Counted from the stretch's first letter, positions 1-64,000 are shown. The stretch: 64,000 nucleotides of DNA from Lewinellaceae bacterium (GCA_020636195.1 JACJYH010000005.1:13435-77434), one strand, 5' to 3'. Translations and numbers: made by a program. The notes: a model not told the origin generated them from the letters alone.

Positions 1-367
1 CTTTTAAGTTGAAATCAAACCCAACCAAAAGTTCAGCTTCACCATCTATTACATTCCTTTGCCCTCTTACATTTGTGGTATCCCCTTGGATCACCTTCAC
101 CATTTCAGCAGTCAAACGACCTACCATTCTGTTGTCCGCAGAATTTTGTAAGATCGTTCTGAACGCAGTTCTTAGCAATCTACCAGCTTTACCAGCAGCT
201 CCAAATTCCGCACCATTCTCCCTTGTCCTTTGAAAATTAGGATCATTAGCAATTCGATCAGCTTCGATTCCGCCTTTTTCTCTTGCAAGGTAGCCATCTT
301 GTGACTTGTAAAAAGTTATACCACCAAGGGTACCATTCAATTTGATTAATCCCGATTGACGAGCCAT
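1..367 (-). CDS. hypothetical protein, 5' fragment (gene continues past the left edge)
   Basis: Absent from the ORF track because it has no stop in the window. The reverse complement of 1-367 starts at ATG (365-367) and reads MARQSGLIKLNGTLGGITFYKSQDGYLAREKGG... for 122 codons without a stop. The + strand ORF 9-233 is antisense to it. Confidence 0.6.
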   Translation of the reverse strand, partial: MARQSGLIKLNGTLGGITFYKSQDGYLAREKGGIEADRIANDPNFQRTRENGAEFGAAGKAGRLLRTAFRTILQNSADNRMVGRLTAEMVKVIQGDTTNVRGQRNVIDGEAELLVGFDFNLK

Positions 368-395
368 TTTAATTCAATTTAAGCGTTAAACAATA

Positions 396-905
396 TTATA
401 AAGCATTGCACCCTCGGCAATATCTAAATCTATACTTTGCATTGTACTCTCTGAAATGCCAAGGTGGACACACATTCTCTTTTCCACACTCCCACAACCC
501 AAGTTTTCTATCTGATGCTCTTTTCATCACTTGTTCCAGCTTTTTATTCCTGTCATAATTGATGTAGTGCCAAGCCCAACCATTTCTGATTAAAAAAGAG
601 TCAAGACTTCTTTTACCAATCTTTATTCTCCCAAGTTCCCTATCATACAAGTCTATTTTGACATATTCATAAGTCACATACTTTCCAAGAATCAGATCCC
701 TAACCTTTGCCTGAGCTTGCAATCCCCAGCTTTGATTGAGTTCTGGAGCATCCACATTAAGCAATCTGACAGTCTTCAAACTTTCATTAACTTTCAACAC
801 ATAAGTATCTCCATCCTTCACTTGCATAACTCTTGCAGATACTTGTGAAATACCGTCAAAAGAGATCATCAGTACCAATAAAAAAGCTACTATTTTGCAT
901 TTCAT
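396..905 (-). CDS. secreted thermonuclease (SNase-fold) family protein
   Basis: Signal-peptide-like MKCKIVAFLLVLMISF, then DGDTYVLKV...VRLLNVDAPE...DRELGR, the pattern of staphylococcal-nuclease homologues. Start taken at the second Met; the ORF-track start is 923. Confidence 0.8.
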   Translation of the reverse strand: MKCKIVAFLLVLMISFDGISQVSARVMQVKDGDTYVLKVNESLKTVRLLNVDAPELNQSWGLQAQAKVRDLILGKYVTYEYVKIDLYDRELGRIKIGKRSLDSFLIRNGWAWHYINYDRNKKLEQVMKRASDRKLGLWECGKENVCPPWHFREYNAKYRFRYCRGCNAL

Positions 906-1062
906 ATGGCAAAAATATAGCACATTTTACTTGTTTTAAAACAGCTACTTCCGATATTTCCGATAAGTCCACATTATGCCATAAAACACACTTTTACCAC
1001 TCATTTATTCTTCGTATCTTTGCCTTATTAAAAGCATATTAAAAGTATAGATAAAGTATCAA

Positions 1063-1251
1063 ATGAACAGACTGTGTATATATCCGAAAGACATTCAGAT
1101 AATCACAGGCAAAAGCGATAGATATGGCAGATATATCATCAAGAAGATCAAAGATCATTTCAGTAAAGAGCAACACCAGCTTGTTACCATTGATGAGTTC
1201 TGCCAGTATATGGGTTTACAATACGATGCCGTAATTAAGGAAATCCGGTAA
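1063..1251 (+). CDS. small helix-turn-helix / excisionase-like DNA-binding protein
   Basis: 62 aa. The YPKDIQIITGKSDRYGRYIIKKIKDHF pattern resembles small HTH proteins that accompany integrases on Bacteroidota mobile elements. Called from memory of the family only. Confidence 0.5.
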   Translation: MNRLCIYPKDIQIITGKSDRYGRYIIKKIKDHFSKEQHQLVTIDEFCQYMGLQYDAVIKEIR

Positions 1252-1394
1252 ACCACACAAAAGCTGTAGCCTGTGACACAGCAACACCCTACTCCATACT
1301 TAACTTTTTACTTTCTCATCTTTTCCAATAGTTGTTCTTACTATCTCAAAGTACTCTTTACCATCCTAAGCAGGTACTAAGGTAGGTTCGATCT

Positions 1395-1466
1395 GCATAT
1401 ATGCAAGGTCTGCCTATCGGCTGGCATCTCGTCATGCTGACGAGACGATCCACCTTGCATTTATGC
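1395..1466 (+). other. nested hairpin in the leader of the 1542 gene
   Basis: GCATATATGCAAGGT (1395-1409) pairs with ACCTTGCATTTATGC (1452-1466) at 14 of 15 positions. It encloses a perfect 8-bp hairpin, TCTCGTCA-tgc-TGACGAGA (1427-1445). Confidence 0.7.
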
Positions 1467-1541
1467 ATCTCTTCACCTGGCATTGTACCTGATAGGTTGG
1501 CATGGAGTCAGCCACATTTTTTACTTTATAAACATTTTATC

Positions 1542-1850
1542 ATGAGTAGTATTACTAAGTTATTTCCGTTAGGTTGTGTTTATATGACATCTGGAGTAGA
1601 TTCAGTTTGTCATCAGCATCCATCATTCTTTCAGTTCATTGCAGAATGCCTTACATCTCACTGTAGTGGTGATTTTGGCACCTTGTGTCATAGTGATATC
1701 GCCACTAATCAGGTAGCCATTCAGCACGGGGGTCGTGTCTTTTCATCGTATGCCATACCATCAGAGATTGATAGTTGTGGTGATAAGTTATGGGTCATCA
1801 CCGAGTCAGATCGGTCATCTACTACAGTTTTGTTTCCAGGGGAGTATTAG
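1542..1850 (+). CDS. small conserved plasmid/ICE-associated protein (function unknown)
   Basis: The C-terminus DKLWVITESDRSSTTVLFPGEY and the internal GDFGTLC...N..A...GGRVFSSY match a roughly 100-aa family I recall from conjugative elements. Start set at ATG 1542. The upstream part of ORF 1401-1850 is the hairpin region. Confidence 0.6.
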   Translation: MSSITKLFPLGCVYMTSGVDSVCHQHPSFFQFIAECLTSHCSGDFGTLCHSDIATNQVAIQHGGRVFSSYAIPSEIDSCGDKLWVITESDRSSTTVLFPGEY

Positions 1851-1863
1851 TGCTCCCTTTTTT
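1840..1863 (+). terminator. possible intrinsic terminator
   Basis: GGGAG-tattagtg-CTCCC followed by TTTTTT, overlapping the stop codon. The stem is only 5 bp. Confidence 0.4.
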
Positions 1864-1951
1864 ATACGATAATAATAAGTATAATTGTTAATTTTTTATT
1901 AACTAAGATATTTAATTGTACCTTTGCGGTCTTTATAAGAGTTATAGTATC

Positions 1952-2446
1952 ATGTCAATAATTCAATTAGCTAAATATGTCGTTCTTTATTGTAATTTAA
2001 ATGGGATTGATATATCTCATTTGAAACTACAAAAGTTACTTTATTACATACAAAGTTGGCATTTAGTGTATTTTGAAAAGGAATTACTGTTTAGCGATAC
2101 ACCAGAAGCATGGTTAAACGGTCCTGTTTATACAACTGTATATTCTGATTATTTTCATAAGCAAGGTTATAAAATGAATGATCTTATTGTTTTGGATCAG
2201 GACAATTCAAATCTTGAGAAAGAGTATTCTGAGCTAAGTAACAAATTAGCAGATAAAGCAGCATTAGTTGACAAAGTATTATTAAAATATTCAACATTGA
2301 CTGCAGAAAAGCTAGTTTTATTGACACACTGTGAAATGCCTTGGAGCAAAGCAAGAGAAAAGTGCGAAGACATGACATGTAGAGAGCCAATATCTATTGA
2401 TGACATGTATTCTTATTATTCTAGCTTAATAACTAATAAAGCTTAG
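1952..2446 (+). CDS. Panacea (DUF4065, SocA-like) domain protein, antitoxin-like
   Basis: The N-terminus IIQLAKYVVLYCNLNGIDISHLKLQKLLYYIQSWHLVYFEKELLFSDTPEAWLNGPVY matches the LQKLLYY...W..GPV signature of DUF4065. Confidence 0.75.
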   Translation: MSIIQLAKYVVLYCNLNGIDISHLKLQKLLYYIQSWHLVYFEKELLFSDTPEAWLNGPVYTTVYSDYFHKQGYKMNDLIVLDQDNSNLEKEYSELSNKLADKAALVDKVLLKYSTLTAEKLVLLTHCEMPWSKAREKCEDMTCREPISIDDMYSYYSSLITNKA

Positions 2447-2460
2447 CAAGTTGTTTATTT

Positions 2461-2667
2461 ATGTACGACCAAATAGGTGTTGAAATTTTACAGCAGTTAG
2501 ACGAAGAAAACATCAGTTTGAAATATGATCCCAAAAGAGAAGTTAATATAAAACAACCGCTTCATTGTAAACCGATCTTTGATTATCACTTTCTAAATAT
2601 AGATATTGAACCATCTTATTGTGTTTGTAAATCAGATTTACCAAAATGTTTATTTGCAATACTTTAG
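2461..2667 (+). CDS. hypothetical, possibly the 5' part of a frameshifted gene
   Basis: 68-aa ORF that starts 15 nt after the Panacea gene. It overlaps the next ORF (2606-2953) in a different frame. Confidence 0.3.
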   Translation: MYDQIGVEILQQLDEENISLKYDPKREVNIKQPLHCKPIFDYHFLNIDIEPSYCVCKSDLPKCLFAIL

Positions 2668-2953
2668 AAAGGTAAAAGAAATATCCAACAAGACTCTTAA
2701 TAATTGTATTGAAAATCTCAAACATTTCAAGATTACTAGTCAGCCAAATAAAGAAGAAATTCGTTTATATAAATTATTAGTTCTAAAGAATGAAAACGCA
2801 AAAATTGATCACAATAATATGCCATTGTTTGGTCATTTTGAACTTTGGACATCTGAAGAGTCTTCCCCACGAGTATTTTTTATAGTTGGGAGAATGGGTT
2901 TGTTAAATATACTACTCATAGACTTTAATCATGAAATTCATCGTAGAAAATAA
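2606..2953 (+). CDS. hypothetical, candidate toxin partner (or 3' part of a frameshifted gene)
   Basis: 115-aa ORF that opens directly after an in-frame TAG at 2600-2602. The C-terminal SPRVFFIVGRMGLLNILLIDFNHEIH loosely resembles the beta-strand core of RelE/ParE-like toxins. This is weak. Confidence 0.4.
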   Translation: MNHLIVFVNQIYQNVYLQYFRKVKEISNKTLNNCIENLKHFKITSQPNKEEIRLYKLLVLKNENAKIDHNNMPLFGHFELWTSEESSPRVFFIVGRMGLLNILLIDFNHEIHRRK

Positions 2954-3137
2954 GAATTTTCTCTTGTTTTCTTTTCTTCCACCTACTTTTGTTGCCCAAC
3001 CGTTGCCCAATCGCCTGAATCCCTTTATTTATAAGCATTTCAGGATAATGTATTGGGAAGTAAAGTTAATTTCCTTTAAAGGTAAATGATATTTATTTGA
3101 AGCTAATATATATTTTTGCAAAAGATTGCACATTCAT

Positions 3138-5027
3138 ATGAATCATACATTAAAACGGGTAAAAAAATCAGAGAAGCCGGTAGCAACCAGTAAGCTTCCT
3201 TCCATGAATGTATTGTGGCATATTCTGGGCGTAGTTATAATTATTGCATCTACTTACTTTTTCTATCGTGGTGCTTTGAATAATGCGTTTGTCAATTGGG
3301 ACGACCAAGTCTATGTAGAGGAACAACCTTTGGTATTGGAAAAAGAGTATGCTGCTCTATGGAAGACTCCAGTATCTCTCAATTATCATCCATTGACGAT
3401 GACGTCTTTGGCAGCACAAGTGCCAAAAGATGTCAAGAAATTATCACCGAAGCCATTCATTCATGTCAATATCTGGCTACATATTTTTAATAGCATTTTA
3501 GTTTTCATTTTGATATGGAACATCCATCGAAGAAATTGGTGGGTTGCTATTTTTACTGCATTGATATTTGCGCTGCATCCTACCCATGTGGAGTCTGTAG
3601 TGTGGGTTTCAGAGCGAAAAGATGTACTGTATTCCTTCTTTTTTTTATTGGCGTGTATCAGTTACTGGCAGTACCTGCAAAAGAAAAACATTGGGTGGTT
3701 TGTGTTTGCATTTGTCTTATTTGTATGTAGTGTTTTGTCAAAAGCGGTAGCTGTGACCTTGCCTTTGGTCTTGTTGCTCTTGGATTATTGGCAAAACAGA
3801 TCATTTAAAGATAAGCAATTATGGATTGAAAAAATTCCGTTTTTTGTTGTGTCTTTATTTTTTGGATTAATGGCCATAAGTGTACAAGGAGGAGGTGATT
3901 TTGGTGGACTTTTAACGCTTGCTGGAGAAAAAACCAAAGCATTGGCTGGGATAGAGGTATTCACAATTTGGGAAAGAATCCAATTTGCTTCCTATGGTTT
4001 TATAAATTATATCTTTAAATTTTTTGCTCCCATTCATTTAAGCGCTTTTTATCCATATCCTGAAGGTAACTCCTTGGGAGCGTTTGGTATAGCATATCCA
4101 TTGTTGGTAGTAGTTTTAGGAGGATTAACTGTATGGTCAATGAAACGTACAAAGATTTTTGCCTTTAGCTTAGGATTTTACTTTATAACTATTGCCCTTG
4201 TATTGCAATTTATTTCTGTGGGATTGGCCATTACAGCTGACAGATATACTTACATTCCTTATATCGGATTGGGTTTTTGTGTGATGTATATTTTGGATAC
4301 ATGGTTGGTGCCATTGGCTTCTTACATGAAGTATGCGGTTTCAATTGTTTTGGGTATTGTATTGATTTATTTTGGCCTACAAACACAAAAACAAGCTATG
4401 GTATGGAAGGATAGCGAAACCTTATGGAGCCAAGTTTTGGAAATCTATCCAACGTGTGATCTTGCATTGGGAAATAGAGGAAATTATAGAGGAAAGAATG
4501 GCAATATACAAGGAGCAATGCAGGATTTTGAAGTTGCTATTTCTGATGGATGTGACGAAGGTAATGTATATGAAGGCTTGGGAAATTGTTATGGATCTCT
4601 CGCAATGCAACAACCCTCAAACAAGGATGAATTGGTGCAAAAATCAATAATGATGTATCAAAAGGCTATCGAAATAGACTCTACAAAGGTCAATGTTTAT
4701 ATCAACCTTGGCATCACTCAGGTACAGACTAATTCAAAAGATGCCATAATTACTTTAGAAAAAGCACTTGCCATGGCACCATTTAAGGAAGCTTATATCT
4801 TACCTGCCTATGGCGCTGCTTTGATAAATGTAGGTCAAAATGATAAAGCTATTCAAGTACTTTCACAAACCATCCAAAAACATGGAAGCCGTGTAGATGT
4901 GCTTTATAACAGAGCATTAGCATATACCAATTTGGGTAATATAGCAGCTGCAAAGGCGGACTTAAATGCGGTGCTCGCTATAAATCCTAACCATGAAGGA
5001 GCCAAGGCTAAACTCTCGGAATTGTAA
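3138..5027 (+). CDS. polytopic membrane protein with C-terminal TPR repeats (TMTC / GT39-like glycosyltransferase family)
   Basis: About 10 hydrophobic segments and the FVNWDDQVYV motif near the first loop. The C-terminal 200 aa are TPR-like. Confidence 0.7.
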   Translation: MNHTLKRVKKSEKPVATSKLPSMNVLWHILGVVIIIASTYFFYRGALNNAFVNWDDQVYVEEQPLVLEKEYAALWKTPVSLNYHPLTMTSLAAQVPKDVKKLSPKPFIHVNIWLHIFNSILVFILIWNIHRRNWWVAIFTALIFALHPTHVESVVWVSERKDVLYSFFFLLACISYWQYLQKKNIGWFVFAFVLFVCSVLSKAVAVTLPLVLLLLDYWQNRSFKDKQLWIEKIPFFVVSLFFGLMAISVQGGGDFGGLLTLAGEKTKALAGIEVFTIWERIQFASYGFINYIFKFFAPIHLSAFYPYPEGNSLGAFGIAYPLLVVVLGGLTVWSMKRTKIFAFSLGFYFITIALVLQFISVGLAITADRYTYIPYIGLGFCVMYILDTWLVPLASYMKYAVSIVLGIVLIYFGLQTQKQAMVWKDSETLWSQVLEIYPTCDLALGNRGNYRGKNGNIQGAMQDFEVAISDGCDEGNVYEGLGNCYGSLAMQQPSNKDELVQKSIMMYQKAIEIDSTKVNVYINLGITQVQTNSKDAIITLEKALAMAPFKEAYILPAYGAALINVGQNDKAIQVLSQTIQKHGSRVDVLYNRALAYTNLGNIAAAKADLNAVLAINPNHEGAKAKLSEL

Positions 5028-5177
5028 TGCGCTGACATTGTAATGTTGTTATCTTTCAATGTTATTTTGTAGTCCAACAGTTATACAATATCCAGAACCA
5101 CTATATTTATAGATTTTATGAAGGTAATAGTAAATCGCAACATCTTCAAAACCAATAAGAAATGAAGCCACAATAAA

Positions 5178-5256
5178 TTTAACAACAAATTTATTGTTAA
5201 AAAATTTAACAACATAATTATTGTTATGTATCTTTGCCAATAAAATTATTGTTAAG
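5178..5256. promoter_or_regulatory. three tandem operator-like palindromes TTTAACAA-N8-TTGTTAAA
   Basis: Site 1 at 5178-5201 is perfect 8+8. Site 2 at 5205-5228 is TTTAACAA-N8-TTGTTAtg. Site 3 at 5233-5256 is TTTGCCAA-N8-TTGTTAAg. Centres are 27-28 bp apart, and the last site abuts the GTG start. Confidence 0.5.
5229..5236 (+). promoter_or_regulatory. Bacteroidota-type -7 promoter box
   Basis: TATCTTTG is an exact match to TAnnTTTG. It lies 20 nt upstream of the 5256 start. Confidence 0.4.
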
Positions 5257-6413
5257 TGAAATGGATTCGACCAAATACAATTACAGGTTCTGTTGCTCAA
5301 GGTGCTAAATATTTTAGAAGAAAAGACATAGAAGACAAAATATGGCACGAACTGCAAAAAGGAAATAGTGTACTTTTCCTAGCTCCTAGAAGAGTGGGCA
5401 AATCTTCTATAATATCTTACATGGCCGACAATCCAGCAGATGGATTTTGCTGCAAATATGAAGATATAGAGTCTGACAGTTCTATTCAAGATTTTTATAA
5501 GCGACTGATCCGAATGTCTCTTGACTCACTTACAAAATATGGTAAAGTCAAAAAAGGGATTTCTGGATGGTGGAATAGCTGGACTATAGAATCCATAGGA
5601 AAAGATAATGTGGGAATAGTTAAGGCGGAAGTAGATCATAGGAAGGAATTTAAGAATTTATTAGGTGAGCTAAAAAAGAACGAAGAAAAAGTAGCTTTAT
5701 TTCTGGATGAATTTCCGGATGTGATATTAAAACTTTCAAAGAATAATGAAGCAGAACAGCTATTGGAAGATGTGAGACATCTTTGCCATGATGATCAATT
5801 TAAAGGTACATTTACTTTGGTATTACTTGGTTCAGTTGGACTCGCACATATTGTAAAGCAAGTAACCGGTAGAAGCCACAAAATAAACCAGTTACACAAG
5901 GAACATTTACCATCATTGGAGAGAACTAAAGCTGAAGATTTTCTTGACTTTCTCTTACAAGGTGCCACAATGAAACTAGGTAGTAACGAAAGAGAATATC
6001 TACTCAATAAAGTAGGCAATTATATCCCTTTTTACATTCAGCTGTTGATTGAAGAATGCGATGATAGCTTATACATGGAACAGAGAGAAAAATTAACTTG
6101 TATAGACATCGATAAGGCTTATGCTTCATTATTGAAAAAGAATGAGCATTTCCAAGATTGGGATGAAAGGCTTTCTAAATATTTTTCAGAAAAATACAGA
6201 TTTCTCCACCAAGTATTAACTCAATGTGCACGAAAAGGAAGTATTTCTTTACTCGATATTCTTGACATCGGAGTAAAATATGGGAACGACTTATATTGGA
6301 AAGCCGATATTGATGACATACTAGTCGCAGATGGTTATATTACTGCGGATGAGGATAATTATACGTTTATTTCTCCACTAATGCGGGATTGGTGGAAACT
6401 TCGACACCCATAA
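5256..6413 (+). CDS. P-loop NTPase, archaeal-type ATPase (PF01637/DUF234-like) family
   Basis: Walker A LFLAPRRVGKSS and Walker B VALFLDEFPD. The N-terminal F.RR..E...W..L pattern is typical of the family. GTG start with no in-frame ATG nearby. Confidence 0.8.
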   Translation: MKWIRPNTITGSVAQGAKYFRRKDIEDKIWHELQKGNSVLFLAPRRVGKSSIISYMADNPADGFCCKYEDIESDSSIQDFYKRLIRMSLDSLTKYGKVKKGISGWWNSWTIESIGKDNVGIVKAEVDHRKEFKNLLGELKKNEEKVALFLDEFPDVILKLSKNNEAEQLLEDVRHLCHDDQFKGTFTLVLLGSVGLAHIVKQVTGRSHKINQLHKEHLPSLERTKAEDFLDFLLQGATMKLGSNEREYLLNKVGNYIPFYIQLLIEECDDSLYMEQREKLTCIDIDKAYASLLKKNEHFQDWDERLSKYFSEKYRFLHQVLTQCARKGSISLLDILDIGVKYGNDLYWKADIDDILVADGYITADEDNYTFISPLMRDWWKLRHP

Positions 6414-6424
6414 AAGACAAGATC

Positions 6425-8998
6425 ATGAGACAAGAATATATACAATATCAGAACGCCAATCAAAGCTTTGAAGAAGTAGCCGAAAACTTTGTCGTAAGAC
6501 GAAAGGAATTCGAACGAGTAATGGCCGAAATTAGAAATTATGATGGCTATTCATCATTTCAGCACACAGTATTTGTTGGCAGAAGGGGCAGTGGAAAATC
6601 AACAATACTCAGACGAATTCAAGCTGAACTATCGATGGATAAAGCACTCAATGAAAGGTATGAAGTGGTTAGGCTTGCTGAAGAACAAACATTTATCTAC
6701 AAGCTGTACGACTTATGGGATTATGTGATTAGAGAGATGAATGTATTGGGTTATGCAATACAGATACCGGATTTTAGGGATTATAGGGATGACATGAAAC
6801 AGTTTTCAAAAATACTTCATGAACTCATCACTGACCAACTAAAAAAGAAAAAGAAACAACTCATTCTCCTCTTGGACAATATTGATAGAATCCTGAGTTT
6901 GGGTAATCATCATGAAGAAGCATCTCTATTGAGAGAATTACTTATCAATTTTAAAGAGATAAGAATTATAGGCGGCAGTACAGTGATGTCAGAACATTTT
7001 TGGAAATATGACAAGCCTTTTTATCAATTTTTTTCTATAAAAATGCTTGAGCCTTTAACCAATCAAGAAATAAAAGCACTATTTAATCATTGGAGCGAAA
7101 AAAGAAAACTACCGGAAATTAAGAACATCATGGAGAAGTCTCCGGGAAAGCTCCAGAGCATTAGAATGCTAACCGATGGTATGCCAAGAACGATGTCATT
7201 ATTTGTCGATATTCTACTCAATCAATCAGTAAATAATGGTTATCAGTACCTTCAATTTATTGTAGATAAAGCGACGCCCATTTATCAAGAGAGACTTGCA
7301 TTGATATCTGAAGCGCAAAAAAAAGTATTTTCTGAATTGGCCTTTTTTTGGGATGCCGCAAGTGTGGAAGATTTGATACCTAAATGCAATATGGAGGGGA
7401 AATTGATCTCAGCCTTACTCAAACAATTGACAGATATCAAGTATGTCGAAAAAATAAAAGGAAAAACCAAAAACAACTTATACAGAGTAGAAGAGCGATT
7501 TTTCAACCTATGGTTCAATATGACTCAAGGTGGTTTGCAGCATAGAGCTATAGCAAAAGCTTTGTCAGATTTTTTAGAAAGTTGGTATGATGCAACCGAA
7601 TTAAATAGTTATTGTGCGAATTTTGCGTTGCATATGAGCCATAATAAAGTATCACAAGAACATATCAAGGCCATGTCACATGCATTGATGTCAAGTAAAT
7701 TCATCAAATGGGATATAAAGAGGAATTTTTATAAAAACCTAGAAAAATCTAACACCATAAATAAAGAAGATCTTAACGATCTAAAATCCTACTTCAGTGA
7801 TATTGATGTAGAAATAGATACAGCTTTTGAGCAAGGAGATTATCGCAAAGCTATAGAATTACTCCATTTATCAGATATTGATGAAGGTAAGAGGTATTTT
7901 GGACTTGGACTTGCCTACCATGAGCTTCAGGATTATATCTATGCAGAAAAATATTACCTCAAAGCGATTGAAAAAGGTAATGTGAAGGCGTTGAATAATA
8001 TTGCGAATCTATATGCAGACCAAGGTAAGGTGGAGTATGCAGAAAAATATTACCTCCAAGCGATTAAAAAAGGTTATGTGAAGGCATTGAATAATATTGC
8101 AAATCTATATGTAGGACAAGAAAAGCAAGAGCAATCAGAAGCACTTTACCTGCAATCTATTGAAAGAGGTGATGTAAATGCATTGAATAATCTTGCGAAT
8201 CTATATGCAGACCAAGGTAAGGTGGAGCTAGCAGAAACATATTACCTCAAAGCGATTGAAAAAAGTCATGTGGATGCATTGATTAATCTTGCAATTCTAT
8301 ATCAAGAGCAAGGAAAACATGAGGAGGCAGAAACATATTACCTCCAAGCCATTGATAAAGGTGATGTGGACGCATTGAATAATCTTGCAAATCTATATCA
8401 AGAGCAAGGAAAACAGGACGATGCAGAAGCATATTACCTCCAAGCCATTGATAAAGGTCATGTGGATGCATTGTTCAATCTTGCGAATCTATATCAAGAG
8501 CAAGGAAAACATGAGGAGGCAGAAACATATTACCTTCAAGCCATTGAAAAAGGTTATGTAAATGCATTGAATAATCTTTTACTATTAAAATTTGAAAGTG
8601 GGAAAAAGGCAGAAATTAAAGAACTACTAAATAAATCAATAGATGTAATAAATGATAATTGGGATTATCTAAACGCTGAATTTGCCGCCATCCTATCACT
8701 TTACCTAGGAGATCTAGATCGATTTAATAAATTGTATGCACCATATAAAATCAATGGAACTGCATCTTCACTCATGCTCATTACCTTACTTTATCTAAAA
8801 CAAATACATTTAGTTCATCAGTACTTTGAAAACCATATTCAAGCCAAGGAAGATTTTAAACCCTTGTATTTTGCTGTCCTACATTTATTAGAAAATAAAG
8901 ATCAGGAAATACTCAGAATGCCGCCCGAAATCAATGAAATTGTAATGGATATCGTTAATGATGTCAAATCAAAACAAGCCTTTTATTCGATAAAATAA
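6425..8998 (+). CDS. P-loop NTPase (AAA/ORC/STAND-like) fused to a TPR/Sel1-like repeat array
   Basis: Walker A VGRRGSGKST and Walker B QLILLLDNIDR, followed by 7-8 tandem 32-aa helical repeats (AE.YYLQAI.KG.V.ALNNLANLY.EQGK). ATG at 6425 lies 11 nt after the upstream stop. Confidence 0.8.
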   Translation: MRQEYIQYQNANQSFEEVAENFVVRRKEFERVMAEIRNYDGYSSFQHTVFVGRRGSGKSTILRRIQAELSMDKALNERYEVVRLAEEQTFIYKLYDLWDYVIREMNVLGYAIQIPDFRDYRDDMKQFSKILHELITDQLKKKKKQLILLLDNIDRILSLGNHHEEASLLRELLINFKEIRIIGGSTVMSEHFWKYDKPFYQFFSIKMLEPLTNQEIKALFNHWSEKRKLPEIKNIMEKSPGKLQSIRMLTDGMPRTMSLFVDILLNQSVNNGYQYLQFIVDKATPIYQERLALISEAQKKVFSELAFFWDAASVEDLIPKCNMEGKLISALLKQLTDIKYVEKIKGKTKNNLYRVEERFFNLWFNMTQGGLQHRAIAKALSDFLESWYDATELNSYCANFALHMSHNKVSQEHIKAMSHALMSSKFIKWDIKRNFYKNLEKSNTINKEDLNDLKSYFSDIDVEIDTAFEQGDYRKAIELLHLSDIDEGKRYFGLGLAYHELQDYIYAEKYYLKAIEKGNVKALNNIANLYADQGKVEYAEKYYLQAIKKGYVKALNNIANLYVGQEKQEQSEALYLQSIERGDVNALNNLANLYADQGKVELAETYYLKAIEKSHVDALINLAILYQEQGKHEEAETYYLQAIDKGDVDALNNLANLYQEQGKQDDAEAYYLQAIDKGHVDALFNLANLYQEQGKHEEAETYYLQAIEKGYVNALNNLLLLKFESGKKAEIKELLNKSIDVINDNWDYLNAEFAAILSLYLGDLDRFNKLYAPYKINGTASSLMLITLLYLKQIHLVHQYFENHIQAKEDFKPLYFAVLHLLENKDQEILRMPPEINEIVMDIVNDVKSKQAFYSIK
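7943..8615 (+). repeat. intragenic tandem array of about seven 96-bp units
   Basis: A 30-nt string, gaaaacatgaggaggcagaaacatattacc, recurs exactly at 8311 and 8503 (192 nt = 2 units). The peptide repeats are near-identical. Confidence 0.85.
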
Positions 8999-9109
8999 AT
9001 GACATAATTGTAATATTCATAATTGATGGTCATTTCACTCAATCCAACATAGGTATTATCTTATTGTGGAATTCAATATTAGATCTGACACAATCCATAA
9101 CTATCATAC

Positions 9110-10711
9110 TTACAAATTCACAACTTTATCCTTTGGATATTTTACCTTGTAACTGATACGGTATTTTCGAGATTGATTGGCTTCGATATCTTGTATCCAA
9201 GTCAATATACCTGTTTCTGAATTGATAGTGGCCTTGTCAGACTCCAAGAGTTCAACCGTGATCTCCGAGTTGTCACTGATAGGAATCTGATCTTTTAATG
9301 TCAAGCTAATTTTCTCAGTTTTATTGTTTTTTACAGTAATGACATACGTCAGTACTTGTACTTTATTGGAAGAGAAAATCTTAGTGCTTGATTGATCTGT
9401 CATTTTTTCTTTTTTAACGACTACTTTCGGATCACGACCCATGTTGATGTTGAGTGTATCATTTGCTTGGTAAGGATTCAGAAACGTCTTACCGGTATAT
9501 ACATTATCAAAAATAATATTTGCCTCACCGGGCAATAAATTATATTCGGCATAGTCACCTATTTCTGCAAGAAGGAATACATCCTTTTGAATTTTTGGAA
9601 CAGTATAATGCTTGAAAGTGGCAGGAATTTTAATTTCTTTGATAGCCAATGTATGCCCTTGTCCATCTGAAACAATATCATAAGGCACATCAAAATCAAA
9701 ACCAATGTTGAGTTGATTGTCATTGCTGGTTATCAGATCGTCTTGGATCCCAACGCCATCTTGAGCAACCATTTCCTCCTTCATTTTTGCTACTGAAGGT
9801 ATGGTATTCTGTTGGTAAGCCCTCTGGTAGTTGGCGTAAAATTGTTGCATAAAATTGAGATGCCAAGCTCTCAAAATGGGTGTTTCATTGCTTTGGTTGG
9901 GAATGCCACTAGACAGTGACAGTTTGATGTTTTTCCAATCCAATCCCGAATTTTGACTGACATTGGCTTTATAGACCAAAGTGATAGGTTGTAAAATACT
10001 TTCAGCTCTGATATCGTACATTGGGTTCCAAGTGGCATTGGGACACAAATACTTGACCGCTATATTTGATAGAGATTTTGATCCTTTATTATATAATTGC
10101 AATACGATTTCACCTTGACCTGAAACTGAGTTTTGATTTTTTAAATTTGTAAATCTTTTTTCTAAATTTGCCAGTTTGGTATTCAATTTTGACATCTTTC
10201 CTTCATAGGTTATCATATTATTTTCAATTTCAAGGCGCTTGGATTTATTATAATCTATGAGCTTTATCAATTCTGCGGTTTGGAGGCCAGATTCTGTTCC
10301 TAAAACTGCCGTGTTTTGATCTAATATTTTAAGGATTTTGCCATCTGCATTCATAGATTGTTGGATCAACCTTAGCTCATTATTGATAAGCTGAATGCTG
10401 TCTTTTAAATTCAACATTTCGACACTTAAATTTTCATCATTTGGTAATGAATTCAACCTATAACTAGTGGATAGGATATTAATATTTTTAGGAACAGATA
10501 TCTGCATGCTAGACTCAAAAATGGCATTTGAGATGTTTTTTATTACACATTCAGAACTGCCTTCAGGTATCATTACTTGTGCGGAATGGCTCAATTCTAC
10601 TCCTGAGAAATACACAGTTGCACTTTCTAATTTTGATGTAGTGACGATGGGTTTTTGAGCAAAAGAAATATTAAAACTCACAATGAGTACAATAAAAATG
10701 CTTGGTTTCAT
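9110..10711 (-). CDS. DUF4139 (MuiA-like) domain protein, secreted
   Basis: Signal peptide, an N-terminal beta region, a central coiled coil and a large C-terminal beta domain. This architecture is recalled for DUF4140/DUF4139 proteins. Confidence 0.6.
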   Translation of the reverse strand: MKPSIFIVLIVSFNISFAQKPIVTTSKLESATVYFSGVELSHSAQVMIPEGSSECVIKNISNAIFESSMQISVPKNINILSTSYRLNSLPNDENLSVEMLNLKDSIQLINNELRLIQQSMNADGKILKILDQNTAVLGTESGLQTAELIKLIDYNKSKRLEIENNMITYEGKMSKLNTKLANLEKRFTNLKNQNSVSGQGEIVLQLYNKGSKSLSNIAVKYLCPNATWNPMYDIRAESILQPITLVYKANVSQNSGLDWKNIKLSLSSGIPNQSNETPILRAWHLNFMQQFYANYQRAYQQNTIPSVAKMKEEMVAQDGVGIQDDLITSNDNQLNIGFDFDVPYDIVSDGQGHTLAIKEIKIPATFKHYTVPKIQKDVFLLAEIGDYAEYNLLPGEANIIFDNVYTGKTFLNPYQANDTLNINMGRDPKVVVKKEKMTDQSSTKIFSSNKVQVLTYVITVKNNKTEKISLTLKDQIPISDNSEITVELLESDKATINSETGILTWIQDIEANQSRKYRISYKVKYPKDKVVNL

Positions 10712-10865
10712 TTCGATTGGTATGATTTTGAACAATGAGGATGTGTGTCTATTGTAAAACGATGCTGAGTGGCTATATTGTCAGCATACCATGCACTTAA
10801 CATTTTTTTAACCCAAATTGAAATTTTAAAAATCAAGGGTCACAGAATTGGGTCAAATTTTTGGG

Positions 10866-11480
10866 TTACCTATACCTCGTTAATAGTTTTTTCATTCCCT
10901 CCACGGTACGAAATGGTCCTTTTTCTACACCGTCATTGATGGCCCAAGTTGGTATATTTCCCGACGGATCCATGAAGGCGATATGGGTCACCTTGCATTT
11001 TTTTGGTGAAACAGCCGTAATTTCCCACGAACTCTTCAGTGAAGTCACATGGGTGAGGCCATCATGATTTATAGTGGATGTATAGGGCTCATATTTGCTG
11101 GAAAAATGGGCAGTTTTTTTGTCGTTAGATATTGCGTATTCGCCTTTCACGGTCGTCCATCTGTTTGTAAATGGAAATGGAATACTGAATTCCAAATGGT
11201 AAATACCTGAATGGTCATTGATCTCCTTTAGTGTTTTGGCAATTTTTATTTTATCGTACCATAGGTGCATATTACTGACGTCTTTCAGCATGTTCACAAT
11301 GGTTTGGATGTTTTCTTCCACTTCAAATTCCACTTTGAATTCTTTGATATTTGAACCGGAAACGGTTCTTGTGTACAATACCGCACCATTTTTTGAGTCT
11401 ATTTGCACCCATTTTTGACCTTCTGTTTCTGTGAGGATGAGAAAACTGATGATGGTGAGCAGCATTAATTTTATTTGCAT
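10866..11480 (-). CDS. START/SRPBCC-like lipid-binding domain protein, secreted
   Basis: Signal peptide, then W..I....G..LYTR...GS.IKEFK ... FPFTNRW ... DPSGNIPTWAIN, a START-domain pattern. Confidence 0.55.
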   Translation of the reverse strand: MQIKLMLLTIISFLILTETEGQKWVQIDSKNGAVLYTRTVSGSNIKEFKVEFEVEENIQTIVNMLKDVSNMHLWYDKIKIAKTLKEINDHSGIYHLEFSIPFPFTNRWTTVKGEYAISNDKKTAHFSSKYEPYTSTINHDGLTHVTSLKSSWEITAVSPKKCKVTHIAFMDPSGNIPTWAINDGVEKGPFRTVEGMKKLLTRYR

Positions 11481-11714
11481 TGTATAAAGTTATGTAGATA
11501 TTTGATTTAAGTCAAGTATAGACGGACAAATTATGTTTCTGTTACATGTTTATGTCTGAATTTACGTATAAAATGGCATCTTCTGCTTTACCCAACGCAC
11601 ATGATGAAAGGTGTTAAGCAGCGAAGCACTTTGAAGATATGTGTATAGAAATAGATAACTTATTTGGCATTTTTCCGTTTTAAGATTGAATTTTGAATAT
11701 TTGCAAAAGTAATA

Positions 11715-12542
11715 ATGAAGCTTTTTAAATTTAGTGTAGCCTTTCTTTTCCTCATAGTCAGTTATGTGTTGACAACAGGATTTTATGTGGAAACGGAAAA
11801 TAAAAATTGTTCCATAGAAAATACTGCATTTTCTGGTGGCGAACATCTCGTGTACAAGGCGTACTACAACTGGCAGTTTATATGGATTCCGGCTGGTGAG
11901 GCGGTTTTTGACGTCAAAGAAAATGTGGATACCTATGATGTAACAGTGACAGGCACTACCTATAAAAGCTATGAGTCTTTTTTTAGGGTCAAAGATTATT
12001 TCCACACCATCATCGATAAGAAAACAATGTATCCGAAAGAATTTGTGCGCATAGTGGAAGAAGGCAATTATCGAAAATTTGACAGCTTGGTGTTTTTCAA
12101 AGAGACCGATGCAGTATTGTCTTTCAATGGGAAAACAAGATCAAGCGCCCAAAAGAAAATTATACATCTGGACGGCTGTTCTCATGATTTATTGTCTGTC
12201 TTGTATTTCATGAGAAATATCAATGTCAATGCCTATAAAGTCGGTGATTTTATCCCTACCAATCTTGTATTTGATGAGGAAAAATATCCCATCAATGTGC
12301 GTTATATAGGCAAAGAGAGATCCAAACAAATCAAGGGATTAGGCGAATTTGATACTGTCGAAGTGATGCCCGACTTGGTCACCGGTAATGTGTTCAAAGA
12401 TGGGAATCGGATGCATGTATGGGTGACGGATGATAAAAATAAACTTCCACTTCTCATAGAATCACCGTTGGCTGTTGGTTCTGCCAAAGCTATTCTAAAG
12501 TCATATAAAGGGCTTAGAAATCCTTTCACCAATAAAGGTTAA
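11715..12542 (+). CDS. DUF3108-like secreted protein
   Basis: Signal peptide, then FSGGEHLVYKAYYNWQFIWIPAGEAVFDV, as in DUF3108 family N-termini. Confidence 0.5.
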   Translation: MKLFKFSVAFLFLIVSYVLTTGFYVETENKNCSIENTAFSGGEHLVYKAYYNWQFIWIPAGEAVFDVKENVDTYDVTVTGTTYKSYESFFRVKDYFHTIIDKKTMYPKEFVRIVEEGNYRKFDSLVFFKETDAVLSFNGKTRSSAQKKIIHLDGCSHDLLSVLYFMRNINVNAYKVGDFIPTNLVFDEEKYPINVRYIGKERSKQIKGLGEFDTVEVMPDLVTGNVFKDGNRMHVWVTDDKNKLPLLIESPLAVGSAKAILKSYKGLRNPFTNKG

Positions 12543-12554
12543 GGAATAAAATTT

Positions 12555-12980
12555 TTATTTTACCCGATACCAATATTGGGTTCGACCAAGAATGGAAACG
12601 CCTATATAGCCTCTTACTTTGAGTTTGTCATTACCTTCCAATTTCATAAGGCAACTGTACTCTTTTCCGGTTTTCGGATCTAAAATGGTGCCATCATCGT
12701 ATTCTGAGCCATTTTTCTCCATATCCCAGACGATATCCATTCCTACAATATCTCTACCTTTGTTGGCTCCGCTGCATTCATTACATTTTGTTATGGTAGC
12801 TCCGGCAAGTAGCTTAATCACTTTTGCACGAATTTTTCCATTTTCTTCATAGATTTGGATATGAGACTTTTCTTTTCCATCTACATCATCCAAATTTTTC
12901 CAGATTCCGGTGATGGTTTGTGAAAAACCAAATTGTATCGTATAAAATACTAAAAATAGGGAGAATAAAACCTTTGACAT
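12555..12980 (-). CDS. DUF2147 domain protein
   Basis: GIWKN......IQIYEENGKIRAKV ... C.EC.G...G..IVGM.I ... GTILDPKTGKEYSC ... LKVRGYIG...GRTQYW matches the DUF2147 consensus. Confidence 0.75.
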   Translation of the reverse strand: MSKVLFSLFLVFYTIQFGFSQTITGIWKNLDDVDGKEKSHIQIYEENGKIRAKVIKLLAGATITKCNECSGANKGRDIVGMDIVWDMEKNGSEYDDGTILDPKTGKEYSCLMKLEGNDKLKVRGYIGVSILGRTQYWYRVK

Positions 12981-13210
12981 CTAATTAGTTAAGTTAATAA
13001 TTTCGAAAATATACTTTGACAACAAAGATAATTCAATTTTAAAAATTAAAATTCAGCATCTGTATTTTTTAACAGTAAATTAATCCCGTCATACTCTAAC
13101 AAAATAAACCTTTTCTCGCCTCTAATGTGTTTTGTTTAAGTCAAAAAAAGCTTCACCATTATAAATTAGTGAGAGAATTATCATACTTTTGAAGTTCTTT
13201 AAACATCGAT

Positions 13211-14620
13211 ATGAAGATAAAATTTTGTGGTGCGGCGCGCTTTGTGACTGGAAGTTCACATTTGATAGAACTAGAGGATGGATATAAAATCCTATTGGAT
13301 TGTGGTATGTTTCAAGGCAAGGGTCGCCAGATTTGGGAATGGAATAACGAGTGGTATTTTGACCCAAAGGAGATAGACTGTGTCATACTCAGCCATGCGC
13401 ATATTGATCACTGTGGGCGCCTTCCACAATTGGTCAAAGACGGTTACAAGGGAAGAATCCATAGTACTCATGCTACTCGAAGTTTGAGTGCAGTCATGTT
13501 ATTGGATAGTGCCCAAATTCAAGAATTGGACGTTGAATGGTTCAATGAGAAAATTTTGAAGAAACGTAAAAAAGACTTCAAGGAGTTGAGGACTCCACTG
13601 TACACTACAGAAGATGTAGCCCCTGCAATGGTGAGGTTTGAAGGCCATCCATACGAAGTCTGGGAGCAGATTCATCCCAATGTACAAGTTTTGTTTAGGG
13701 ATGCGGGACACATTCTGGGAAGCGCCTCTGTTACGCTGAAAATTTTGGAAAACGGAAGAGAAATCACACTAGGTTTTACTGGTGATATCGGAAGGCCTGA
13801 CAGACCAATTCTCAGAGATCCTGTACCTATGCCTGAAGCGGATTACTTGATTTGCGAATCAACATATGGGAATAGGCTCCACGAGGGCAACCCACAGCAA
13901 TTAGATGTATTCTTGGAAATGATTCGTAATACCTGTATTGAAAAAAGGGGAAAACTGATCATTCCGGCTTTTAGTTTAGGAAGGACGCAGGAAATCGTTT
14001 ATATGCTAGATCAGCTCTATAATATGGGCAAGCTTCCGCACATCCAAGTCTATGTGGACAGCCCGCTAGCTATCAATGTAACTCAAATCTTTGGATTGCA
14101 TCCTGAGTGTTTTGACGACGATCTGAATGCGTACTTACTCAAAGATGACAATCCGTTTGGTTTCAACAGCCTTGTGTATATCAAGGATGTCAAAGATTCA
14201 AAAGCGCTGAATAACAGCAAGGATCCATGCATCATCATCAGTGCGTCCGGTATGATGAATGCAGGTAGAGTAAAGCACCATTTATTCAATAACATCGAGA
14301 ATCCACAAAATACCTTCCTCATCGTAGGTTATGCTACACCGGATACGCCGGGCGGTGAACTGCGGGCAGGAAAGTCACCAATCACTCTTTTCGATCAAGA
14401 AAAGGAAGTGCGTGCAGAAGTCAGGATTATGGACTCATTTTCTGCGCATGGCGACAGAGATGAAATGTTCGAATTCATTGAAAATCAAAGAGGATTGAAA
14501 AAGCTCTTTTTGGTGCATGGAGAATATGAGACACAGCTGGAGTTTAAAGAATTTCTGAATGCCAAAGGTTTTCATGACATTGAAATTCCGGAGCCGGGTG
14601 ATGAATTTGACGGACTTTGA
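13211..14620 (+). CDS. MBL-fold metallo-hydrolase of the beta-CASP RNA-metabolising type
   Basis: HAHIDHCGRLP (HxHxDH) motif. Length and C-terminal SAHGD are typical of beta-CASP proteins. Confidence 0.85.
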   Translation: MKIKFCGAARFVTGSSHLIELEDGYKILLDCGMFQGKGRQIWEWNNEWYFDPKEIDCVILSHAHIDHCGRLPQLVKDGYKGRIHSTHATRSLSAVMLLDSAQIQELDVEWFNEKILKKRKKDFKELRTPLYTTEDVAPAMVRFEGHPYEVWEQIHPNVQVLFRDAGHILGSASVTLKILENGREITLGFTGDIGRPDRPILRDPVPMPEADYLICESTYGNRLHEGNPQQLDVFLEMIRNTCIEKRGKLIIPAFSLGRTQEIVYMLDQLYNMGKLPHIQVYVDSPLAINVTQIFGLHPECFDDDLNAYLLKDDNPFGFNSLVYIKDVKDSKALNNSKDPCIIISASGMMNAGRVKHHLFNNIENPQNTFLIVGYATPDTPGGELRAGKSPITLFDQEKEVRAEVRIMDSFSAHGDRDEMFEFIENQRGLKKLFLVHGEYETQLEFKEFLNAKGFHDIEIPEPGDEFDGL

Positions 14621-14692
14621 CGAGAAAACAACCGCTAAAATGCATTTTTTCAATATTCTCATCAATCAAAAAATTGAAATATTCGTTATTAA

Positions 14693-14775
14693 CTTAGAGT
14701 ATGATTAAATTTTGTTTTTGGATAATTAAATAAAACATTTTCCTGCTAAAGGAGAAACTTTAAACATACTCTTAG
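14693..14775. repeat. palindromic intergenic repeat, short copy (83 bp)
   Basis: Termini CTTAGAGTATGATTAAA and TTTAAACATACTCTTAG are inverted repeats (15 of 17). Both halves recur at 35744-35909. Confidence 0.8.
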
Positions 14776-14834
14776 CGACATACATATCGGTACATTTTGA
14801 ACCGAAGATTTTTTAAAATTAAAAGTAGTGTATT

Positions 14835-16610
14835 ATGAAAGCCAAAGGAGGAGATTTCTTACTTAAAAACTCAGAAGGACAAAAATATATATTTTCAGAG
14901 GATTTCAATGAAGAGCAAAAAATGATCCGTGATACGGTGCGATCATTTGTTGAACAAGAGATTTTGCCCCTGACAGATAGAATCGAAAAATTGGAAGAAG
15001 GTCTCATACCTTCATTGATGGAACAGTTTGCCCAGCTTGGTCTATTTGGCACACATATGCCTGAAGAATATGGCGGTAGCAATATGGATTATATCACTAA
15101 TTCCATCATAGGTGAGGAAATCGGGCCGGCAGGCTCATTTAGTGTCAGCTACAACGCTCATACGGGCATTGGCATGCTGCCCATCTTATATTACGGTACG
15201 GAAGAACAGAAGCAAAAGTATTTGCCGAGCTTGATTGATGGAAGTATAAAAGCATCTTACTGCCTGACAGAACCTTCCAGTGGATCTGATGCTTTGGCAG
15301 CAAAGTCCACAGCCATGCTTTCAGATGATAAATCCCATTATATACTCAATGGACAAAAGATGTGGATCACCAATGCCGGATTTGCAGACTTATTCACCGT
15401 GTTTGCTCAGGTAGATGGCGATAAATTTACCGCATTTTTGCTGACAAAAGGGATGACTGGATTGACACTGGGTGCAGAAGAAAAAAAATTGGGTATCAAG
15501 GGCTCATCAACACGCATGGTCTTCATGGAAAATGTTCATGTCCCTCTGGAAAATGTGCTTGGAGAAGTAGGAAAAGGCCATCTAATCGCTTTCAATGTAC
15601 TCAATACAGGTCGATATAAACTGGGCGATTCATGCCTTGGCGGATGCAAGAAACTATGTACGGCAGCCATCACATATGCCAATGAACGTGAGCAATTCAA
15701 GGTGCCTATCGGGAGTTTCGGCGCCATCAAATATAAAATTGCAGAGCAAGTTATCAGAACTTATACGCTGGATGCTTCGGTCTATCGCACAGCATCATTG
15801 ATACAAGATGCAGAGCAGGCATTCAAAGCAGAAGGAATGTCATTTGGCGATGCCAAGAAAGAAGCTGCAGAAGAATATGCCATAGAATGCTCTATCATCA
15901 AGGTATTGGGATCTGAAGTCTTGGACTACGTTGTGGATGAAACGGTACAAATCCATGGTGGCATGGGATACTCAGAAGAAGGTAATATCGCTAGGGGATA
16001 TAGAGATAGCCGCATCAACCGCATCTTTGAAGGTACCAATGAGGTGAATCGCCTCATCATCCTCAATACCATCATGAGACGTGCCGTAAAGGGCGAGTTT
16101 GACTTGATGACACCCGGCATGGCAGTGCAAAATGAGCTCATGAATGGTGTGCCATCAGATGAGACTTTTGAAGGTAAATATGCTGAAGAGTTGAAAGCCA
16201 TTTCAAATTATAAAAAAGCACTCATCATGCTGCTCGGTACAGCCGCTCAGATGACCATGTCCAATACACTGAATCTGAAGAAAGAGCAAGAAATTTTGAT
16301 GAATTTCGCTGACATCATCATTGATATCTTTGCATTGGAGAGCACAGTCGTACGAGCCGGACAACACAGTTTTGATGATGCGGAAAAGCAAAAAGTCATC
16401 GACGCCATCGTCAAAACATTGGCCCATGACACCAATGGCAAAGTCGTCAGCAATGCAACCGACGCTATAGCATCCTTTATAGAACCATCTATTCAACCTA
16501 TGTTCATCAGTGGGTTGAGAAAGTTCACAAAGTATCCTCTCCAAAATGTCAAGGAAAATAGGAGGCTGATCGCAGACTTTACTTTGAAGGCTGGGGAATA
16601 CGTGCTTTAG
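14835..16610 (+). CDS. acyl-CoA dehydrogenase (long, FadE-like)
   Basis: ACAD signatures YCLTEPSSGSDA and QIHGGMGYSEE. Confidence 0.9.
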   Translation: MKAKGGDFLLKNSEGQKYIFSEDFNEEQKMIRDTVRSFVEQEILPLTDRIEKLEEGLIPSLMEQFAQLGLFGTHMPEEYGGSNMDYITNSIIGEEIGPAGSFSVSYNAHTGIGMLPILYYGTEEQKQKYLPSLIDGSIKASYCLTEPSSGSDALAAKSTAMLSDDKSHYILNGQKMWITNAGFADLFTVFAQVDGDKFTAFLLTKGMTGLTLGAEEKKLGIKGSSTRMVFMENVHVPLENVLGEVGKGHLIAFNVLNTGRYKLGDSCLGGCKKLCTAAITYANEREQFKVPIGSFGAIKYKIAEQVIRTYTLDASVYRTASLIQDAEQAFKAEGMSFGDAKKEAAEEYAIECSIIKVLGSEVLDYVVDETVQIHGGMGYSEEGNIARGYRDSRINRIFEGTNEVNRLIILNTIMRRAVKGEFDLMTPGMAVQNELMNGVPSDETFEGKYAEELKAISNYKKALIMLLGTAAQMTMSNTLNLKKEQEILMNFADIIIDIFALESTVVRAGQHSFDDAEKQKVIDAIVKTLAHDTNGKVVSNATDAIASFIEPSIQPMFISGLRKFTKYPLQNVKENRRLIADFTLKAGEYVL

Positions 16611-16679
16611 AGTTTATGGGATAGATTGAAAAGTCTTTCAATGTTATTGTGGATAGGAACGGTAACCTGCTACATTTTT

Positions 16680-17840
16680 TCATCGCCATCTGATACCGCT
16701 TAGCAATGCCAGATATTGCGCAACGGCGCCGTGGCTTTTCAGTTGCACTCCGAGGTATGGTTGTAATTGCCAGTTTTTTGGGAAAGGTGAGATGATGGTC
16801 GTCAATTTGACATAGTATGGGAAGGTGTTTTGGATAAGTGCATCTTTAAAAATGTAGGTGCCTACTTGTCCGCGGATGCTGATGGGGCCAAAATCCATCT
16901 GCCCGCTTCCGTACGCAGACCACCTCGTTGCTAAAATTCTGGCAACGGCTTCGGTCTCAAAATCATGGTAGAAAAACTGGAAGGTGCTTCGCTTAAATTC
17001 ATATTCGCCACCCACCATTACGTGAAAGAATCTGCTGATGTGGTAACCTACACCAAGATTCGAAACATCGACCTTGAATTTTGGACCTCCGGCAAAAGAA
17101 TATTCTGAAATACCGTATCCATAGTGTGCATCCAAAAACCAACGATGGTGAACGGTGAAGACCGAGTCAGACAAGGCGATATTTGTTTTCGGTTTTTGAT
17201 TTTGGAATTTTTTATAGATGCCTATAGAAGCGCCTACTAGGTTTAGACCCGCATTTGGCGTAGAAGTGGCTGAATTACTGACATGTGTAAGATGTAGGTC
17301 CATTATTGCAACAAAATCAGAAGATAAATGCATTGTATTGGCAAAGGCAATTTGGGTTATGTTGTTCAGATGAGCACCTATGGCACTGTTTTTTGGATTA
17401 TCTATTTTGTCATAGACCTTTGTCACATAAGCGATACCACTGCCGATCTGAAATCTTAATTGATAATTTTTCAAACGTACCACACTGAACCCTATGGATG
17501 GAAACACCCCAAATGCCTTCCCTAGTATATGAGCGTCACCATAGTCAATATAAGCGGCATGGAGTTGAATCTTTGGGTTGTTCCAATACTTTTTCCAAGC
17601 AACCATTTTCTGCTCTAAAAGACTACAACGCAGGTCAATCAAGTAAGAGTATGATGGACTATCAAACGTGGCTTTCTTGCTGTGCTGCACAAATTTTGCC
17701 GGACTGTAAGCTAATCCAAAACCACTTTGAGCATGTAGTTGGAATAGAAAACTACACCAAAAAAATCCAATAATGACGGATAGTTTAAATTTTTGCAAAG
17801 ATGAAATCCGTGATTTTTGTAAATAAATGAATCCTTGCAT
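16680..17840 (-). CDS. PagL-like acyloxyacyl hydrolase / outer-membrane barrel
   Basis: Signal-like LSVIIGFFWCSFLFQLHAQ and the HLTHVSNS...PNAGLN (H.SN) motif. The start is uncertain: ATG 17840 overlaps the DPP-IV 3' end, and a TTG near 17797 is an alternative. The ORF-track N-terminus up to 18137 is rejected. Confidence 0.5.
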   Translation of the reverse strand: MQGFIYLQKSRISSLQKFKLSVIIGFFWCSFLFQLHAQSGFGLAYSPAKFVQHSKKATFDSPSYSYLIDLRCSLLEQKMVAWKKYWNNPKIQLHAAYIDYGDAHILGKAFGVFPSIGFSVVRLKNYQLRFQIGSGIAYVTKVYDKIDNPKNSAIGAHLNNITQIAFANTMHLSSDFVAIMDLHLTHVSNSATSTPNAGLNLVGASIGIYKKFQNQKPKTNIALSDSVFTVHHRWFLDAHYGYGISEYSFAGGPKFKVDVSNLGVGYHISRFFHVMVGGEYEFKRSTFQFFYHDFETEAVARILATRWSAYGSGQMDFGPISIRGQVGTYIFKDALIQNTFPYYVKLTTIISPFPKNWQLQPYLGVQLKSHGAVAQYLALLSGIRWR

Positions 17841-19956
17841 TGTCTCCGTAGATACCATGATTTCGGTTGGGATAATAGTAGGTATCAAACTGTTTTTTGG
17901 ATTTAATAAGAGCATTGGCCATTTCTGCTGAGTGTTGGAAATGTACATTGTCATCTGCCAAGCCATGGACGAGCAGGTAGGAACCCTTGAGCCTGTCAGC
18001 AAAATATACAGGCGAATTTTGGGCGTATCCATCAGAATTTTCTTCCACGGTGCGCATGTACCTTTCGGTGTAAACTGAATCATACCATTTCCAATTGGTA
18101 ACAGGGGCGACGGCAATCCCTGCTTTAAACACATCATTGCCCTTCAACACGCATAGCGAAGACATATAGCCACCGTAACTCCATCCAAAAATGCCGATTC
18201 TGTCCTTGTCAACATAAGGTTGTCGACCCAAATATTTTGCCGCTTCTATTTGATCTATGGTCTCGTAATGTCCTAGTTGCAGATAGGTCATTTTCTTAAA
18301 TTCTTCACCCCGACCGCCTGTTCCGCGTCCATCCACGCAGGCTACGATATACCCATTTTGTGCCAAAAGTTGATACCACCAATAATACCGACCTAACCAA
18401 CCATCAGTGACTGACTGGCTGCCGGGTCCTGAATATTGCGTCATAAATACAGGATACTTCTTGTTTGGATTCATATGCATAGGTTTGATCATCCAGCCGT
18501 TCAATGTAACATTTTCTGATGTTACAAATGTGAAAAACTCCACATCATTGGTGGCATAATCTTTCATTTGATCCAATGTCTTTTGATTGGTTTCAATTGT
18601 TCTCACTAGCTTGCCTTGATTGTTATAAACAGCATACGTAGGAGGCGTATTGGCAGTGCTGAAAGCATCAGAAAAATAATCAAAAGTTTTTGTGAAGGTT
18701 GCTGAGTGCCTTCCTTTTTGCGGTGTCAGCGCTTTCAAATTCTTTCCGTTAAGCTGAACAGAATACAGGTGATTTTCCAAAGGAGAATCTGTAATGGCTT
18801 CAAAATAAACGACACCTGATTTTTGATCCACACCATGAAAAACAGTTACCTCATAGTTAGGTGGAGATATTTTTTCGCTGATTTTACCATCCATAGTATA
18901 GAGATAGAGTCTATTGTAACCCTCCATTTCTGAAGAGAGGACAAAGTTTTTATTCTCATTGATAAATGTGAGATGGTCATTGATGTCGATGTAATATTTA
19001 TTTTTTTCTTCGTAAAACAGCTTTCCGTCGGGATATTTCGTGCTGGCGAGGAAGAGCTTTAAATTGTTCTGATGTCTGTTCAAATGATAGATGCACAATT
19101 CATTGGGATCTTCTGTCCACTTTAATCGCGGTATATAGCTATCGGCAACTTCAGGAAGGCTGATTTTATGGGATTTTCCGGTGCTGAAATTATAAATATA
19201 TGCGGACACATCAGCATTTTTTTCACCCACTTTCGGATATTTATAGGTGTAATTGAATGGGTAAAGCTCATCTTCATAATATTGTAAAATGTACTGCTTT
19301 ACTGCACTCTCATCAAATCTTAGGTACGCAATTTTCTTGCTGTCAGGTGACCAAAAGAATGCTCTTGTAAATCCAAATTCTTCTTCATACACCCAGTCAC
19401 ATTGACCATTGATGATGGCATTGATTTCGCCATCTGTCGTTACTTGCGTTGTATTTTGACTTTTCAAATCAGTGTAGTACAAATTATTTTTGTGGACAAA
19501 AGCAACTTTTTCACCATCAGGAGAAAACTGAGGATTGATAATTTTGCCATGCGGATATACATTTTGTAGTTTTTTACTGGCGATGTCAAAGACATAAGCA
19601 TCCACCATGGAACTATGTCTGTATATGCTTTCAGTACCACTTTCTATGAGTATTTTTTTTTCGTCATTACTGAAGCTATAGGATTCTACGGCCACAGTAT
19701 TGGATGCATCATTGATGTCTTTATTATCTAAAATCACTTCAACTGCTTCTCCTGTAGTGAAATCGTATTTTACAATATTTCCATCTGAAAGCCTGGAATA
19801 ATACTTGCCATCTTTCATAAAATTAAAATCTGGTAACGACCTTGTGCCGAATGTTCCATTTTCGAAGATGTCTTCGAGAACGATGGATTTCTGCGCTTGA
19901 GCCTGAAAAATAATGACGACAAAGAGGAAAATAAAATGATGTTTGAAAGAAAGCAT
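17785..19956 (-). CDS. dipeptidyl-peptidase IV (S9B prolyl oligopeptidase family)
   Basis: DPP-IV N-terminal propeller-like region, catalytic GWSYGGYM, and distal D and H regions (GLADDNVHFQHS). Confidence 0.9.
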   Translation of the reverse strand: MLSFKHHFIFLFVVIIFQAQAQKSIVLEDIFENGTFGTRSLPDFNFMKDGKYYSRLSDGNIVKYDFTTGEAVEVILDNKDINDASNTVAVESYSFSNDEKKILIESGTESIYRHSSMVDAYVFDIASKKLQNVYPHGKIINPQFSPDGEKVAFVHKNNLYYTDLKSQNTTQVTTDGEINAIINGQCDWVYEEEFGFTRAFFWSPDSKKIAYLRFDESAVKQYILQYYEDELYPFNYTYKYPKVGEKNADVSAYIYNFSTGKSHKISLPEVADSYIPRLKWTEDPNELCIYHLNRHQNNLKLFLASTKYPDGKLFYEEKNKYYIDINDHLTFINENKNFVLSSEMEGYNRLYLYTMDGKISEKISPPNYEVTVFHGVDQKSGVVYFEAITDSPLENHLYSVQLNGKNLKALTPQKGRHSATFTKTFDYFSDAFSTANTPPTYAVYNNQGKLVRTIETNQKTLDQMKDYATNDVEFFTFVTSENVTLNGWMIKPMHMNPNKKYPVFMTQYSGPGSQSVTDGWLGRYYWWYQLLAQNGYIVACVDGRGTGGRGEEFKKMTYLQLGHYETIDQIEAAKYLGRQPYVDKDRIGIFGWSYGGYMSSLCVLKGNDVFKAGIAVAPVTNWKWYDSVYTERYMRTVEENSDGYAQNSPVYFADRLKGSYLLVHGLADDNVHFQHSAEMANALIKSKKQFDTYYYPNRNHGIYGDNARIHLFTKITDFIFAKI

Positions 19957-19989
19957 AATACAATTTTTTATGTCACAAAAATACAAAGT

Positions 19990-20316
19990 TTAACACAGTT
20001 TTGAGCCATTATGGATGTGTTTTTCGGGAATTGCGAGCACTACACCGTCATCTGTCTTGAATCCTAAAACAAGACATTGTGACTGAATCACACCTATTTG
20101 TTTAGGTGGAAAGTTGGTAACCGCAAGTATTTGTTTGCCTATGAGTTCATCAGAAGAGTAGAGTTTTGTGATTTGTGCTGAACTTTTTAGGATGCCGATG
20201 TCACCGAAATCTATGTGTAGAACATACGCCGGATTTCGTGCATTTTCCAATGGGACAGCACTAATTATAGTGCCTACCCTGATGTCAACTTTTTCAAAAT
20301 CTTCCCAAGAAATCAT
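19990..20316 (-). CDS. tRNA-binding protein (CsaA/YgjH, EMAP-like OB fold)
   Basis: DIRVGTI.....ENARNPAY.L.IDFG..G...SSAQIT..Y....LIGKQILAVTNFPPKQIG matches CsaA. Confidence 0.85.
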   Translation of the reverse strand: MISWEDFEKVDIRVGTIISAVPLENARNPAYVLHIDFGDIGILKSSAQITKLYSSDELIGKQILAVTNFPPKQIGVIQSQCLVLGFKTDDGVVLAIPEKHIHNGSKLC

Positions 20317-20433
20317 AAAATATGCTAGCCAAAAAAATAGTAACCATTAAAAAAATTTGGTAAAGTAATATCCATACCCAAATTGTAGCAAAAGTAGTAA
20401 AAATGAAATAATATTCTTAAATTTGCGCCCTTA

Positions 20434-21417
20434 ATGCACAGAAAATTCTCACATCAATGTACATCAGCCTTTATTTGGTTGATGGTACTTTTTTCGTCAT
20501 TTTCGGTTTTAGCACAAACCCATGTCAATCCTTTTGATATTCCTGAAAGGAAAGGGGAAGTCAATTCGGCTACCATACTTCCCAATGACACGTTGATCAG
20601 AAAAGCGGAAATTACCACTATTTTGGCTGATACAACCCAAAGGCTGACATTAGACAGCGTTGTTCCTCAAAACATTCCTGAATCCCAAGTTACTAATCCA
20701 TTTGACGTAGATCACCGGCCACTGAAAAGGACGGAGCAAAACAGTAATCTGTCGCCATCAAATCCAAAAAACAATGGTTTCTCAGGATTTATCCTTTGGA
20801 TTTTGATACTGGTCAGCGGTTTGCTAGCCATCATACTGAACACACATACCAAATACCTATCTATGGCATCAAAAGGGGTATTTAATGAAAACATTTTGAA
20901 GCGGTTGAACCGTGATGACCAAAGCAAACATGTCGGTTATCATTTTATTCTATACACCATATATGTTTTGGGAATCACAACGTTTTTCTACCTGATCTTG
21001 GATAAGATATATGGGTTGAATGGCTTGCAACTCTATTTAATTATTCTGGCTGGAGTAATAGCTGTTTATGCCATCAGACATTTAATTTTGTCAGCATTGG
21101 GTCACATATTTTCTATTTCTAAAAACACATCATTTTACAGCTTCCTAATCATGTTATTCAATCAGATCATTGGAATTGTATTATTGCCAATCAATATCCT
21201 CTTGGCTTTTGGACCAATTGAGGTTTTTAAGATAGTCATGATTGTTGGGGTTATAATTCTGCTTGTGTTTTATATTTTAAGGTCTGTAAGAGGTTTGTTA
21301 AGTATTTCTGAGTTTTATAATGAAAGAATTTTCCAAATATTTATTTATCTTTGCGCCTTTGAAATTGCGCCATTTTTAATTTTATTTAAATATTTAGATA
21401 ATTCCAGGCTGTTTTAA
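20434..21417 (+). CDS. DUF4271-like polytopic membrane protein
   Basis: Signal peptide plus about 6 C-terminal TM helices. Its position directly upstream of hemD is the usual Bacteroidota synteny. Confidence 0.55.
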   Translation: MHRKFSHQCTSAFIWLMVLFSSFSVLAQTHVNPFDIPERKGEVNSATILPNDTLIRKAEITTILADTTQRLTLDSVVPQNIPESQVTNPFDVDHRPLKRTEQNSNLSPSNPKNNGFSGFILWILILVSGLLAIILNTHTKYLSMASKGVFNENILKRLNRDDQSKHVGYHFILYTIYVLGITTFFYLILDKIYGLNGLQLYLIILAGVIAVYAIRHLILSALGHIFSISKNTSFYSFLIMLFNQIIGIVLLPINILLAFGPIEVFKIVMIVGVIILLVFYILRSVRGLLSISEFYNERIFQIFIYLCAFEIAPFLILFKYLDNSRLF

Positions 21418-21443
21418 CCTATTGATCAACATTAATTAGTTTA

Positions 21444-22247
21444 ATGACAACTAAGAGTTCTGCTTCTACCAAGAAATCGTCCTATATAGAGCAATATCAA
21501 CCTGTAAGGTCTATTCTTATATCCCAACCTAAACCGGAGGATAAGTCACCCTACTATGAATTAGAACAGAAATTTAAGCTGAAAATAGATTGGAGGCCAT
21601 TTATACAAGTGGAGAATCTCACGGAGAAGGAGTTTCGTAGAAATAGGTTGAATTTAGGTGATTTTAAGTGTGTCATTTTTTCGAGCAAAGGCGCAGTAGA
21701 TAACTTTTTTAGACTAGCAGAAGAAACGCGTTCTCGCATTTCGCAAGATACAAGATATTTTTGCCTTACAGAGACGATCGCAAATTACTTGCAAAAGTTC
21801 ATTTTATACAGAAAGAGAAAAGTTTTTGTAGGTAAGCGTGTTGCAGAAGATTTGGCTCATTATTTTCAAAAATATAAATCAGAAAAATATCTACTCCCTT
21901 GTTCTAACTTGGGATCGACAGAAATAGTACAGTACTTGGATAAAATAGGGATTGATCATACGGATGTCGTCATGTACAAGACGGTTTCATCTGATCTTTC
22001 TGATTTGAGTGATGTCTATTATGACGTTTTAGTATTTTTCAGTCCTCAGGGTATTGAGTCCCTATTTGAAAATTTTCCGGATTTTGCGCAAAATAATACA
22101 AGAATCGCTATTTTTGGCAATGCCACTTCAAAAGCGGCTGAGGACAAAGGTCTCTATATCAATATCAAAGCACCTACCACCGAAGCACCATCGATGACCA
22201 AAGCATTGGAAGACTATATCAACGTGTCTAATAAAGTTGCAAAGTAA
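21444..22247 (+). CDS. hemD: uroporphyrinogen-III synthase
   Basis: Length, two-lobe pattern (ILISQP...; VIFSSKGAVDNFF; VFFSPQGIESLF) and synteny. Confidence 0.7.
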   Translation: MTTKSSASTKKSSYIEQYQPVRSILISQPKPEDKSPYYELEQKFKLKIDWRPFIQVENLTEKEFRRNRLNLGDFKCVIFSSKGAVDNFFRLAEETRSRISQDTRYFCLTETIANYLQKFILYRKRKVFVGKRVAEDLAHYFQKYKSEKYLLPCSNLGSTEIVQYLDKIGIDHTDVVMYKTVSSDLSDLSDVYYDVLVFFSPQGIESLFENFPDFAQNNTRIAIFGNATSKAAEDKGLYINIKAPTTEAPSMTKALEDYINVSNKVAK

Positions 22248-22267
22248 TTTTACAATAATCAGTTCAC

Positions 22268-22909
22268 ATGGATATTAAGTTTATTCAAGATTTGGAGTTG
22301 GAGATGAGTGAGGAATTGCCGGGGAAACCCTTTCAAAACCTTATGTCTCCACCCGGTCGAATAAATTTGCACCAAGATCCTGATAAATTACCTGTTGAAG
22401 CCTGTGTTTTATTGCTGTTGTATCCAAAAAATAATGAATGGTTTACCTGCTTCATAGAGCGACCGTCTCATTATATTCATGATGTACATGCAGGACAATT
22501 TGCCTTACCGGGCGGAAAGGTGGACGAGACAGACTACAGCTTTGAGGATTGTGCATTGAGAGAAACATATGAAGAGATAGGCATTCCTCCTGAAGACATC
22601 GGTATACTAGGATCATTGACGTCGCTGTATATACCTGTAAGCAATTTTTTAGTCCATCCGTTTGTGGGTTTTATGCACAAGGAGCCGGAATTTGAAATCC
22701 AACCTAACGAAGTGGCAAATCTAATAGAAGCACCCATTTCAGTGTTCATCAAGCAGAAGAATAAATCGGTTTCGGACTTGATTGTTCGAAATGAAAAGAT
22801 AGAACAAGTTCCTCATTATATTCTCAATAATCAAAATAAGTTATGGGGCGCCACTGCTATGATTCTCAGCGAATTTGAAGCCATCATTTCCAAATTAGAA
22901 ATAAACTGA
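22268..22909 (+). CDS. NUDIX hydrolase (CoA pyrophosphatase type)
   Basis: Nudix box LPGGKVDETDYSFEDCALRETYEEIGI. Confidence 0.8.
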   Translation: MDIKFIQDLELEMSEELPGKPFQNLMSPPGRINLHQDPDKLPVEACVLLLLYPKNNEWFTCFIERPSHYIHDVHAGQFALPGGKVDETDYSFEDCALRETYEEIGIPPEDIGILGSLTSLYIPVSNFLVHPFVGFMHKEPEFEIQPNEVANLIEAPISVFIKQKNKSVSDLIVRNEKIEQVPHYILNNQNKLWGATAMILSEFEAIISKLEIN

Positions 22910-23071
22910 AGACTAAACTAAATCAGAGTTTTCGACTATTTTTAAATAATTTTTTCAGTGCCGTAACGCTTGTAATGTAAAAATTCATATTTTTACGCTT
23001 AATAAATACCATTTCAAATTAACTTTTGGTCATTTTCCCTAACTATTATTTTCAGTTTATAAAATTTACAT

Positions 23072-26000
23072 ATGCGTCAGATTCAGGTTTTTATTATTTT
23101 AAGTCTATTCTCATCCATAATGTTTGGGCAAGTTCGACAAGAAACTGTTTCTATTCCTTTTAGCGATTATATCAAAAATCCTGATACCCACGTTAGGAAT
23201 GAATTCATTTTGCCACTGACACTTTCAGGAACGGAATATACATTTAAAGCCACTCCAAATGATGTCATGGAAGAAGACCTGAAAAGGGAATATCCATCTC
23301 TCAGAACCTATGATCTGACATCTGATGAAAATAAAGAGACATATGGAGCACTGACTGTTACAGATTACGGAATCTATGTGACTTTGCACCATTTTTTGGG
23401 CACATCAATATTTATTAGACCATCTGATTATTCGGGCTCTCAAAAGCATACCGTCGAATATGGTATTTCTAAAGAAAAAGCAAGATGTGGCCATATAGAA
23501 CATCAAGAGGATGAGAAGGTGGATTTGTCTTATCTAATCGATGATAGGAAAGGGCTCCGCAATACATTTGAGTTAGGAACTACAAGATATCGGTATGACG
23601 TGGCAATTATTTGTACAGGTGAGTATTATATCAATAATGGAAATACAAACTCGTCAGTTACATCCTCTATCACACAAACCGTCAATAATATCAGCGCAAT
23701 TTATAAAAAAGATCTTTCTATTACACTTTCTACAAGTTCTTCAAGGATAAAACTGTATTCTGATCCCAATACAGATCCATTTATTCCTGACAATTTAGGA
23801 GGTGATGTTAGAACAATTCAAGCTGGAAGAGAAATAAAAGCGTCCTTTGCAGACAATGTATATGATATAGGCCATGTGTTTCATCAGCATGCAGATGGTG
23901 ATGGATGGGGCAATGGTGGATTGGCACAATTGGAATGTGTTTGTGATAACAGTGTTTCATCAGGTGTCATTTCAAAAGGATCCGGTTGGAGCGGAGCCTA
24001 TACAAATAGCGATTTAGGTTGGGTTCTGTTAGCAGCGCATGAATTTGGGCATCAATTTGGAGCAAAGCATACATTTAATGGTTTGGGCAATTCGTGTACA
24101 TCTGCCATATCCCTGACCACGGCATATGAGATAGGCTCCGGAACAACCATCATGTCATATGAAGGCTTGTGTAATGATGATAATAATGTTACCCCAAACG
24201 GTTTAAACAATGATTATTTTCACATCATTTCAATTCAGCAAATGATGAATTATATTGTAAATGATATCGGAAATACTTGCGCTACGAAATCTGCATCAAA
24301 TAATGCAATTCCGGAGGTCACTGCATCTCCTTGTAGTGCTAAATATCAAATTCCTAAAAATACACCTTTCTATTTTAAAGGGTCAGCGTCAGATGCAGAT
24401 AATGATCCTATGACCTACAATTGGGAAGAAATAGATGAAGACGGGCCTAATAAACCTACCCAAGGATATGTAGGTACTCAGGCAGCCGGCTCTGCTATAG
24501 CGCCATTGTTCAGGAGTTATCAACCCAATGCCAGCACCGAAAGATATTTTCCTTCATTGGAAGTACTTAAAAATGGAGGCAGCGACTTTGAAGTCTTACC
24601 AACAGTCCCTAGAACTTTGAATTTTGCATTCGTTGCCAGAGACAATAATTCACTGGGATCAGCTTTGGCTTCTGATAATGTTTCTATTCAAGTTGTAAAT
24701 TCCGGACCCTTTGAAATCACAAAACCTAATGGTGGTGAAACATTGACAGCCGGAAAAGCAGAAACCATTACATGGAATACCAACAATTCAAATAACCTAT
24801 GTGATAATGTAAGAATAAAATTATCCGTGGATGATGGTTTGACCTTTGATGTAGTCTTGGCAGAGAATATTCCTTATTCGGCAGGAACAGCTACGGTTAC
24901 ATTGCCACCAAATTTCTTTAAAACATCTTCCGCAAGGGTGATGATAGAATGTATGGATTATGATTGCTTTAAAATCTTTACTACGTCAACAAATAATTTC
25001 AATGTTTCATCAACTTGCGACCCACAAAATTCCGTGTTATGCTCTACTGCGAAAGTGACAATGTTTGAAGGGGATCCCGGAACAATTACGGGTTTGACAA
25101 AGACGATTGCAAACGATAAAATAGAAAGAACCATTACTTCAGGATCTAGTCTCGGAAGAGTTGTTGTCCTTGCAGAAACAGGATCCGGATGTAAGGATTT
25201 CTCCAATTATTATACTGTTCCTGTGACAATTTATGCTACGGAAACCGGTAAGTACCAGATCAATGCAACTGGTTCAGGATTTTTATCGCTATTCAGAGCG
25301 GGTTATAAACCGGCAGACGGTTGTTCAAAGTTTTTGAATTCAACTAGAAGGGCGCTTGACGAGATGCATATGACAGGAGAAAATCAAACTTTTGAAGTCA
25401 ATCTCTCAGCTTGTACGGATTATGTGGTAGTATTTTATTCATTCTACACTTTACCTGCTGAAGTCCAAATGAAGGTTATCGGAGGACCCGGATTGATAGT
25501 TGAAAAATCAACTTTACAAGGGAATGGCTACGTAAATAAGTTTATCGTGGTGAATCAAGCAACAGGTTTAATATATTCCATCATGGACAACCCCGATGTC
25601 AGTGGAATTCCGGTAGGAAATTATACCATATATTCCATCGTCATGTCTGATATGGATACCACTCCATTTATCGGTACTTCTTTTGCAAATTTTGTAGCTC
25701 AAGAATGCGTAAACGTCAGCTATAATTCAAAAGAATTGGAGGTTTTGCCAAATTGCACCATCTCAGGCATATCGGCAGGAGCACAAACTCCATGTATTCC
25801 GGGCAATAATACATTCACACAAACATTGACTATCACCTATGATAAAGCACCGACTACTGGAAAACTGAGTGTAAACGGTCAATTGTTTGACATCACAGGT
25901 AGCCCACAAACAGTGATATTAAATAACTTAGATTCTGATGGCAGCACCCAAGATGTGTCTGTCTTTTTTACGGATCAGCCTACTTGTAAGTTGGATCGTT

Positions 26001-28843
26001 CTGCAGTATTTATTTCACCGGTAAACTGTTGTCCGGTTCAAGTGGAATTGGGTGCAGATATCAATAAATGCGTCGGAGATATGGTTACTTTAGATGCCGG
26101 AAGCTCAGGGACAAATTACATTTGGAAGAGAGATGGGCAATTACTTTCTTCGAATGCGAGAACCATAACTGTATCAACAGATGGTAAGTATTTTGTGGAT
26201 GTGATTCACTCTTCAGGATGCCAAAAATCGGATAGCATCACAGTGACTTTCCACGCTTTGCCTTTGATCAATTTACCTTCAACAACAGCATTCTGTGAAA
26301 ATGAAAGCACGGTTATATTGGCTACTTTGGATAATCCCGGATACACTATAAAATGGTACAAAGACGGTGTGGTCATCTCCGGTCAAACCACAAATTCTTT
26401 GACAGTAGATAAAATAGGAACTTACAAAATTGAGGCGACGAATCAATATGGTTGTTCTGATTTTAAAGAAATTGTGGTTACTCAAATTACTACGCCTACG
26501 GTCGAACTTGGAGATCAAATAAACCAATGTGAAGGAGATCCTCTTACACTTGATGCTGGTGCCAATGGCAACAATTATATATGGCGCAAGGATGGAGTAG
26601 TATTATCAGATCATACACAAACTTTAAATGTTACCGAATCGGGTACTTATTCTGTTTTTGTAGAATTTGGTAATAACTGTGCAGCTGAGGATGATGTTAT
26701 TGTCAGGATTTTTGAAAGTCCTGTTTTACAAGATTTACCTCCGATGGTAGATATTTGTAATGGGGAAAAAGCCACTCTTCAAGCCGTAGGATCAGGTTAT
26801 ACTTCGCTTCAGTGGTATTTCAATGGAAACCCTATCAATAATGCAACGAACTCAAATTTGGAAGTTGGCATCAGTGGTGAGTATTCAGTCACAGTAAAAA
26901 ATGATGGAGGTTGTGCAGTCACAAAATCTTCAGTATTAGATACGCATTCAGCACCTACTGTAGAGCTTGGGCAAGATATAGTGGCATGCATCGGGCCTGA
27001 TGTGACACTTTTTGCAGGTAATGAAGGTACAACTTACTACTGGACAAAAAATGGTCAAAATATCAACCAATCAGGCAATACAATTATGGTTAACACCAAT
27101 GGCCAGTATGCAGTTACTGTTACCAATGACTTTGGTTGTAAATCTACGGATCAAATAATGGTTACTTTTGTAACTGGACCATCATTGGACTTGGGAAGCG
27201 ATATCACTATATGTCAAGGTGAAACAGCCACGATAAAGGCACAAACTAACACTCCTACCGCATCTATAATTTGGAACAAAAACGGACTTGTGATCCCAAA
27301 TCAGAACTCCTTCAATCTCCAAGTTACAGAAGCAGGTGAATATGAAGCGGTAGTTTTCGGTGGCGTACCACCATGTGAGGTTAGAAAAAGTATCGTCGTC
27401 AATGTTAATCCGAAGCCTGGCATTAATCTCGGAGTAGATAAATCTATCTGTGATGGCGATCCTTTCCCAATCTTCGATGCCGGAGCAGGACATACATCTT
27501 ATGCATGGGCTCTCAATGGAGTTCCTGCAGGAAATACACAAACCATCCAAGCTAATCAAAGCGGCATTTACTCTGCTACTGTCACTAATAATTTTAATTG
27601 TAGTAATTCTGATAACGTGAAGTTGACGATAAATCCACTTCCAACTTTGACGCTGCCTTCTACTTTTGATTTGTGTAAGGGTGATACACTTATGGTAACT
27701 CCTACCACCAATGCTGTAAGTTTTACTTGGGCAAAAAATGGAACGGTAATTACTGGTGCCACTCAAGGTTCATTACAATTAACAAGTGCTGGTACATATG
27801 CTGTCACTGTTTCTAGTGCTGCTAAATGTGTTCAAAATACAACTTTTGTAGTGACAGAAAGAAATTTGCCAGTCGTTGATTTGGGTAAAGACACCTTGCT
27901 ATGTCCAGGACAAAGTTTGGTAATAAATGCAGGTCAATTTTCTAAATATCTTTGGTCAGATGGAACAACCGGATCGAGTATAACGGTGAATTCAACCCTG
28001 CAAACTGAAACATCAAAGGTGTATGGGGTACAGGTTTCCAACCAATATAATTGTCAAGCACAGGATAGCATTCAAGTGACTGTGCGTCCTAAAGTAACCG
28101 CTGCAATTAAAGCTGACAATGTTGGTGTTTGTAATGGAGAACCTGTAATATTGGAAGCGTCCGGTGGATTGTTTTATTCTTGGACCGATCCAGATAACAC
28201 CTTGTCATCAACAAATACTGCGACCACAATTGCTATGCCGACGGTCACCACTACATACACTGTCCAAGTCTCTGATGATTGTCCTGGGAATACAGCAAAT
28301 TCAAGTTACAAAGTAAACGTCTTTGAACCTCAAAACATTTCTGCGGGTAAAGATACTTGTTTGATTTTGGGTACTACTATTGAACTGAAAGCCTCAGGTG
28401 GAGTCAGTTACGAATGGGGTCCGATTTCAGGTATAGTGGGTTCATCAAGCAATGCCAATCCTGAGATTTCTATCACAGAACCAACAACCTTTGTAGTCAC
28501 CATTACAGATACGAATGGCTGTATGTTTTCTGATTCAGTATACGTATGTGTTGAAGAAGATCCATTGAAATTTTTTAAAGCGGTGACCATGATTACACCT
28601 AATGGAGATGGTGCAAATGATGTTTTGACATTCAGAGGATTGGAATATTATCCTGATAACACTTTGACTATATTCAATAGATGGGGAAATATCATTTTTG
28701 AAGCTTACGGATATCAAAGTCCGGGTGCGTTGTTGTTTGATGGAACCAAAAACGGGAAGCCGCTTCCGGCAGATACCTACTATTATATATTGCAGTTTGA
28801 TAACAAAGTTTATAAAAACCCTTTGACGATACTTAGGGATTAA
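23072..28843 (+). CDS. giant secreted protein with a metzincin (reprolysin-like) protease domain, about 10 Ig-like repeats and a T9SS type B (CHU_C/gliding-motility) C-terminal domain
   Basis: [11 protein letters not shown] zinc site. Repeated roughly 80-aa C..D...LDAG.....Y.W..NG modules between about 26040 and 28540. C-terminal [14 protein letters not shown]...[11 protein letters not shown]...ADTYYYIL. Confidence 0.9.
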
Positions 28844-28869
28844 TTCATTTGAAAAGACATATTCATATT

Positions 28870-29790
28870 ATGACAAAATATTTATTGATCGTTATTTTCT
28901 CCTTGGGTTGGTGGGTATCATATAGCCAACAGCTACCAAACAGCAGCTGTATCACAGAAACCAGAACTGTATGGAATCCTGCATTCACTGCAGTCCATAA
29001 TGACATGATTGTGGATGGATTTTTCAGGATGCAATGGATAGGTTTTACAGGAGCTCCGCTTTTAGGATTTACAAATTTACAATACCCATTTGTAAAACAA
29101 AATATGAGTGCAGGCGCGGGCTTTGTTTTTGATAAAACAGGACCTGTTTCTAAAATAGGCCTTCAGCTCAATTACGCCTATAAACTGAAGGAGTTTTTGT
29201 CGCGAAATGGGCAATTATCACTAGGCGTAGGTGCCAGTTTTTCACAATATTCACTCAATACATCAGGGGTAACAGTCAATGAAGTTCTTGACCCTTTTTA
29301 CAATAATATTAAAGGCACGTCATTTTTTCCATCTATCAGTGGTGGTTTTTACTATACTTCTAATGTAAGACAATGGAAAGGAAATGGCTTCTTTGTTGGC
29401 GCTTCATTGAAACAAATTTGGACTACGGATGTCCTTATCAATGATTTTGATCAGGTCAGACAAAGACACGTTCATTTTAATATCGGAGGTCGAATTGTTT
29501 CATATAATTCTGCTTTTGAACCAATGATCATGGTTAATTACGTCAATCCTGATATCATAGATGTCCTATATAATTTGAAATATGAATTGGAGGACACATT
29601 TTGGGCAGGTTTAGGATATGGCGGTTCAAAGATGGTTTCCATTCAAGGAGGAGTAATATTACCTGATGTAGGAGGAAATCACTCACAGTTGAAAATAGGG
29701 GCTCTCGGAAATTACCACTTTGGGTCAACAGTAGCAAAAGCTGGTCCAAGTGTTGAGATGTATATTGGCTATTATCTGACCAAAAAGTAA
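28870..29790 (+). CDS. PorP/SprF family T9SS membrane protein
   Basis: Signal peptide, then QQLPNSS...VWNPAFT as at PorP/SprF N-termini, and beta-barrel-like composition. It lies directly downstream of a type B CTD cargo gene. Confidence 0.8.
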   Translation: MTKYLLIVIFSLGWWVSYSQQLPNSSCITETRTVWNPAFTAVHNDMIVDGFFRMQWIGFTGAPLLGFTNLQYPFVKQNMSAGAGFVFDKTGPVSKIGLQLNYAYKLKEFLSRNGQLSLGVGASFSQYSLNTSGVTVNEVLDPFYNNIKGTSFFPSISGGFYYTSNVRQWKGNGFFVGASLKQIWTTDVLINDFDQVRQRHVHFNIGGRIVSYNSAFEPMIMVNYVNPDIIDVLYNLKYELEDTFWAGLGYGGSKMVSIQGGVILPDVGGNHSQLKIGALGNYHFGSTVAKAGPSVEMYIGYYLTKK

Positions 29791-29858
29791 TGATCAATAA
29801 AAAATTTTGAACTTATTAAGACCTGAACAGGTTATTACTCCTAATAAAATTTAAAATT

Positions 29859-30326
29859 ATGGCATTGAAAGTAGGTGATATGGCTCCTGGATTTACTTTG
29901 AAATCTTCAGAAAAGCAAGATGTATCACTATCTGATTATTTGGGTAAGAATGTTGTGATATTATTTTTTCCTATGGCATTCACGTCGGTGTGCACCGCTG
30001 AATTATGTGAAATTAGGGATAAAAAAGAATTGTATGATGGCTTGAAAGCTGATGTTTTAGCAATCTCTGTGGACTCACCATTTACATTGGCAAAATTTAA
30101 AGAAGACCAAGGTTATAACTTTCCACTTTTATCAGATTTCAACAAAGAGGTCAGTCAGAAGTATGGAGCATATTACGAAGAATTTGTATTAGGGTTAAAA
30201 GGCGTTTCAAAAAGATCGGCTTTTGTAGTAGATAAAGATGGTGTGATTAAGTATGCAGAGGTATTGGATAAAGCTTCTGACTTACCGAATTTTGATCTTA
30301 TTAATTCAATTTTGGAAACCATGTAA
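29859..30326 (+). CDS. peroxiredoxin (AhpC/TSA family)
   Basis: FFPMAFTSVCTAELC active-site motif. Confidence 0.9.
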   Translation: MALKVGDMAPGFTLKSSEKQDVSLSDYLGKNVVILFFPMAFTSVCTAELCEIRDKKELYDGLKADVLAISVDSPFTLAKFKEDQGYNFPLLSDFNKEVSQKYGAYYEEFVLGLKGVSKRSAFVVDKDGVIKYAEVLDKASDLPNFDLINSILETM

Positions 30327-30331
30327 ATCAT

Positions 30332-30658
30332 ATGAAAATTCACTTTTCCTTACTTGGTGATACCAGCTTTGATGAGCAAGAAGATGTTTTAGTTGAAGAA
30401 ATAAACTCAACAGGAACGATTTCGCAGCTTATCGTTTACAATGATGATTTCAATACTTTTGATTGGGTGATAAAGTGTTTTATAGAAGTATTGCATCATT
30501 CCCAAGAGCAATCCGAACAACTTTCATTGTTAGTGCACTTTAAGGGAAAGGCTACCGTCAAAACCGGTCCTTTAGACATGTTACAACCACTCAAAGATGC
30601 TTTGATAGATCGTGGATTGAGTGCAGTCATCGAAAGTGTTGCTGACAAAAAGGGATAA
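30332..30658 (+). CDS. clpS: ATP-dependent Clp protease adaptor ClpS
   Basis: LIVYNDDFNTFDWVIKCFIEVLHHSQEQSEQLSLLVHFKGKA matches the ClpS core. Confidence 0.85.
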   Translation: MKIHFSLLGDTSFDEQEDVLVEEINSTGTISQLIVYNDDFNTFDWVIKCFIEVLHHSQEQSEQLSLLVHFKGKATVKTGPLDMLQPLKDALIDRGLSAVIESVADKKG

Positions 30659-30720
30659 CCATATGGACATTTCCATAGGTAGTAAATGGATGCTGATCGG
30701 TGGTTTGCCATCATAGTACC

Positions 30721-31389
30721 ATGTATTTTCTCTCCGAACAACTTTGCTTTCCACACCCATTGACAGTCAATACCAACGGTATTTTGGCTATCGGAGGTGA
30801 TTTATCATCCGAGCGTTTGCTTCTCGCATATAATTATGGTATTTTTCCGTGGTACAATCCGAATGAACCCATCATTTGGTGGTGTCCGTCACCGAGGTTT
30901 GTCATCATTCCACACAAGATCAAGGTGGCAAAATCCATGAATGCCTACTTTAACCAAAATAAATTCAAGGTTACCTACAATACTCAATTTCACACAGTTA
31001 TCCGACATTGTAAAGATATATATCGACCTGGTCAAAATGGCACTTGGATATCAGATGAAATGGAAACTGCCTATATAAAACTCTATGAAATGGGATATGT
31101 TAGATCTGTGGAAGTATGGGAAAATGATGTATTGGTTGGTGGCTTATACGGCGTAGAAATCGGGAGAATGTTTTTTGGAGAATCTATGTTTTCACTGAGA
31201 CCAAATGCATCGAAGTTTGGCTTTATATCATTGGCACGACAACTCGAAAAAGAAGGTTTTAAATGTATCGATTGCCAACAGCCAAATCCTTATTTAGAGA
31301 GCTTAGGCGGCGAATTTATTCATGGTAAGATTTTTCACAACCTTTTGAAAGAAAATAGAATTCTTTACGGAATAAACGAATATTTTTGA
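30721..31389 (+). CDS. aat: leucyl/phenylalanyl-tRNA--protein transferase
   Basis: LLLAYNYGIFPWY....PI.WWCPSPR ... GGLYGV..G..FFGESMF matches Aat. Start at ATG 30721. Confidence 0.9.
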   Translation: MYFLSEQLCFPHPLTVNTNGILAIGGDLSSERLLLAYNYGIFPWYNPNEPIIWWCPSPRFVIIPHKIKVAKSMNAYFNQNKFKVTYNTQFHTVIRHCKDIYRPGQNGTWISDEMETAYIKLYEMGYVRSVEVWENDVLVGGLYGVEIGRMFFGESMFSLRPNASKFGFISLARQLEKEGFKCIDCQQPNPYLESLGGEFIHGKIFHNLLKENRILYGINEYF

Positions 31390-31399
31390 ATGGTGGTTT

Positions 31400-33319
31400 T
31401 TATTTTTTAAAAGGTTTTTTTGGCTTTCTACTTTGGTGTTTTTTAGAGGGATTATTTTGAGAATTCTCTGCCTTTGGTATTGCTGATCCTGAGTTTAATA
31501 AGCGCTTTGCCAAATCCAACCTATCCAATTTCATCAATCTGTCCTTTATCCATCGCTTCATCTCAGGTTTATACCAGAAAAAATAATTGTTTTGAATTTT
31601 CTTTTCTTGTGCAGTCTTCGGAGTGGTTATAGGCTGTAATGTATATGGATGTACTCCGGAATAATAAATGACGGTTGCAACAGTCATAGGTGTTGGGGTG
31701 AAATCTTGAACTTGTTCTAATTTAAATCCAAGGTCTTTGGTTTCAGCTGCAAGTATGGCCATGTCTTCTTCAGTTGTACCGGGATGTGAACTGATAAAAT
31801 ATGGTATCAAAGGTTGTTTTAAACCATGTTTGGATTGTATGGCATCATACTTTTCTTTAAATTTTTTAAAGTACTTGAATGATGGTTTTCTCATTACCTT
31901 AAGCGTGGTATCCGCCGTATGTTCAGGTGCCACTTTGAGCCTTCCACAGACGTGTTTGGTAACCAATTGCTCCAAATATTCATCATGATTTTTATCATGG
32001 TTGTTTTTATTGAAATCATCGACCAATAAATCATATCTAATCCCTGATCCAACATACGCTTTTTTTACAGATGGAAGGGCATCCACTTTTTTATAGATCT
32101 CTGTCAAAGGTTTATGAGATGTATCTAAATTGGAGCAAATCACAGGGTGAATGCAGCTTGGTGCTTGACATTTGGCGCAAATGGATAAATCCTTACCTTG
32201 CATTTTATACATGTTGGCAGATGGGCCACCTAAATCGGAAATATAACCCTTAAATTCAGGATGTTCTGCGAGTTGTTGTACCTCTTTTAATATTGATTCT
32301 TCTGATCGGGAAGCGATGAATTTGCCTTGATGTGCTGATATGGTGCAAAAGCTACATCCACCGAAACAACCACGGTGCATATTGATGGAAAATTTGATCA
32401 TTTCGTATGCCGGAATTGCACCTCTTTTTACATATTTTGGATGTGGAAGCTTGGTATAAGGTAGATCAAATGATAAGTCCATTTCTTTTTCTGTCATAGT
32501 GACAAAGGGAGGATTTATTACCAAAAATCGATCACGAACTTCTTGAATTATTCTATTAGCCTTCCATTTATTGGATTCTACTTCGACAATTTTGAAATTG
32601 GACGCATATTTCACCTTATCTAAGAGGCAGTTTTCATGACTGTGGAGATGCACATCCTCCCATTTTTTCATCTTTGGAAGCTGATCAGCGATATAAGCTA
32701 TTTGGTTGATGTCCTTCATTGAGGTGATTGGCACCCCTTTTTTTACCAAATTTAAAATTTCCCTTAACGGTTGCTCTCCCATGCCATACACCAAAATATC
32801 AGCTTTTGAATCCACCAATATCGACGGCATGAGTGAATCAGACCAATAATCATAATGGCTCACCCGACGAAGAGAAGCTTCTATACCTCCTATCATGATT
32901 GGGACTTCCGGGTATAAGTCTTTTAAAATATTGCAGTACACTATGGTAGCGTAATCCGGTCGAAAACCACTGGCACCTCCAGGTGTGTAACCATCCGTAG
33001 ATCGCCGTCTTTTCCCGGCTGTATAGTGATTGACCATGGAATCCATACACCCTGCTGTCACGCCAAAAAAATATTTTGGTGCACCAAATTTTTTAAAGTC
33101 CCTCAGATCATCTTTCCAATTGGGTTGTGGTATAATCCCAACTCTAAAACCTTCATTCTCAATGATTCGGCCTATGACAGCTGTGCCAAATGTAGGATGA
33201 TCCACATAAGCATCTCCACTGATGATAATGACATCTAACTGTTCCCAGCCTCGGGATTCTACCTCTTTTTTTGTGATGGGTAGCCAATCATGCAAAGGTC
33301 TAGACGATTCTTGCTTCAT
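31400..33319 (-). CDS. YgiQ family radical SAM protein
   Basis: The N-terminus DVIIISGDAYVDHPTFG is typical of UPF0313. CFGGCSFC is a CxxxCxxC cluster. Confidence 0.9.
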   Translation of the reverse strand: MKQESSRPLHDWLPITKKEVESRGWEQLDVIIISGDAYVDHPTFGTAVIGRIIENEGFRVGIIPQPNWKDDLRDFKKFGAPKYFFGVTAGCMDSMVNHYTAGKRRRSTDGYTPGGASGFRPDYATIVYCNILKDLYPEVPIMIGGIEASLRRVSHYDYWSDSLMPSILVDSKADILVYGMGEQPLREILNLVKKGVPITSMKDINQIAYIADQLPKMKKWEDVHLHSHENCLLDKVKYASNFKIVEVESNKWKANRIIQEVRDRFLVINPPFVTMTEKEMDLSFDLPYTKLPHPKYVKRGAIPAYEMIKFSINMHRGCFGGCSFCTISAHQGKFIASRSEESILKEVQQLAEHPEFKGYISDLGGPSANMYKMQGKDLSICAKCQAPSCIHPVICSNLDTSHKPLTEIYKKVDALPSVKKAYVGSGIRYDLLVDDFNKNNHDKNHDEYLEQLVTKHVCGRLKVAPEHTADTTLKVMRKPSFKYFKKFKEKYDAIQSKHGLKQPLIPYFISSHPGTTEEDMAILAAETKDLGFKLEQVQDFTPTPMTVATVIYYSGVHPYTLQPITTPKTAQEKKIQNNYFFWYKPEMKRWIKDRLMKLDRLDLAKRLLNSGSAIPKAENSQNNPSKKHQSRKPKKPFKK

Positions 33320-33409
33320 GTAACAAAGGTAGGGGAAAAGTATTGAAAATGGATTATTTTGAGGTGAATCTCACTTTTGTATTATTATCTTTAGATGATA
33401 GTTTCAGTC

Positions 33410-35701
33410 TCATTCCAGAATCTGGAGTTTTGAAAAATCTAGCATGATTCTTTTTTCTTTATTGGTAGGCTGTTCATCAAAGAAGATAGAAGCAACCCGC
33501 CGCTCATCAATAGATTGCACGGTACCTTCTCCAAATTTCAAATGATAAATTTTCATTCCCACTTGTATCATTTTAGGATCGGCAGGAGTAAACGATTCGG
33601 GACTTATTCGTGGAATTAATGGTGTAGAATTGATAGGATTGAACTTACCCACAAGTTTTTTGGGTTCCGGAAATCCCGTTTTTGTAATGGATATAATACT
33701 ATCCAAATTTGCTCCTGAAATCTCTTCGATAAATCTGGAGGGATCATTGAATCTCATGGTACCATATTGGTATCGGCTATTTGCGTAGGTAAGACAAAGG
33801 TGCTCTTCAGCACGTGTAATGGCTACATAGAATAACCTTCTTTCCTCATCGACATTGAATGCTTCAACCAATGCTTGATAACTTGGAAAAACGTTCTCTT
33901 CCAGTCCCGATACAAATACAGATTTGAATTCCAAACCTTTTGCAGCGTGGACAGACATCAATGTTACCGTATCTTGATTAACTTCCGTTTGATCGGCGTC
34001 AGTCATTAGTGTAATGGTCTGCAAATACGTGGATAAACTTTTAGGTGCAGGAAGTTCAGAGTCAGCTACCAACTCATCGTCATCTGTAAACTCTTTGATA
34101 CCATCTAACAAAGATGTAATATTTTCTAGCCTGCCTTGACCCTCAATACTCTTATCCGATTTTAAATCATCGATAATTCCACTTTGCCTCACGATAAAAT
34201 TGGCAGCTTCGTATGCATTTGATTTAGCTGTTTTGACTTTAAATGCTTTTATAAGTTCTACAAAACTTCCAATGCTTTTGCGTGCCCTTGGATTGAAATC
34301 TACTTGTGACAGCACTTCCCACATACTGATGTCGTTGTCGTCAGCTATCTTCGCAATTTCTTCTACAGTACTTTGCCCAATACCTCTCCTTGGATAATTG
34401 ATGATGCGTTTCAAAGCTTCATCATCTTTGTCATTTACTGTCAGTCTAAGATAAGCGATAACATCTTTGATCTCTTTTCGATTGTAAAAAGATAAGCCTC
34501 CATACACCCTATAAGGGATATTTAGCCTTCTCAATTGTTCTTCAAAAATACGGGATTGGCCGTTTGTACGATATAAAATGGCAATCTCTTTATTATGGAG
34601 GTTATACCTATTTTTTTGCTCCACGATCATATCCGCTATCCGCTTTCCTTCTTCAGTTTCTGATACACATTTGATAATCTTAATTTTATTACCTTCGATT
34701 TTATCGGTCCAAATTTTCTTTGGGATTTGCTTGGAGTTATTCCTTATGACTTCATTGGCAGCTTCCACAATAAACTGTGTTGATCTATAATTTTGCTCTA
34801 ACTTAAATGTCTGTAATTCAGGGTAATCGTTTTCAAATTGAAGGATGTTTTCTATTGTTGCACCTCTAAAAGAATAAATGCTTTGAGCGTCATCACCGAC
34901 TATACAAATGTGGTTTGAGCTTCCCGGATATAAAGTCAAAAGTTTGATGATTTCATATTGCAAATAGTTGGTATCTTGAAACTCATCTACCAATACGTAT
35001 TGAAACTGCTTTCTGTATTTGGTTCTTACATCGTCAGGATTTTGAAATAACAACCTATACATCTGAAGTAATAAATCATCAAAATCCATGGCACCGGATT
35101 TGAAACACTTTGCACTATATTTTTCATAAATTGCATGTATCAAAGGTCTTCGTGCCATCCTGTCATACGCCATGAGTTCATCATTTTGAACATACATTTT
35201 AGGCGTAATCAGATTTGATTTTGCTGATGAAATACGGGATCTGACTAATCCGGGAGCATAGGATTTTTTGTCTAAGTTGAGCTGGGTGATGACTTCAGAA
35301 ATCACACTTTTCGTATCATCAGCATCATATATTGTAAAATCATTTGGATATCCCAATTTGTGGGCCTCGACTCTCAAAATTCGAGCAAAAAGAGAGTGGA
35401 AAGTTCCTGCCCATACTCTTTGAGCCTTCGGACCTACTACTGTTTCAATTCTATCTTTCATTTCTCTTGCCGCCTTGTTTGTAAAGGTCAGGGCAAGAAT
35501 ATTTCCCGGATTGACACCGGAATTGATCAGATGGGCTATACGATAGGTTAAAACTCTGGTCTTTCCTGATCCCGGGCCGGCAACGACCATAACAGGTCCA
35601 TCTAAGGTCGTGGCTGCTTGGCGCTGCACGTCATTCAACTCGTTCAAATATGAAAATCCAACTGCATTCATCTTCAGGCAAAGGTCATATTTTTCTTTCA
35701 T
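33410..35701 (-). CDS. UvrD/PcrA/Rep family ATP-dependent DNA helicase
   Basis: Walker A AGPGSGKTRVL, motif II VDEFQDTN, and further SF1 motifs. An alternative start is at 35671. Confidence 0.9.
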   Translation of the reverse strand: MKEKYDLCLKMNAVGFSYLNELNDVQRQAATTLDGPVMVVAGPGSGKTRVLTYRIAHLINSGVNPGNILALTFTNKAAREMKDRIETVVGPKAQRVWAGTFHSLFARILRVEAHKLGYPNDFTIYDADDTKSVISEVITQLNLDKKSYAPGLVRSRISSAKSNLITPKMYVQNDELMAYDRMARRPLIHAIYEKYSAKCFKSGAMDFDDLLLQMYRLLFQNPDDVRTKYRKQFQYVLVDEFQDTNYLQYEIIKLLTLYPGSSNHICIVGDDAQSIYSFRGATIENILQFENDYPELQTFKLEQNYRSTQFIVEAANEVIRNNSKQIPKKIWTDKIEGNKIKIIKCVSETEEGKRIADMIVEQKNRYNLHNKEIAILYRTNGQSRIFEEQLRRLNIPYRVYGGLSFYNRKEIKDVIAYLRLTVNDKDDEALKRIINYPRRGIGQSTVEEIAKIADDNDISMWEVLSQVDFNPRARKSIGSFVELIKAFKVKTAKSNAYEAANFIVRQSGIIDDLKSDKSIEGQGRLENITSLLDGIKEFTDDDELVADSELPAPKSLSTYLQTITLMTDADQTEVNQDTVTLMSVHAAKGLEFKSVFVSGLEENVFPSYQALVEAFNVDEERRLFYVAITRAEEHLCLTYANSRYQYGTMRFNDPSRFIEEISGANLDSIISITKTGFPEPKKLVGKFNPINSTPLIPRISPESFTPADPKMIQVGMKIYHLKFGEGTVQSIDERRVASIFFDEQPTNKEKRIMLDFSKLQILE

Positions 35702-35743
35702 ATTACCAAAATTCCTACTATTTGATGGTTTTGGAAATAGATG

Positions 35744-35909
35744 TTAGAGTATGATTAAATTCTGTTTTTGGACAATAAAATGGAATTATTTTGAGCGAAA
35801 AAAGGCAAATTTTGTAGTCGAATGTGGGCAATTCGACCAAAAATTTAACGAATTTGTAGCCAAAATACAACATTTTCTTGCTAAAGGATAAATTTTAAAC
35901 ATACTCTTA
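35744..35909. repeat. palindromic intergenic repeat, long copy (166 bp)
   Basis: It has the same left block (about 35 of 38 identical) and right block as 14693-14775. It carries an extra internal segment of about 85 bp containing the hairpin GTCGAAT-gtgggca-ATTCGAC (35817-35837). Confidence 0.8.
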
Positions 35910-35968
35910 CAATAAAATCTGTTTTAACTTTCTTGTACTTGGCTTGCGTGTGGGTATTAATTTTCTGT

Positions 35969-35976
35969 TATCTTTG
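35969..35976 (+). promoter_or_regulatory. Bacteroidota-type -7 promoter box
   Basis: TATCTTTG is an exact TAnnTTTG. It lies 24 nt upstream of the fadH TTG start. Confidence 0.4.
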
Positions 35977-35999
35977 GAGTTCATTTTAAAGCATTACTA

Positions 36000-38027
36000 T
36001 TGCAGTCTTTACATTATCCAAACCTGTTTTCACCTTTACATTTTGATCGATTTTCGTTGAAAAATCGGTTTGTGATGGGATCAATGCACACCAATCTAGA
36101 AGAGATTCCGGGAGGCTTTGAAAGAGCAGCTGCATTTTATGGGCTGAGGGCACAAGGTGGTGTAGGCCTAATAATAACAGGTGGTATATCTCCAAATGAT
36201 GCAGGGTGCGTAGCTGCAAAGGCAGCAACACTTCAAACCAAGGAAGAATGTGCTCAACATGCATTGATCACTCGAGAAGTGCATAAACATGGTGCAAAGA
36301 TTTGTATGCAAATTTTACATACAGGTAGGTATGGATACCATCCAAAAATAGTAGCACCGTCAGCGATTCAGGCTCCCATCAACTTCTTCAAACCAAAAGA
36401 AATGACTGAAGAGGATATTTGGAGTACCATTGATGATTATGGGCGATGCGCTCAATTGGCCGAAGAAGCCGGGTATGACGGTGTTGAAATCATGGGTTCT
36501 GAAGGGTATTTGATCAACCAGTTTTTGACCACAAAGACCAATCAAAGACAAGATGCTTGGGGTGGATCGTATGAAAATAGAATGAAATTTCCATTAGCAA
36601 TTATTCGGAAGATAAAAGAATTTGTCAGCGATGATTTTATCATCATTTATAGGATATCACTGTTGGATTTGGTAAGTGATGGTAGCACTTGGGAAGAAGT
36701 CATCCTTTTGGCAAAAGCCCTTGAGCAATGTGGCGTTCATATTCTGAATAGCGGAATTGGTTGGCATGAAGCTCGAATACCAACCATTGCAAGTGTGGTG
36801 CCACCAACAGCTTTCTCGTGGATTACATCAAAATTAAAAGAAGAAGTGGCTATACCCGTGATTGCTGTCAACCGGATCAATACCCCTGAATTGGCAGAGT
36901 CAATCATAAGTCATAATCAGGCAGATTTGGTGTCATTGGCGCGGCCATTTTTAGCTGATCCATTTCTAGTTCAAAAATCATCAGAAGGCTTGGCAAATGA
37001 GATCAATACTTGCATTGCATGTAATCAAGCGTGTCTTGACCATACCTTTCAAATGAAAATATCTTCATGCCTCGTTAATCCTCAGGCATGCCATGAAACG
37101 GAATTGGTTTATCATCATACTGACCAACCTAAAAAGATAGCTGTGGTAGGAGGAGGTCCTGCCGGTATGGCTTTCGCTCATATTGCAGCTTTGAGAGGGC
37201 ACGATGTGACACTTTATGAAAGAGAACCACAATTAGGTGGGCAATTTGTGATGGCTGCCAAAGTTCCCGGAAAGGAAGACTATCACCATACAATTCGATA
37301 TTTTGAAAACATGCTCCAAAAATATGGTGTAAAGGTAATTTTGAATATTGAGTTTACTCCTGAAATGTACCATAACTACCACTTTGATGCCCTCGTCTTG
37401 GCAAATGGTGTAATCCCTCGCATGCCGGAAATTATAGGTATTCACCATCTTAAGGTTCTTACATATGTCGATGTGCTCTATAAAGGTGCTAATGTGGGAC
37501 AAAATGTAGCCATCATTGGATCCGGAGGTATAGGTTTTGATGTCGCAACCTACATAACCACAAGGAATGAAGAAAGCCCAATGGATTTGCAAAATTATTT
37601 TAAAGATTGGGGAATAGATACGGAATTGGAACATCGAGGTGGAGTGAAAAAAGCAGATCCTTCATCTCCGAGAAGGAAGGTGTATTTACTGAAACGATCT
37701 CCAGGAAAACATGGGCAATCATTGGGAAAAACAACCGGTTGGATTCATAAAGCGACGTTACAATCAAGAGGTGTAGAAATGCTTTCAAGTGTGGACTATC
37801 AGAAAATAGATGATCTCGGATTGCATATTTCGGTCAATGGAGAGTATCGACTTTTAGAAGTTGACAATGTTATCATTTGCGCAGGTCAAGATTCTTCTCG
37901 TGATTTATATGATGTGTTGAGCTCACGGATTGACAATGTACATGTGATAGGAGGCGCATTTGAATTAAGAGAATTGGATGCAAAAGCGGCGATTTTCCAA
38001 GCTTGCCATCTGGCTTCTCAATTTTGA
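36000..38027 (+). CDS. fadH: NADPH-dependent 2,4-dienoyl-CoA reductase
   Basis: The N-terminus YPNLFSPLHFDRFSLKNRFVMGSMHTNLEE parallels E. coli FadH. An OYE-like TIM barrel is followed by a GGGPAG FAD/NAD(P) domain. TTG start. Confidence 0.9.
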   Translation: MQSLHYPNLFSPLHFDRFSLKNRFVMGSMHTNLEEIPGGFERAAAFYGLRAQGGVGLIITGGISPNDAGCVAAKAATLQTKEECAQHALITREVHKHGAKICMQILHTGRYGYHPKIVAPSAIQAPINFFKPKEMTEEDIWSTIDDYGRCAQLAEEAGYDGVEIMGSEGYLINQFLTTKTNQRQDAWGGSYENRMKFPLAIIRKIKEFVSDDFIIIYRISLLDLVSDGSTWEEVILLAKALEQCGVHILNSGIGWHEARIPTIASVVPPTAFSWITSKLKEEVAIPVIAVNRINTPELAESIISHNQADLVSLARPFLADPFLVQKSSEGLANEINTCIACNQACLDHTFQMKISSCLVNPQACHETELVYHHTDQPKKIAVVGGGPAGMAFAHIAALRGHDVTLYEREPQLGGQFVMAAKVPGKEDYHHTIRYFENMLQKYGVKVILNIEFTPEMYHNYHFDALVLANGVIPRMPEIIGIHHLKVLTYVDVLYKGANVGQNVAIIGSGGIGFDVATYITTRNEESPMDLQNYFKDWGIDTELEHRGGVKKADPSSPRRKVYLLKRSPGKHGQSLGKTTGWIHKATLQSRGVEMLSSVDYQKIDDLGLHISVNGEYRLLEVDNVIICAGQDSSRDLYDVLSSRIDNVHVIGGAFELRELDAKAAIFQACHLASQF

Positions 38028-38030
38028 TAT

Positions 38031-38990
38031 ATGGCTGGTTTTCGAGTACTTATCACTGACAGAGTTCACCCTTTATTGATAGAAGGTTTAGAAAAAAATG
38101 GTGTATTAGTAAGCTACGACACATCTATTGACAATGCATCTTTGGAATCTTGTATCCAAGAATTTGATGGTCTTATCATCAATAGTAAAATACGAATGGA
38201 TGCACAGAAAATGGAAAAAGGTAAAAAACTGAAGTTCATTGGAAGGCTTGGATCGGGATTAGAAATCATCGATTTGGATGCTGCAAAATATTTCAATATT
38301 CAAGTTTTCAATTCTCCGGAAGGCAACGAAAATGCTGTTGCAGAACACGCATTAGGTATGCTTTTGTCTTTGTCAAATAATCTTTGCAAATCTAATCTGG
38401 AAGTAAGAAATTTTCAGTGGAATCGAGAAGAAAATAGAGGATTTGAGCTTGAAGGCAAAACCTTAGGTATCATTGGGCTTGGTCATACTGGTGGAGCATT
38501 TGCGAGAAAAATGTCATCATGGAGACTGAATGTAATAGCTTACGATAAGTATAAGGAGCACTTTGCTGAGGATTTGCGTTTTGTAGAAAAAGTGGATCTG
38601 GTGACGCTTCAACAAAGAGCCGATTTCATCAGTGTACATTTACCTTTGACTGAAGAGACAAAGTATTTTATTGACAGGCTATTTATCAATCAATGTAAAC
38701 AGGGTTTTATTCTCATTAACACCTCCAGAGGAAAAATTGTAAACACTTTGGATTTGATCTCAGCGCTTGAGCAAAAAAAAGTAGGTGGTGCATGTCTTGA
38801 TGTTTTCGAAAATGAGAAACCGATGGAATATACCGAAGCAGAAATCAATATGTACAAAAGCCTATTTTCTCATGAGAAAGTATTGGTGTCCCCACATATC
38901 GCCGGATGGACAAGGGAATCGTTGGTAAAAATTGCAAAAGTGTTGTTAGATAAGATTTTAAATTCAGGAATTATCCAGAACATCCAATAG
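38031..38990 (+). CDS. D-isomer-specific 2-hydroxyacid dehydrogenase family (PGDH-like)
   Basis: GIIGLGHTGGAFARKM NAD fold, and RGKIVNTLDLISALEQKKVGGACLDVFENE. Confidence 0.85.
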   Translation: MAGFRVLITDRVHPLLIEGLEKNGVLVSYDTSIDNASLESCIQEFDGLIINSKIRMDAQKMEKGKKLKFIGRLGSGLEIIDLDAAKYFNIQVFNSPEGNENAVAEHALGMLLSLSNNLCKSNLEVRNFQWNREENRGFELEGKTLGIIGLGHTGGAFARKMSSWRLNVIAYDKYKEHFAEDLRFVEKVDLVTLQQRADFISVHLPLTEETKYFIDRLFINQCKQGFILINTSRGKIVNTLDLISALEQKKVGGACLDVFENEKPMEYTEAEINMYKSLFSHEKVLVSPHIAGWTRESLVKIAKVLLDKILNSGIIQNIQ

Positions 38991-39121
38991 AAAAATATTG
39001 AAAGTGTAATCTTGAATACAAAAATTGATGAATATTTGAATAAAAATTTTGATAAGGGATCGAATATCCGTATCATTGCAGACTTTTTTAAGAATTTATT
39101 AACAATAGCAATAATTCTCAA

Positions 39122-42100
39122 ATGAATAGATTATTACTAATATTATGTGTAGTCTTTGCTTCTACAGCTGGATTGGTAGCACAAACCACCATAGAAGGCA
39201 AAGTGAAAGATGTGAAGACAAAGGAACCCATCCTTTTTGGTACCATTGCATTATATCGTGGTGGCGTGCTCATTACCGGTACGGAGACGGATTTGGATGG
39301 AAATTACTTTATTTCTGACGTTCAACCTGGAACTTACGAGATGGAAGCAAGTTATGTTGGCTATGCTACTCAGAAGCAAACCGGAATTGTGATCAAGGCA
39401 GGAAAAACAAACAAGGTAGATTTTGACCTATCAGATGATGCAGTTTTGCTGGACTTGGGTATTGAGATCAAGGAACACAGAGTTCCATTGATAGAAATTG
39501 ACAATACGACGCAGGGAGCGACTGTGACAGCTGAGAAAATCAGAGCTCTACCTACAAAACAAATCAATGCTATTGCCGCAACTTCAGCGGGTATCTCATC
39601 TCGAGATGGTGGAGACATTTCTATTCGTGGTTCTAGAAGTAATGAGACTGTATATTTCCTCGATGGCGTGAGAGTTACAGGAAATATGATCCCGCAATCA
39701 GAAGTGGAGCAGCTTCAAGTCGTCGTTGGTGGTGTTGAAGCTAGGTATGGTGACGTTACAGGTGGTGTGATTTCATTGACATCCAGAGGACCTTCAAGTA
39801 AAATCTCAGGTAGCTTGGAAATAGAGAAATCTCTTGATGGCTTCGGCTACAATCTTTATAGTGGAAATATTTCGGGTCCAATTTTAAAGAACAAAAAGAA
39901 GCAATCTATATTGGGATACAGATTTTCTGGGCAATACAGAAAGGTAAACGATAATAATCCTTCTGCTATCGGTGTGTATCGAGTTCCTGAATCACTTATT
40001 CGTACATTGGAGCAAAACCCTACTTACAGTATTGGAGAAGCATCATTTCCATCTATTGAGTTATACGGCAATAATGATATAGGAAAACCTTTCAAAGCAA
40101 GACCGAATGATGACAATACTGACATTGATTTAACAGGTCGTTTGGATATCAAACCTACAAGCAATATCGATATTCAAATTTCCGGTAACTACAATGACGG
40201 CAAAAATCGGTTCGGTCCAGGAAGTTCAGGTGTATCGGGTTCCAGTGATTCTTGGGTTTATCTCAACTGGGTAAATAATCCATACGAATACAATAATACT
40301 TATAGAGGTAATTTTAGATTGACACATAAGCTTGGAAAGCAAAGTATTAACGATGAAGGACAAAAGGAAAATGTCACTTCCAATTTTAGAAATTTAAGTT
40401 ATACCATTACACTTGGTTATCAGAATAGAAAACAAAGGATTGAAGATTTTAGGCACGAAGATAGATTGTTTGATTACGGATATTTTGGAACAACTGAACG
40501 TTCATGGGCTCCGGTATTCTCTTTCAGAAGTGAAGATGATCCATTATCTGCAACAGAACCTTTCGGACATGTGGGTTACAATGCGGATATTGGAACTTAT
40601 ACTTTAAACGAAACAATCAATCCGGTTTTAGGATCATACAATGCGATCAATGGTGTCAATGTGAATGGTCTTTTGAACCAAAATATCAACTCTGCATGGA
40701 ACAATATTTTTGCTAATGTAGGTCAGGTATATAATAGATTTAGTAAAGTTGACAATGATCTTATTTCTATTAACTTTAGCACCGGTTTCGATTTACTTCC
40801 GGGAGGATCTGAAAAAGGAAGACATAATGTCCAGTTTGGAGTTCTTTATGAACAAAGTGTCAATAGAAGTTGGTTAGTGAGGCCATTTGGTCTATGGAAT
40901 ACTGCAGAAATCCTTGCAAATAATCATATCAATGGTCTAAACTACGATAATATAGTCGGAAAGGAATTGTCGCTAAATCCATTTACTGGACAATTGGATA
41001 CATTTAATTTATATGAGACAAAGTTGAATATTGATCCAGACAATCAGTTTTATAGCAAAGTAAGGGATTTGTGGAATCAAACGCACAATGAGCAACTTTC
41101 CATTCATGATTATGTCAATGTATGGGACATCGATCCAAGTTTATTGAAACTAGATCTATTTTCAGCCAATGAACTCATTTTTCAGAATCAAGTTGATTAT
41201 TATGGCTTTGATTATCTTGGAAATAAATTGGGTACGGACGTTCGATTTGAAGATTTCTTCACCAGCAGAGACTCTGAAGGTAGAAGAACTTTTGTGGTGG
41301 CACCTCAACAGCCAATTTATAGTTCAGTGTATTTGCAAGATAAATTTTCATACAAAGATATTATATTTAGACTTGGTGTCCGTGCAGATTATTACGATGC
41401 AAACACAAAAGTTTTGCGAGATAATTATGCTTTATATGAGATAGAGAGTGCAAAGGATTACTATTCTCGGATAGGTAAAGATCAGCCTTCTTCTGTAGAA
41501 GATGATTATAAAGTATATGTTGCGGATGAAGAATCTGATAATGTGGTAGCTTTCAGAAAAGGTGATCAATGGTATTTACCAAATGGTACAGCGGTGTCCG
41601 GTGGAAACGTCATTTATCAAGGTGGATTGGTAACGCCTTCTTACGTAGGAAAAACAACGGGTCGTGTTTTAGATATCCAAGATAGTGATTTTGATCCAAA
41701 TACGTCATTTGTAGATTATAAGCCAAAATTGAATTTCATGCCAAGATTGGCATTCTCCTTCCCGATTTCTGATGATGCAGGATTTTTTGCTCACTATGAT
41801 GTGCTTTATCAGAGACCTCCATCCAATGCTTATGCATCTCCACTGGATTATTACTTCTGGGAAGATAAGACAAGAATAAATCCGAATGATACACCTCTTG
41901 ACAATCCAAATTTAAATCCTATCAGAACGATAGATTATGAGGTAGGATTCCAGCAAAAAGTATCAGACAATATGGCTTTAAAGGTATCCGCCTATTATAA
42001 AGAAATGAAGGACTTGATTCAGCAAAAAGTTTTGGCCAATGTTGCTTCTCCTTTAAATACTTATAAAATATATGATAACTTGGATTTCGGCACGGTCAAA

Positions 42101-42799
42101 GGTTTCTCATTTACATTGGATAGAAGAAGAACCAATAATATAGAACTTACTGCAACTTATACATTGCAATTTGCAGATGGATCCGGTAGTGATGCGAACT
42201 CATCAAGTGGTATTAACAACTTCGGATCGATATTGACGTTATTACCACTCAGTTATGATGAAAGACATAGGGTTACCACAGTTATTGACTATAGGTATGG
42301 CAGTGGAAAGTCTTACAATGGACCAAGAATAGGTAATGTCAAAATTTTAGAAGAATTTGGTGTGAACTTGACTTCTTACTTGGTGTCCGGTCAGCCATAT
42401 ACTCTCGCAGCAAACGTCAAACAATTTGATGCATCCGGATATAAAAGTTCTATTAATGGTGCTAGACTTCCATGGAATTTTACGACTGATTTGAATGTTC
42501 AGAAACGATTACCAATTACAATAAGCAAAGCCACAGGAAAGCAGTTGAATTTCAATGTATATCTAAGGGTTCAAAACTTATTTAACACTAAAAACATCAT
42601 CAATGTGTATAAATACTCTAATGACCCCGAAGATGATGGATTCTTGAATTCAAGTATTGGTCAAGACAGGATAGATGCCATTGCAGCATCAGGTAGAAAT
42701 GTACAGAATTTCTTGGATGCGTATAACTGGAGGATGAATGCTCCCGGAAATTATACCCAGCCAAGACGAATTTATGTTGGTGCAATATTAGATTTTTAA
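39122..42799 (+). CDS. giant TonB-dependent-receptor-like outer-membrane barrel with a CarboxypepD_reg N-terminal domain
   Basis: Signal peptide. TIEGKVKD......G....TDLDGNY.I....GTYE.E.SYVGY carboxypeptidase-regulatory fold. Plug-like ...ISIRGSRSNETVYFLDGVRV. About 950 aa of beta-rich sequence ending in ...YVGAILDF. Confidence 0.8.
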   Translation: MNRLLLILCVVFASTAGLVAQTTIEGKVKDVKTKEPILFGTIALYRGGVLITGTETDLDGNYFISDVQPGTYEMEASYVGYATQKQTGIVIKAGKTNKVDFDLSDDAVLLDLGIEIKEHRVPLIEIDNTTQGATVTAEKIRALPTKQINAIAATSAGISSRDGGDISIRGSRSNETVYFLDGVRVTGNMIPQSEVEQLQVVVGGVEARYGDVTGGVISLTSRGPSSKISGSLEIEKSLDGFGYNLYSGNISGPILKNKKKQSILGYRFSGQYRKVNDNNPSAIGVYRVPESLIRTLEQNPTYSIGEASFPSIELYGNNDIGKPFKARPNDDNTDIDLTGRLDIKPTSNIDIQISGNYNDGKNRFGPGSSGVSGSSDSWVYLNWVNNPYEYNNTYRGNFRLTHKLGKQSINDEGQKENVTSNFRNLSYTITLGYQNRKQRIEDFRHEDRLFDYGYFGTTERSWAPVFSFRSEDDPLSATEPFGHVGYNADIGTYTLNETINPVLGSYNAINGVNVNGLLNQNINSAWNNIFANVGQVYNRFSKVDNDLISINFSTGFDLLPGGSEKGRHNVQFGVLYEQSVNRSWLVRPFGLWNTAEILANNHINGLNYDNIVGKELSLNPFTGQLDTFNLYETKLNIDPDNQFYSKVRDLWNQTHNEQLSIHDYVNVWDIDPSLLKLDLFSANELIFQNQVDYYGFDYLGNKLGTDVRFEDFFTSRDSEGRRTFVVAPQQPIYSSVYLQDKFSYKDIIFRLGVRADYYDANTKVLRDNYALYEIESAKDYYSRIGKDQPSSVEDDYKVYVADEESDNVVAFRKGDQWYLPNGTAVSGGNVIYQGGLVTPSYVGKTTGRVLDIQDSDFDPNTSFVDYKPKLNFMPRLAFSFPISDDAGFFAHYDVLYQRPPSNAYASPLDYYFWEDKTRINPNDTPLDNPNLNPIRTIDYEVGFQQKVSDNMALKVSAYYKEMKDLIQQKVLANVASPLNTYKIYDNLDFGTVKGFSFTLDRRRTNNIELTATYTLQFADGSGSDANSSSGINNFGSILTLLPLSYDERHRVTTVIDYRYGSGKSYNGPRIGNVKILEEFGVNLTSYLVSGQPYTLAANVKQFDASGYKSSINGARLPWNFTTDLNVQKRLPITISKATGKQLNFNVYLRVQNLFNTKNIINVYKYSNDPEDDGFLNSSIGQDRIDAIAASGRNVQNFLDAYNWRMNAPGNYTQPRRIYVGAILDF

Positions 42800-42816
42800 A
42801 AAAAATATTACAAAAA

Positions 42817-45800
42817 ATGAAGATATCAAAATTTTTAATTTTTATTGGAGTGTTATTTGTTTACAACTCTGATATAATGGCAAAGGAACCTACCACGCCC
42901 ACAGATGGTGGTAGCCCTGCGCTTCAACAAACTACGGAATGGAGAGCAGTATGTACGCGACCTACCAAATCATACGATATGCAGGTCAATAACGTCAGAG
43001 CTAGATTGCATACAGGTGGTGATTTGTGGTCAACTGCTCAGTATTTTGTGCCAAAACCTACTCCGGGACAGCCATTAGTATCGGCATTATATGCAGGAGG
43101 AGTTTGGATTGGAGGTGTAAACAGAGCCAAGAATATCAAATTGACGGCCGTCACCTATCGACAAGAAGGTATGGATAATTTTGCAGGACCATTGGATATA
43201 AATGGTACTACAGAATTTGAAATTTGTCAGCAATGGGACCGCTTTTTCACTGTGAATGGTGATGATGCACGGAATCATGCGCAAAAAGTAATATTATCCA
43301 TTGCAAATGGTAATGGAGGTGTAGTTAACATAGACAGCATTCCGGAGTCCGTCAAATTTTGGCCCGGACAAGGAAGCCCATATTTTAGAACAAAATATGG
43401 ATTTGCTTTGCCGGATCAACCTTTAGGAGACTTTTTTGATTTGGATGGTGATTTGAAATACGATCCTGCAAAAGGTGATTTTCCAACTATATATATAAGA
43501 GATTGTGAACCGGAAACGATCCAAAAAGCTTCTCAACTTATTCCTGATGAAATGGTATTCTGGATATACAATGATGCAGGAGGTCCACAGACGCTTTCCG
43601 GTCCGGAAAAAATACAAATGGAAGTACAAGTGCAAAGTTTTGCATATGCAAGTAATGATGAGATCAATGATATGACCTTTTATAGGTATAAATTGATCAA
43701 TAAGGCCAATGAAGATTTATTGGATTGTTATTTTTCCATGTGGATCGACCCCGATTTGGGTTGTTATCAAGATGATTACATTGGCTGTGACCAAACAATT
43801 GTTAATGGTAAACCGCGTTCATTGGCGTATGTCTATAATGAAGACGCTATAGATGGGATAGGTAGCACCACATCATGTGAGTCCACTCAGACCTATGGTA
43901 CGGATATTCCTATCCTTGGAATGGACTACTTTAGAGGCCCTCGTGGTCCAAAAGTTTTCTTAAGAGATGAAGATACAAATGCAATCATTAGGGACTCAAA
44001 TGGACAAGTTATTTTGGTGGATCCGGAACCATTTACTGGCGCTGTTGATACATTATTGGAATTAGGAATGACATCATTTACATATGCGGAAAACTGCTCC
44101 GTTGGTTCTGTCCCTGTTGCCACTTGTGATCCCCAGAGAGGTAGAGAAGATGGGTTTTATAATTTGATTAGGGGACTTTGGGCTGATGGAACTCCTTTGA
44201 CCAAAGGTGGTACCGGATATAATCCAGGAAGCACTGAGATCACAAAATACGCATTCCCTGATGAGCCAAACGATAATAACGGTTGGTCAATGTGTAGTGT
44301 GAAAATGCCTTTCGGTGATAGACGAACACTACAGGCAACAGGACCACTGCTATTACAACCGGGTGCCATCAATGAATTGATTATTGGTGTGGTGTTTGTG
44401 CCAAGCATAGATTATCCATGTCCGGATATCACTAGGCTGCAGTATGCCGACGATATCGCTCAATCTTTATTTAATAATTGTTTTGATTTTCCAGACGGTC
44501 CTGATGCACCAGATGTCACTGCTGTCGAATTGGATAGAGAGTTGATTCTGATGTTATCAAATGAAGTTACTTCTAACAATTTTAATCAACAATATGAAGA
44601 AGTTGATATACAGGCTCCTCAATTGGGTGTGGATAATACGTATAAATTTGAAGGTTATAGGATCTTCCAATTGGCCAACGCAACAGTGAGTGTACAAGAA
44701 TTGGGAGATGTAACAAAGGCGCGCGAAGTGGCATTAGTAGATGTAAAAAATGGCATCAAGGAAATATACAATTGGACAGCACAATCTAATCCTATCATTC
44801 AAGATGGACCTGTAGTGTTTATTCCTGAGAAAAAAGTTGAAGGTCTAGACAGTGGGATCAGATATTCTTTCAGAATAACAGAAGACGCATTTGCTGTCAG
44901 CGATAAAAGGTTGGTTAATCATAAGCAGTACCATTATTTGGCGTTGGCTTATGCGAATAACAATTGGCAAACCTTAGACATTGTAACAGGAGAAGGACAA
45001 AGAACTTCTTATCTAGCAGGTAGAAAAAATATTGGTGGAGTAGAAAAAAAGGCATACACCTTTGTACCAAGGCCAATTGTATATGAGAAATTGCATGCGG
45101 AGTACGGAGAAGGCGCCAGTGTAGCCCGATTAGCAGGAGAAGGCAATCCCGGTATTTTCTTAGAGATGACGGATGACATGGATCAGGTGATCCTATCTGG
45201 CAGCTTTGATGGCAAAATAACCTACAAGAAAGGTGCTGGTCCTATCGAAGCCAAAGTAGTTGATCCATTGAGAGTAAAGGACGGTAAGTATAAATTAGAA
45301 ATCATCGGTACATTCAATAACAACAAAGAAATATGTAGCTTTGGTGATGATACCTACTGGAGATTGACAGATGTGACAAATGCATCGGCTCCGGTTTTAC
45401 TTCTGGATAATAAGAAATTGAGCGATGTTAAGGAGTATATCTTAAAGAACAAAGGAGTTTCTATAATCGTCAATAGTGTAGAGGAGACCGGTGCTGCCGG
45501 AAGCGGTGACAATGGTGCTGTCGGTGCTAGGTACACCTATGCTAATGACGGGGGCGCAACATGGTTCAATGCTGTACGAGACAATGGAATCATCCAAACG
45601 TCCACTGATGGTAACGTCACTTTAAATATATTAGACCTTGTTCGTACCACAGATTTGGATAAAAATGGTAGTCTGTCTAAGATGGGAGGCGGATATTTTT
45701 TCCCATTCTTATCCTCTAGATATGAGACTGATCTATTGCTTCCGGTTTACTTTAGTCCCGCGGCGAGAGATTACATGCTTCTGGCAACCAGCAGAACCAT

Positions 45801-46932
45801 CAATGCATTGAGATATCGAGATTTGAATAATGTAGATATCGTATTTACAAAAAATAAGGATCTGTGGAGTAAGTGTATCGTTGTAGAAACAGCCAGCCCA
45901 GATATGATCAATGCAGGAAATCAAACCATTGGTAATGCCAAGAATTTTGAGATTAGGCAAAGCCCTTCCAAGGATAAAGATGGAAACGAAATAGCCAATT
46001 CTACCGGATTCAGTTATTTCCCCGGTTATGCTATAGACGTAGAAACCGGTAAACGCTTGAACATCTTCTTCGGTGAGAATAGTATATTTTCGGGTGATAA
46101 CACTGTATATTTAGATGGTAATGTTCCTATTGGAGGTGATATGTTATTCAACCCATCAGGACAATACTTTGCTCCTGAATTTGGTAATGACTTGAGACAG
46201 ATTGTGATGGGAGGTCATCATTATATCTATGTCACTAGACAGGAATACGATGGTTGTGAGTCAATGGCCACAAAATTATTACCAACAAGTGGTGCAACTA
46301 CGAAAATTAAAGCCATTGCTGCCGTTACTTGGACGGCATGGCCTGTAGGTGTGCCAAGTCATCCTTTGCTTTCAGTTCAGGAAGGATTGATTCCAAACGA
46401 TCTCAGAGTCCAATTGAGAGTAGATAATCCTTATGGACAATCTAGAAAATTCAATATCAATACTGAGCGAAATTGTGACACTGATGGCGATAATCCGGTG
46501 TATGAATTTTCATTTGATGGATTAGAAGCAGAACAATTGGATGAGCAAGCAGAATACGTTGGTGCTTTGGCGAATGTCAATGTAGTTCCAAATCCATACT
46601 ATGCATACAGTTCCTATGAATCCAACCAGTTTACAAATGTAGTGAAGATCACAAATCTACCTGCAAGGGCAACTGTAAGCATATATAGTATAGATGGAAG
46701 TTTCATCAAACAATATGATAGAGATGAAAGAGGCACTATTTTGAATGGTTCACAAAGGCCAACATCCACAACACAAGTGTATCCTGATCTTGATTGGGAT
46801 ATGAAAAATTATAAGAATGTTCCTGTAAGTAGTGGAGTCTATTTGATTCATATTTTGGCTCCTGAATATGGTGAAGAAAGAACCATCAAGTGGTTCGGAA
46901 TTGGCAGAAAATTAGATCCAAACGGATTATAA
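42817..46932 (+). CDS. 1371-aa exported protein of unknown function with a CTD-like beta-sandwich tail
   Basis: Signal peptide MKISKFLIFIGVLFVY. No catalytic motif recognised. The C-terminal VVPNPYYAYSS....VKITNLPARATVSIYSIDGSFIKQ...VSSGVYLIHI resembles T9SS CTD / FlgD-Ig-like domains. Confidence 0.7.
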   Translation: MKISKFLIFIGVLFVYNSDIMAKEPTTPTDGGSPALQQTTEWRAVCTRPTKSYDMQVNNVRARLHTGGDLWSTAQYFVPKPTPGQPLVSALYAGGVWIGGVNRAKNIKLTAVTYRQEGMDNFAGPLDINGTTEFEICQQWDRFFTVNGDDARNHAQKVILSIANGNGGVVNIDSIPESVKFWPGQGSPYFRTKYGFALPDQPLGDFFDLDGDLKYDPAKGDFPTIYIRDCEPETIQKASQLIPDEMVFWIYNDAGGPQTLSGPEKIQMEVQVQSFAYASNDEINDMTFYRYKLINKANEDLLDCYFSMWIDPDLGCYQDDYIGCDQTIVNGKPRSLAYVYNEDAIDGIGSTTSCESTQTYGTDIPILGMDYFRGPRGPKVFLRDEDTNAIIRDSNGQVILVDPEPFTGAVDTLLELGMTSFTYAENCSVGSVPVATCDPQRGREDGFYNLIRGLWADGTPLTKGGTGYNPGSTEITKYAFPDEPNDNNGWSMCSVKMPFGDRRTLQATGPLLLQPGAINELIIGVVFVPSIDYPCPDITRLQYADDIAQSLFNNCFDFPDGPDAPDVTAVELDRELILMLSNEVTSNNFNQQYEEVDIQAPQLGVDNTYKFEGYRIFQLANATVSVQELGDVTKAREVALVDVKNGIKEIYNWTAQSNPIIQDGPVVFIPEKKVEGLDSGIRYSFRITEDAFAVSDKRLVNHKQYHYLALAYANNNWQTLDIVTGEGQRTSYLAGRKNIGGVEKKAYTFVPRPIVYEKLHAEYGEGASVARLAGEGNPGIFLEMTDDMDQVILSGSFDGKITYKKGAGPIEAKVVDPLRVKDGKYKLEIIGTFNNNKEICSFGDDTYWRLTDVTNASAPVLLLDNKKLSDVKEYILKNKGVSIIVNSVEETGAAGSGDNGAVGARYTYANDGGATWFNAVRDNGIIQTSTDGNVTLNILDLVRTTDLDKNGSLSKMGGGYFFPFLSSRYETDLLLPVYFSPAARDYMLLATSRTINALRYRDLNNVDIVFTKNKDLWSKCIVVETASPDMINAGNQTIGNAKNFEIRQSPSKDKDGNEIANSTGFSYFPGYAIDVETGKRLNIFFGENSIFSGDNTVYLDGNVPIGGDMLFNPSGQYFAPEFGNDLRQIVMGGHHYIYVTRQEYDGCESMATKLLPTSGATTKIKAIAAVTWTAWPVGVPSHPLLSVQEGLIPNDLRVQLRVDNPYGQSRKFNINTERNCDTDGDNPVYEFSFDGLEAEQLDEQAEYVGALANVNVVPNPYYAYSSYESNQFTNVVKITNLPARATVSIYSIDGSFIKQYDRDERGTILNGSQRPTSTTQVYPDLDWDMKNYKNVPVSSGVYLIHILAPEYGEERTIKWFGIGRKLDPNGL

Positions 46933-47005
46933 AAAATTAGAGTCGGATGCAGGGGAATCGATACCTTGCATCTGACTTTATCATTTATCAATAGAAAAAG
47001 TAAAA

Positions 47006-48046
47006 ATGATGAATATAAAGTTTTACATATCGTTTTCATTTATTTTGACAATAGCCTTTGGTGTATTTGCGGGCAATCCGGACAGACAGGGTCAGGCAGG
47101 CGCAGGAGAGCTGTTATTAAATCCGTGGGGTAAGAGTGCTGGTTTGCATTCTATGAGTACATCTAGTGTGACTGGTATCGAGGCTATGCGTATAAATGTC
47201 GCAGGATTGAGTCGAATAAACAAATTCCAAATTGGTGTTTCAAGCAATAAATTATATTCCGGGTCAGACCTCAATTTCGTGGGTTTGGGACTCGCTACCC
47301 GAGTAGGTACATCAGGTGCTTTAGGTGTAGAATTATCACAATTAAAATTTGGAGACATTCCTATTACAACAAATCTGCAGCCTGCGGGTACAGGTGGAAC
47401 TTTCTCTCCAAGTTTTTTCCAATTGGGTATTGGGTACGCATTTACCTATGCGAATAAGATATCTGTTGGGCTTTTGTTTAGAGCAATTTCAGAATCTGTG
47501 ATTGATGTTTCTGCTTTTGGATGGGCAATAGATGCGGGAGTACAATATGTGTCGGGTGAAAAGGACAACTTTAAACTTGGGATTTCCTTGAGAAATATTG
47601 GTTCTCCAATGCAGTTTGGAGGTGAAGGATTATCTGTGCGAAGAGATAATCCGGATCAAGCGTATGGAAGTTATCAAATCAACTATGATTACAGAGCCGC
47701 GAGTTTTGAGTTGCCATCAATTCTGAATATAGGTGTTTCATATGACTTTTATTTTAAAGACAAAATCTATTTGAGAGCATTGGGAAATTTCACATCAAAT
47801 GCTTTCTCGAGAGATCAAGTTGGCGTTGGTGCTGAATTCTCGTTTAAAGATTTAGTAGTATTAAGATCAGCCTATAAATTGGATCTTGGACAGAGTATTG
47901 GCGGTAATAATATATATACAGGTTTATCTGCAGGATTTACTGTAAATGTCCCTTTGAAAGGAAACCCAATAGCTTTTGATTATGCTTATAGGGCGACCAA
48001 TCCATATAAAGGAAGCCATAATTTTGCTGTGCTACTTTCATTTTAG
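47006..48046 (+). CDS. PorV/PorQ-like outer-membrane beta-barrel
   Basis: Signal peptide. AGELLLNPWGKSAGLHSMSTSSVTGIEAMRINVAGLS resembles the PorV/PorQ N-terminal pattern. Alternating beta-strand composition with a terminal aromatic residue (LLSF). Confidence 0.55.
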   Translation: MMNIKFYISFSFILTIAFGVFAGNPDRQGQAGAGELLLNPWGKSAGLHSMSTSSVTGIEAMRINVAGLSRINKFQIGVSSNKLYSGSDLNFVGLGLATRVGTSGALGVELSQLKFGDIPITTNLQPAGTGGTFSPSFFQLGIGYAFTYANKISVGLLFRAISESVIDVSAFGWAIDAGVQYVSGEKDNFKLGISLRNIGSPMQFGGEGLSVRRDNPDQAYGSYQINYDYRAASFELPSILNIGVSYDFYFKDKIYLRALGNFTSNAFSRDQVGVGAEFSFKDLVVLRSAYKLDLGQSIGGNNIYTGLSAGFTVNVPLKGNPIAFDYAYRATNPYKGSHNFAVLLSF

Positions 48047-48108
48047 GATGAACTATTGGTGAACCATTTGCTAATTTTTATGTTTAGCAAATAATTTAGA
48101 AGATATAG

Positions 48109-48149
48109 ACAGACGTTTCCGTCAATCACAATGGAAACGTCTGTTTTTT
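48109..48149 (+). terminator. intrinsic terminator
   Basis: Perfect 12-bp stem ACAGACGTTTCC / GGAAACGTCTGT, a 12-nt loop, then TTTTT. Confidence 0.8.
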
Positions 48150-48176
48150 ATTTTTAATCATGCTATAAATATAATA

Positions 48177-48653
48177 ATGATGTCTGGAATATCATACATG
48201 ACACAAGAAGGGTATGAGAAGTTAAGAGCCGAATTGGATGAACTGAAGACCAAGGGCAGAGATGAAGCTGCAAAAGCAATAGCTGAAGCTAGAGATAAAG
48301 GTGATTTATCTGAAAATGCAGAATATGATGCTGCAAAGAACGCCCAAGGTATGTTGGAACTAAAAATCAGCGAATTGGAGAAAGCATTTGCAGGCGCTAG
48401 AATAATTGACGCTTCGCAGTTAGACACGTCCAAAGTGACAGTTCTGACCAATGTGACCATCAGAAATATCAAGACGAATAAAGATATGACTTATAAGCTA
48501 GTGGCTGAAGCTGAAGCAAACTTGAAGGAAAAGAAAATTTCAATTAGTTCACCAATAGGTCAAGGACTCTTGGGAAAAGCAGTCGGTGACCTCGCTAAAA
48601 TAGAGACTCCGGCAGGTGTTATGGATTTTAAAATCATTGAAATATCGTTGTAA
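48177..48653 (+). CDS. greA: transcription elongation factor GreA
   Basis: MTQEGYEKLRAELDELK...R...A..I.EAR..GDLSENAEYDAAK matches GreA throughout. Confidence 0.95.
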   Translation: MMSGISYMTQEGYEKLRAELDELKTKGRDEAAKAIAEARDKGDLSENAEYDAAKNAQGMLELKISELEKAFAGARIIDASQLDTSKVTVLTNVTIRNIKTNKDMTYKLVAEAEANLKEKKISISSPIGQGLLGKAVGDLAKIETPAGVMDFKIIEISL

Positions 48654-49045
48654 TGGCATCTATATTTTCAAAAATAGTCAATGGTGAAATACCTGCATAT
48701 AAAATAGCTGAAACTGAAGAATATTTAGCTTTTTTGGATGCTTTTCCATTGGTGAAAGGTCATACTTTAGTGATCCCAAAGAAAGAAATTGATTATATTT
48801 TTGATGTTAACGATGAATTGTATTCAGGATTATGGCAGTTTTCCAAAGAGATTGCAAAAGCTGTTAAATTAGCCATTCCTTGCCAAAGAATTGGAGTGAC
48901 TGTGATAGGTTTAGAAGTTCCTCACGCTCACATCCATCTCATTCCTATCCAGAAGATGGAGGATATGAATTTTTCAAAGCCCAAACTGAACTTTTCAAAG
49001 GAAGAGATGGAAATGATAGCCACATCTATCAGAAGTAAATTATAA
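48653..49045 (+). CDS. HIT family (histidine triad) protein
   Basis: FSKIVNGEIPAYKI and HAHIHLIP. Confidence 0.9.
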   Translation: MASIFSKIVNGEIPAYKIAETEEYLAFLDAFPLVKGHTLVIPKKEIDYIFDVNDELYSGLWQFSKEIAKAVKLAIPCQRIGVTVIGLEVPHAHIHLIPIQKMEDMNFSKPKLNFSKEEMEMIATSIRSKL

Positions 49046-49049
49046 TCTC

Positions 49050-49700
49050 ATGATTATAGCAGAACAATTGGTAAAGTCTTACGGAGATGTTCGCGTTTTA
49101 AAAGGTGTGGATCTACATATTGAGCCTGCAGAGATAGTTAGTATTACTGGTAAATCTGGTGCAGGAAAGAGTACTTTGCTACATATTTTAGGCATGTTGG
49201 ATAATGCTGATTCAGGTAAGGTCATCATCAATGGCACTGAAACCAATTCTATGGATGAAAAGCAGAGTGCAAAATTTAGAAATGAAAACATAGGTTTTGT
49301 ATTTCAATTTCATCACTTATTGGGAGAATTCACGGCTCTGGAAAATGTGTGCATTCCGGCTTATATTTCCAAAAAAGATACGAATGAGGTGGATAGGAAG
49401 GCCAAAGAGTTATTGCATCATCTTGGACTTTCGCACCGAAACACCCATAAACCCAATCAACTGAGTGGTGGTGAAGCCCAGAGAGTAGCCGTTGCACGTG
49501 CACTTATAAATAACCCCAAGGTAATATTTGCCGATGAACCGACTGGAAATTTGGATCGGAGTAGTTCAGAAAACTTGCACAATTTGTTTTTAGAATTACG
49601 AAAAGAGTTGGGCATTAGCTTTGTGATTGTTACACACAATGAAGAATTAGCCAAAATAAGCGACCGAATCATCCATATTGATGATGGCGTCATTGTGTAA
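49050..49700 (+). CDS. ABC transporter ATP-binding protein (LolD/FtsE-like)
   Basis: Walker A GKSGAGKST, signature LSGGEAQRVAVARAL, Walker B IFADEPT. Confidence 0.85.
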   Translation: MIIAEQLVKSYGDVRVLKGVDLHIEPAEIVSITGKSGAGKSTLLHILGMLDNADSGKVIINGTETNSMDEKQSAKFRNENIGFVFQFHHLLGEFTALENVCIPAYISKKDTNEVDRKAKELLHHLGLSHRNTHKPNQLSGGEAQRVAVARALINNPKVIFADEPTGNLDRSSSENLHNLFLELRKELGISFVIVTHNEELAKISDRIIHIDDGVIV

Positions 49701-49727
49701 TATTTGTTAATTATATATTAATAAAAG

Positions 49728-49755
49728 GTGCAATATAATGTATTGCACGGTTTTT
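49728..49755 (+). terminator. intrinsic terminator
   Basis: GTGCAATA-taatg-TATTGCAC, then ggTTTTT. Confidence 0.7.
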
Positions 49756-49921
49756 GGGTGGGTTAACATATCGTTGACGCGTATTAAGATAATTTCATTT
49801 TAATTTTGCGCCCCCAAAGCTTATACAGTAAATTATTAACTTTTTGATGCTATTTGTATTGTAATGTTTTTTATTTACGTTATAGACCAAATGAGCAAAT
49901 GCATCAGTTAAAAAATATTTA

Positions 49922-51217
49922 ATGATGAATTGTATCCGACATAATTTTATTGTTTATATTTATCCCGTGTTCATTAATAAACGAGTATTTAGGTTCATTT
50001 TAATGTTAGCCTTTTTTATGGTTGCCAATATGTCTTCTAAGGCATTGGCGCGTAATGTGGCATACATGAATCGTTTGACCAATCTCAATACGGTGATTGA
50101 TGTACAATTGACAGAAGAAGTTGAAACTCAAATCTCAAACCTTGTTGACAAATACCGATCGCAATCTGAAATTATTTTGGGGAGAACTTCACTATATTTT
50201 CCAGCTATAGAAGACATATTGAGAAGGAATGACCTTCCGGATGAATTCAAATACATCACCGTTGTTGAAAGTAGTTTATTGCCAAATGTGGTTTCTCATC
50301 AGGGAGCAGCCGGACTTTGGCAGTTTATGAAAGGTACAGCAGATTTATTGGGCTTAAAAGTCAATAAATATGTTGACGAGCGCCGTGACCTTATCAAATC
50401 TACTGAAAAAGCAACTCAATACTTGAAAGTATTATATGATATTTATGGTGATTGGACCATGGCACTGGCTGCTTATAACTGTGGTCAGGGTAATGTGGAT
50501 AAAGCCATTCGTAAGTCAGGTGGATCAACAAATTATTGGGAAATCCAGAAATATTTGCCGTCAGAGACAAAGAAATACATTCCTCGATTTATTGCTGCTT
50601 CGTACTTGATGAATTATTATTATTTGCATGATCTGACGCCCGCAGCACCTTCTGAATACTTGTTATATAACTCATCAGTAAAAGTATTTAAGAGAATTGA
50701 CTTAAAAAAGGTAAGTTCAGAATTTGAGATAGATCCTTACATAGTCGAATTATTGAATCCGACATTTGTTAAGGATATTATTCCTGCTTCGGAAGATGAC
50801 GAATATGTATTGACATTGCCGGAGAAGCACATTTACGAATATATCGATAAATACAATTCCTATGATAACTTGGTGTATAATCCACTTATCAACTTTAAAT
50901 ATCCTGAAATATCAGAGCTGCCGATCGCTGAAAGTGAATCACACACAGATCATGCTCTGGCGGTGCTAAATCCATTAAAGAAAAAGAGCAGATTATCTAC
51001 AAAACAGGATAATTTAAATTCTGACAGTTTTGCGAATCTTTTCAAATATCGCAAGTCAGTATCCTTAGATGGTAGTAAGTTTTATAAACTCAAACGCAAA
51101 GAGTCACTCAAAGATGTTGCCATAGCGCATCAAATACCATTGGAGTCGTTACTTGCAGTGAATCAAGTTTCCGCCACATCAGGAATAGCTCCTGGAAGTA
51201 TTATTTTACTACCATAA
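49922..51217 (+). CDS. lytic transglycosylase (SLT domain, MltD-like) with C-terminal LysM
   Basis: VESSLLPNVVSHQGAAGLWQFM and AAYNCG. The C-terminal YKLKRKESLKDVAIAHQIPLESLLAVN is LysM-like. The true start is probably downstream of 49922. Confidence 0.85.
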   Translation: MMNCIRHNFIVYIYPVFINKRVFRFILMLAFFMVANMSSKALARNVAYMNRLTNLNTVIDVQLTEEVETQISNLVDKYRSQSEIILGRTSLYFPAIEDILRRNDLPDEFKYITVVESSLLPNVVSHQGAAGLWQFMKGTADLLGLKVNKYVDERRDLIKSTEKATQYLKVLYDIYGDWTMALAAYNCGQGNVDKAIRKSGGSTNYWEIQKYLPSETKKYIPRFIAASYLMNYYYLHDLTPAAPSEYLLYNSSVKVFKRIDLKKVSSEFEIDPYIVELLNPTFVKDIIPASEDDEYVLTLPEKHIYEYIDKYNSYDNLVYNPLINFKYPEISELPIAESESHTDHALAVLNPLKKKSRLSTKQDNLNSDSFANLFKYRKSVSLDGSKFYKLKRKESLKDVAIAHQIPLESLLAVNQVSATSGIAPGSIILLP

Positions 51218-51230
51218 ATTTCTAAAGTAT

Positions 51231-51602
51231 TTGAAAGTCAAAATAAGCTTGAAGGATGTTGAGTTTTTTGCCTTTCATGGTTTTTACACTGAGGAACGCT
51301 CGTCAGGGCATTATTTTTTAGTCACGATAGATGCGTGGTACAAAAGAAATCCCAATACGGATACCGAAAACATTGCTAACACTATAAACTATGAAAATCT
51401 ATTTCTCATCTCGAAGCAAGAAATGGAAGCTACAAAACTATTGATTGAATCTGTGGCAGAATGTATGATTACAAAAATCGTTGAATTATCACCCCAAATT
51501 ACAAAAGTAAAGGTCAGTATTAAGAAATTGTCACCACAGTTAGGCGGTGCTTTGAAATATTCTAAGATCACCATGTGCAAAAGATGTGAAAGCAATGATT
51601 GA
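51231..51602 (+). CDS. folB: dihydroneopterin aldolase
   Basis: ISLKDVEFFAFHGFYTEERSSGHYF.V.ID ... INYENL ... LIESVAE.I matches the FolB pattern. TTG start. Confidence 0.8.
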   Translation: MKVKISLKDVEFFAFHGFYTEERSSGHYFLVTIDAWYKRNPNTDTENIANTINYENLFLISKQEMEATKLLIESVAECMITKIVELSPQITKVKVSIKKLSPQLGGALKYSKITMCKRCESND

Positions 51603-52203
51603 AAAAGCCAAGAACCACCTACGAAGGGATGACAAATTAAAAAATATTATTGACAGTGTAGAAATCAATGTGCAATCTAATGGTTTAGGTTGTTTTCAAT
51701 CACTGGTCAAATCCATCATATCGCAGCAATTGTCGAATAAAGCAGCTGCAACCATTTACGGTCGATTTTTAGACCTTGTTGGTGATAGAGATCTACAATC
51801 TTTTTTAATAGAAACGGAGATTGCGCCTTTAAGAGATGTTGGGTTGTCATTTCAGAAATCACAATACGTCAAAAATACTGCAACCTTTTTTAATGACCAT
51901 CAACTGACAGATGATCTAATAGAAAAAATGGACGATGCATCCATTATATCTTTATTGACTCAAATAAAAGGTGTAGGACAATGGACAGTTGAAATGATCT
52001 TGATATTCAATCTCAACAGACTCGATGTATTGCCTATAGATGATTTAATCGTCAGAAATGGTATCAAAAAAATACTGGAAATCGAAAATCTTCCCAAAAA
52101 ACAAGAAGACGCTTTGATCATCTCTAAAACAGAACATTGGCGGCCATATAGAAGTATCGCTTCTCTCTATATTTGGGCAAATAAAGATAATATGAAAACT
52201 TAA
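51586..52203 (+). CDS. DNA-3-methyladenine glycosylase II family (HhH-GPD, AlkA-like)
   Basis: IISQQLSNKAA, the HhH element IKGVGQWTVEMILIF, and the Asp region LPIDDLIVRNG. Confidence 0.75.
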   Translation: MKAMIEKAKNHLRRDDKLKNIIDSVEINVQSNGLGCFQSLVKSIISQQLSNKAAATIYGRFLDLVGDRDLQSFLIETEIAPLRDVGLSFQKSQYVKNTATFFNDHQLTDDLIEKMDDASIISLLTQIKGVGQWTVEMILIFNLNRLDVLPIDDLIVRNGIKKILEIENLPKKQEDALIISKTEHWRPYRSIASLYIWANKDNMKT

Positions 52204-52322
52204 TTGTTCAATATGTGTATTTGCATTGCCATTTTGAAGGAATATTTTCAATGATTTCATTTTAATTTCTTGGCGATAATCCCATTCAAACCAAAAGAAA
52301 ATATTGTTGTTAGAAAGAAGGC

Positions 52323-53156
52323 ATGGTTACTGATCGATTTCAAGAAAATGATGAATTTACCTTATTAAAAAGGGATGTAGAGTATATCTATGAAACGCTA
52401 AAAGCAGCAAGTGAAGCTTTATTGGATATCTATAGATCTGAATCTGAATGGGAACTCAGCTATAAATCTGACCACAGCCCCGTTACAAAGGCAGACACCA
52501 CGTCAAGTACTATCATTACCAAAAGACTTCAGTCTGAATATCCCAATATCTTGATAGTCTCTGAGGAAGAAGAAATTCCAAGTTATGAAGTACGAAAAAA
52601 CTTTAGAAATCTCTGGTTGGTGGATCCGCTAGACGGCACCAAAGAATTTATTAATAAGACTGGAGAATTTACTATCAATTTAGCATTAGTACGAGATCAT
52701 CAGGTAATAGCAGGATTTATTTTTGTACCATCTTCAGATAGTTTTTATTATGCCATAAAAGGGCAAGGGAGCTTTGAATGGAATGGGAAATCTGAAAGAA
52801 TCAAACTACAAGTCTCCACTTTTGACTTTAAAACTGAAGGAATAAGGGTTTTGGCCAGTAGGCAAGGCATGGATCATCATTCCAAAAAATATATAGAATC
52901 CTTGAAATCACCGATTATCTCTTCTAAGGGAAGCGCACTAAAGTTTATTGCTTTGGCCAAGGGAGAAGCAGATTACTATCCACGTATGATCCACATCATG
53001 GAATGGGATACTGCCGCAGGGCAAATCATCATAGAAGAAGCAGGAGGTAAACTGATAGATGCACACACAAATCTTCCTTTGGTCTATAATAAAACATTGC
53101 TGACAAATCCTTATTTTATAGCCATGGGAAACGCCATTGATGAAAAAGAGGAGTGA
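52323..53156 (+). CDS. cysQ: 3'(2'),5'-bisphosphate nucleotidase
   Basis: SPVTKAD, WLVDPLDGTKEF and WDTAAG motifs of the inositol-monophosphatase/CysQ family. Confidence 0.85.
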   Translation: MVTDRFQENDEFTLLKRDVEYIYETLKAASEALLDIYRSESEWELSYKSDHSPVTKADTTSSTIITKRLQSEYPNILIVSEEEEIPSYEVRKNFRNLWLVDPLDGTKEFINKTGEFTINLALVRDHQVIAGFIFVPSSDSFYYAIKGQGSFEWNGKSERIKLQVSTFDFKTEGIRVLASRQGMDHHSKKYIESLKSPIISSKGSALKFIALAKGEADYYPRMIHIMEWDTAAGQIIIEEAGGKLIDAHTNLPLVYNKTLLTNPYFIAMGNAIDEKEE

Positions 53157-53901
53157 TATCACGGCTGTTATTGTCGTTAAAGACGGAGCTAGAACCATTT
53201 CCGGTTGCATTCAAGCATTACAAAATGTGCTCCAATATATTATTGTGGCAATAGATGACCAGACTTCTGATGAAACTGAAATGATCTGCAAAGATCTTAG
53301 AGTAGAATGCCATTTAATTTCTTGGCAAGGGTTTTCTACCACAAAAAATCTAGTGGCTGCATTAGCAAAAACCGAATGGATACTTAGCATAGATGCAGAT
53401 GAAATCATCAATGAAGATCTACAGCAAAGCATCCTGCATTTAGACTTGAAACCATCAACAGTGTATGCTTTCAATAGGTTATCTTTTATTGGTGAAACTG
53501 CTATACGGCATAGTGGGTGGTTTCCGGATTGGGTCAGCAGATTATACAACAAAAATGAAGCACAATGGAATGTCCGTTTGGTTCATGAAGGTTTGACTTT
53601 GAAAAAGGATAATCAAATTGTTCGGCTGGAAGGTGTTGCCTATCATTATTCATACGTTGATTTTCATCAAGTGGAAAGGAAGTTTGATAATTATGCGCTA
53701 TTAAGAGCCAAGGAATGGATTTCAAAGTCTAACAAACCACCCATATTAAAACGTCTCTTTGGGCCGTACTTTCGGGTATTAAAAACGTATATTTTGAATA
53801 GAGGTTTTTTGGATGGGAATGCCGGCTTACAATTGGCAAAACTAGAATTTGAACTCAAGAGAAAGGAGCTAAATTATTTTAAAAAATTGAGGAAGTCATA
53901 A
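53137..53901 (+). CDS. family 2 glycosyltransferase (LPS-core type)
   Basis: ITAVIVVKDGARTISGCIQAL ... AIDDQTSDET ... SIDADE (DxD). Confidence 0.8.
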   Translation: MMKKRSDITAVIVVKDGARTISGCIQALQNVLQYIIVAIDDQTSDETEMICKDLRVECHLISWQGFSTTKNLVAALAKTEWILSIDADEIINEDLQQSILHLDLKPSTVYAFNRLSFIGETAIRHSGWFPDWVSRLYNKNEAQWNVRLVHEGLTLKKDNQIVRLEGVAYHYSYVDFHQVERKFDNYALLRAKEWISKSNKPPILKRLFGPYFRVLKTYILNRGFLDGNAGLQLAKLEFELKRKELNYFKKLRKS

Positions 53902-53906
53902 ATAAT

Positions 53907-55121
53907 CTACCACGACTTGCTTTGGTAAGGGTACCTAACCTGATATGCTTCGGAAATCATTTGCATCAATGTCTGTCTGAGAGCTTCAAAGTTTTCTCTT
54001 TCAACTGCTGAAATAAATATTGAATCCATATTGTTGAGTCCTGAATATTTGATGGCAATGCCATCCAAAATTTCTTCTTTCCCTTCATCAGATAGGAGAT
54101 CATCAAAATATTTACTACGAAAGGCATCTATCTTATTGAATACCAGCAAAGTAGGTTTACCATGCGCTCCTAATTCTTCCAAAGTCTTCATCACAGTATT
54201 GATGTGGTCTTCATACTGAGGATGAGAGACATCTACTACATGTACCAAAATGTCACTTTCACGCACTTCATCTAGTGTGGATTTGAAACTTTCTACCAAG
54301 TGGTGAGGTAATTTTCTAATGAATCCTACGGTGTCCGACAATAAAAAGGGCATATTGTCCCAAACGACTTTTCTCACAGTGGTGTCAAGTGTTGCAAACA
54401 GTTTATCTTCTGCGAAGACATCTGATTTGCTAAGGGCATTCATCAATGTGGATTTTCCGGCATTAGTATATCCCACCAGAGAAACCCTGATGAGCTCACC
54501 TCTGTTTTTGCGTTGGGTCTGAGCTTGTTGGTCTATTTTTTCAAGTCGTTTTTTGAGGAGGGCGATTTTATCTCTCACAATCCTTCTATCCGTTTCTATC
54601 TCCATTTCACCCGGACCACGCATACCTATACCACCACGCTGACGCTCCAAGTGGGTCCATAATCCACGAAGTCTGGGCAGTAGATATTGCATTTGAGCTA
54701 GTTCCACTTGTGTTTTGGCTTGTGCGGTTTGTGCTCGTTCCGCAAAGATATCCAAGATAAGCGTGCTCCTATCTACGATCTTGACTTTGAGATATTCTTC
54801 GAGATAACTGTTTTGTTTTCCTGTCAAATCAGCATCTATGATCACGACGGTGACATCTTCGTTGGCTTGGATGTATTCTTTGATTTCATCCAATTTTCCG
54901 GGGCCAACATAAGATTTTACATTAGGATGTTTTATCCTTTGGGTATATACCTTTGCGGTGATGGCGCCTGCAGTTGTGGCAAGAAACTCCAACTCATCGA
55001 GATGCTCCATCACTTCAGTCTCAGTATCTTTCTCTGTGATCGCAGCAACAAGAATGCACGTTTCATGAGATTTTGCAATCCCTGAAATCTCTTTTTTTCC
55101 TACCTTCCATGCGTCGCTCAT
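53907..55121 (-). CDS. hflX: GTPase HflX
   Basis: HflX N-terminal domain (LILDIFAERAQTAQAKTQVELAQ), G1 GYTNAGKST, G3 DTVGF, G4 NKID. Confidence 0.95.
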   Translation of the reverse strand: MSDAWKVGKKEISGIAKSHETCILVAAITEKDTETEVMEHLDELEFLATTAGAITAKVYTQRIKHPNVKSYVGPGKLDEIKEYIQANEDVTVVIIDADLTGKQNSYLEEYLKVKIVDRSTLILDIFAERAQTAQAKTQVELAQMQYLLPRLRGLWTHLERQRGGIGMRGPGEMEIETDRRIVRDKIALLKKRLEKIDQQAQTQRKNRGELIRVSLVGYTNAGKSTLMNALSKSDVFAEDKLFATLDTTVRKVVWDNMPFLLSDTVGFIRKLPHHLVESFKSTLDEVRESDILVHVVDVSHPQYEDHINTVMKTLEELGAHGKPTLLVFNKIDAFRSKYFDDLLSDEGKEEILDGIAIKYSGLNNMDSIFISAVERENFEALRQTLMQMISEAYQVRYPYQSKSW

Positions 55122-55219
55122 ACCATTTTATTTTAAAGTGATGCTCCGAATTCAAACATAATCGATGCAATAAGGTTTTTACAATGGATTCATATTCATC
55201 TCAGCAAAATATCAATTAG

Positions 55220-55588
55220 ATGCATCCCTATATTCCCAATCTTGTCATGAGCATACTTTTCTTCTTGGTACCTGCTTATGATTATTTTTATCAAGATGGC
55301 AATGCCAGTGTGGGCTTACTACCCATTTTGACATCCATCATCTTGTTATCTCTCAATAATGGTGTAAAATTTGACATCTTACCTCAAATAAAAGCTGCTG
55401 CCTGGGCCATAGGCATCACTGTTTTAGGCATCGGATATGCGGTTTGGTCACACCGCGAAGAAAGTGGTGGTTGGTTATGGGAATACAGTATATTGGGTAT
55501 GATGGGCATGATTACATTGATCATTTTTGTGCTGCATATCGGGAAACTGAAAGCTAAAGCAGCAAATCAAATGCATCGTACCAAATAG
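55220..55588 (+). CDS. small membrane protein, unknown function
   Basis: Four hydrophobic segments. No recognisable motif. Confidence 0.5.
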   Translation: MHPYIPNLVMSILFFLVPAYDYFYQDGNASVGLLPILTSIILLSLNNGVKFDILPQIKAAAWAIGITVLGIGYAVWSHREESGGWLWEYSILGMMGMITLIIFVLHIGKLKAKAANQMHRTK

Positions 55589-55648
55589 TGTTATAGGTCA
55601 ATATGAAATGGATTTTTTACTTCAATGACTATCAGTGATGAGCCAGGA

Positions 55649-57142
55649 TCATTCTACTACAATTTTCTTTGTGATAGATCGATGATTCGTCCTAATTTTC
55701 AGGATGTAGATGCCACTTGCGTAGTGACTGACGTCAATATCTTTTTGGTAATCGGTAACTGAAAATTGATCAATGATTCTACCCGATATATCGACCACTT
55801 CTATAGACTGTATGGGCTCATCTTGTGCCCGTATATATACAAGTACGTGTGCGGGATTGGGAAAAATATTTATGGATGCTGTGACGGATTGATCTGATGT
55901 GCCGGTAAAGAGACCCAAGCTCTCACCTTTTACTAACATATAACTGTTAGCGCCGCTATCCCAATCATATGTAGGCTTGTGTGTCAAAGTATCAATATAC
56001 AAGGCATCTTCAAACAGAGAAATGAGCACGTTTCCATCATCCACTTTTTTAGACCAAATAGGTGTCGCAATTCTAAGAGAATCTGTTGGTCTCATTTTTT
56101 TCAGTATCGTCTCTTCGTTTTGGTTTTGAATCCTTTTTGATGTCAGAAAGTTATCAAGGCCGCCTGTTTCATTTGTTCTGAGTATGACGCCCAGATATTC
56201 TTCAGGATTGGATACCCAATCAATAGGATAAAAGTTTTCTCGAAAGGAATTCGGAAAATCACATTCTGCTACGAACTCCCCATCAAAAGTATAGACATAG
56301 GATTCAAAATAAGTACCAGGAAACGGACTGTTTCGTTGGTTGAAGAAAAGGTTTTGGCGGTTTTCCTTAGAGTAATCTTTTATCTCCATTTGAACCGGAA
56401 TGTGATCAAATTCATTTTTTATCTTAAGAGAATAGTATTCTTTCAGATCAGGCGACAGATATCTAAATAGGATACCGGCAGTATCTATCTCTGTCATCAG
56501 AATGGTATCCGGGTGGATTTGGATTACATTAAATGAAATTTGGTAGTTTAATATTGAATCTTTTGATAGTATTCTCCCATCTCTATCGATTAAGTAGCTG
56601 TTTATCCAATTGAGAAGAAACACATTTGTATTTGTTTTACTTCTTTCTAAATACCGAATATTTCCGTTTTCTTCAAACATATAGGATTTATAAAACTTTT
56701 CTGCCCCAACCTCCATGCTTATACCAGAATGATCTTCGAAATCACCATGCTTGAAAGTCATCAAAGTACCATCGTCAACATTATACTCCCTAGTACTGAG
56801 TGTCATGTTGCGCAGTGTAGCGCCAAAAGACTGAATTGTATCATTGAGCACCCTACAGATTTTACCAAGAACTAAGAGTTTATTGTCTTTTATTAGGGCT
56901 CTAATGGGTATATCTATACGTTCACCATCCGTTCTTCCATACCGCTTGCGCGACAAAATTTTTCCTGTTGCTAAATCTTGGCAGTCAAGATAAACACCTA
57001 CAATAAGTCCCTCAATTGTATTTATTTCATAAAAAGTGAAAACTTTGTCCTGATACACAATTGGGTTGATATAATTTGAACCTTTGAAATGTGAATAGCC
57101 ATCCAATCGAGCATCTCTCATGGTGCTATCAAATGCAGTCAC
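55649..57142 (-). pseudogene. T9SS type A CTD cargo protein lacking its signal peptide (probable pseudogene or assembly error)
   Basis: The C-terminal NIFPNPAHVLVYI...IEVVDISGRII...ASGIYILKIRT...KKIVVE is a type A sorting domain. The ORF begins at GTG with a non-hydrophobic N-terminus and has an in-frame TAG 4 nt upstream. Confidence 0.6.
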
Positions 57143-57156
57143 ATGCTAAATGACAT

Positions 57157-57252
57157 CTAAATTGTCAAATTGGATCTGCTCATAAGGTCTTTGGGGCCAG
57201 TGTAACTGGCAGTTAAGAATAAAAAAGCTAAAAGAAAGAAGATGTTTTTCAT
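57157..57252 (-). other. orphan signal-peptide mini-ORF (31 codons)
   Basis: The reverse complement reads MKNIFFLLAFLFLTASYTGPKDLMSRSNLTI-stop. It lies 14 nt upstream of the cargo ORF and in a different frame. Confidence 0.5.
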
Positions 57253-57300
57253 GATTATTGTTTTAATGTTATCAAAGATAGTAATTGAATTTTATTTCAT

Positions 57301-58137
57301 ATGATAAGGAATTATAATTTTTCAACATATGACCCAGATAACTTTTCTAGTTATTCATTGTTTAAACCAGACAGTATTTTGAAGGTGTATAGAATCGTGT
57401 CTGTATTATTTCTCTATCTATTTTTAGACGTTTTAACGCCTTTTAATACTTCTATTCTATCTGCGCAAACCACCCCAACCTCGTTTATATCTGGCAAGTT
57501 TGATCCGGCAATCCATCCAGACTTTGTTGAAATAATAAAACCACACGCTGAAAAGGTAGGTATGTATCTACAAAAGGATGCCTACCAAGCATTTATAGAA
57601 ATGTATAAAGAAGCCAAAAAGTCCGGCGTCAATTTGAAAATTATCTCAGCCACCCGTACATTTGAAGATCAAAAAAGGATTTGGGAGAACAAATGGAATG
57701 GGAAGGTGAACTTGTCCAATGGTAAAAAGGCAGATCAGGCTTATCCGAATCCAAAGGAGAGGGCACAAAAAATTTTGGAATATTCATCCATGCCGGGCAC
57801 TTCAAGGCATCATTGGGGCACGGATATAGACCTTAATGCGCTAAACAATACGTGGTTTGAATCCGGTGAAGGAGCAAAATTATACCAGTGGATGCTGATA
57901 AATGCAAGCAAATTTGGATTTTGCCGACCTTATACTTCCAAGGATTCTGTGCGACCGCATGGGTATAATGAAGAAAAATGGCATTGGTCATATATGCCCA
58001 TTGCAGGGAAGATTACTTCTGAAATAAAATTGAATTTTTCTGAATCAGATATTGCTGATTTTGATGGATGTGAGCAGGCCATTCCATTGCAGATTGTTGA
58101 TCATTATATGCTAGGCATAAATCAATCTTGCTTCTGA
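57301..58137 (+). CDS. M15 family D-Ala-D-Ala carboxypeptidase (VanY-like)
   Basis: SATRTFEDQ and SRHHWGTDIDL zinc-ligand motifs. Confidence 0.8.
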   Translation: MIRNYNFSTYDPDNFSSYSLFKPDSILKVYRIVSVLFLYLFLDVLTPFNTSILSAQTTPTSFISGKFDPAIHPDFVEIIKPHAEKVGMYLQKDAYQAFIEMYKEAKKSGVNLKIISATRTFEDQKRIWENKWNGKVNLSNGKKADQAYPNPKERAQKILEYSSMPGTSRHHWGTDIDLNALNNTWFESGEGAKLYQWMLINASKFGFCRPYTSKDSVRPHGYNEEKWHWSYMPIAGKITSEIKLNFSESDIADFDGCEQAIPLQIVDHYMLGINQSCF

Positions 58138-58141
58138 TTAT

Positions 58142-59491
58142 ATGGAGAATTCGTCCTCTTCGCTGAAAGTAAAAACTTCTATAAGGGCTATACTGGCGTT
58201 GGCGGTTCCCATCAGCATATCAAAACTAATTCCCGAAGTCAACTATCTGATCAATGCTTCTTTCGTTGGACATTTGGGTACAGTAGAGCTGGCAGTTGTG
58301 GGCATTGTTGGCGTATATTATCTCATATTTGCAGCGATTGGTTACGGGTTGAATAGTGCTCTATTATCTATAATGTCACGGAAAGCAGGTGAGGAAAACA
58401 AGGAAGAGATGGCTTCTATGTTGGCGCATGGTATGGTGATAGCGATTATCTTGGCTTTGATTGCTATTAGTATAACTTGGCTTTGGTTTGGGCCTCTTTT
58501 GCAAGTCTTACATTTGGATAATCAGGTGATTGCTCTTGCTACATCATTTATAAATGTTAGAATCATAGGTCTAATATTTTTGTTTGCACTCAATGCACAA
58601 ATATCCTACGTCATCAGCCTCCAAAGGACAAGGTTCCTAGTATGGATTGCATTCATAGAATCTGCTGTCAATGTGTTTTTGGATTATGGTCTGATATTTG
58701 GTCATTTTGGACTTCCTGAGTTGGGATTTGTCGGAGCTGCCTATGCTTCTGTTGCAGCCGAAGTGATAGGTTTACTTGCGGTATGGATCATTTTGAGCCA
58801 ATTTATTGGTGAAAAAATTTCATTTCGCTATTTATCTTTGAATAATCTAAAATTAGTTTTTAGCCAAGGCTTTCCATTGATGAGTCAATATGCAATCAGT
58901 ACAGGTTCATGGTGGGTATTTTTCTTATTGATTAGTCGGCAGTACACCGTTTCAGAACAAGCCATATCCCAAGTGATGCGCAATTTTTTCGGACTTAGCG
59001 GTATATTTACTTGGTCTTTTGGTTCTGTCACAAATACCATTATTAGTAATCTCATAGGTCAAGGTAAGAGCGAATTAATTTTTACTATATTGAAAAAGAT
59101 ACAGACAATTTCCCTAGTAGGAGTTTGTATTTATATCATAGGTATAAATTTTTTTTCAGAGGAATTCTTGTCTATTTTCGGGCAGGACGCTATCTTTATG
59201 GACGAGGCTAAATTACTTTTAGGCGTCGTTTCGATGGCTATTATCATCCAGACATTTGGCGTCATATGGCTCAATGGTGTAGTCGCTACAGGAATGACAA
59301 AGGTGGTATTTTGGATAGAGTTTGTAGGTATTTTTATGTATATGTTATATATTTTTATTGTGATTGATCGGTTGGCACTGCCTTTTCCACTGGCATGGAT
59401 GAGCGAATGGCTTTATTGGACGGTGATGATGGCGATGAGTATATGGTATCTTCGGCGTGGGGATTGGCAGAAGGGCTTGAAAATTTACTAA
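58142..59491 (+). CDS. MATE family efflux transporter
   Basis: About 12 TM helices, with length and N-terminal pattern typical of MATE pumps. Confidence 0.75.
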   Translation: MENSSSSLKVKTSIRAILALAVPISISKLIPEVNYLINASFVGHLGTVELAVVGIVGVYYLIFAAIGYGLNSALLSIMSRKAGEENKEEMASMLAHGMVIAIILALIAISITWLWFGPLLQVLHLDNQVIALATSFINVRIIGLIFLFALNAQISYVISLQRTRFLVWIAFIESAVNVFLDYGLIFGHFGLPELGFVGAAYASVAAEVIGLLAVWIILSQFIGEKISFRYLSLNNLKLVFSQGFPLMSQYAISTGSWWVFFLLISRQYTVSEQAISQVMRNFFGLSGIFTWSFGSVTNTIISNLIGQGKSELIFTILKKIQTISLVGVCIYIIGINFFSEEFLSIFGQDAIFMDEAKLLLGVVSMAIIIQTFGVIWLNGVVATGMTKVVFWIEFVGIFMYMLYIFIVIDRLALPFPLAWMSEWLYWTVMMAMSIWYLRRGDWQKGLKIY

Positions 59492-59566
59492 AAAAGATAG
59501 GATATTTTGTAAAATTACTTTTACCTTTGTGTCCGCAATTTTTGAAAACTTATTCACAGATTGTTC

Positions 59567-59640
59567 GGGCCTATAGCTCAGTTGGTTAGAGCATCTGACT
59601 CATAATCAGGTGGTCCCAGGTTCAAGTCCTGGTGGGCCCA
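59567..59640 (+). tRNA. elongator-type tRNA with CAT anticodon, more likely tRNA-Ile2 (lysidine) than tRNA-Met
   Basis: Cloverleaf folded by hand: acceptor GGGCCTA/TGGGCCC, D arm GCTC..GAGC, anticodon loop CTCATAA, T arm CCAGG-TTCAAGT-CCTGG. C4:G69 and C5:G68 match the pairs reported as TilS determinants in E. coli tRNA-Ile2. It lacks initiator features. No encoded CCA. Confidence 0.93.
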
Positions 59641-59650
59641 CTGATAATCA

Positions 59651-59683
59651 AGCAGTTATGATTTATTTCATAGCTGCTTTTTT
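59651..59683 (+). terminator. intrinsic terminator after the tRNA
   Basis: AGCAGTTATGA-tttatt-TCATAGCTGCT (10 of 11 paired), then TTTTT. Confidence 0.7.
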
Positions 59684-59689
59684 ATTTTG

Positions 59690-60424
59690 CACAACATTTT
59701 GCACAACATTTTGTGTGTTTCCATTATCCAATTTCTATCATCCTGCGGCACACTTCCTTCCTTCATTACGTTTGCTACATTTCACGCTGTTCCCATTACG
59801 CTGCACTTCATTCACTCATTCACTCAGAGAGCCTCGGTGGCTGAGCGCAATGCAATAGAGTCGAAGTCCCCACAGCATACTTGTGCCGCCTTAGCGGTAA
59901 GTATCATTGCCTCTCCTTTACTCTTGCAAGGTCTGCTGTAGGGGAATGTCAGCTTAACTTCATACCATCCATTGCCATTCCACCTACTACAGTCCTGGCA
60001 TACCATCCCAAAGAGCCATGATACCCATGCTTTAATGCTTTACTTCTTTTAGTCCCGTTTCCAAAAAAATGTAGTCAAAAATATATCACGGATCATGTCG
60101 CAAAGGTACAGGGATGTCTCTGACACAAGAAGTACCGCTACGCTATATGTCACATATCTCCACACTTGCAGGTAGTATATGATGCCATATTCCTTCTTTT
60201 AGTCAGATCCACCCTGTGGTAAAGGCATCATGATACGAGATATATTTAAGGTGCAGTTCTTCGGCTGGTGGCTAGTATATGCACAAGTGACCTCTACTTC
60301 AGTGAGATTACAGTTTGGTAGGTTACCTTATGATTTGGTTACCATTCAGGGTTTTGGTTATAGATTCCATATCAGCCAGTTACCCTTTTAGTTTTTCATA
60401 GCTCCCTTATTGGGGGCTTTTTTT
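59690..60424 (+). ncRNA. candidate large structured non-coding element B (identity unknown)
   Basis: About 730 nt with no credible ORF in a gene-dense genome. Pyrimidine-skewed: I counted 72 percent pyrimidine and 42 percent GC on line 59761-59820. It has internal hairpins (for example 60176-60235) and ends in the terminator-like AGCTCCC-ttatt-GGGGGCT plus a T-run (60400-60424). Confidence 0.35.
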
Positions 60425-60520
60425 ATATCCGTGTGAATTGCTATAATAAACTTTAAAATAAATAGATTGTTAGATTATCAATTTTACATTATATTTTATT
60501 GTTTTAATTTCAACTCAATT

Positions 60521-61666
60521 ATGAAATACATACTCTTTTTATTTTTAATTGTAGGGTTTTTTCCAAATCTGTTTGCTCAAGCTGAATATGATAGTTTAAC
60601 AATTAGCCAATGGCAAAATATTTTTAAGGAATCTGAATCATCGGAGATATTGGAAGGTATTTTTAATTGCGAAACTCAATTTGAAAGTAACATCGGTGGA
60701 CAAGTAAAGAGAAAATCATCTGCTCGAGTTGTTTTAAAGAAAATTAAAAATAAAATATATATCTATGCGAATCATGAAGTTAACAATTCACATTGGGATT
60801 CGTATGTAAAACTAACTTATTTTAAAGGACATTATATAGTAAATAACGGCAATAATAATTATTCATATATCGTTGAAGATGTGGATAATGATCATCTTAC
60901 TGAAACTTTTTTTAAAACTTCTGAAATTTCATTTTCAAATCTTGATATTAAGATTGATTACGGTTTTATTGCCAAAATTGATTATGGAAATGAAATAAAA
61001 AACGCTAAATTAAGTACTTCTGGATACAAAGTAAATGCTCCGAAATTTGACCCGATAATTTCTTTGTCAACATTAGTCTCCCAAGGCTCAGGTTTTTTTA
61101 TCAATAATTTTGGTTATGTGATCACTAATAAACATGTTGTTGAAAAAGGAGAATATTTTAAAATAGTGTACAATGATATAATATACAAAGCCGAACTAAT
61201 AACAAGTGGATCTCTTGATGTATGTGTTTTGAAAATCACTGAATCTATTCCAAATATAAGTTACCTAAGTTTAGGTAATTCAGATAATATACAACTTGGT
61301 CAAAAACTATATGTTTTTGGGTATCCTTACGAAAGTACATTAGGATCTTCGATTAAAGTAACAGATGGAATTTTAAGCTCAAAACTTGGATTTCAGGACA
61401 ATTCAAATTATTTCCAAATGTCAGCACCAGTAAATCCTGGGAATAGTGGCGGACCAATTTTTAATGAAAAAGGTGATCTAATTGGAGTGGCTACCAGTAA
61501 GTTAATAAAAGGTGAAAATATATCATTTGGCTTAAAGATTAATAAAGTCAAGACATTCTTGGACGAAAATGGTATCAAATATTTTAACAATTCGCAAAAC
61601 AAAACCAGTAATTTTTTTGAAACGGGTGAAAAATCATGTGTAATAATAAAGTGCTATAAGATTTAA
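60521..61666 (+). CDS. secreted trypsin-like (S1C/DegP-type, no PDZ) serine protease with a roughly 190-aa N-terminal domain of unknown function
   Basis: Signal peptide MKYILFLFLIVGFFPNLFAQ. Catalytic His in GSGFFINNFGYVITNKHVV, Asp in LDVCVLKI, Ser in GNSGGPIF. Confidence 0.85.
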   Translation: MKYILFLFLIVGFFPNLFAQAEYDSLTISQWQNIFKESESSEILEGIFNCETQFESNIGGQVKRKSSARVVLKKIKNKIYIYANHEVNNSHWDSYVKLTYFKGHYIVNNGNNNYSYIVEDVDNDHLTETFFKTSEISFSNLDIKIDYGFIAKIDYGNEIKNAKLSTSGYKVNAPKFDPIISLSTLVSQGSGFFINNFGYVITNKHVVEKGEYFKIVYNDIIYKAELITSGSLDVCVLKITESIPNISYLSLGNSDNIQLGQKLYVFGYPYESTLGSSIKVTDGILSSKLGFQDNSNYFQMSAPVNPGNSGGPIFNEKGDLIGVATSKLIKGENISFGLKINKVKTFLDENGIKYFNNSQNKTSNFFETGEKSCVIIKCYKI

Positions 61667-61677
61667 TATTTACTAAA

Positions 61678-61748
61678 CTGTGTCCCACAGGTACTTTCTT
61701 AGTTGTCGCTCTGCTTGTTCATTGTAATTCATTTCTTAATTCAGAGCT
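61678..61748 (+). repeat. truncated copy (D) of the 5' block of element C
   Basis: The exact 27-mer CTTAGTTGTCGCTCTGCTTGTTCATTG at 61698-61724 equals 63215-63241. Flanking similarity extends to about 70 nt (...CAGAGCT). Confidence 0.8.
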
Positions 61749-61787
61749 ATATCTATATTAATTGCAGCTTGAAAGCATCAAATAAGG

Positions 61788-62132
61788 TCATTTGGGATGA
61801 TGTTGAAAACAATAACTGTTGGCAATTTTTGTAGTATTTTTACAGCGTTTCCCCTTTTTTGTCTTTCCCAAACATCTATGCTTGATTTTACTTTCTCCTT
61901 TTTCTTTATAACCTTTCTTTTGTTTTCCATTATGTGCTTGTGGTTTGCATATTTTACATGGTGCTAATCCCATTTTTTTAGCTTTATCTAATGATATTTT
62001 TGCAGATGTATTCTCTACCAGTTTACATGTTGATAAATGATATTTTTCTCCGTATGGTGTCTTATAAAATGATTGTGTATAAATCAATAATGGTACACTA
62101 GTTAAGATAAATAATAGACAATACCGTTTCAT
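61788..62132 (-). CDS. small secreted basic Cys-rich protein (two zinc-ribbon-like motifs)
   Basis: Signal peptide, then EKYHLSTCKLV....ISLDKAKKMGLAPCKICKP (the YH..C ... PC..C motif seen in nuclease/ComEC-associated metal-binding modules) and HRCLGKTKKGKRCKN....SYCFQH. Confidence 0.6.
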   Translation of the reverse strand: MKRYCLLFILTSVPLLIYTQSFYKTPYGEKYHLSTCKLVENTSAKISLDKAKKMGLAPCKICKPQAHNGKQKKGYKEKGESKIKHRCLGKTKKGKRCKNTTKIANSYCFQHHPK

Positions 62133-62135
62133 GTA

Positions 62136-63083
62136 TTAATTATTGCAGAATTCTACAATATAATCGTATGCTTTTTTACTGCCTAATTCACCTGCTTTAC
62201 TAAGATCAACACATCCGCCCTCTTTATCCCTTAAGACAATCTTTATTAACCCTCTCTCAAAATATCCTTCAGGATTTTTAGCGTCTAATTTTATTGCTGT
62301 ATTACAATCAAGGATTGCTTCATCAAATTTTTTTAACATATAATTTATTTGTGATCTTATTATGTAAGCATCAAACTCATTAGGCAAATATTTTATTCCT
62401 ATGTTTAAATCAGATAAAGCACCATAATAGTCCTTTAATCTAAATTTAAGCTGCCCTCTCGTGATATATATAGACATATCCTCCCCAGAAACTTCTGGTG
62501 AATATTCAATAGCTTTAGTATAATAATATATAGCCTCCTTGTAGTCATTCAATTTAGTTTTCTCACCAGCAATTAAAACATATGAATCGTATACAAATTC
62601 TTTACCTAATTCGGTAATTTTTATTAAATCATTTATAGAACCTATTGTATCCTCATTTTCTTTTTTTATAGCTGATCTGAGATAATAAAACTCAGAGTTT
62701 GTGTTATCTAAATCTATCGCTTTTGATATATCCTTTAGGGCAGCATCGAATTTCTTTTCAAAATAATTACATCTAGCCCTTTCAACATAACCATAAGGAT
62801 TGTTTGGATCTATTGATATAGCCTTATTTAAATCATATCTCGCCCCTAAATAATCATGTTCAATTAATTTACACTTTCCCCTGCTCATATATAAATGATA
62901 ATTTGTGGCATCTATATCAATTCCTTTAGTAAATTCTTGTATTGCCTTTTTAAAATCTTTTGATTCATAATATTTCCATCCATTTCTCAAATATTCGTTA
63001 ACTACCTGTGAGTGTCCACTTAGACAATAGTAACTTAAAACGATCATCATTAAAATTTTACTTATCCACTTTTCTAATCTCAT
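62136..63083 (-). CDS. TPR repeat protein, exported
   Basis: Signal-like N-terminus and about 7 consecutive 34-aa TPR units (A...F..AI..DP.N...Y..RG). Confidence 0.8.
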   Translation of the reverse strand: MRLEKWISKILMMIVLSYYCLSGHSQVVNEYLRNGWKYYESKDFKKAIQEFTKGIDIDATNYHLYMSRGKCKLIEHDYLGARYDLNKAISIDPNNPYGYVERARCNYFEKKFDAALKDISKAIDLDNTNSEFYYLRSAIKKENEDTIGSINDLIKITELGKEFVYDSYVLIAGEKTKLNDYKEAIYYYTKAIEYSPEVSGEDMSIYITRGQLKFRLKDYYGALSDLNIGIKYLPNEFDAYIIRSQINYMLKKFDEAILDCNTAIKLDAKNPEGYFERGLIKIVLRDKEGGCVDLSKAGELGSKKAYDYIVEFCNN

Positions 63084-63189
63084 ATTTATATTTTTTATAC
63101 GTTCTTTTTTGATTCGATACTTCTAACATCTAATTTAATATTTTCGTTCATTAATTAAGTGTACATCATGTCATTGAATGGACTTATTT

Positions 63190-63735
63190 ATATTCGGTGT
63201 GCCAAAGGCACTTCCTTAGTTGTCGCTCTGCTTGTTCATTGCATTTCACAGCCCAGAGCTTTCACAGGTAAAGCGGCGAGCATTCTATGGTATGGTTTTC
63301 GTATCGTATATTGCGCCATACCTGCCAGAGACCCTTCACTCATAAACGTTGCACTGTTCGTTTCAGGTACTCTGTCACTCTTCCAGAGCGGGGTATGTCA
63401 CATACAACGATCACGGCACACCATCACGATGCTCTTTCACTGCTTCCTGTATCTGTGTATCCTGCTCAGGTAGTGCATCCTGTCCTATGCTCCACAAGTT
63501 ACGCAAGATACAGGCACACTGCGTTTGCACATCCTGTTTGTATCCACATCTACCGCAGTTCATTTTATTTGTTTTGTGGCAGCCATGTGGGTACATCTGC
63601 TGGCATAGCCGCTTGAAGCCTATCCACCCGTAGCCTAACTATTAGTCTCCAGACTACTCCTATGCTCAGCAGATGTACCGCTGCCACTGTGAATTCTTGC
63701 TTTATAGTTTGGCTACCTCTGGTAGCCTGTTTTCT
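63190..63735 (+). ncRNA. candidate large structured non-coding element C (identity unknown)
   Basis: ORF-free. All three + frames are simultaneously open across 63349-63473 (three overlapping track ORFs), which indicates stop-codon depletion from pyrimidine skew. I counted 62-67 percent pyrimidine and about 50 percent GC on two 60-nt lines. It has a 5' hairpin GTGCC-aaa-GGCAC, a long hairpin at 63576-63687, and a 3' GGCTACC-tct-GGTAGCC followed by tgTTTTct. Confidence 0.35.
63576..63687. other. 27-bp interrupted hairpin
   Basis: GTGGCAGC (63576-83) pairs with GCTGCCAC (63680-87). GGTACATCTGCTG (63590-602) pairs with CAGCAGATGTACC (63667-79). GCATAG (63603-08) pairs with CTATGC (63660-65). 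All three pairings are perfect, with one bulged T and a 6-nt asymmetric internal loop. Confidence 0.85.
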
Positions 63736-64000
63736 AAGGCATAGTCATAGCTCAAGGCTGTTTTACCTGTTTTTTATTCATTCTTTTTGTTAAAGCACCC
63801 TTCAAACCAAAAAACCTCATATATTTGTACTCGATAAGCAAACATCTATTACCAATTACAAACGTATCACAATCGTTTTAGAACGGCTATAGAATAAATA
63901 TTACTTATTTTTAATAATAGCTGAAATTTTAAAACGATACCAAAATGATTAGACATACATTACAAAAAACAAAAATGTCAACTTTTGCAATTGTTGGAGA

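Follow-up and report, generated by a model that had tools for sequence, protein, structure and literature searches.

Archaeal Orc1/Cdc6 proteins occur as heteromeric paralog pairs, bind DNA through a winged helix, and have recognition sites immediately upstream of their gene. Regulators of the MalT/LAL/AfsR type undergo ligand-gated, ATP-dependent oligomerization. STAND NTPases, in the definition attributed to Leipe et al. 2004, are said to combine a P-loop NTPase with helical and winged-helix domains that follow it (the NOD module) and with a C-terminal sensor made of superstructure-forming repeats. Two-gene STAND (nSTAND) pairs have been predicted to act as counter-invader systems (Kaur et al. 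2021, PMC8195603), and a DUF234 PD-(D/E)XK nuclease domain typifies the COG1672 ATPases (PMC3424549). We analyzed a 64,000-nt stretch of DNA from a Lewinellaceae bacterium (hereafter the window), which contains a cassette in which a promoter-operator array is combined with the genes of two P-loop ATPases, ORC/Cdc6-like and paralogous to each other. The cassette is self-contained and horizontally mobile. A literature search found no paper on this two-ATPase family; the module is real and uncharacterized.

All cassette features lie on the + strand. Gene 1 (positions 5256–6413) starts with GTG and encodes a 385-aa AAA+ ATPase of archaeal ATPase_2 / ORC-Cdc6-like type. Gene 2 (6425–8998) starts with ATG, 11 nt after the gene 1 stop codon, and encodes an 857-aa STAND-like NTPase plus sensor. 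A sequence-only reading of this DNA had predicted such a pair, with Walker motifs APRRVGKSS and LFLDEFPD in the first protein and GRRGSGKST and LILLLDNIDR in the second, and each of these assignments was confirmed. A mechanical ORF of gene 2 would begin at TTG 6389 (869 aa); homolog alignments back the ATG at 6425. A gene 2 homolog is located 8–234 nt downstream of gene 1 in every locus with room for it (n ~85), and the two exceptions to the pairing both have a truncated gene 1. There is no third conserved gene beside the pair, the next neighbor cluster being present in at most 5 of about 80 loci.

The AlphaFold2 (AF2) model of the gene 1 protein (pLDDT 89) gave top Foldseek matches to 2qen (E 2.7e-10) and 2fna (E 9e-10), with full-length query-normalized TM scores of 0.64 and 0.58, followed by the archaeal Orc1/Cdc6 structures 1w5t, 1fnn, 2qby, and 2v1u (E 1e-8 to 7e-7). 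2fna was also returned by a PDB profile search (E 0.0011). The protein is similar to the ATPase_2/COG1672 "DEXX-box" ATPases (PF01637; 2qen, 2fna) in its fold, its Walker A motif (5382–5408; K49 is invariant in 78/78 sequences), its DE Walker B motif (5697–5720; D151-E152, likewise invariant in 78/78), and a C-terminal winged helix (about aa 310–385, 6183–6410, from the AF2 topology). It differs from them in scoring only 25.5 bits against PF01637, under the gathering cutoff of 33.2, and in the absence of the DUF234 domain; aa 299–385 had no match in Pfam. Many gene 1 homologs do have a precomputed PF01637 match. Neither an obligate TPR-STAND partner nor operators are described for the ATPase_2/COG1672 family. 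With its D-E pair, the Walker B of gene 1 is of the hydrolysis-competent kind. One distant member of the gene 1 family was found fused to a Septu PtuA ATPase, which speaks for the immune-like reading given below.

In the AF2 model of the gene 2 protein (pLDDT 85), a P-loop core (aa 47–207) is followed by a helical region and a winged helix at about aa 296–367 (aa 292–370, 7298–7534, by AF2 secondary structure). The Walker A motif is present in the sequence at 6578–6604; Walker B (6860–6889) is without the catalytic Glu and reads D151-N152 in 73/74 sequences. The near-identical 32-aa repeats noticed from sequence were recovered as seven units within a TPR/Sel1-like array (aa 487–730, 7883–8614; 125 bits against Pfam TPR_1). 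At the DNA level they form 6.6 copies of a 96-nt unit (82% matches, 7941–8578), in register. The 32-aa period is family-wide, and the lengths of gene 2 homologs rise by 32 aa at a time (about 664, 697, 727, 762, 794, 823, and 857 aa). The all-helical C-terminal domain (aa 731–857, 8615–8995) is conserved and matches no Pfam family. Foldseek matches of gene 2 are TPR proteins, the STAND-TPR protein 6mfv, and Apaf-1. Gene 2 therefore has the NOD layout of STAND NTPases, as seen in the AF2 model and by Foldseek, and their C-terminal repeat sensor, but it fails the profile cutoffs of all curated STAND Pfam families (NACHT, NB-ARC, nSTAND1-6); scores were 27.7 versus a cutoff of 34 for nSTAND5, 20.0 versus 26.7 for NACHT, and 19.8 versus 27.1 for nSTAND1. 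The sole NTPase family to pass was the generic AAA_22 (33 bits), while AAA_16 stayed under its cutoff.

The promoter of gene 1, which had been described from sequence as covered by operators, indeed contains three 20-bp palindromes (5180–5254). Operator 1 (5180–5199, TAACAACAAATTTATTGTTA) is upstream of the promoter core and has an equivalent in most related loci. Operator 2 (5207–5226, TAACAACATAATTATTGTTA) occupies the spacer of a Bacteroidota-type promoter, from the -33 position to the -7 box; its equivalents in homologous loci open with the -33 TTG (TTTGACAAT or CTTGACAAT). The -7 box TATCTTTG (5229–5236) matches TAnnTTTG, the -7 motif of Bacteroides promoters, and overlaps operator 3 (5235–5254, TGCCAATAAAATTATTGTTA) by two bases. 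Operator 3 spans the predicted transcription start together with the short leader, leaving a single nucleotide ahead of the gene 1 GTG, a position repeated in three homologous loci (L001, L003, and L007); in 25 loci, TAnnTTTG begins 6 nt ahead of the last operator.

The palindrome consensus, TGACAAT-N6-ATTGTCA, is present in three copies, 27–28 bp apart, and all 3 matches in the 64-kb window (chance expectation 0.73) are in this promoter. When homologous loci were searched, the 8.7 kb of sequence upstream of gene 1 contained 136 strict operator matches versus 19 in 1.12 Mb of flanks, a ~900-fold enrichment. At least two sites are present in 53/77 non-redundant loci, and 75 of 83 intervals measure 27–28 bp. 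The half-sites covary: GACTATA..TATAGTC in L020 and Moraxella, GCCAAT..ATTGGC in L050, L053, and L054, and GACAAAA..TTTTGTC in non-Bacteroidota loci. The Clostridium and Moraxella plasmid copies also have the array, there overlapping a sigma-70 -35/-10 promoter. Two or three 20-bp palindromes bury the promoter and move with the cassette across phyla; this conserved array is the most informative feature of the locus.

Since the palindromes accompany the cassette and are so strongly enriched at gene 1, the operator-binding autorepressor must, as far as comparative sequence data can tell, be the gene 1 or the gene 2 protein. The intergenic room is too small for a hidden repressor gene (e.g., 135 nt in L009). 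The best candidate operator-binding domain is the winged helix of gene 2, a putative DNA binder with a recognition helix GK-x-(I/V)SA-x-L, a basic wing K-N-x-L-Y-R, and conserved residues K326, S329, K349, Y353, R354, and R358; its mean net charge is +4.0 versus -2.1 for the gene 1 winged helix.

A STAND NTPase with a TPR array and a winged helix that looks DNA binding could also be a non-immune regulator. Gene 2 would then be a MalT/AfsR-like STAND transcription factor with TPRs sensing an endogenous ligand and a winged helix acting on its own operon and on unlinked targets, and gene 1 would be a co-regulator or remodeler. Operator-based transcriptional control is clear, chromosomal flanks are housekeeping and lack defense enrichment, and 6mfv, nearest among full-length structural relatives, is MalT-like; gene 2 shares with MalT/LAL/AfsR regulators (e.g., PH0952, PDB 6mfv) the STAND NTPase, the TPR-like sensor, and putative DNA binding. 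However, DNA binding in gene 2 would reside in an internal winged helix, not in a terminal LuxR/SARP domain, and a second ATPase is obligatory. The only detectable target of the cassette is its own promoter, with no further operator copy in the 64-kb window or, outside that promoter, in 1.1 Mb of flanks and no conserved target operon nearby. The TPR copy number changes rapidly, and the cassette occurs sporadically, across phyla and on plasmids, its flanks being non-syntenic also in close relatives. We consider such a regulator unlikely.

The gene 1 and gene 2 products are distant paralogs (hhalign probability 94.5%, E 8e-8), asymmetric in Walker B (D-E versus D-N), and their models share the AAA+ core, lid, and winged helix of archaeal Orc1/Cdc6. 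Together with the repeated sites directly upstream, this paralog pair recalls archaeal origins, which lie directly upstream of orc1/cdc6 and contain repeated recognition boxes. A cryptic or defunct replicon might accordingly have the palindromes as its origin-recognition boxes and the two proteins as its initiators; gene 2 scored 26.2 bits against Pfam ORC-CDC6-like (cutoff 27). Such a function is highly improbable: genes for a helicase, a primase, or any other replicon component are missing, as is an AT-rich unwinding element besides the operators, and the GC-skew profile does not shift at the cassette. Copies occupy ordinary chromosomal positions, no locus has a replicon context, and on the plasmids that bear the pair, separate replication initiation proteins are annotated. 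The cassette further differs from Orc1/Cdc6 in the TPR sensor of one partner and in having sites that are promoter-overlapping operators; sequence similarity is at the fold level only.

The pair is present in at least seven phyla and was found across Bacteroidota, Ignavibacteriota, Chlorobi, Desulfobacterota, and Campylobacterota, plus Clostridium and Moraxella plasmids; no copy was found in phages. Two genomes each contain two diverged copies. Flanks vary, and even a 79%-identical homolog lies in a non-syntenic setting. In the window, the direct neighbors of the pair are a gene of PMT_2-TPR membrane glycosyltransferase-like type and one with DUF4139/DUF4140. Obligate pairing, non-syntenic flanks, and plasmid copies bear out the proposal of an accessory module and show it to be self-contained. 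Two signs offered in its favor did not hold: the GC content of the module (0.345) is unremarkable, being at the 11th percentile of equal-sized window segments (0.371 +/- 0.021), and the supposed upstream mobile-element remnant is a SocA/Panacea antitoxin-domain gene (1916–2446) accompanied by an SNase gene and by small ORFs that have no annotation, a region in which no integrase or transposase was found.

Mobility, tandem repeats over a promoter, and an autoregulated ATPase/DNA-binder operon, the classic par layout, raise the prospect of a maintenance cassette. This would be either partition-like, in which case an adaptor would bind the upstream array much as a centromere is bound and the ATPase would move or anchor it, or an addiction or abortive module that stabilizes plasmids and integrative elements. 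Copies do occur on plasmids, and one lies within an integrative element with integrase, Mu-transposase-C, HTH_3+Fic, and Phage_CRI replication genes. Yet promoter-overlapping sites such as the three palindromes over -33/-7 are shared with many autoregulated operons, and the cassette ATPases are AAA+/STAND-like, neither being of the ParA, ParM, or TubZ class. Partition has no role for a TPR sensor array, no toxin-like domain is present, and most copies are single insertions amid chromosomal housekeeping genes without other mobile-element genes. Overall, maintenance is improbable.

The question then is whether the module serves in conflict with invaders. Searches with Pfam, PADLOC, NCBIfam, PHROGs, and Foldseek on AF2 models agreed with the sequence-only reading in showing no effector domain in either protein; matches were to ATPase, winged-helix, and TPR domains only. 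Nor was an effector domain found among at least 375 gene 2 homologs or as a conserved neighbor. As in that reading, PADLOC and the NCBIfam antiphage models recognized no named defense system, and PADLOC gave no Avs or NLR match; the defense-model matches obtained (PDC-S01, E 0.0025; mad8, 9e-5; DS41_1, 14 bits versus a cutoff of 370) are chance matches at the P-loop/TPR level. Gene 2 resembles Avs1-5/bNACHT and the nSTAND pairs of Kaur et al. in its NTPase, helical domain, winged helix, and C-terminal TPRs, and the cassette has their variable repeat number, sporadic and horizontal distribution, and paired NTPase genes. It differs from both in having no fused or adjacent effector, a D-N Walker B in gene 2, a constant short ORC/Cdc6-like AAA+ partner, and a conserved triple-operator autoregulatory promoter. 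With no effector found, the Avs/bNACHT analogy holds only in part.

The suggestion of a conflict system fared similarly. In its favor, the pair is a mobile accessory module, with one plasmid copy adjoining QatC/QatD (Qat system), kinase, IS-element, and methylase genes and another adjoining GIY-YIG, DUF3800, and integrase genes. The expected defense enrichment was not seen at chromosomal loci, where neighbors with PADLOC matches (43 families/139 proteins) were no more frequent than in a control set of ORFs at the same loci but at least five genes away (38/109); the nearest chromosomal neighbors are mostly housekeeping genes. The module looks like an immune receptor, and a conflict role for it is plausible, if somewhat short of an even chance.

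Our preferred, still tentative, reading is that the cassette is an autorepressed, NLR-like pair of sensor and executor. In the resting state, dimers would sit on the palindromes by way of a winged helix, which most likely belongs to gene 2, and would block the -33/-7 promoter and the transcription start so that little of either protein is made. The ligand of the gene 2 TPR array may be a protein or peptide, its most plausible source being a phage or plasmid that invades the cell; once it is bound, the hydrolysis-poor NTPase of gene 2 would become ATP-bound, oligomerize, and recruit gene 1. This switch would both relieve autorepression, giving positive feedback, and build a hetero-oligomeric AAA+ complex. 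Gene 1 would be the ATP-driven output, probably through an ORC/Cdc6-like action on DNA, or else as a growth-arresting ATPase.

A more far-reaching proposal, which we regard as rather unlikely, is that the family represents an effector-less class of NLR-like immunity. Its TPR STAND protein would be both invader sensor and operator-bound autorepressor and, once activated, would recruit the hydrolysis-competent ORC/Cdc6-like paralog into a DNA-acting hetero-oligomer that needs no nuclease, NADase, or protease. If this were true, the hetero-oligomer might, for example, block the replication or transcription of the invader.

Gene 1 (5256–6413, forward strand, GTG start, 385 aa) is followed, 11 nt past its stop codon, by the co-directional gene 2 (857 aa). 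A mechanical ORF listing started gene 2 at TTG 6389; alignment of homologues placed the start at ATG 6425. The Walker motifs quoted in the sequence-only reading, which had flagged the pair as a candidate conflict system, were found in both ORFs. When searched against Pfam, gene 1 gave only sub-threshold matches (ATPase_2, PF01637, 25.5 bits with a cut-off of 33.2, and AAA-ATPase_like). Gene 2 matched AAA_22 above the cut-off and TPR families strongly; nSTAND5, ORC-CDC6-like, AAA_16, NACHT, and nSTAND1 each stayed under the cut-off. A scan of 4900–9300 revealed no intrinsic terminator. The earlier description of the module as AT-rich did not hold: its GC content is 0.345, compared with 0.371 ± 0.021 for window segments of equal size. 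Since this is the 11th percentile of such segments, a GC anomaly as a sign of foreign origin was ruled out.

PDB sequence searches with each single protein returned no useful match. In the AF2 model of gene 1 (pLDDT 89, pTM 0.85), an AAA+ core and a lid precede a C-terminal winged helix. Among PDB structures, it matches the archaeal ATPase_2 proteins 2qen and 2fna best; archaeal Orc1/Cdc6 comes next. That the cassette could, given such matches, be a cryptic ORC-like initiator accompanied by its own origin seems to us scarcely credible. COG1672 is typified by a DUF234 PD-(D/E)XK nuclease domain (PMC3424549); this domain is absent from gene 1. In the AF2 model of gene 2 (pLDDT 85), a P-loop core is followed by a helical region, a winged helix (approximately aa 296–367), a helical linker, the TPR array, and a conserved helical C-terminal domain. 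Besides TPR proteins, Foldseek matched gene 2 to the STAND-TPR protein 6mfv and to Apaf-1. The ATPase cores of the two proteins are distant paralogues (profile-profile comparison: 94.5% probability, E = 8e-8). Their Walker B motifs read D-E in gene 1 (78/78 across loci) and D-N in gene 2 (73/74), which leaves gene 2 without the catalytic glutamate. If Walker-B E-to-Q mutants of AAA+ proteins are a guide, gene 2 may act as a nucleotide-binding switch and gene 1 as its hydrolysing partner.

The gene 2 repeats form seven 32-aa units in perfect register, encoded by a 96-nt unit present in 6.6 copies with 82% matches (7941–8578), and the lengths of gene 2 homologues step by 32 aa (about 664, 697, 727, 762, 794, 823, and 857 aa). 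In all four public contigs of the window locus (L093–L096, with identical gene 1), the sequence stops within gene 2, at approximately residue 483–535. These ends coincide with the start of the near-identical 96-nt array, indicating that the repeats break short-read assemblies. We conclude with confidence that the two ATPases encoded by the cassette are ORC/Cdc6-like paralogues whose catalytic motifs complement each other, and that one of them carries a fast-evolving repeat sensor.

Word-indexed homology searches yielded 95 relatives of gene 1 and more than 375 of the N-terminal half of gene 2, mostly sharing contigs. When 1.84 billion cluster representatives were searched with a profile, the gene 1 family grew to 806 clusters at 50% identity (E ≤ 1e-30). 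We analyzed 80 loci from reference genomes, supplemented with added context look-ups. A gene 2 homologue lies 8–234 nt downstream of gene 1 in every locus with downstream sequence, the sole exceptions being loci with a truncated gene 1. All-against-all clustering of flanking ORFs found no third conserved gene or effector; the next commonest cluster occurs in at most 5 of approximately 80 loci. The hosts belong to many Bacteroidota orders and also include Balneolales, Ignavibacteriota, Chlorobiaceae, Desulfomonilia, Syntrophales, and Sulfurovum. Plasmid-borne pairs are present in Clostridium tagluense, C. estertheticum, and Moraxella osloensis. Plasmids of Segatella copri and Methylomonas carry gene 1 relatives that are more distant; in Segatella, the partner is a shorter ATPase without TPRs.

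Several loci show signs of decay: three (L022, L079, and L081) have an interrupted or truncated gene 1, with operators still intact in L079, and in a fourth (L015) the gene 2 match ends at residue 290. Such decay is consistent with an accessory module that is lost at times. Two Saprospiraceae genomes each contain two diverged copies (L011 and L034 in JAWKLK01; L012 and L044 in JADKBV01), about 61–65% and 37–39% identical to the window gene 1. The operator variants of same-genome copies differ (TGACAAT-type versus ACAACGA-type), which suggests that the paralogous modules are mutually insulated. Among distant members of the gene 1 family, one protein (P0354) fuses a gene-1-like ATPase to a Septu PtuA-type ABC ATPase (PADLOC PtuA, E = 3e-66), and in another (P0320) a ParA/MinD-like P-loop domain is fused N-terminally to the gene-1-like ATPase. 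Through such fusions, the wider family is tied to defence-type ATPases.

The flanks of the cassette are non-syntenic even at 79% identity: RadC, Pirin, and cellulase genes surround the homologue at that identity, and PMT_2 and DUF4139 genes surround the window pair. The surroundings of some copies are mobile or defence-like. One copy is located inside an integrative element with integrase, Mu-transposase-C, HTH_17, Phage_CRI, and HTH_3+Fic genes. The Moraxella plasmid copy lies in a region with QatC/QatD, a kinase, IS elements, a dUTPase, and an N6-methylase, the C. estertheticum plasmid copy with NUDIX, DUF3800, GIY-YIG, and integrase genes, and the Segatella replicon copy with DUF262, WYL, and IS genes. 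Carriage of this kind would suit a maintenance or partition-like cassette of mobile elements. Most chromosomal copies are lone insertions amid housekeeping genes (thyA/purA, gyrB, dnaE, pgk), and we consider that reading quite improbable. No terminal or direct repeats of at least 10 nt were found around the cassette, and no relative was found in INPHARED, IMG/VR, or PHROGs that would indicate phage carriage. Empty sites were sought through the upstream PMT_2 neighbour, the metagenome relatives of which are merely 31% identical. We regard as solid the conclusion that this is a real and obligate cassette, accessory in nature and mobile by horizontal transfer.

An association with defence islands was not borne out. 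The two nearest ORFs on each side at 35 loci gave 43 PADLOC families among 139 proteins, compared with 38 among 109 control proteins at least five genes away at the same loci, in a crude test that compares family counts alone. This outcome leaves some room for a MalT-like regulator with no role in immunity, a possible, if unlikely, identity for the cassette. In the window itself, a SocA/Panacea antitoxin-domain gene (1916–2446, forward strand; Pfam E = 5e-15) lies 2.8 kb upstream of the cassette. It is followed by small unannotated ORFs (2461–2667 and 2606–2953) with no Pfam or PHROG match, and together they may constitute a Panacea-type toxin-antitoxin pair. At the edge of this accessory-looking stretch is an SNase homologue (396–923, reverse strand; Pfam E = 4e-18) with a signal-peptide-like N terminus. 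The immediate upstream neighbour (3126–5027, forward strand) encodes a polytopic membrane protein of 633 aa that matches PMT_2 glycosyltransferases weakly and has C-terminal TPRs of its own, unrelated to the cassette array.

Directly 5' of gene 1 are three predicted operators, 20-bp palindromes at 5180–5199, 5207–5226, and 5235–5254 with start-to-start spacing of 27–28 bp. The pattern TRNCAA-N8-TTGNYA has three matches in the 64-kb window, all of them these operators, with 0.73 expected by chance. A matching array occupies the same position in related loci with proteins merely 29–65% identical and unrelated flanks. Strict matches number 136 in 8.7 kb upstream of gene 1 versus 19 in 1.12 Mb of flanks (approximately 900-fold). 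At least two sites are present in 53 of 77 non-redundant loci, and 75 of 83 intervals are 27–28 bp. Neighbouring palindromes also make up everted repeats, so that half-site orientation alternates every 13–15 bp. Extra pattern hits considered as other regulon targets turned out to be mis-assigned cassette operators or GC-rich hits that fall within ORFs by chance.

Operator 2 begins with the -33 TTG in Bacteroidota loci, and the -7 box TAnnTTTG (TATCTTTG; 5229–5236 in the window) falls between operators 2 and 3. On a Clostridium plasmid, an operator spans a sigma-70 promoter, TTGACA-17-TAATAT. As the operators overlap both promoter types, a bound protein should block RNA polymerase in each. Paired half-site changes were observed: GACTATA..TATAGTC in a Bacteroidota MAG (L020) and the Moraxella plasmid (L092), GCCAAT..ATTGGC in three loci (L050, L053, and L054), and GACAAAA..TTTTGTC in loci outside Bacteroidota. 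The variant operator TGACTATA-N4-TATAGTCA is shared by L020, upstream of gene 1 in at least four copies at 28-bp spacing, and L092 (7905–7990), despite their distantly related proteins.

The array accompanies the cassette from phylum to phylum, and the locus offers no space for another gene; the binder must therefore be one of the two cassette proteins. Of their winged helices, that of gene 2 is the stronger candidate. It has a recognition helix K-x-(I/V)-S-A-x-L, a wing K-N-x-L-Y-R, and a mean net charge of +4.0; the corresponding helix of gene 1 is acidic (KADIDDIL), with a mean domain charge of -2.1. Comparison of specificity residues between ACTATA-class (L020 and L092) and ACAAT-class loci revealed no convincing shared substitution in either winged helix; the difference in net charge is the sole point favouring gene 2. 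We consider autoregulation of the cassette through its co-travelling, predicted operators a solid conclusion.

The sequence-only reading had not recognised the pair as a named defence system, and PADLOC and NCBIfam runs gave no meaningful match. No published account of it was found in the literature on nSTAND5, PF01637 with defence, DUF234/ATPase_2, or COG1672. Two-gene STAND pairs have been predicted as counter-invader systems (Kaur et al., 2021, PMC8195603), and Avs5 combines an nSTAND3 NTPase and TPR/Sel1 sensors with a Sir2 effector. In contrast to these, the cassette has no effector in any homologue, a constant ORC/Cdc6-like partner, an asymmetry of Walker B motifs (D-N against D-E), and a conserved triple-operator promoter. 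We propose tentatively that the pair most likely functions in conflict with phages or plasmids, one protein as an NLR-like sensor and the other as executor. Autorepression would hold the pair at a low level, and activation would amplify it.

Whatever its function, the cassette is an unusually clean natural case of a portable, self-insulated regulatory unit, its operator array and binder having moved jointly across seven phyla and two promoter types (Bacteroidota -33/-7 and sigma-70 -35/-10). This joint movement, together with the paired half-site changes, makes operator-protein specificity directly testable, and the operators and binders are a potential orthogonal repressor/operator set. The defence repertoire of Bacteroidota is poorly explored. 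If the cassette is a conflict system, it would represent an NLR-like sensor that acts via its paired ORC/Cdc6-like AAA+ protein in place of a conventional enzymatic effector, and would contribute a family of over 800 clusters (50% identity), chiefly from Bacteroidota.
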